Shown here: piece by piece, positions 1 through 26,966 of the stretch | How the letters are laid out: every line of letters begins with the position of its first letter | Numbering within the stretch: position 1 is the stretch's first letter | Source: Candidatus Saccharimonadales bacterium | GTDB taxonomy: Bacteria; Patescibacteriota; Saccharimonadia; Saccharimonadales; JAUPVS01 | NCBI GenBank assembly: GCA_039935435.1 | Contig: JBDTKG010000102.1 | Coordinates: 1-26,966 of the forward strand | Reading direction: 5' to 3' | Length of the DNA: 26,966 nt | Notes under the pieces: generated by a model | The model's database searches: none | What the model was told of the DNA's origin: nothing | The model's input: only the letters and a program-made list of their open reading frames with translations | Translations under genes and position numbers: made by a program

Positions 1-6
1 GGCAAT

Positions 7-40
7 AAAAATAGCCCGACCTTGCGGTGGGGCTATTTTT
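7..40. terminator. Intrinsic terminator hairpin, probably bidirectional
   Basis: AAAAATAGCCC (7-17) pairs with GGGCTATTTTT (30-40), with an inner ACC/GGT stem. It lies just past the stop of the 62-253 gene. Confidence 0.8.
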
Positions 41-61
41 GCGGTTGAGGTAGCGAAAAGC

Positions 62-253
62 TTAGTAAGCTTTTTTGGCGCCACCTTTGACTGCTTTTTC
101 GGCGTTGTCCTTAGACATCATTGCGCAAACTGTGGTGCCGCATTTTGCGTGCTTGCCTTTGGCCATGAAGCCACCTTTGGCAGTTTGGTGAATCTCTGGA
201 GCTGTTAATTCAACGCCCTTTTCCTTACATTTAACGCAGTATCCTGTAACCAT
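62..253 (-). CDS. Small putative zinc-ribbon protein, DUF5679-like
   Basis: YCVKCK...AKGKHAKCGT pattern, Lys-rich. AGGAGG SD and an upstream TATAAT are present. Confidence 0.7.
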   Translation of the reverse strand: MVTGYCVKCKEKGVELTAPEIHQTAKGGFMAKGKHAKCGTTVCAMMSKDNAEKAVKGGAKKAY

Positions 254-362
254 GTCTATCTCCTCCTGAGGCGATTCTTATTTTATAACTTGTTTCATTA
301 TACCGCCTGTTGAGGATTTACCTAGTGCGAAGGCGAAAAAAAGGTGCCGGAAGAGGTGGAAT

Positions 363-1286
363 CTAGAGTTCTCTGACTGGTTCGATTGGCACTTTTGTAT
401 GTGTATGATGAATGATATTACGGAGGTCGGGTAATATGGCCGCGAATACGATGACCACAGCGCCAATGTACATGCTCAAAGTTATTTTCTGGTGGAATAT
501 GATTGCTCCAAATATGATGGCAAATATTACCTCGGCTAGGCCGACCAAACTGGCTATACTGGCATCGACATGCTTGTAGCCAGTAATCGCTAGCCAAAAA
601 GCGGCAGCATTAACAATCGAATAAATGACCAGCCAGAGCCAAGCATGGTTAAACTGGGGCATTACCTGCTTCTCACCCAATAAGAGAGATATTGGTAAGT
701 GAGTTATGGCCGTAAAAACCCATCCCCAAAAAACTAAAAGTGCTGGCGAGTATTTATGAGACACTTTTTTAGTTGAGGCTGTTTCGCCACCACTCGCCAC
801 GCCATTGAATGCAGCAAGCGCCAGGCCGATGGGGGCAAAGGCTAGTACGGCCGCACCGAAGACAATTGCTAACCCGACAAGAGCAAGAATCATCGCTGCT
901 ATTTTTACCCGCGTTATCTTTTCTCCTAGGTAAAATCGGCCTACTATGTAGGCAGTAATGATGAATACCGAATAAAAGATAAGCTGCACGCTGCCAATAG
1001 GAGCGTGGTTGAAGGCGTAGTAAAGTGGTACCTGCGTACAGATGCAAAAAGCGATGAACATACCAACTTGTGGCCAGTCTTTTTGTTCGATCCTTCTAAA
1101 ACTCTTTGATTTGATCATGAATGGCAACATGATTAACATAATAATTATTGAGCGAACCCACGCCTGATAAAATGGCTGAAAGCTCGGCCCCATAAGACGA
1201 GACCAAACACCGTAGGTGCCGAACAAAACTGCCGACAGCAGGATCAAACCGTAGCCAGATAGTGAGGATTTGCCGGAGTCTTTCAT
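363..1286 (-). CDS. DMT/EamA-family transporter
   Basis: 307 aa with about 10 hydrophobic segments in two EamA-like repeats (YLGEKIT / IFHQKIT). Confidence 0.85.
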   Translation of the reverse strand: MKDSGKSSLSGYGLILLSAVLFGTYGVWSRLMGPSFQPFYQAWVRSIIIMLIMLPFMIKSKSFRRIEQKDWPQVGMFIAFCICTQVPLYYAFNHAPIGSVQLIFYSVFIITAYIVGRFYLGEKITRVKIAAMILALVGLAIVFGAAVLAFAPIGLALAAFNGVASGGETASTKKVSHKYSPALLVFWGWVFTAITHLPISLLLGEKQVMPQFNHAWLWLVIYSIVNAAAFWLAITGYKHVDASIASLVGLAEVIFAIIFGAIIFHQKITLSMYIGAVVIVFAAILPDLRNIIHHTHTKVPIEPVREL

Positions 1287-1290
1287 ATTG

Positions 1291-2238
1291 CTAGTTTACC
1301 CGGTTTGGGAACTCGTTTTTGCTGGCGCTTACTATGTTCTCGACTAGCTTGACCACGCTGTTGTACATTGATTCGTAGGTGGCCCAGGCATAGGCGGGAG
1401 CGGCCCAGACATTGCCTTTGAATTTAGCGAACTCCTGGGGCTCGCCCTCAAAACCGTAGCCGTATATATCGCCATTGGCAACCATGTCGAGCAGTAGCTG
1501 GTGATTAAATATAGCGTGAACGATGTCTACAACTATGGCTCCTTTTTTAATTGTACGAAGCATGTCGTCGCTCACAAGCGAGACCGTTTCGTCGTTCTTG
1601 GCGGTAGCCGGCAAGATAACGTCGGCTGTAGCTAGTACTTCTTCCAGAGTCATTTTTTGGTATGCGTCGTTCGTTGAGGAGCGTGACCAATAGACAACAT
1701 TCATGCCAAGCCCAGCACATCGCTCGGCTATAGCGGAGCCAATGTTGCCTAGTCCGATAATCCCTGCTGTTTTTCCTTTGAGCTGTACGCCTCGATACTT
1801 CATAAAATCTTTGTCGAAGTCTAGCGGGAAGCCGTCCTTGATTAGCTTTGGTGTTTGTCGGGCTAAGTTGAACATCATGGTGATGGCCCATTCGGCAACC
1901 GCCTGGGTATTGAAGGCTTTAATATTACAAATTGGTATGCCAAGCTTGTTTGCTGCCTCGGGTTCGACCCATTCAAAGCCGGTCGATTCTGCAAAAATGC
2001 CCTTTAAGTGGGGGATATCCTGGTAATCTTGGCTTTTTAGGTTCCAGCCGACATAATCGGGGTTTAGGCAGAGAAGGCGATCTTCGTCGCCCTCAAATAA
2101 GGTCTTACAGTCGCTAAGTGGCGCGACCTTCTTTGTGACTATCGGTTCTATGCCATTTGTTTTGAGTTTTACGAGCAGATCGTCTGTTATCAGTTCGTCC
2201 CAAAGTGGGTCAAAAATAAATGCTTTCATATGTACCAT
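1291..2238 (-). CDS. D-isomer-specific 2-hydroxyacid dehydrogenase-fold protein with non-canonical active site; start may be ATG 2229
   Basis: Rossmann motif GIIGLGNIG, AVAEWA and GAIVVD segments. The usual NxxRG Arg and TPH His are absent. Confidence 0.8.
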   Translation of the reverse strand: MVHMKAFIFDPLWDELITDDLLVKLKTNGIEPIVTKKVAPLSDCKTLFEGDEDRLLCLNPDYVGWNLKSQDYQDIPHLKGIFAESTGFEWVEPEAANKLGIPICNIKAFNTQAVAEWAITMMFNLARQTPKLIKDGFPLDFDKDFMKYRGVQLKGKTAGIIGLGNIGSAIAERCAGLGMNVVYWSRSSTNDAYQKMTLEEVLATADVILPATAKNDETVSLVSDDMLRTIKKGAIVVDIVHAIFNHQLLLDMVANGDIYGYGFEGEPQEFAKFKGNVWAAPAYAWATYESMYNSVVKLVENIVSASKNEFPNRVN

Positions 2239-2452
2239 ATTGTAACAGATAGTCAGGGCTTCGTTTTGCGTGGAGAGAATGTAGTCTTCGGCGGTGTTTA
2301 ACGGGTCATTATTCTTGTTGCAGCAGTATTGCTGAAGTTAAAACAGTGTTTTAGAATGGATTAAGAAAAATGCTGTTGGTGCATACACTAAGAAACTGAT
2401 GAATTTGGGTTTGTTTCGGAATAATTAGTGAATACAGACTATACTGTTCTCT

Positions 2453-2941
2453 ATGACAACTGAGCAGTTAGAGACAAGTCTCAACAGGGTCCACGAGTGG
2501 ATTCGTGCGGCCGACCAAAAAGCAAGTATTTTTCTTGCGCTTGTTCTGGGTGGTTTAGCGCTCGGCGGTAATGAGTTTCTTGGCTATTTATCCACTATAT
2601 TTAATGATAAGCCAGTTTGGCTAGCTACTGTTTTAATGTTGAGCACCGTGATTTTGGTATGGTCTATCACGGAAGCACTGTTTATCATTAAACCCTCAGT
2701 TGCAAATAACGCCAAGTCATTCACATACTTCGGGCATATATCGCAGATATCTTTGAGTGAGTACCGAACAATAGTTACTGAGGTGAGCAACATAAAGTAC
2801 AAGGATGAGCTCATAGAACAAATTCACACATCTTCAAAAATTGCTCGTAAGAAACATGAACAATTGGCAGAAGCCGTGAAACTATTTTGCTTATATGTTC
2901 TAGTTATGGCAGCGATAATCGGACTATCTTATGTCACTTAA
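2453..2941 (+). CDS. pycTM: Pycsar transmembrane effector (PycTM / DUF5706-like)
   Basis: WIRAADQKAS, SFTYFGHI and QIHTSSKIARKK motifs with 2+1 TM segments. Overlaps the cyclase gene by 11 nt. Confidence 0.8.
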   Translation: MTTEQLETSLNRVHEWIRAADQKASIFLALVLGGLALGGNEFLGYLSTIFNDKPVWLATVLMLSTVILVWSITEALFIIKPSVANNAKSFTYFGHISQISLSEYRTIVTEVSNIKYKDELIEQIHTSSKIARKKHEQLAEAVKLFCLYVLVMAAIIGLSYVT

Positions 2942-3650
2942 AGATGACATTTCCAGTGGAGTCGATAGCTATTACGGAGACACTTACAAAGTCGTTAACG
3001 GCAGATCTGTTCCTTCCGCAGGTAACGTCGGCCTAGGTAAAGTTGGAGTCAGTATCGAGCTAGCAATGATGTTTGTTGATATCAGAGAATCGACTAAAAT
3101 CGTTGACGGTCTGAGACGAATCAGTGCAGCGCGAATGTATAAGGCATTTTTATGGTCGGTGACCAAAATCGTTAAGTACTACGACGGTGAAGTGAAAAGT
3201 TTTAATGGAGATGGTGTGTTAGTGGTGTTTGAAGGCTCTGCCAAGTGTAATCAAGCTGTCAAGGCGGCCTATATGATCAACTGGATGGTTATTAACAGTT
3301 TAAGGCCGCAGATGAACGCCTATTTTAAGAGAAATAATAGTCATGAGGATGTTCACTTCGGTTTCGGGATTGGCATAGACGTTGGCGATATTCTTATTGT
3401 GAGAGCCGGCTTAAAAGGTGCAACGAACAGTGATTTAGTTTGGGCTGGAAATGCAACCAACATCGCCGTCAAACTCAGCGATTTAGGAGATAAAGATAAC
3501 CCAATATACATATCGAATCGTGTGTTTAATCTCCTTAATGATGAACAGAAGCAGTATCTGAATAGAATTAAGGCTATATGGGAGAAGCGTTATTGGACCG
3601 CGAAGGACAACGCTATTATTTACAGAACCAGTTACTGGCGACACCCTTAG
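2931..3650 (+). CDS. pycC: Class III nucleotide cyclase, Pycsar PycC-like
   Basis: MFVDIRESTK, FNGDGVL, GIGIDVG and GNATNIAVKL class III cyclase motifs. Coupled to a PycTM-like gene. Confidence 0.8.
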   Translation: MSLKDDISSGVDSYYGDTYKVVNGRSVPSAGNVGLGKVGVSIELAMMFVDIRESTKIVDGLRRISAARMYKAFLWSVTKIVKYYDGEVKSFNGDGVLVVFEGSAKCNQAVKAAYMINWMVINSLRPQMNAYFKRNNSHEDVHFGFGIGIDVGDILIVRAGLKGATNSDLVWAGNATNIAVKLSDLGDKDNPIYISNRVFNLLNDEQKQYLNRIKAIWEKRYWTAKDNAIIYRTSYWRHP

Positions 3651-3674
3651 TTTGTCACCGGTACCCTATTCAAT

Positions 3675-3703
3675 ATAAAGAAGTCGAATAACTACTTCTT
3701 TAT
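3675..3703. terminator. Hairpin downstream of the Pycsar-like operon
   Basis: ATAAAGAAGT (3675-3684) / ACTTCTTTAT (3694-3703), 10-bp stem with a 9-nt loop. Confidence 0.6.
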
Positions 3704-3769
3704 CTATACAAAGGTTGTAATCGTCAACCCGATCAAGAGAGCTCTTCAAGGTATGGGTTCGGGGACAGG

Positions 3770-3943
3770 CAATCGCTGCGTTCATCGGCAGGCCTAGGGC
3801 TCGAAGCCAGCTTCTGCGCCTAGGCCTTGGCCGTAACCTCCTGGCCGACGCATCTTTGCCGGTGGCAAATCTGCTGGCCAGCGTTTAAAATCACGCTCCC
3901 GAAGGCCAAGAAAAAAGACCCACCTTTGGTGAGTCGTTTTCCT
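3770..3943. repeat. Structured element downstream of tRNA-Gly (nested hairpins)
   Basis: AGGCCTAGG/CCTAGGCCT stem; CTGGCC/GGCCAG enclosing TTTGCC/GGCAAA; terminator-like hairpin abutting the tRNA CCA end. Confidence 0.5.
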
Positions 3944-4020
3944 TGGTGCGGGTGAGGGGACTCTAACCCCTGGCCTCGTCCTTGGCAAGGACGCGCTCTA
4001 AACAACTGAGCTACACCCGC
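3944..4020 (-). tRNA. tRNA-Gly(GCC)
   Basis: 77-nt cloverleaf: acceptor GCGGGTG/CACCCGC, anticodon arm CGTCC-TTGCCAA-GGACG, encoded CCA. T-loop is TTAGAGT. Confidence 0.95.
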
Positions 4021-4063
4021 GTGGTGTTTTGGGCTACTTGTAAACCGTTTGTAGCACTGGGCA

Positions 4064-4092
4064 ATTATAGCTTACCACCCCTAGTGTTGCAA
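4064..4092 (-). promoter_or_regulatory. Sigma70-type promoter of tRNA-Gly
   Basis: TTGCAA-17 nt-TATAAT on the minus strand. Confidence 0.7.
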
Positions 4093-4124
4093 GCTACGGC
4101 TGGCACTTGGCATGCTGCTAGGCT

Positions 4125-4952
4125 TTAGTGCAGCAGCAGTTTGCTGGCTTCTATTAAGCCCCAGCCAGCTAAGATTACAAAGGCTAGGCTGCCGGCTAGC
4201 GAGATCAGGGGGTTTTTGACGGCGGCGATGGTCCGCTTGGGCGATAGATATAAGAAGATGTTAAGAATCATGTGCCCAATAAAGACGCCGCTGGCAAAGC
4301 CGACTACATTAACGACGTTAAACAGCGGCACGTAACCGGCAAAGTCATCCAATCCTAGAATGAAGGGGACGGTAAAAGCCATGGCCAGCAGGGCCCAAAA
4401 AGTAGCCCTATGGCCACTGCTCAGCGATGTCGAGGGCAGTAGTTTGCCTAAAAGCGGCTTAAAGGGGCGGTTGATGGTTACTAGGCTGCGCTCAAAACCG
4501 CTGACAAATTTGCCCAGCCAGCTGGGGTAGTGGTGTTTTACTTCCAAAATGTGCTCTAGGCCGTCCTCGGCCAGGCGTAGCAGCACCAGAGCGGCGACGA
4601 CAATCATGATGGCCAGCAGCCAGTGGACCTCTTTAAAACCGGCCCACAGCAGCAGCACGGCCATGGTACCCACGGCGTTGCCCAGAGCCGTACCAACCTC
4701 GATGGCGATGCGACCTTTGAGGCCTTGGTTGTGGCTCATCAGGCGACCAATGAACATGGCAAAGTCAATCGATGTTTTAAGATAAACGGTCAGACCAATC
4801 AAGATGTCGGCAATTTGCCAGCGAATAGCGATCTTCTGGCTCGAAAAGTGGTTAATAATGACAACTTCGCCCACTACCAAGCCAATCATTGCGGCGCAAG
4901 TTATGGCCGTTAAAGGCAGGGCAATAAGTTGGTTACGAACAGCCTTTTTCAT
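4125..4952 (-). CDS. Polytopic membrane protein, CadD/LysE-superfamily-like; start reassigned to ATG 4952
   Basis: Multiple TM segments. KTSIDF and GLDDFAGYVPLF resemble the duplicated CadD-type motifs. TGtTATTAT sits 6 nt before ATG 4952. Confidence 0.55.
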   Translation of the reverse strand: MKKAVRNQLIALPLTAITCAAMIGLVVGEVVIINHFSSQKIAIRWQIADILIGLTVYLKTSIDFAMFIGRLMSHNQGLKGRIAIEVGTALGNAVGTMAVLLLWAGFKEVHWLLAIMIVVAALVLLRLAEDGLEHILEVKHHYPSWLGKFVSGFERSLVTINRPFKPLLGKLLPSTSLSSGHRATFWALLAMAFTVPFILGLDDFAGYVPLFNVVNVVGFASGVFIGHMILNIFLYLSPKRTIAAVKNPLISLAGSLAFVILAGWGLIEASKLLLH

Positions 4953-4960
4953 CGCCTTAT

Positions 4961-5013
4961 AATAACAGACAGCCAGTGACATTAGAGTGTGCCACACTGA
5001 CTATGGCAATAAA
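4961..5013 (+). repeat. Left copy of a degenerate direct repeat bracketing the DGR module
   Basis: 4961-4999 matches 7849-7887 at 30/39 nt ungapped, including the palindrome AGTGTG-C-CACACT, followed by a shared GGCAATAAA. Confidence 0.65.
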
Positions 5014-5034
5014 CTAGGCCACAGAGTACAAACC

Positions 5035-5994
5035 ATGAGCGATTCGTTAACAACTGACTATATATCTGTGTACCGGGCATGGAAAAACTTCAGAAAATCT
5101 AAGCGAGCCGGCCCCGCCATCGATGAATTTGCATATGATCTGGAAGCAAATCTGGCCCAGCTATCCGCAGAACTGAGCGATGGATCATATCAACATGGTG
5201 GATACCAGGCGGTAGTGTTGCACGAGAAGAAACGACGTGATTTAGCAGTAGCCACAGTCCGCGACCGTGTTGTCCACCGACTGCTCTACGACTACCTAGT
5301 AGCGATTTACGACAAAAAATTTGACCCAGATGTTTGGTCATGCCGCAAGGGCAAGGGATTACATGCTTGCCTAGCAAGAACCCGGAAATTGCTCCAAATG
5401 CACTCTAAGGGGTACGTCTGGCGAGCCGATATCACTAAATTTTATGACAACGTTGGCCACGCTACATTGCGGGGCTGCTTGCAACGGAAGCTAGGCGACG
5501 ATGACAAGGCCATGGCTCTAATGGACGAGATCATAAGCAGCTTCTCGAAGCTAGAAAGAAGCCATAGGGGCATACCTATCGGCAACTTAACTAGCCAAAC
5601 ATTTTCAAATATCTACCTTAACGAGCTTGATCGGTTTATCCGACACCAGATCAAGCCGCTGGCATACGTCAGATACGGTGATGATTTTTGCATATTTTGG
5701 CCAACGCGGCGCGGTGCCCGCATTGTCAGGCAACAGGCCGCTGACTTTCTAGCAAATAATCTAGGGCTCTCACTTAACCCCAAAAACGATGTAGTTGTAG
5801 CGGCCAAGCGGGGTCTAAAGTTTTTGGGTCACAACATCAACAGAGGGCACATAGCTGTAGATACGCACACCACCAAGAGCGTCATTGGTAAGCTCAACCG
5901 GCGCAACGCAGCTAGCTACAGGACGTTGCTGCTAACTCAAGTCCAAAAGGAGAGAATGGACTGGATTTTATTAGAAAAAGATGTTGACGTATAG
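5035..5994 (+). CDS. DGR reverse transcriptase; start ATG 5035 preferred over GTG 4987
   Basis: VRDRVVH, ADITKFYDNV, GIPIGNLTSQ, YVRYGDDF and FLGH motifs. TR/VR pair and avd are adjacent. Confidence 0.95.
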   Translation: MSDSLTTDYISVYRAWKNFRKSKRAGPAIDEFAYDLEANLAQLSAELSDGSYQHGGYQAVVLHEKKRRDLAVATVRDRVVHRLLYDYLVAIYDKKFDPDVWSCRKGKGLHACLARTRKLLQMHSKGYVWRADITKFYDNVGHATLRGCLQRKLGDDDKAMALMDEIISSFSKLERSHRGIPIGNLTSQTFSNIYLNELDRFIRHQIKPLAYVRYGDDFCIFWPTRRGARIVRQQAADFLANNLGLSLNPKNDVVVAAKRGLKFLGHNINRGHIAVDTHTTKSVIGKLNRRNAASYRTLLLTQVQKERMDWILLEKDVDV

Positions 5995-6011
5995 CAAAAA
6001 TACTGTATAAT
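5984..6011 (+). promoter_or_regulatory. Promoter of the DGR target gene, overlapping the RT 3' end
   Basis: TTGACG (5984-5989)-16 nt-TATAAT (6006-6011). SD AGGAG at 6037-6041. Confidence 0.7.
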
Positions 6012-6051
6012 AGGCTTTGAATTTATAGGCAAGTAGAGGAGTGTTAACGAT

Positions 6052-6846
6052 ATGACAATTGAAGGTTTAAGAACGGCTCCGCAACCCAGCGAAGTTGATA
6101 TGAGCGACCTAATTGGCGCTTCTGTAGAAGCCCTGAATGTCCTTGGTTTAGTTGAGGATCGCGATATGGTGACCGAGTCGGTCGCCGCCGAGTTTAAGGC
6201 TCTGGGTCAAGCCGGTCGTACAGGTGAGCCTTACATCCAACTTCCTCGCGGTGTTATTACCTTAGATGACCTTGTACAAGCTTCCGATAATGTTAGCTAC
6301 GCTAACGACAGAAAATATCCCGAATCTTATGTATATCGTGAACTATGGACACCTGGCGTTGGAACCGAAGGCTACAAAGCCGAAGACCTAGACAACCTTA
6401 CGCTCGGCGGCGACGGCAACTTTGTCCCTCACGCTAGGTTGGCCGTTCATGGTCCGGCTAGCGACCAAGAGCCTCTGCTTCATTTTTTGGGCATGCCTTT
6501 TGACGCAAAATCCGTAAAACGGAAGGAGCCAACACAGCTACAGGCCGTTGAAGAGGCAGTGGCTACTTACAGAGCCGAAGGACACAAAGACTTTGCTATG
6601 ACTGCTTTAAACTCTAAAGCCGTGGGCTTTATTGCCCTGACCAGGCGCTTTAAAGGCGAAGCTATGCCAATGACCTGGGGTTTTATGCGCGATGCAACGT
6701 TGCCTCGTACTACTGTGGGCGGCGACTCGGTTGTCGGGTACGTCTGTTCCGTTGGTGACAGGTTCAACCTGTACAGGTCTCGCGGTTACGCGCGCTCGGA
6801 CGATGGCGTTGGTCTCTCGGTGGGGCCAAAAGATCTTAAATCTTAA
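6052..6846 (+). CDS. DGR target (variable) protein, 264 aa, unknown function
   Basis: C-terminal codons 221-257 are the VR. No signal peptide or TM segment is evident. Confidence 0.9.
   Translation: MTIEGLRTAPQPSEVDMSDLIGASVEALNVLGLVEDRDMVTESVAAEFKALGQAGRTGEPYIQLPRGVITLDDLVQASDNVSYANDRKYPESYVYRELWTPGVGTEGYKAEDLDNLTLGGDGNFVPHARLAVHGPASDQEPLLHFLGMPFDAKSVKRKEPTQLQAVEEAVATYRAEGHKDFAMTALNSKAVGFIALTRRFKGEAMPMTWGFMRDATLPRTTVGGDSVVGYVCSVGDRFNLYRSRGYARSDDGVGLSVGPKDLKS
6712..6822 (+). repeat. DGR variable repeat (VR)
   Basis: 111 nt aligned to TR without gaps. 15 mismatches, all at TR adenines (8 A>G, 5 A>T, 2 A>C). Confidence 0.97.
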
Positions 6847-6877
6847 GCTTCCTAATTTCTTCTCTTCTTTTTCTTTC

Positions 6878-6886
6878 TGCTAAAAT
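6878..6886 (+). promoter_or_regulatory. Putative extended -10 promoter for the TR RNA
   Basis: TGcTAAAAT about 170 nt upstream of TR on the strand TR must be transcribed from. Confidence 0.45.
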
Positions 6887-7058
6887 ACAACTTGTCCATT
6901 TTGTATCGTTTTAGATAGGCAAAGTCTGGCGCAATTGCATTGCAGGTTTTAGCTAGCGATCAAAAGCGAACACAATTTGCCCCACGTGCGTCTCGCGCAA
7001 ACTAACTGACGTTTCGGCTATTTGCGAGTAGTCTGAATCCTGGAGTGCTAGAGAACAA

Positions 7059-7169
7059 ACTGTGGACGGCGACTCGGTTGTCGGGAACGTCAATTCCAAT
7101 GGTGACAAGTTCAACCTGAACAGGTCTAACGGTAACGCGAACTCGAACAATGGCGTTGGTCTCTCGGTG
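7059..7169 (+). ncRNA. DGR template repeat (TR)
   Basis: Non-coding copy of VR with 27 adenines and 10 AAY codons in the target frame. It ends in an adenine-free stretch shared with VR, then diverges (CGGCAA vs GGGCCA, IMH*/IMH-like). Confidence 0.95.
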
Positions 7170-7194
7170 CGGCAATAATGTTTAATCGGACAAT

Positions 7195-7536
7195 TTACTG
7201 CTGTGTGCTTTTACGCCAACCGCCAAGCATACGACCAATTTCTACGACTTTGGCTTGTAGTTGGTGCAGCGTTGTTTCGTTGGCTAGCTTACCGTTTAGC
7301 AGTATGCGCAGTTGAAACTGCACAATTTCGGCTTGCGCTGATGCTTTAATTAGGTACGGGCCTTTGTGGGCCGTGGGTGCATATTTGGCCATGATTAGCA
7401 GCTCCAACAGCTGTAGGACGCTGTTTTCTAGCCGCCTACCAATCGTTTGGCGTTGCAGCGCCGGTAGCTTATTGGTTATTTTGGAGACATTTTCGTATAA
7501 CTCCTGAGTTCTGTTGATAACTGGCAGTTCCTGCAT
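7195..7536 (-). CDS. avd: DGR accessory variability determinant (Avd-like four-helix bundle)
   Basis: About 113 aa, helical, ends EIGRMLGGW. Next to TR. ATG 7536 is 6 nt after TATACT. Confidence 0.9.
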   Translation of the reverse strand: MQELPVINRTQELYENVSKITNKLPALQRQTIGRRLENSVLQLLELLIMAKYAPTAHKGPYLIKASAQAEIVQFQLRILLNGKLANETTLHQLQAKVVEIGRMLGGWRKSTQQ

Positions 7537-7563
7537 CACCGCAGTATAGCTTAAAATGAACGT
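7537..7563. promoter_or_regulatory. 27-bp bidirectional leaderless promoter for avd and the DUF2188-like gene
   Basis: TATACT (minus, 7543-7548) and TAAAAT (plus, 7552-7557) each lie 6 nt from an ATG. Confidence 0.65.
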
Positions 7564-7830
7564 ATGGCAGTTTCAATTTTAACGTTAGCTAAGCCGGCTC
7601 GAACCAATAAGCAGATCCAGGAGTATCTGTCGGCTGTTGATAGGGGATTGACGGGCCGTTTTGTCATGCAAAGCGGCAAGGGATGGTATGTCCGCAAGCC
7701 TGATACGCTTAGAGGGAGATTGTTTGCTACCAAAGCCAAGGCTATTTCTAAGGCTCACCAAGAACTGGCTAAGTCAAAAGGCGAACTTTTCATCTTTGAT
7801 AAAAACGGCCAGCTGATAGGCCGACAGTAG
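7564..7830 (+). CDS. DUF2188-like small basic protein
   Basis: GWYVRK...F.TKAKAI..A......ELFIFDKNGQL pattern, recalled as DUF2188. Confidence 0.6.
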   Translation: MAVSILTLAKPARTNKQIQEYLSAVDRGLTGRFVMQSGKGWYVRKPDTLRGRLFATKAKAISKAHQELAKSKGELFIFDKNGQLIGRQ

Positions 7831-7848
7831 ACGCTTCGTTGCTTCATA

Positions 7849-7902
7849 AATAATAGACCGCCGTTGTCAGCTGAGTGTGGCACACTGGCCTGGGGCAATA
7901 AA
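7849..7902 (+). repeat. Right copy of the degenerate direct repeat bracketing the DGR module
   Basis: AATAATAGACCGCC...GAGTGTG-G-CACACTG...GGCAATAAA, compare 4961-5013. Confidence 0.65.
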
Positions 7903-7939
7903 AAAGACCATCGGCTTATTAAACTGAATGATCTGGTTG

Positions 7940-8015
7940 TGGTGGCTCCTCTCGGACTCGAACCGAGGACACAAGGCTCTTCAAGCCTCTGCTCTACCAA
8001 CTGAGCTAAAGAGCC
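7940..8015 (-). tRNA. tRNA-Phe(GAA)
   Basis: 76-nt cloverleaf, anticodon arm GAGGC-TTGAAGA-GCCTT, TTCGAGT T-loop, CCA. Confidence 0.97.
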
Positions 8016-8026
8016 GTAACCTCGGT

Positions 8027-8055
8027 ATTTTACTTGAAATCGGCCATTTACTCAA
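8027..8055 (-). promoter_or_regulatory. Promoter of tRNA-Phe
   Basis: TTGAGT-17 nt-TAAAAT on the minus strand. Confidence 0.6.
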
Positions 8056-8068
8056 GCCAAGCCGGGGC

Positions 8069-8383
8069 TTATTTCTTTTTAAAGCGCCCCTTGTCGCGGG
8101 TAGCTAGCTTGGCGATTGACTTTTGCAGCGGCTCGTCCAGGCTAATGCCCTGGCTGTTGGCCAAGCAAATCACGCTGTACAGGACGTCGGCCAGTTCACC
8201 GGCTAGGTCGCCGACGCTTTCGCCCGGCTTAGGTGGCTTATCGCCGTGTAGGTGGTTGACTACCCGGGCCACTTCGCCGACTTCCTCAGTCAATCGCGCC
8301 AAAATACTGAGGGCGCACCAGTAGGGCAGTTCGTACTGCTGCAGCTCATCGTCGATCTGCTTTTGGTAGTCGGCCAGGGACAT
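8069..8383 (-). CDS. MazG-like nucleotide pyrophosphohydrolase (YpjD-type)
   Basis: LARLTEEVGEVAR and ELADVLYSVICLAN motifs. Confidence 0.9.
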   Translation of the reverse strand: MSLADYQKQIDDELQQYELPYWCALSILARLTEEVGEVARVVNHLHGDKPPKPGESVGDLAGELADVLYSVICLANSQGISLDEPLQKSIAKLATRDKGRFKKK

Positions 8384-8396
8384 CGTTCCTCTTACC

Positions 8397-9158
8397 CTAT
8401 TTCTCTTTAGCGATGAAGTCGCGGACGCTGTTGACGGTGTCCATGAACTGGGCTGGGAAGATTATGGTGCTGTTCTTCTCGGCTGAGATTTCACTCAGGA
8501 CCTGGAGGTTACGCAGCTGCAGGGCAATCGGGTGAGCCGAGATGATGTCGGCGGCATCACCGAGCTTGGCGGCGCTCAGTTGTTCGCCTTCGGCAGCAAT
8601 AATCTTGGCCCGCTTTTCGCGCTCGGCTTCGGCCTCTTTGGCCATAGCCCTTTGCATGCTGTCGGGCAGCTGAATGTCTTTTAGTTCCACGTTGCTAACG
8701 TAAATACCCCATTTTTCGGTGGCTTGATCCAAAATGGCTTTGACTGATTCGTTAAGCTTGGCAGTTTCGCTGAGTACGTGGTCCAAGCTGGTTTGGCCCA
8801 CAATGTTGCGGACGGTAGTCTGGGCAATTTGGTATGTGGCCGAAACAACGTTCTCAATCTCTACGATGGCTTTGATAGGGTCGGCAATTTGGTAGTAAGC
8901 CACGGCGGCTACATCTATAGAAACATTATCTTTGGTGATGATCTTTTGAGCCTCAATTGGCAAGGTGACAGTGCGCATAGAGACTTTGCGCATGCGGTCA
9001 ATAATAGGGACAATGATGCGGAAGCCCGGCTGCTTGATGTCGGTTTGGACCTTGCCCAGGCGAAAGACCACGCCTCGCTCGTACTGGTTAATAATGCGGG
9101 CGCCGTTGGCCACGATAAATAGAACAACTATAACTATGACTAAAACTAATCCAAACAT
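8397..9158 (-). CDS. SPFH/band 7 stomatin-like (slipin) protein
   Basis: N-terminal [30 protein letters not shown] and ALQLRNLQ motifs. Confidence 0.95.
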
Positions 9159-9196
9159 GGCGCCCTCTTTCGATTGTTAACTTTTCATTAAAATAA

Positions 9197-9273
9197 TGGT
9201 GGAGCATATCGGATTCGAACCGATGACCTCTTCCATGCCATGGAAGCGCGCTAGCCAACTGCGCCAATGCCCC
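9197..9273 (-). tRNA. tRNA-Ala(GGC)
   Basis: 77-nt cloverleaf, anticodon arm CTTCC-ATGGCAT-GGAAG, G3-U70 acceptor pair, CCA. Confidence 0.97.
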
Positions 9274-9363
9274 GTACTCAAACTGTCTTAACAGAGATAG
9301 ATTGTACACTATCCGGCGTCATTTTGCCAAGCAAAGGGGCTGGCAGCCTGCTACAATATAGGT

Positions 9364-10317
9364 ATGCCTCAAAATACGCCTCACAGCTCTGCGAAAAACT
9401 GGGCCAGAGACTACCAAAACTGGGTTGAGCAATTTGACTACCCGTGGTTTATACAGGCTGCCTGGGCCACTGGGGTTGTTTTGTTGCTGTTAGCTGGTTG
9501 GCTGTGGTGGAGTTACGGTAGCGTTAAGTCCTATGACGTCTTTTGGGGAACTATTAATAATAGTCTGGCCACCAACGCCGTAAGCAAGCAGGTCAGTAGC
9601 AGCTCGGGTGGCACTACTATTGCTTTGAGCCAGCAAATTAGCCTGGGGGGGCAGAATGCTGTCACTAGCCGGTCGGTCATAACTCAGGGCCAGGGCGATC
9701 AGCAAACGGTGGTTAAAACGGAGTCCATCGCTACGCCCACCACTAACTACAGTCGTTATACCAACATTACAACTAGGCAATCTAAGGCAGCAGCAGTTCT
9801 CAATTTTAAGCCGATTTTAAATATTTGGGGCAAGGAGGCGGTTAATGCTAGCGGCAACGGCTCATTTGCTCAAGCTATTTTCGATATTATTCCAATCGCA
9901 GATTTGCAGCCGGCTCAGCGCCAAGCCGTAGTGGCCAGCATGAAAACTGGCAATGTTTACACGGTCGACTACTCGGCCGTAAAAAAGCATCACCAGAATG
10001 GCCACCTAATTTACGACTATACGCTAGCAATTGCGCCCGATGGTTACGTCAATATTCTCAAGCAAATCGACAACGACATGAACCTAAATCAACTGACCAA
10101 TTTAGATGCTTCGCAGTACCAGGGTGCCGTCGCCGTTAAGGTAACGGTCTCGATTGATGCCCATGCTCGCCAGCTAGTCGGCCTGAGCTTCGACGGCAGC
10201 AACCAAACCGAAAGCTTCAGCAATTACGGCTACGCCCCAACCATTCAGATACCCGCTAAAACGGTGCCGCTCAGTCAGCTGCAAAACCAGCTTGCGGCAA
10301 CTTTAGGGAGCAAGTAA
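9364..10317 (+). CDS. Hypothetical membrane-anchored protein (one N-terminal TM, Ser/Thr/Gln-rich exterior domain)
   Basis: 317-aa ORF. TGcTACAAT lies 6 nt before the ATG. First gene of an operon with the Mur ligase. Confidence 0.75.
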   Translation: MPQNTPHSSAKNWARDYQNWVEQFDYPWFIQAAWATGVVLLLLAGWLWWSYGSVKSYDVFWGTINNSLATNAVSKQVSSSSGGTTIALSQQISLGGQNAVTSRSVITQGQGDQQTVVKTESIATPTTNYSRYTNITTRQSKAAAVLNFKPILNIWGKEAVNASGNGSFAQAIFDIIPIADLQPAQRQAVVASMKTGNVYTVDYSAVKKHHQNGHLIYDYTLAIAPDGYVNILKQIDNDMNLNQLTNLDASQYQGAVAVKVTVSIDAHARQLVGLSFDGSNQTESFSNYGYAPTIQIPAKTVPLSQLQNQLAATLGSK

Positions 10318-10319
10318 AC

Positions 10320-11594
10320 ATGATAAAAAAACTACTGCGCTTGGTAATAGTTAAAATCCTTGGCTGGCAGGTGCGACGTTTACAGCGTAGGCATCAATTC
10401 AAAGTAGTTGGGGTGGCCGGCAGCGTCGGCAAGACTAGTGCCAAATTTGCCATCGCCACCGTTTTGGCGCAAAAATACCGAGTTCGTTTTCAGGCCGGTA
10501 ACTACAACGATTTAGTGACGGTGCCGTTAATCTTTTTTGGCAAAGATTTGCCTAGCTTGTTTAACCCGTTTGCCTGGCTAAAAGTATTAATTAGTAATGA
10601 ACTGCAGCTACGCAAACCGTATGCCTATGACGTGGTCGTGGTAGAAGTCGGCACCGACTACCCAGGCAATCTTATTAAGTTTGGAGCCTATCTGCGTTTA
10701 GATATCGCCGTGGTGACAGCTATCAGTCCGGAGCATATGGAATTCTTCGCCAATCTAGACGATGTGGCCACCGAGGAGTTGTCGGTCGGAGTCTATGCCG
10801 ACAAGTTGGTTGTCAATGCCGATTTGTGCGACCCGCAGTACCTGAATATTCCGGGCTCCATGGTAACTTTTGGCGGCAAAACAGCCGACTATAAACTCCA
10901 AGATATCAAGTTTTCGGAAGAATCGGCCAGTTACCAGATTCATCACCAAAGCCAAGTTTTTAAACTGAGGCAGGCCGCAGTTGCCAAAAGCGAAATTTAC
11001 AGTGCAACGGCGGCATCGGTGGTGGCTGAGTTATTGGCCTTAGACAAGACGCAAATATTGGCCGGCGTTGCTTTAATAAAACCGGTTAGTGGCCGCATGC
11101 AGCGGTTAGCTGGCCGTAAAGATTCCATCATTTTGGACGAAACCTACAATGCCAGCCCCGATGCTGTCATGGCGGCCTTGGATAGCTTGTACATCTTTAA
11201 GTCGGCTCATAAAATTGTCATTTTGGGTAACATGAACGAGCTTGGCCAAAGCTCGGCCAGCGCCCACCAGCAAATTGGTGCCTACTGCGATCCGGAGCAG
11301 CTGGAGCTGGTTGTGACCATCGGGCCCGACGCCAACCAATACCTAGCACCGGCTGCCGAAGAAGCCGGTTGCCGCGTCAAAACCTTTACCGACCCTTATG
11401 CCGCTGGCCAGTTTGTCAAAGACCAACTACAGCCCGGCAGCGTTATCTTGGCCAAGGGCTCGCAGAACTTAGTTTATGCCGAGGAAGCCATCAAGCCTCT
11501 GCTAGCTGACCCGGCCGACAGCGCCAAACTAGTCCGCCAATCGGCCGCCTGGACAAAGAAAAAACAGGAGAACTTCAAACATGTCAGAATTTGA
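10320..11594 (+). CDS. murF: Mur ligase, MurF-like, lacking the usual N-terminal domain
   Basis: GSVGKT P-loop, GNYN, DETYNASP, GNMNELG and AKGSQ motifs. Confidence 0.75.
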   Translation: MIKKLLRLVIVKILGWQVRRLQRRHQFKVVGVAGSVGKTSAKFAIATVLAQKYRVRFQAGNYNDLVTVPLIFFGKDLPSLFNPFAWLKVLISNELQLRKPYAYDVVVVEVGTDYPGNLIKFGAYLRLDIAVVTAISPEHMEFFANLDDVATEELSVGVYADKLVVNADLCDPQYLNIPGSMVTFGGKTADYKLQDIKFSEESASYQIHHQSQVFKLRQAAVAKSEIYSATAASVVAELLALDKTQILAGVALIKPVSGRMQRLAGRKDSIILDETYNASPDAVMAALDSLYIFKSAHKIVILGNMNELGQSSASAHQQIGAYCDPEQLELVVTIGPDANQYLAPAAEEAGCRVKTFTDPYAAGQFVKDQLQPGSVILAKGSQNLVYAEEAIKPLLADPADSAKLVRQSAAWTKKKQENFKHVRI

Positions 11595-12504
11595 TTATCA
11601 CCACTCCCAAGCTTACTTCCGGGACGACTTCGTGCCCTTTTCCGAAGCTAATTTAAGTATTGGATCATCGCCAGTATTGTACGGGTTGTGCGTTTATACC
11701 GTTTTTGCAGCTAGTTGGGACCCAAAGGCCAAGCAGCTATATGCTTTCCGGCTCAAAGATCATTACAAAAGGCTAGTTAATTCTGCCAACATCATGGATT
11801 TTAATTCCTTTTCTAAAGTCTGGAGTTATGAACGTTTTGAATTGACTATGCTAGAGCTGCTGCGCCGCAACAAGGTTCAAGAAAATGTTTTGGTGCGAGC
11901 GGCTGTTTTTGTTGATGAGCTACTAGCCGGCACCAAAATCCATGACCTCAAAAATAGCTTTAGCGCCTATGTTTACCCGATGGGTCACATCTTGCCAGAC
12001 GACGGAGCCCATGTTTGCGTGTCTAGTTGGCAGCGGACGGCCGACAACGCCATTCCGTCGCGGGCCAAGGTTAACGGTAGCTATATTAACGCCAGCCTGA
12101 TGAAGAACGAAGCCTTGCTAAATGGTTACGACGAAGCCATCGCCATCGACGATCATGGCCACGTGGCCGAGGGCACAGTAGCCAACCTGTTTATTGTCCG
12201 CGGCGGCAAACTGATCACGCCCGACCCAGCCACCGACATTCTGGAAGGCATCACCCGTGATACCGTTTTGCAACTAGCCGCTGAACTAGGTATTCCAGCT
12301 GTGGAGCGCAGCATCGACCGCAGCGAACTGTACATTGCCGACGAGATTATGATGTGCGGCAGCTCGGCCCGGGTGCTGCCGATTTTGTCTGTCGACAAGC
12401 GTCAGGCTGGCAACGGCCAAGCCGGCCCGCTAACCAAAAAGATCGCCACCGCCTTCCAAGTCGCTCAAACACAAGACAGCCACGGCTGGCTAACCAAAGT
12501 CTAA
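11581..12504 (+). CDS. Class IV PLP aminotransferase (IlvE/BCAT-like)
   Basis: RAKVNGSY (PLP Lys), GYDEAI, EGTVANLF and ILEGITR motifs. Confidence 0.85.
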   Translation: MSEFDYHHSQAYFRDDFVPFSEANLSIGSSPVLYGLCVYTVFAASWDPKAKQLYAFRLKDHYKRLVNSANIMDFNSFSKVWSYERFELTMLELLRRNKVQENVLVRAAVFVDELLAGTKIHDLKNSFSAYVYPMGHILPDDGAHVCVSSWQRTADNAIPSRAKVNGSYINASLMKNEALLNGYDEAIAIDDHGHVAEGTVANLFIVRGGKLITPDPATDILEGITRDTVLQLAAELGIPAVERSIDRSELYIADEIMMCGSSARVLPILSVDKRQAGNGQAGPLTKKIATAFQVAQTQDSHGWLTKV

Positions 12505-12569
12505 GAACTGCTCGCATATTTATGCAAAACAGGGTATAATATAGCTCAATACTAAGGTTAGGAGCTTGT

Positions 12570-13046
12570 ATGGAACTGATCGATGCCCTTAGATTTATCC
12601 AGCAGCAAGAAGCCCAACATAAGGCTCTGGAAAAACAAAGTACCCAAGATGTTGGGCCTGAAGGTGTGGCCTTGCGAGAACGATTTATGGCGCTCGGCCA
12701 ACGCGTCGTGGACTTAGCCGGTTTGCAGGCCGGTCTAATCTATAGGTGGCCCATCGGCCGCGACAAGCAATCTTCTAAATACCGCTACGCCGTAGATTTA
12801 GGTGAAGGTAAGACTCTTACCGTGGCGACCGATACTATTCAGGACCGAGGCGTATACATCCCGGATAGTTTTGAAGAGATCAGGGCCACCTGGAAGTTTG
12901 GTGATGGTAGGGCCGTCCGTGAGGCTGTGGCTTCGACTGATCTTGATAGAGTTAGTTCTGCAGCAGTCTCCCAGAATTTGCTTCTTTTAGAAACTAGCCT
13001 CAAGGTTGCCGAAGAAGCCCCGCTGGCAATCCCATTCAGTTCCTAG
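12570..13046 (+). CDS. Hypothetical protein
   Basis: 158-aa ORF with AGGAG SD and upstream TATAAT. No recognised motif. Confidence 0.65.
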   Translation: MELIDALRFIQQQEAQHKALEKQSTQDVGPEGVALRERFMALGQRVVDLAGLQAGLIYRWPIGRDKQSSKYRYAVDLGEGKTLTVATDTIQDRGVYIPDSFEEIRATWKFGDGRAVREAVASTDLDRVSSAAVSQNLLLLETSLKVAEEAPLAIPFSS

Positions 13047-13081
13047 CCATAACGGCTTGGCATTAGGTATACTAGAAGTAG

Positions 13082-15535
13082 ATGAAACGATACGATCCCA
13101 AGACTCTGGAGCCCAAGTGGCAGAAACGGTGGGCGGCAGATAAGCTGTATGCCGCTGTAGATTTTGATGCCACTCGGCCCAAATATACTATGCTGACAGA
13201 GTTTCCGTACCCTTCGGGCGACGGCCTGCATATTGGCCACGTCCGGGAGTATAGCTTGGCTGATGCCGTTGCCCGCTATAAACGAATGACCGGCCACAAT
13301 GTGCTGTATCCGATGGGCTACGATGCTTTTGGCTTGCCCACCGAGAACTACGCTATCAAGCACAAAATTGCCCCCCAAGCGGCCACCGAGCACAACATTG
13401 CTAACTTCCAAAAGCAGTTCGACAGCCTAGGCCTGAGCATCGATTGGTCGCGTAGCTTCCGTACCACCGACCCTGATTATTACAAATGGACTCAGTGGCT
13501 ATTTTTGCAGTTTTACAAACATGATTTGGCGTATCAGGCCGAAGTCGACATTAACTGGTGTCCGCATTGTAAAACCGGCCTATCTAACGAAGAAGTTGTT
13601 AACGGCCGCCACGAACGCTGCGACACGCTAGTCGAAAAAAAGACTCTAAAGCAGTGGATTTTGCGCATTACCAAGTACGCCGACCGCCTGATTGACGGCC
13701 TGGCCAACGTGGACTACCCCAGCCGCATCGCCGACCAGCAAATCAACTGGATTGGCCGCAGCCAGGGCGCCGAGGTCGACTTCAAAATCGGCAGCCGCAA
13801 ACTAACCGTCTTTACCACCCGTGCCGACACAATCTTTAGCGGCGCTTTTCTAGTTCTAGCCCCAGAGCATCCTCTTGTTGATAAACTTACAACCGATGAA
13901 CAAAAACAGGCTGTTCGCGATTACGTGATTGCTACTCAGGCCAAAAGCGAAATCGACCGTCAAGACGATAAAAAAGAAAAAACGGGCGTTTTTACTGGTA
14001 GCTACGCAGTTAATCCTGCCAACGATGAAAAGATTCCCGTCTGGATTGCCGACTTTGTTTTGGCTGGCTATGGAACCGGCGCTGTATTCGGCGACATTCA
14101 CGATGAGCGTGACTTCGAATTCCTCAATAAGTATGATATTCCGGCTAAGGTAACCGTAGTTCCAGAAGATGCCAAAGAAGCCCAGAAGGTTAAAGACAAA
14201 GAATACGCCTACACCTCGGAAGGAATTCTGATAGACTCCGGCCATTTTAGTGGTCAACCTAGTGCCGAAGCCCGCGATAAGATTATTGCTTGGTTGGCCG
14301 AAAAGGGTGCTGCCCGCGAGCGCGTCAACTATCGGCTGCGTGATTGGATTTTTAGCCGTCAGCATTATTGGGGCGAGCCAATTCCGATTATTCATTGTGC
14401 CAAAGACGGTGCCGTGCCGGTTCCCGAAAAGGATTTACCAGTAGTTTTACCGGAGGTCAAGAATTATGAGCCAACCGATACTGGCCAGAGTCCGTTGGCA
14501 GCTATTGCCGATTGGGTGAATGTAAAATGTCCCAAGTGCGGTGGCCCGGCCAAACGTGAGACCGACACCATGCCTAACTGGGCTGGCTCCAGCTGGTACT
14601 ATCTGCGCTACTACGACGCCCACAACGACCAGGTTTTTGCTGACCCCAAAAAGCTCAAATACTGGGGCGAAGTCGACATGTATTTGGGCGGCATGGAACA
14701 CACTACCTTGCACTTGCTGTACAGCCGATTTTGGCACCAATTCTTATACGACCAAGGCCTAGTGCCAACGCCCGAACCTTACCATGCTCGCCGTGGCCAA
14801 GGCATCATTTTGGCAGCTGATGGCACCAAGATGAGCAAAAGTAAGGGCAACGTGGTCAACCCCAATGAAGTTTTGGAGGCTGGTTATGGGGCGGACGCGC
14901 TGCGTTTAGCCATCGCCTTTTTGGCGCCTTACGATCAAACAACGCCTTGGAGCCCCGAAACGGTCGGTGGCACCTTTCGCTTTGTGCAACGGGTCTGGAC
15001 CTTGGTCCAAGAGTTTGAGGAGGCCAAGCCTGGCACCGCTGACGATCGAGCTTTGTTAGTAGCAACTCACCGGGCCATCAAAAAGGTCAGCCGCGACATC
15101 GACAAGCTGAACTTTAATACGGCCGTATCGGCACTCATGGAATTTACAAATCAGCTTTACAAACTCAAGCAGAGCGATGGTTTTAAAGCCGGCCCATGCT
15201 GGCAGTTTGCCCTGGAAAGCCTAACTCAATTGCTAGCGCCACTAGCGCCTCATATTTGCGAAGAGATTTGGCAGCAACTGGGCCACGAACATTCGGTGCA
15301 CGTTTCGGCTTGGCCAACATGGGACGACAAGTTTTTGGCCAGCGATACCATGACAATCGTGGTTCAGGTTAATGGCAAGGTTCGGGCTCAACTAGACTTG
15401 CCAGCCGATAGCACCGAAAAAGCCGTATTAGCGTCGGCCCGCAAAGATCACAAAGTTGACAGTTATGTGGCTGACAAAGAGATTATTAAAACCATTTATG
15501 TTCCAGCCAAGCTAGTTAGCTTTGTAGTTAAATAA
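13082..15535 (+). CDS. leuS: Leucyl-tRNA synthetase
   Basis: FPYPSGDGLHIGH (HIGH), KMSKS, editing-domain FTTRADT, and GGMEH motifs. Confidence 0.98.
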   Translation: MKRYDPKTLEPKWQKRWAADKLYAAVDFDATRPKYTMLTEFPYPSGDGLHIGHVREYSLADAVARYKRMTGHNVLYPMGYDAFGLPTENYAIKHKIAPQAATEHNIANFQKQFDSLGLSIDWSRSFRTTDPDYYKWTQWLFLQFYKHDLAYQAEVDINWCPHCKTGLSNEEVVNGRHERCDTLVEKKTLKQWILRITKYADRLIDGLANVDYPSRIADQQINWIGRSQGAEVDFKIGSRKLTVFTTRADTIFSGAFLVLAPEHPLVDKLTTDEQKQAVRDYVIATQAKSEIDRQDDKKEKTGVFTGSYAVNPANDEKIPVWIADFVLAGYGTGAVFGDIHDERDFEFLNKYDIPAKVTVVPEDAKEAQKVKDKEYAYTSEGILIDSGHFSGQPSAEARDKIIAWLAEKGAARERVNYRLRDWIFSRQHYWGEPIPIIHCAKDGAVPVPEKDLPVVLPEVKNYEPTDTGQSPLAAIADWVNVKCPKCGGPAKRETDTMPNWAGSSWYYLRYYDAHNDQVFADPKKLKYWGEVDMYLGGMEHTTLHLLYSRFWHQFLYDQGLVPTPEPYHARRGQGIILAADGTKMSKSKGNVVNPNEVLEAGYGADALRLAIAFLAPYDQTTPWSPETVGGTFRFVQRVWTLVQEFEEAKPGTADDRALLVATHRAIKKVSRDIDKLNFNTAVSALMEFTNQLYKLKQSDGFKAGPCWQFALESLTQLLAPLAPHICEEIWQQLGHEHSVHVSAWPTWDDKFLASDTMTIVVQVNGKVRAQLDLPADSTEKAVLASARKDHKVDSYVADKEIIKTIYVPAKLVSFVVK

Positions 15536-15599
15536 CGCTTGTGTTTGACGGGCTTATGCGTGTAAAATATTGATAGAATGTTTACAAAAAGGAGGCAAG

Positions 15600-15686
15600 A
15601 TGGACATCAAGATACCAATTATACAACCAAAATCGGCCCATCCTAGTCCTTCGCAGGGTCTACTAAAAGCCACTAGCCAGATTTAG
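15600..15686 (+). CDS. Putative 28-aa small ORF (MDIKIPIIQPKSAHPSPSQGLLKATSQI)
   Basis: AGGAGG SD just upstream of the ATG. Ends 13 nt before the PIN gene. Not in the ORF track. Confidence 0.35.
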   Translation: MDIKIPIIQPKSAHPSPSQGLLKATSQI

Positions 15687-15699
15687 AACGGAGCTAAGG

Positions 15700-16218
15700 G
15701 TGGCCGATAAAAAACTTCTGTTGGTTGATGCCAATATTATTTCGCATGCGTTGACGGAGACACAGACAGCTGCCTACGTTAAGCTTTTTGCGCGACTTGA
15801 GAAGCATTACAAGTTTGTTGTTACAGGATTTACGAAATACGAAGTTATGTGCACCTCAGACAGGGAGCATAAGGCCTTGATTGCAGAGTACCTAAGTCAG
15901 AACATGGCATATGTAACTCTATCTGCGCCATTGATGGACTTTGCCGCAAAACTCTGCTTCTTATATCAGAAGCATGCGAGTACAAAAGGGCATAAAATTG
16001 GTATGGGCGATATAGTAAATGCGGCTTTTGCGATCGCCAAACCCTGTGCGGTACTAACGATAGACAACATGGACTACCCAGCGCCCTTCTTTATGGAAAG
16101 CGAGCGTGAGCATATTCGATATAAGACTAAAAGGCGGGACAATATTACTGACGTAGTGCATATATTGACTGCGGATATAAGCTACACAAAAAGTTGTTTC
16201 GATAGGCATCAGGTATAA
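15700..16218 (+). CDS. PIN-domain (VapC-like) protein
   Basis: LLVDANII, YEV, GDIVNAAFA and LTIDN place the acidic PIN residues. Confidence 0.7.
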   Translation: MADKKLLLVDANIISHALTETQTAAYVKLFARLEKHYKFVVTGFTKYEVMCTSDREHKALIAEYLSQNMAYVTLSAPLMDFAAKLCFLYQKHASTKGHKIGMGDIVNAAFAIAKPCAVLTIDNMDYPAPFFMESEREHIRYKTKRRDNITDVVHILTADISYTKSCFDRHQV

Positions 16219-16236
16219 GCACCGTGGTCACCAAGC

Positions 16237-16265
16237 TTGATAGGAGGCTCAACATCGGTTATAAT
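16237..16265 (+). promoter_or_regulatory. Promoter of the rpmF-nusB-NUDIX-rnc operon
   Basis: TTGATA-17 nt-TATAAT. Confidence 0.75.
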
Positions 16266-16311
16266 TACCTTCGAAGTTCAGCAATAACAATATTTAAGGA
16301 GAAGTTTTTCT

Positions 16312-16461
16312 ATGGGTAAACCCAAGAAGCGAACATCGCCCCGCCGGACCGGCACCCGCCGTAGCCACTTGGTCATCAAGTTGGCTCGCAAGGTGAACGC
16401 AAGATCACCAGTCAAAGCTTTTACGACTCGCAAAGAGTTTGGTAAAAAAGACTTAAGCTAA
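16312..16461 (+). CDS. rpmF: 50S ribosomal protein bL32, Cys-free form, 49 aa (missed by the ORF track)
   Basis: MGKPKKRTSPRRTGTRRSH N-terminus, AAGGAG SD, position before nusB. Confidence 0.85.
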   Translation: MGKPKKRTSPRRTGTRRSHLVIKLARKVNARSPVKAFTTRKEFGKKDLS

Positions 16462-16505
16462 ACAAGCTTTTAACCGGCTCTCGCCCTTAACAGGAATTTA
16501 ACAAT

Positions 16506-17003
16506 ATGGCATCAAATCGTCACCTCGGTCGAATCGTCGCACTCCAGACTCTGTACGAACAAGAGTTTCGTCTAAGTTGTGGCGACAAATTGTTCGACCT
16601 AGACCAGGTGTTAGACCGTAACATCTCGCGTTATCGTGACACCATCGACGACCGCAGCTTCATCGTTAAATTAGTCAAAGGGGTGACTAAGGAGCAGGAC
16701 GAATTAGATGCTGTTTTGCAGCCGATTGCCCCGGAGTGGCCGATTGACCAGATTGCGCGCATGGATCGTTTGGTGCTGCGAATTGGCCTATACGAATTAC
16801 TGCACGAACCGGCCGTGCCACCAAAGGTAGTTATTAACGAAGCTGTTGAGCTGTCCAAAGCTTTTGGCGGCGATAATTCGTCCAAATTCATAAACGGCGT
16901 TCTAGGCACTGTGCTTCGCAATCAACAACCAGAAGTAGCCGACAAGCCGCTCCCAGAAAAGACTTCAAAAGAATCAGATAAGGTATCAGAAAATGGTAAA
17001 TAG
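16506..17003 (+). CDS. nusB: Transcription antitermination factor NusB
   Basis: ALQTLYE, DRLVLRIGLYEL, VVINEAVELSK and FINGVLG motifs. Confidence 0.95.
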   Translation: MASNRHLGRIVALQTLYEQEFRLSCGDKLFDLDQVLDRNISRYRDTIDDRSFIVKLVKGVTKEQDELDAVLQPIAPEWPIDQIARMDRLVLRIGLYELLHEPAVPPKVVINEAVELSKAFGGDNSSKFINGVLGTVLRNQQPEVADKPLPEKTSKESDKVSENGK

Positions 17004-17493
17004 ACCCAAACCAATTAAGGGCTTTCGTAAGTTTGTTAACAAACATACGCCGGCCATCAAAGAAGTTGTCCGCGAGCCAACCGCCGGCGGCATTATTTTT
17101 CGCCGTAATCCTCAAAAGCAGCTAGAAATTTTAATGATTCAAGATGCCAAGGACCGCTGGACAATACCTAAAGGCCACATTGAGCCCGGTGAAGCCGCCA
17201 AGCACACTGCCGCCCGCGAGATCACCGAAGAAACCGGCCTTAAAGAAATGAAGGTGTTGGATTGGCTGGGAAAGATTAACTTTCGTTACCGCCGCCAGCA
17301 ACGACTGGTCCTAATGACTACAGAAATATTTTTGGTTAAGGCTCTGGGCGACAGCGACGACCTCAATCCCGAGGAGTGGATTCACGGCATTAAATGGTTC
17401 TCTACTAAAGAGGCCTTGGACAAGATCGAGTACGAGGACATTGGCAAACTTATATTGTTGGGATTAGCCAAAATCCGTGAGGCTGGACTATAG
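16993..17493 (+). CDS. NUDIX hydrolase
   Basis: Nudix box KGHIEPGE...AAREITEETGL. Confidence 0.92.
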   Translation: MVNRPKPIKGFRKFVNKHTPAIKEVVREPTAGGIIFRRNPQKQLEILMIQDAKDRWTIPKGHIEPGEAAKHTAAREITEETGLKEMKVLDWLGKINFRYRRQQRLVLMTTEIFLVKALGDSDDLNPEEWIHGIKWFSTKEALDKIEYEDIGKLILLGLAKIREAGL

Positions 17494-17496
17494 ATT

Positions 17497-18198
17497 ATGC
17501 AAGACAATAGCGAGTACAAAAATTTTGCAGAGCAAACCCTAAAAGTAACTTTTGCGGAACCTCAATTGCTGGTAACGGCTTTTACACACCGCTCCTATGT
17601 TAATGAGCACAAAAAAACCGTTAATGAGCACAACGAACGCCTGGAGTTTTTAGGCGATGCCGTGCTAGAGCTGGTAGTGACAGATTACCTCTATAACAAC
17701 TACGTCGACCCAGAAGGCATTTTGACAAATTGGCGCAGTAGTTTAGTGCGCACCGAAAGCATCAGTGCTGCCGCTAAGAACCATGACTTCGAACCGTTGC
17801 TACGTTTAAGCCGCGGCGAGCGGCGGGGCACCGAACGGGCTCGGGCTCAGATTTTGGCCAACTGTTACGAGGCAGTAGTCGGCGCCCTGTATCTCGACCA
17901 AGGCTACCAAGCGGCCAGCGACTTTATCCACGCCAGTCTTATTACAACCTTTGCCGACATTTTGGCCACTGGCTCCTGGATGGATCCTAAATCGCATTTT
18001 CAAGAGATGGCTCAAAGTCACGATGGTCACACGCCCATCTACAAAGTGATTAGCGAAGAAGGCCCAGATCACGACAAAGTCTTTACGGTTGGGGTTTATG
18101 TTGGTGGTAAGCTGCAAGGCAAAGGCAATGGACCCAGCAAGCAGGCCGGTCAACAAGCAGCCGCGCAAAAAGCCCTGCAAAAGTACAATCAGGACTAA
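17497..18198 (+). CDS. rnc: Ribonuclease III
   Basis: HNERLEFLGDAVL signature and C-terminal dsRBD (GPDHDKVF). Confidence 0.97.
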   Translation: MQDNSEYKNFAEQTLKVTFAEPQLLVTAFTHRSYVNEHKKTVNEHNERLEFLGDAVLELVVTDYLYNNYVDPEGILTNWRSSLVRTESISAAAKNHDFEPLLRLSRGERRGTERARAQILANCYEAVVGALYLDQGYQAASDFIHASLITTFADILATGSWMDPKSHFQEMAQSHDGHTPIYKVISEEGPDHDKVFTVGVYVGGKLQGKGNGPSKQAGQQAAAQKALQKYNQD

Positions 18199-18237
18199 CG
18201 GCCACTTCTAGCTGGATGTGCCAACCGGTGGCTTAAG

Positions 18238-18266
18238 TTGACAACAGGGGCGGTAATCTGTAGAAT
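18238..18266 (+). promoter_or_regulatory. Promoter of rpsP
   Basis: TTGACA-17 nt-TAGAAT. Confidence 0.8.
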
Positions 18267-18316
18267 AGGTTAGATTGTTCGAGTTTAATAATAACAAGAA
18301 AGTGAGCGCTTAACAG

Positions 18317-18751
18317 ATGTTAGCTATTCGTTTGCAACGAACCGGCCGCAAAGGCCATGCGCAGTTCCGTATAGTTGTACAGGACTCGCGGCGGTCTCCC
18401 ACCAGTGGACGTTTTGTCTTCCTATTGGGTAATTACGACCCGCACAGCAAAGCCCTTAACCTTAACAAGGAAAAGGCTGAATATTACTTAGCTAACGGCG
18501 CCCGTCCATCTGACAGGGTAGCGCGCTTACTAAAAAACGAAGGCATCAAGTTGCCCAGTTGGGTTCAGCTAGAGGTCAAGCAGTCTGCTAAGATCCGCAA
18601 CCCCGAAAAACTGCGCAAAAATCAACCAGCTAAACCAGTCGAGGAGCCAGTCGTTGAACCTGCTGCCGAACCAACTGTTGAAGCGCCAGCCGAAGTTGTA
18701 GAGACTCCAGCCGAAGCAGAGCCGACTCCTAAAGAAGAGCCAGCCGAGTAG
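18317..18751 (+). CDS. rpsP: 30S ribosomal protein bS16 with Pro/Glu/Ala-rich tail
   Basis: MLAIRLQRTGRK, IVVQDSRR and LGNYDP motifs. Confidence 0.97.
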   Translation: MLAIRLQRTGRKGHAQFRIVVQDSRRSPTSGRFVFLLGNYDPHSKALNLNKEKAEYYLANGARPSDRVARLLKNEGIKLPSWVQLEVKQSAKIRNPEKLRKNQPAKPVEEPVVEPAAEPTVEAPAEVVETPAEAEPTPKEEPAE

Positions 18752-18801
18752 TTGCAGCCTGGGCTATAATATAAGTACATCAGCTAAGGGAGGATTTCTG
18801 G

Positions 18802-19287
18802 ATGAGTAGCAATATTGATGAACAATTTGTAGAGTATGTAGTTAAGTCATTGGTCGGCAACCCGGACGCCGTTTCGGTGGTTCGAACTGTCGACGACCGG
18901 GGTGTTCTGCTTGAGCTAACCGTTGACCCGGAAGATCTGGGACGCGTTATTGGCAAGCGCGGCGCTACTGCTCAGAGTTTGCGAACTTTGCTGCGAGCCC
19001 TCGGTACCAAAAACGACTCACGTTACAACCTAAAAATTGTTGATAACGGACCAGAACGTCCAGAACGAACCGAGCACCAAGACAACAAGGACCACCAAGA
19101 ACGTCCAACCCGAGCAGCGCCAGATCCTAAACCGTCCAATCATCAGTCAGCCAGCGACCAGCCAGCACAAGACGTGCAGCTAGATGATGATGACGAAACG
19201 GCCGCTCAGATGGCAGAAGACGATACCAGCGACCTAGTTAGCAAGACTCGTAAAGAACTAGAAGAGTTTGACGATCTAGACCTCTAA
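18802..19287 (+). CDS. khpA: KH-domain RNA-binding protein KhpA with long acidic tail
   Basis: DLGRVIGKRG KH motif, located after rpsP. Confidence 0.9.
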   Translation: MSSNIDEQFVEYVVKSLVGNPDAVSVVRTVDDRGVLLELTVDPEDLGRVIGKRGATAQSLRTLLRALGTKNDSRYNLKIVDNGPERPERTEHQDNKDHQERPTRAAPDPKPSNHQSASDQPAQDVQLDDDDETAAQMAEDDTSDLVSKTRKELEEFDDLDL

Positions 19288-19310
19288 GCGATCGGTTGCT
19301 GCGAGCCATT

Positions 19311-19988
19311 ATGAAAATTAACATTATCAGCTTGTTTCCGGAGATGTTTCCAGCTGTCTTGAACGCTAGTATGCTTTGGAAGGCTCAGGAGCAAAAAGCC
19401 GTTGAGTTTAGTTATACCAATCTGCGTGATTTTGGCTTAGGGCCGCGGCATCAGGTAGATGACACGCCTTATGGCGGCGGCGATGGCATGCTTCTGAAGC
19501 CAGAGCCGATAGTAGCGGCTATTGAACAAGCCAAAAATATACTACCAACGGCCAAGGTTATTTTGGCAACGCCCCGCGGCCAGCTTTATAAGCAGTCGTC
19601 CGCCAAACAGTTGGCTGCCGCCCAGCAAGATTTAATTTTTGTTTGTGCTCGTTACGAAGGCTACGACGAACGGATTACGGACTACGTCGACCAGCAGTTT
19701 TGTTTGGGCAACTATGTGCTGACGGGCGGCGAACTACCCACCATGACCATGATCGACAGCATTGTTCGGTTAATACCGGGCGTCTTAGGCGGCGAAACCT
19801 CAGCTCAAAATGAATCTTTCCAGGGCGATGATCAAGCTATTGAGTATCCGCAGTATACCCGCCCCGAAGAGTTTAGAGGCCAAAAGGTGCCCGATGTATT
19901 ATTGAGCGGCCACCATGCTCAAATTGAAAGCTGGCGTACTGCGCAGTGGCAGACTGCCGGGCAGTCAAGAGCAGGAGAGGATAAATAA
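19311..19988 (+). CDS. trmD: tRNA (guanine-N1)-methyltransferase TrmD; start reassigned to ATG 19311
   Basis: DDTPYGGGDGM, CARYEGYDER, YVLTGGE and YPQYTRP motifs. Confidence 0.97.
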   Translation: MKINIISLFPEMFPAVLNASMLWKAQEQKAVEFSYTNLRDFGLGPRHQVDDTPYGGGDGMLLKPEPIVAAIEQAKNILPTAKVILATPRGQLYKQSSAKQLAAAQQDLIFVCARYEGYDERITDYVDQQFCLGNYVLTGGELPTMTMIDSIVRLIPGVLGGETSAQNESFQGDDQAIEYPQYTRPEEFRGQKVPDVLLSGHHAQIESWRTAQWQTAGQSRAGEDK

Positions 19989-19991
19989 CTA

Positions 19992-20687
19992 ATGGGCGAG
20001 GTTATCGACCTTTTCACCAAGAAGTCTATCGAAGAACCCGTTTTTACGATTCCTTTTGCCGAAGACTCGACAATTATCTCAAGGCCTCATGAGCCAATCA
20101 GTTCGGCTGAATTTGCCCAAGAAGCTCGCCGCCGGAAGACAATGCAACTATCAATCGACGGCATAACAGCCGCTTATCGTCTGGCAAAACCTAAGCGTTT
20201 GCCAGTTCGGCTGATAATTGTCGAGGATCCCAAATTTGAACAGGTGCAGGCGGTGGCTGGCTCGGGGCTTAAAACCCCAACTCAAGTGGCTGTGCCGGTT
20301 TCTTTCCCCCAAGTATTACATGATGATGGCTATTTGGGGCGTCAAGAAGCGATGCTATTGGCGGCCAGTTACTCATATGCTTACGGAACGTTAGTAGACG
20401 GGGTGCGCAATAGTCGATCCGACCGGGGCGTGAGGGCTAGCAACAAAGCTTTTCAGCCAGAATGTTGGCAACCAGCCGAGGCCTTTTTAGGCAACCGAGC
20501 CGTTATTGTGCCCCGGGTGGCTGCTGCTGTTGCCTTGGACTTGTGCGGCATCGATGAGCCGGTGATGTTGCATCACGAGCATTCGGCGCAGCCGTCTCAA
20601 TTAGCGGCTCTCCAAAATCCAGCCGTACCGAACGATGTATCAGCCTTTCATGAAATTGTTCAAGCGGCGTTCCAACGCCGTTTTTGA
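19992..20687 (+). CDS. Hypothetical protein
   Basis: 231-aa ORF 3 nt after trmD with a GGAG SD. No recognised motif. Confidence 0.65.
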   Translation: MGEVIDLFTKKSIEEPVFTIPFAEDSTIISRPHEPISSAEFAQEARRRKTMQLSIDGITAAYRLAKPKRLPVRLIIVEDPKFEQVQAVAGSGLKTPTQVAVPVSFPQVLHDDGYLGRQEAMLLAASYSYAYGTLVDGVRNSRSDRGVRASNKAFQPECWQPAEAFLGNRAVIVPRVAAAVALDLCGIDEPVMLHHEHSAQPSQLAALQNPAVPNDVSAFHEIVQAAFQRRF

Positions 20688-20694
20688 GAGCCGG

Positions 20695-21492
20695 TTAGTC
20701 GCGTTGCAGATCGCGGTGCTGAAAAACTAGGGCACCGGCCGAAGCCAACACTAGAATAGTCACTACCATAACAGCTAAGTTGGTGGTTCGCAGTCCGTGT
20801 AAAGCAACCGTAGGTTTGTCGTAGTAGTAAAAAACGGTAAACTTTTGGGCAGCTGCTAATTTGTGAACGGCCGGAGCCATGGAACTGACTAGATAGCTCG
20901 CAAAAGCCACAATACTGGCCAGCCCAATTGTTAAGCTGCGTTTGCCGCTGATGGCGCCAACGGCATAAGTCAGTGCTCCAAAGACCATGGTCAGTAGCCA
21001 GCAGGCCAGGCAGGCCTGTAGCAGACGGCTAATCGACATTGAGCCATGGATGGTTGGAAAGCTTAACCAGACGCCAAGGCCGATAGCTAGGCAGGCTAAT
21101 CCGGTGATGAGGCATCCAGCCCAAAACCTCTGCCAGTAAACTTGTTGACGCGAAACCGGCTGAGATAATAGCGTTTCTAGGGTGCCACGGTTTTCGTCGC
21201 CAACGCCAATGCCAATATAAAGGACAATTACCATAATGAGCGTTAACATTGGCATGCGCATGGCAAAAATTTGCTCGTCAACGTAGCCCGGCACTGTTTT
21301 ATAGCTTGCCGCCTGACCCAAAAAGCCTTGCAGTGATTTAGGTAGGCCATTTATAACTTGATCGAATCCGGCATTCTTAAAATAGGGAAAGAAGGCCATG
21401 GTCACAAAAGCCATCAGCGCTAGTCCAATGCACCAAGCTAGCAAAAACCAACGTTTGTCGTAAATGGTTTTGGTGAAGACGTTATTTAACAT
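20695..21492 (-). CDS. ABC-2 type exporter permease; start reassigned to ATG 21492
   Basis: About 6 TM segments, GDENRGTLETLLSQPVSR and F.HRDL end motif. Overlaps the ATPase gene. Confidence 0.9.
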   Translation of the reverse strand: MLNNVFTKTIYDKRWFLLAWCIGLALMAFVTMAFFPYFKNAGFDQVINGLPKSLQGFLGQAASYKTVPGYVDEQIFAMRMPMLTLIMVIVLYIGIGVGDENRGTLETLLSQPVSRQQVYWQRFWAGCLITGLACLAIGLGVWLSFPTIHGSMSISRLLQACLACWLLTMVFGALTYAVGAISGKRSLTIGLASIVAFASYLVSSMAPAVHKLAAAQKFTVFYYYDKPTVALHGLRTTNLAVMVVTILVLASAGALVFQHRDLQRD

Positions 21493-22399
21493 GACTAACC
21501 TCCCCAGTGGCCGAAGGGTCCTGATAATAATGCAGGAATAAGTCATCCAGGTCGGCATCCTCGATGGTTAAATCTTTAACCGGTAACTTAGCCAGTGCCT
21601 GCAGTAGGCCACGGTAGTTACCGTTAATCTTACAATTTACTTGGTGGCCATCAATCTGTATGTCGGTCAGTCCGGGCACGCCTTGCAGAGCTTTGTGGCT
21701 GGCCCGGCTTAGGGTTAAGCGCACCTTCTTAAAGGCTTTGGCTTCCAAATCCCGGAGTGGTTGGACGTCGACCAGCTGCCCGTCCCGAATAAAACCAACT
21801 TGATCACACAGCTGCTGAATCTCGCTCAAAACGTGAGAAGAAATAAAGGCTGTTTTTCCGCGCCGCCGGTGGTCTAGGATAACTTGTTGGAACTCGGCTT
21901 GAACTAAAGGGTCTAGGCCGCTAGTTGGCTCATCTAAAATCAGTAAATCTGGATCGTGCATGAGGGCCGCTACCAGTCCTACCTTCTGTTTGTTGCCGCG
22001 TGATAATTGGCTCAGTTTTTTGTCGGTTTGACAGCCAAAGCGGTCGACCAGTTTTTGGATATTACTCCAGGGCACATCGCCCCGCAAATTGGCACAAAAT
22101 TCTAGGTATTGGCGGCCAGTCAACCGGTGATCCATCTCCATATCACCAGCCAAGTAGCCCACCCGGCGGCGAATATTAATAGCGTCGTGTTTGCTGTCGA
22201 GACCGAGAATATTAATCTTACCGCTGCTGGGACGGATAAAATCTAGTAATAAACGAATGGTAGTTGTCTTACCGGCGCCGTTAGGTCCTAAAAAGCCAAA
22301 AATCTGGCCTTGTTGTACCTCTAAATCTATATCTTGGACGCCGCGGCTCGAACCATACTTTTTGGTGACTTGGTTAAGAGTAATAGCGGGCACGGGCAT
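21482..22399 (-). CDS. ABC transporter ATP-binding protein
   Basis: GPNGAGKTT, LSRGNKQK, LILDEPTSGLDP and SSH motifs. Confidence 0.97.
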   Translation of the reverse strand: MPVPAITLNQVTKKYGSSRGVQDIDLEVQQGQIFGFLGPNGAGKTTTIRLLLDFIRPSSGKINILGLDSKHDAINIRRRVGYLAGDMEMDHRLTGRQYLEFCANLRGDVPWSNIQKLVDRFGCQTDKKLSQLSRGNKQKVGLVAALMHDPDLLILDEPTSGLDPLVQAEFQQVILDHRRRGKTAFISSHVLSEIQQLCDQVGFIRDGQLVDVQPLRDLEAKAFKKVRLTLSRASHKALQGVPGLTDIQIDGHQVNCKINGNYRGLLQALAKLPVKDLTIEDADLDDLFLHYYQDPSATGEVSHVK

Positions 22400-22415
22400 G
22401 CCCTAATTGTAGCAG

Positions 22416-23112
22416 TTAGTAAGTACTTTGCCACAAAGTCATTTGGCGACGCCAGTAGTGGTTGGCTGTGGCCTCTATTTGGTAACGGCCAAAAAGCCAG
22501 CTGACAAGTCCATACCCTACCAATGCGTAAACAATGCCGGCGATCTCGTCGATGGCGTAATGCTCACCCATGTAAACTGTGCCAAAGAAGATCAGGAACG
22601 GATAAATAGCCGCCACAAGGGCCCAGCGTTTGCCAAACAGTTTGTAGACAAAGACAAACATCAGTGTGGCATAAGCGGCGTGCAGCGACGGCATAGCCGC
22701 AACTGGGTTAGGAGATAATTTATTGTAGAGCGACGGAAAGTCCTGAATGCCCAGAGCGTACCAGACTTGGCTGGAAATTCGTTGAATTTGTCGATATAGC
22801 CATTTTGGGCAGGCTACCAAAGAGCCACTTGTCGGCGTGGATCATCCAAACATATTCGACTCGGCTGTTGAGCCCTGGCACCAGACTGCGGAATGAATCA
22901 TAACCTAGTAGCAGCACTACAAAGGGCAGCAGGTGCTTAAGCATTTCTTTGGCTTGGCCAAAAATCATAAAAACAAAAGTAGCCAGTACGATCAGAATAT
23001 CGGGCGTCGGAAAGTTAGGGTCACGGATAAAAGACTCTATTACGTAAACAGCGCCAATTATGCCAATTAACTTAAATATATAAGGCTTGATGTTGCTCAT
23101 GCGTCTGTCCAT
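22416..23112 (-). pseudogene. PAP2/IPC-synthase-like membrane protein gene, frameshifted and probably internally deleted
   Basis: The N-half (to WLFGSLP) and C-half (AAMPSLH, GEHYAID) are in different frames with a junction near 22785-22812. The APPW-type segment expected between them is missing. Confidence 0.75.
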
Positions 23113-23270
23113 AATTTAAAAATCCAGCGGCTAAGCGTCTCGGTCTAGTATAGCCTGGGCATACTGGATCGGCTACCCGTTTCTTCATATTTCACTAAGC
23201 ATATGGATTCATCAGCACGTGTCGTATACTAGTGACATAAAAGAACGCAGCACATATAGAGGCAGATAAT

Positions 23271-23903
23271 ATGGACTACACAAAATATAAAAATCTCGAG
23301 TTCAGACGTAAGTATTTCGCCTTTGTTCCACAAATTACAATTACCGATCCTAGCACCAAGACGGTCGTTGGATTCATTAAGATGAAGATGTGGAGTATCA
23401 AGGGAGATATACGTGTTTATACAGACAAAACGATGCAGCAGGAGATTGTTCGCATAGGCGGGCGCCAGATGGTTAGCTTAAAGAAAATCTACAATATTTT
23501 TGATAGTACTACGGGCGCAGAGCTTATATCTATTCGCCAGAACAGCCTGAAGTCTCTATTCGTTCGCAACCATATGGATATTGTCTCGGGTGACAACAGG
23601 CCGTATGGCTATATTCAAGAAACTAGTAGCAGTCTGGCTTTATTTAGGCGTTGGATAGAAGTTATACCGTATCTTGGGGCACTGATTGGCTTGTTCCTGG
23701 CATTCGTCCCTCAAACATTTGAAATTATGTACGATCCACAGGGGTCTAGTCCGCAATTAGTAGGAAGAATCGTCCATAAAAAGAACCCGGTGGTAGTTAA
23801 AATGTCGCTTGATACCACTATGGCACAGGTTGCTCTAGACCCTAGAGTTTGCGTCTCGGCCGTTTCTCTGCTCAGCATTTTGGACGCCTCGAAAAATAAA
23901 TAA
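23271..23903 (+). CDS. Hypothetical protein, LURP-one/scramblase-like
   Basis: Repeated beta-strand pattern (FRRK.F, DIRVYTD, YNIFDS, PQTFEI). The family call is tentative. Confidence 0.5.
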   Translation: MDYTKYKNLEFRRKYFAFVPQITITDPSTKTVVGFIKMKMWSIKGDIRVYTDKTMQQEIVRIGGRQMVSLKKIYNIFDSTTGAELISIRQNSLKSLFVRNHMDIVSGDNRPYGYIQETSSSLALFRRWIEVIPYLGALIGLFLAFVPQTFEIMYDPQGSSPQLVGRIVHKKNPVVVKMSLDTTMAQVALDPRVCVSAVSLLSILDASKNK

Positions 23904-23995
23904 GGCCAGCGCTTACTCCGCCAGAGTTATGCTTCGAACTAGAATATGAGACTATCGTGTTGCCGTTACCTGTGTTATATCGTATAATATAGTTT

Positions 23996-25156
23996 ATGAC
24001 TAGTGAGCAATCGGAGCTTGAACCCCAGTTAATTGAACGTGTAATTCTTTCGCGTGATCAGTATGAACCGGGAACTTATGGCTATGAACTTTTTCCAGAA
24101 ATTCTGGAAGGACGTTCGCGGCCCAGCGACTGGGCCGACCAAAATTTGTATTTAGGTGAGAAAGCCAGAGATGTTGCCGCTTCGTACGGAGTAAACACTG
24201 CTGCCGACATAATGCGCCTACCCACAAGCACCTTCGACGAACACGTTAGGCACAAGCATCACATCAACAAAAAACTCAATAATACATTGGAAGTAATTAC
24301 TGCTCGCAACGTTCTTACACCCGAAGCTCGATTGCTTCGCGCGACGTTGGGCGCCGCGCAAGGCCCAGTTGAAGCGGAAGACGAACCACTACTTAGAAGT
24401 GCTGTAACCCAAAGCATCCAGCAGCTCGACGTTCAGGGTTGGAAGATTAACCCCCGGGCTAAAAAGATATTAAACTTAAGATTCGGGCTAGAAGATAACC
24501 AGCCTATGACCCTGAAACAGGTGGGGCAAGAACTTGGTATTACCCGAGAGCGAGTCCGGCAAATTGAGTCCCGAACACTGGCAATTTTACGTCACTCTTC
24601 AAGTGCTGATACACTGAAGCCTTTCCTAACACTACCGCTGCAAACAGTTGGCCGCGAGATGGGTTGGACTTATCTAAAAGATATACCCGATGTGCCCGGG
24701 CCTATGGTTGATTACTCAGCCGATTTATACGTTGCTCGTAAGTACTCGTCTTTCCACCGAGATCCTAGCCTTAAGGAGGCCCTGAGCATACCATTGTCAA
24801 CAATAAATATAGAGGATCGGCCTGAGTTTTTGGCGACAATGAGAAGGTTCCTCCAGGCCACAAAACAGTATGCTATTTTCGGAGATGTATTTGATGTCGC
24901 TTCGGGCCCAACGAGTCAACAAGCCACTGCTGGCGCACGCAGCTTGCCGATTGAACAGATTGGCCTTCCTGCGGGAGTAACCTATGAATTAAACCGTCGC
25001 GCGCTCCGAACGCTAGGCTCACTGTTGACCATTAGGCGCGATGCAACTGGCCAGATAATTGATTACAGCCCGCCAGTTGGCCAAAAGATTCACTCCCGCG
25101 TCTCGAAAATGCGTTTTATCTTGGATTCCATGCTCGATTCGCTCTCGCAAGAGTAG
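23996..25156 (+). CDS. Protein with an internal sigma70 region-4 HTH and alphaCTD-like segments
   Basis: ILNLRFGLEDNQPMTLKQVGQELGITRERVRQIE at residues ~151-211. No sigma region 2 or 3. Confidence 0.8.
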   Translation: MTSEQSELEPQLIERVILSRDQYEPGTYGYELFPEILEGRSRPSDWADQNLYLGEKARDVAASYGVNTAADIMRLPTSTFDEHVRHKHHINKKLNNTLEVITARNVLTPEARLLRATLGAAQGPVEAEDEPLLRSAVTQSIQQLDVQGWKINPRAKKILNLRFGLEDNQPMTLKQVGQELGITRERVRQIESRTLAILRHSSSADTLKPFLTLPLQTVGREMGWTYLKDIPDVPGPMVDYSADLYVARKYSSFHRDPSLKEALSIPLSTINIEDRPEFLATMRRFLQATKQYAIFGDVFDVASGPTSQQATAGARSLPIEQIGLPAGVTYELNRRALRTLGSLLTIRRDATGQIIDYSPPVGQKIHSRVSKMRFILDSMLDSLSQE

Positions 25157-25211
25157 AATCAGCACTAATCTCTTAGAGGTCGTCCAGTATTGCCAATGCT
25201 ATAATGTGACC

Positions 25212-25526
25212 ATGGCAAAACAGAAGTCTTTAGATGCAATTAAGGCCGGTTGGGATGGTTTCACTAGGCCTTTAGAGGGGCAGGTCTTCCAGCACTATAA
25301 AGGTGGAAAGTATGAAATCGTGGCTACTGGATTCTTCGAAGATACTGAAGCTCCGTGCGTCGTATACAGGTCTCTTGAGAAGAATATCGTCTGGGTACGG
25401 ACAGCTAGAAACTTTCTTGAAAACATCGAACACGACGGCGCTATACAGCCGCGATTTGCGCCAGTCGGAATGATTATTCCGAGGTCAGACCGTCCTGCAT
25501 ACGAATGGCCTCCAGGGTTGCTATAA
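25212..25526 (+). CDS. DUF1653-family protein; start reassigned to ATG 25212
   Basis: FQHYKGGKYEIV...VVYRSL...VWVR...FLE...RF pattern. TGcTATAAT lies 6 nt before the ATG. Confidence 0.85.
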   Translation: MAKQKSLDAIKAGWDGFTRPLEGQVFQHYKGGKYEIVATGFFEDTEAPCVVYRSLEKNIVWVRTARNFLENIEHDGAIQPRFAPVGMIIPRSDRPAYEWPPGLL

Positions 25527-26229
25527 CCCAATGTTCAATATACTCAAAGTGTGACCGCGGTTTTTTCATTAACTTAGGCGAGTGCCTCGTTTTGGGGACA
25601 ATGATATAATTGCCGTGTTTAGCGGCCGCGAAGTAGTGCTTTGGTACCCTAGATGGGACAACTTCGTCAAGCTCGTGCACTATGATATATACGAAGCCGT
25701 CGTAGTTTTTTACCCCGTCTGTGGCCATACTGTTCACTAATGTATCGTTGGAATCCTTTGTACTCGTCCAGAGGGTACGGTCTTCGCTGCGCATTGTTTC
25801 CTTAGACTTGAGCTCGAACTCGTCATCTGGATAGTTGGCCGGAACTCGCATGACAGCTGCATGTGCAGGTCGTTGGCCGATTAACAGAGCAGCCAGGTAG
25901 CCACCAAAGCTCCCACCAACGACAATTATTTTGTCGTACCCAAGCTTTTTGAGCTCATCAAATACAGCTACAACCTCATCGAATTGCATCTTTCTGGTTG
26001 ATTCGTCTAGTTGTAGTTTGTGCAATCCGTGACCGGCCGGGTCGAGGGTGGCAAAAGTCATTCCGGTTGTCTTTGACATTCGTTCTACCCCTTTGCGATG
26101 TGAGTCCATGGAGCTAGACCAGCCTTGGATCCATAAAACGCAGTATTCTTTGCTCGACTGCTCTGGGATGAATATTCGCCAGGGTACCTGATCTGTGCCT
26201 AGATTTAGAGTGAAGTCTTCTGTTTTCAT
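25474..26229 (-). CDS. Alpha/beta hydrolase; start reassigned to ATG 26229
   Basis: GGSFGG nucleophile elbow, DEVV Asp and TRHS His. TGcTATAGT lies 6 nt before the ATG. Confidence 0.88.
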   Translation of the reverse strand: MKTEDFTLNLGTDQVPWRIFIPEQSSKEYCVLWIQGWSSSMDSHRKGVERMSKTTGMTFATLDPAGHGLHKLQLDESTRKMQFDEVVAVFDELKKLGYDKIIVVGGSFGGYLAALLIGQRPAHAAVMRVPANYPDDEFELKSKETMRSEDRTLWTSTKDSNDTLVNSMATDGVKNYDGFVYIIVHELDEVVPSRVPKHYFAAAKHGNYIIVPKTRHSPKLMKKPRSHFEYIEHWVIATLEAIRMQDGLTSE

Positions 26230-26300
26230 ATACACACTATAGCAAACGAGGCATCTAGGTCTAGAACCAAATAACTCCTTAGGATTCTTCTACAAAATAA

Positions 26301-26326
26301 AACGCTGCCTTTTCAATAGCAGCGTT
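26301..26326. terminator. Terminator-like hairpin
   Basis: AACGCTGC / GCAGCGTT 8-bp stem. Confidence 0.5.
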
Positions 26327-26392
26327 ATCGAGTTAGTTGTGTGATTGTGACCTCTTGTCATGAACCATTCGGGTCACCTTTGGTGCAATGCT

Positions 26393-26553
26393 TGGTTAAG
26401 GTGGAGGGATATCGCCGCCTGCGCGGCTCCTCCGCTCAAGCTTTCTCGGAGTAAACTCCTGCGAGAGCTTTCGCTCCGCCGAACCCCAAACGGGCTTCAA
26501 GCCTTTCACCTGGGATACTAAAAAGACCACACAAATGCGTGATCGTTTTAGTA
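26393..26553. repeat. Structured element downstream of tRNA-Gln, ending in a degenerate copy of the tRNA 3' end
   Basis: 26393-26410 matches 26554-26571 at 16/18 nt. Internal hairpins include GGAG-TAAA-CTCC and ATACTAAAA/TTTTAGTAT. Confidence 0.6.
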
Positions 26554-26627
26554 TGGCTAGGGTGGAGGGATTCGAACCCCCGATCCTGGGACCAGAACCC
26601 AGTGCCTTACCACTTGGCCACACCCTA
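26554..26627 (-). tRNA. tRNA-Gln(CTG)
   Basis: 74-nt cloverleaf, anticodon arm CTGGG-TTCTGGT-CCCAG, TTCGAAT T-loop, CCA. Confidence 0.97.
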
Positions 26628-26756
26628 CCGGTAGCTTTGCCACGTCAACTTTTGCGGCAGTTAACAGATTGGATTATACCTAAAAAAGTCCATTTGAGCT
26701 AGTCCGCCGCTACACTATGGCCTAGCCTCAGCTGGCTGTAGTAGAATGGGAGCAGT

Positions 26757-26966
26757 TTGAAACAGTATATATTTAGGTTTATCGGGGTGGTAGGCACCAT
26801 CTTTGTGGTTGTCTCTTTTTTGCGCGACCCTAATTTTCCGACGCCCGATATCCTAATTGTACTGGCCACTTTTGTGTTTATGATATTCGGCCAAGCCAAG
26901 GAGATGCTCAAGCACTTGCTACCCTTTGTGGTCCTGCTATTAGCTTATGACTCTTTCCGCAGCCTG
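26757..26966 (+). CDS. PAP2/IPC-synthase-like paralog, 5' part only, runs off the window end (not in the ORF track)
   Basis: Open frame from TTG 26757. RDPNF...DSFRSL is 47/48 aa identical to the 22882-23025 segment of the pseudogene. Confidence 0.85.
   Translation, partial: MKQYIFRFIGVVGTIFVVVSFLRDPNFPTPDILIVLATFVFMIFGQAKEMLKHLLPFVVLLLAYDSFRSL

Follow-up and report, generated by a model that had tools for sequence, protein, structure and literature searches.

Genes and features of the locus

The window analysed here is a single stretch of 26,966 nucleotides from a Candidatus Saccharimonadales bacterium (contig JBDTKG010000102.1, forward strand). Within it lies a block of about 3 kb that carries genes for a reverse transcriptase (RT), a target protein and Avd, together with a TR and a VR, as in a diversity-generating retroelement (DGR). 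The features of the locus are as follows.

4953-7939, no strand: inserted block (RT, target, leader, TR, avd, DUF2188), about 3 kb, missing at the same site in a genome of the same family
4961-4999, no strand: left copy of a 39-nt direct repeat, 77% identical to the right copy, with palindromic core AGTGTGSCACACT
5035-5994, plus: DGR RT, 319 aa
5548-5568, plus: site of a repeat tract in relatives
5984-6011, plus: promoter-like site before the target gene, TTGACG-16-TATAAT (11/12; consensus match alone)
6052-6846, plus: target gene, 264 aa
6712-6822, plus: VR
6803-6831, plus: IMH-like 3' end of VR
6832-6850, plus: hairpin
6878-6886, plus: extended -10 element TGCTAAAAT, candidate promoter of the TR RNA
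6893-7058, plus: structured leader RNA
7059-7169, plus: TR (IMH* runs on to 7178)
7195-7536, minus: avd, 113 aa, ATG at 7536
7543-7570, minus: candidate avd promoter, CTGCCA-16-TATACT (consensus match alone)
7564-7830, plus: DUF2188 gene, within the inserted block
7849-7887, no strand: right copy of the 39-nt direct repeat, paired with 4961-4999

The sequence-only reading had described a complete DGR between 5035 and 7536. RT, Avd, TR and VR are indeed all present and intact, and the bounds are sound, 5035 being the ATG of the RT gene and 7536 that of avd. The host genome is about 0.6 Mb in size and its closest relatives carry the Saccharimonadales label. The organism is an ultra-small soil bacterium of the Saccharibacteria, sampled from the rhizosphere; cultured Saccharibacteria have Actinobacteria as their hosts.

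For the RT gene we take the ATG at 5035 as the start; a GTG at 4987 opens the longest reading frame, and RT homologues begin to align at residues 14-21 of that longer frame. The protein matches Pfam RVT_1 (8e-17), its frame is open, and it contains both of the motifs that had been reported as intact, namely GIPIGNLTSQ, which fits the [I/V/L]GxxxSQ signature of DGR RTs, and the catalytic YGDD. Its best relative of solved structure is chain 8ub7_A (1e-29), with group II intron RTs reaching only 1e-17. That chain matches the Bordetella bRT by its I181/Q187 numbering; R68, I182 and Q188 of the RT described here align with R74, I181 and Q187 of bRT, and YGDD aligns with YMDD. Note that in 16 related RT loci a frame-shifting tandem repeat with a unit of 4 or 7 nt occupies the equivalent of 5548-5568, just 5' of the GIPIGNLTSQ codons. 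No tandem repeat is present at 5548-5568 in this RT, which has a single GCCA and one AGAAAGAA there, and the gene is in frame.

The avd gene is antisense to TR, and its stop codon (7195-7197, minus strand) comes directly after TR, the region of which ends at 7178. Avd matches Pfam bAvd at 3.5e-13, above Pfam's cut-off, and NCBIfam DivGenRetAVD at 7e-18 with 64.8 bits, which is under that model's cut-off of 80; its identity to relatives is 65-93%. The 3' end of avd is strongly conserved, and an overlapping RNA element equivalent to a spacer was considered as the cause. Identical-codon use climbs only from about 0.37 to 0.5-0.58 in the last 24 codons. In more distant relatives this 3' end varies with a period of 3 nt, the pattern expected when only the protein is constrained, and RNAalifold found no covariation in favour of such an element (+0.25, with 3 of 27 pairs compensatory); we make no claim for it.

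The ~3-kb cassette is an insertion adjoining tRNA-Phe. In genome G236 (locus L076) the site is empty, with 24 nt separating the 3' end of tRNA-Phe from the ATG of a membrane-protein gene, and tRNA-Gly, tRNA-Ala and two more flanking genes hold the same position there as in the genome studied here. The insertion is bracketed by the 39-nt direct repeats, and no recombinase of its own is carried by the cassette. Next to avd, L007 and L016-L019 have no counterpart of the DUF2188 gene (Pfam DUF2188, 4e-8); a single distant DUF2188 copy is found in L052, 3 kb away from another DGR. A role for DUF2188 as a conserved DGR accessory was ruled out, given that the family's other cassettes do not have the gene next to avd.

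Adenine-specific differences and the variable protein

TR and VR form part of a 120-nt direct repeat (6712-6831 and 7059-7178, offset 347). Over the 111 nt of VR the copies differ at 15 positions, every one of them a TR adenine, as the sequence-only reading had it; the hypergeometric chance of this is 1.3e-11, because TR has only 27 adenines in 111 nt. A codon count likewise bore out the claim that nine of the 10 AAY codons of TR are changed in VR. Every TR adenine is at codon position 1 or 2, none being at the third, and the AAG codon (VR position 6760) is the single codon able to mutate to TAG. The diversity ceilings calculated earlier, 4^27 (about 1.8e16) DNA variants and 15^10 (about 5.8e11) peptides, are arithmetically right; when all 16 adenine-bearing TR codons are counted (10 of them AAY), the number of peptides is about 5.8e15.

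The same pattern recurs among relatives. In five that have TR/VR pairs of their own, mismatches are at adenines in 15/15, 23/25, 22/23, 17/18 and 15/16 cases, and the entropy across 56 target homologues is 2.77 bits at TR-adenine codons versus 0.71 at other VR codons. Moreover, the identical sequence was obtained from two samples, which argues against the TR/VR pattern being an assembly artefact. VR has clearly been rewritten from TR in the past, and it is for the past only that this adenine-specific pattern sustains the earlier description of the element as exercised. A proposed search for remote VRs, run with the TR DNA and a profile of the target family on the 624-kb assembly (84% complete), found none beyond the known VR and TR.

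Past 6822, three extra mismatches (at 6823, 6827 and 6829) are IMH/IMH* differences, not adenine mutagenesis. The IMH-like end of VR has 20 nt that are the same as in TR, followed by GGGGCCAAA where TR has CGGCAATAA, and this difference (VR GGGGCC vs TR NGGCAA) is kept in six loci. Directly after the IMH is the hairpin at 6832-6850, which has an 8-bp stem and a 3-nt loop, spans the target stop codon and is followed by a T-rich run; two of its pairs show compensatory changes (RNAalifold, 6 loci). Analogy with Bordetella phage BPP-1 suggests that the IMH and the hairpin may act in homing, and the hairpin could equally be the terminator of the target gene.

Read in frame 0 of the target's open reading frame (6052-6846), VR encodes residues 221-257. 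The target has no Pfam or NCBIfam domain match, and no signal peptide or membrane segment was found in it; in none of 56 family members does a 19-aa hydrophobic window reach 1.6. Its family comprises about 58 proteins of Saccharimonadia, with variation at the TR-adenine codons. In an AF2 model (pLDDT 91, pTM 0.90), a helical hairpin at the N-terminus precedes a predicted C-type-lectin-like domain (about residues 53-260). Among 48,161 chains, all fold matches with Z of at least 5 are C-type-lectin or FGE-like, with Z 5-7, a range that the tool flags as possibly unspecific. These matches include three solved DGR variable proteins, TvpA (2y3c), TaqVP (5vf4) and Mtd (1yu0), which also have their variable residues in C-terminal strands. 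Identity to these three is just 8-11% (Z 5-6), however, and the N-terminal helical hairpin of the target is without counterpart in them. Foldseek returned nothing significant for the model against the PDB, and only unnamed proteins of the Patescibacteria (CPR) against AFDB clusters. The modelled fold of the target is likely to be C-type-lectin-like, with VR in the last beta-strands. The common CLec VR classes have a tryptophan- and arginine-rich pattern at the VR end, unlike the ...GVGLSVG with which VR ends here.

It might be argued that the repeats arose by ordinary duplication of part of a gene and that their adenine bias is coincidental. Beyond the existence of a repeat nothing favours this view, and it would have to accommodate the 15/15 mismatches on adenines (p = 1.3e-11), the same bias arising independently in five related loci and a DGR-type RT and Avd adjoining the repeat pair; the statistics and the comparative data have already refuted it. 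It is also very improbable that the cassette belongs to a prophage or virus that uses the target as a receptor-binding protein to switch hosts, like BPP-1. A discrete ~3-kb insertion adjoining a tRNA gene, with direct repeats at both ends, would fit such an origin, but the insertion comprises the RT, target, avd and DUF2188 genes only, without phage structural or integrase genes, and its flanks are cellular genes and tRNAs. The phage origin was set aside, no relative of the target having been found in a scan of 2.9 million viral contigs.

More serious is the alternative that the element is intact and quiescent, such that the rewriting of VR is a past event and its sequence no longer changes, the cassette being carried without ongoing mutagenesis. 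Consistent with this, VR is identical, with no differences, in the contig of the source sample (~10x) and in a contig of a second sample from the same study (~3.4x), and the source-sample contig is unbroken through VR, although these are assembled contigs alone, which hide minority variants. Moreover, every stage of decay is found among related loci: the targets in L004, L005 and L008 are without a nearby TR, avd or RT, and in L006 the RT frame is broken, avd is split and TR has degraded (24/40 mismatches at adenines). On the other hand, the open RT frame keeps its catalytic and mutagenesis-linked residues, TR has lost none of its 10 AAY codons and still forms an IMH/IMH* pair with VR. A depth of ~3-10x, in contigs only, is too low for low-frequency variants. 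No sign of current activity was seen; we regard quiescence as quite possible, if on balance doubtful, and present-day activity as putative.

A structured leader RNA upstream of TR

Directly 5' of TR is a leader RNA of about 165 nt that has two domains, with helices at 6899-6965 (domain 1) and 6986-7056 (domain 2). The linker GCCCCACGTG (6979-6988) has an invariant GCCCC core. Compensatory changes occur in 32 of the 42 pairs of the leader; 90% of cells are paired, compared with 37-42% when partners are slid, and none of 500 shuffles matched the observed level. The leader model (R1) recovered L006 at 124 bits, that locus having been left out of training. Beyond the subclade, R1 gave only weak matches (E 0.4-0.7) in loci of the B3 type described below and beside one orphan target, and no Rfam match for the leader was found at E<=1. 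Upstream, the extended -10 element TGCTAAAAT is conserved in 5 of 6 closely related loci, with L007 having GGTAGAAT, and it may be the promoter of the TR RNA.

To our knowledge, BPP-1 of Bordetella is the sole DGR system to have been dissected. In that system a spacer of 140 nt, which is essential and contains the priming adenosine Sp A56, is located 3' of TR (PMC6182149), whereas the conserved structured RNA is 5' of TR in the element described here. RNAalifold found no covarying structure 3' of TR, and the Bordetella priming mechanism is therefore not simply transferable. We tentatively propose, as a possibility that we think rather unlikely to hold as a whole, that the leader may recruit RT-Avd and perhaps prime cDNA, and that the ~3-kb cassette may be a mobile unit. 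Given the position of the essential spacer in BPP-1, leader-based recruitment or priming would, if true, represent a different wiring of template-primed reverse transcription.

Relation to known DGRs and proposed mode of action

Wu et al. 2018 (PMC5758913) assign 90% of their CPR set to architecture B3, TR-(avd)-RT. The element described here shares with it the series of target-VR, then TR, then opposite-strand avd directly after TR. The B3 RT, however, is downstream of and divergent from avd, whereas here RT is upstream of and co-directional with the target, and the position of the B3 RT is held by the DUF2188 gene. The full order RT-target-TR-(avd) occurs in seven further cassettes and the B3 order in 16 more distant relatives; within the same taxonomic order, RTs less closely related to this one sit in exactly the B3 arrangement. 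The sequence-only reading had singled out the order and the cargo of the element as notable and had called for an RT phylogeny. That phylogeny gives good support (97/98) to an RT subclade (10 rows) marked by RT-first order, yet this subclade is nested among B3-type cassettes. Thus the antisense avd after TR is the CPR standard, and the RT-first arrangement, which does depart from B3, is common to a whole RT subclade. The cargo is likewise less remarkable than had been suggested: a small target without recognisable domain or membrane segment is typical of CPR DGRs (Roux et al. 2021, PMC8144416), whose hosts are also ultra-small bacteria. DGR clade 2 of the same study is probably among the nearest known groups.

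As in BPP-1, there is adenine-specific transfer from TR to VR, an Avd partner, an RT with IGxxxSQ and equivalents of R74 and I181, and an IMH-like end followed by a hairpin; VR is, according to our model, likewise at the C-terminus of a C-type-lectin-fold protein. Unlike BPP-1, which is phage-borne and has the order mtd-avd-TR-Sp-brt, this element is cellular and has an antisense avd.

Taken together, the locus is very probably a complete, intact DGR of the Patescibacteria (CPR) type that works in the following manner. An RNA would start near 6893 (a start that we infer) from the extended -10 promoter and would comprise the structured leader (165 nt) and then the 111-nt TR, running on into avd antisense. 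The RT-Avd complex would copy TR into cDNA, misincorporating opposite adenines. By analogy with BPP-1, the cDNA would then take the place of VR at the target gene's 3' end, with the IMH segment (6803-6831) and the hairpin next to it (6832-6850) guiding the homing. As an outcome, 16 codons (10 AAY) that encode part of the last beta-strands of the C-type-lectin-like domain would become randomised.

The enrichment of DGRs in CPR bacteria was known before, and the element itself is therefore one more example. It does serve as a clean and intact reference for a subclade whose RT has been relocated to a position ahead of the target, and the empty site in a relative makes it a minimal DGR cassette able to come and go as one unit. 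The leader-plus-TR RNA, compact and backed by covariation, is usable to test cDNA priming in CPR DGRs. Similarly, the well-modelled target family could be expressed to ask what the seemingly non-secreted variable proteins of CPR bacteria bind, their ligands being a question left by Roux et al. 2021 (PMC8144416).

The repeat pair and its proteins

In the window, a complete 26,966-bp contig from a 624-kb assembly that is 84% complete, a 120-nt direct repeat has copies at 6712-6831 and 7059-7178. The two copies differ at 15 positions over 6712-6822, and the downstream copy, TR, carries A at every one of them; given 27 A in 111 nt, the chance of such a pattern is 1.3e-11. The target ORF has the upstream copy, VR, in frame at its 3' end.

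Features of the diversity-generating retroelement (DGR) and its surroundings
4953-7939: inserted block, ~3 kb, between tRNA-Phe and a membrane-protein gene; holds RT, target, leader-TR, avd and DUF2188
4961-4999 and 7849-7887: flanking direct repeats, 39 nt, 77% identical, palindromic core AGTGTGSCACACT
5035-5994, plus strand: RT
6052-6846, plus strand: target ORF, with VR at 6712-6822
6832-6850: 8-bp hairpin directly after the VR end, with two compensatory pairs
6878-6886: extended -10 element TGCTAAAAT, kept in 5 of 6 closely related loci
6893-7058: leader RNA
7059-7169: TR
7195-7536, minus strand: Avd, matching bAvd and DivGenRetAVD
7564-7830: DUF2188 gene, divergent from avd, within the inserted block

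The RT ORF matches Pfam RVT_1, and its closest solved relative is chain 8ub7_A (1e-29), identified as Bordetella bRT by its numbering (I181, Q187); group II intron and retron RTs match at ~1e-17. The window RT retains YGDD and the DGR signature IGNLTSQ, and it has counterparts of R74 and I181, the pair of residues demonstrated to promote adenine mutagenesis (PMC7826257). Judged by homology and by comparison with an empty site, the RT truly begins at ATG 5035 and the membrane-protein gene next to it at 4952, which leaves no overlap between the two. The sequence-only reading had claimed a complete DGR with intact RT motifs, an Avd, and all 15 TR/VR differences at TR adenines, and each of these components was recovered. 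Its counts and arithmetic are also correct (27 TR adenines; 10 AAY codons, nine changed in VR; ceilings of 4^27, ~1.8e16, and 15^10, ~5.8e11), and the peptide ceiling is ~5.8e15 when all 16 adenine-bearing codons are counted. Note that third codon positions of the template hold no adenine, and that one template codon, AAG, is able to become TAG.

VR variation was assessed on Logan contigs. One contig from the source sample spans 5511-7900 with 0 differences (~10x), and another, from a different sample in that study, covers 6625-6868 and has the same VR sequence (~3.4x). Related strains occur in two samples from a different study, and their contigs are broken or missing around VR. Thus, no current diversification was seen at these coverages, at which ongoing change may go unseen.

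Gene order, insertion site and relatives

Architecture B3, TR-(avd)-RT, was defined by Wu et al. 2018 (PMC5758913) and covers 90% of their CPR set, so an antisense avd after TR is the norm in CPR. In the window, RT lies upstream of the target. The same full RT-first order is found in seven more cassettes (comparison loci L006, L007, L016, L017, L050, L051 and L062, from other genomes), L010 and L012 have at least RT then target, and the more distant RT relatives examined, 16 in number, all follow target-TR-(avd)-RT. An RT tree groups the RT-first cassettes in a single clade that is nested within B3 cassettes (support 97/98); their order is thus derived and typical of a lineage rather than unique. 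The order RT-target-TR-<avd, first singled out as notable, does differ from B3, but its antisense avd is the CPR norm and its RT-first arrangement is common to a subclade.

The same-family genome G236 (L076:5904-5992) keeps the order tRNA-Ala ... tRNA-Phe, membrane protein, tRNA-Gly, with only 24 nt from tRNA-Phe to the membrane-protein ATG. Comparison with this empty site indicates that the DGR cassette and the DUF2188 gene are an insertion. No recombinase gene lies inside the block, and no target-family relatives were found in viral contigs. In another genome, a DUF2188 copy (77% identical; L052:481-726) has an unrelated DGR of B3 type ~3 kb away, and DUF2188 is absent beside avd in other cassettes of this DGR family. 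(A nucleotide cyclase of class III, stand-alone and matching Pfam Guanylate_cyc at 1.4e-6, lies downstream of tRNA-Gly at 2453-3650 and overlaps an upstream 162-aa ORF.)

Five relatives have TR/VR pairs of their own, with mismatches at adenines in 15/15, 23/25, 22/23, 17/18 and 15/16 cases. L006 is decayed (RT frame-broken, avd split, TR degraded), and orphan targets at L004:6001-6801, L005:6001-6798 and L008:5001-5798 lack TR, avd and RT within 5-6 kb. The whole L004 assembly yielded no RT relative; the sole RT of the L005 genome is distant (34% identical) and on another contig. Among 401 sampled genomes of the order, 51 hold an RT relative and 9 the target family, and neither was found in the 8 other genomes of the window's family; the distribution in the order is patchy. 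L019 carries two paralogous targets on one contig (1-792 and 1771-2574), with an IS1595 transposase gene between them in the RT's expected place; their 3' ends share 86% identity, with no bias to adenines, and an adenine-biased TR accompanies the second paralogue only.

The clade holding the window RT comprises 22 RT loci (21 tree rows and fragment L010). In 16 of these a perfect tandem repeat (GTCA, GACA, GCCA, GCAA, CAGA or a 7-mer; 5 to ~18 copies) stands exactly 5' of the GIPIGNLTSQ codons, leaving 4 RTs in frame and 10 out of frame, with 2 having assembly gaps.

RT repeat tracts in relatives
L006:5470-5511
L010:145-198
L016:475-543
L052:4990-5040
Further loci: L053, L062, L065-L069

In several further RT matches, contig ends divide the gene at this same point. 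The window RT is in frame, with no tract at the equivalent site (5548-5568). The repeat looks like slipped-strand phase variation that would serve as an on/off switch of the retroelement; we found no paper describing tandem-repeat phase variation of a DGR RT.

The leader RNA and neighbouring elements

The 3' end of VR has 20 nt identical to TR and then GGGGCC where TR has NGGCAA, a difference kept in six loci. The hairpin that follows contains the target stop codon and has a T-rich run just 3', and for these reasons it may also act as a terminator for the target mRNA. L007 carries GGTAGAAT in place of the extended -10 element.

From the extended -10 element to TR the leader covers 165 nt in two folded domains. 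Compensatory changes occur in 32 of its 42 pairs (10 loci), and 90% of alignment cells are paired vs 37-42% with slid partners, a value matched by 0 of 500 shuffles. A covariance model based on this alignment recovers L006, a locus outside its training set, at 124 bits, and no Rfam family matches the leader at E<=1. The essential RNA domain of Bordetella, which contains the priming adenosine Sp A56, is 3' of TR (PMC6182149), whereas here the covarying structure is 5' of TR and the 3' side, of variable length, lacks covariation. Because of this arrangement, we infer that the leader would serve as the template RNA's binding region for RT-Avd. An insertion of ~130 nt lies between TR and the avd stop in L051 (6695-6830), and one of ~40 nt with a perfect palindrome in L014 (735-780); spacing on the 3' side of TR is therefore unconstrained in the clade.

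The target family and the element as a whole

The target has no match in Pfam or NCBIfam. A search of databases yielded 58 homologues, each ~264 aa long; the few with annotation are all hypothetical proteins, from MAGs of Saccharimonadales or Saccharibacteria. Across 56 homologues, column entropy is 2.77 bits at VR codons with a TR A at position 1 or 2 and 0.71 bits at VR codons without one, against 1.38 bits in the rest of the protein; thus, the whole family is a DGR scaffold. An AlphaFold2 model built with the homologue alignment (pLDDT 91, pTM 0.90) gave nothing significant with Foldseek against the PDB. An exhaustive VIA-align search gave matches at Z 5-7, virtually all of them to C-type-lectin or FGE-like domains and covering residues ~53-260; among them are the DGR variable proteins TvpA, TaqVP and Mtd. 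Since these scores are individually weak, a C-type-lectin-like fold is predicted with moderate confidence. No member of the family has a hydrophobic segment fit for a signal peptide or membrane helix, in agreement with the CPR targets of Roux et al. 2021 (PMC8144416).

Taken together, the element is a real, complete DGR of the CPR type already known, its order rearranged as is typical of its lineage. As such it is less notable than first claimed, and its value, which is moderate, lies in the leader RNA, the target family, and the insertion for which a relative shows the empty site.
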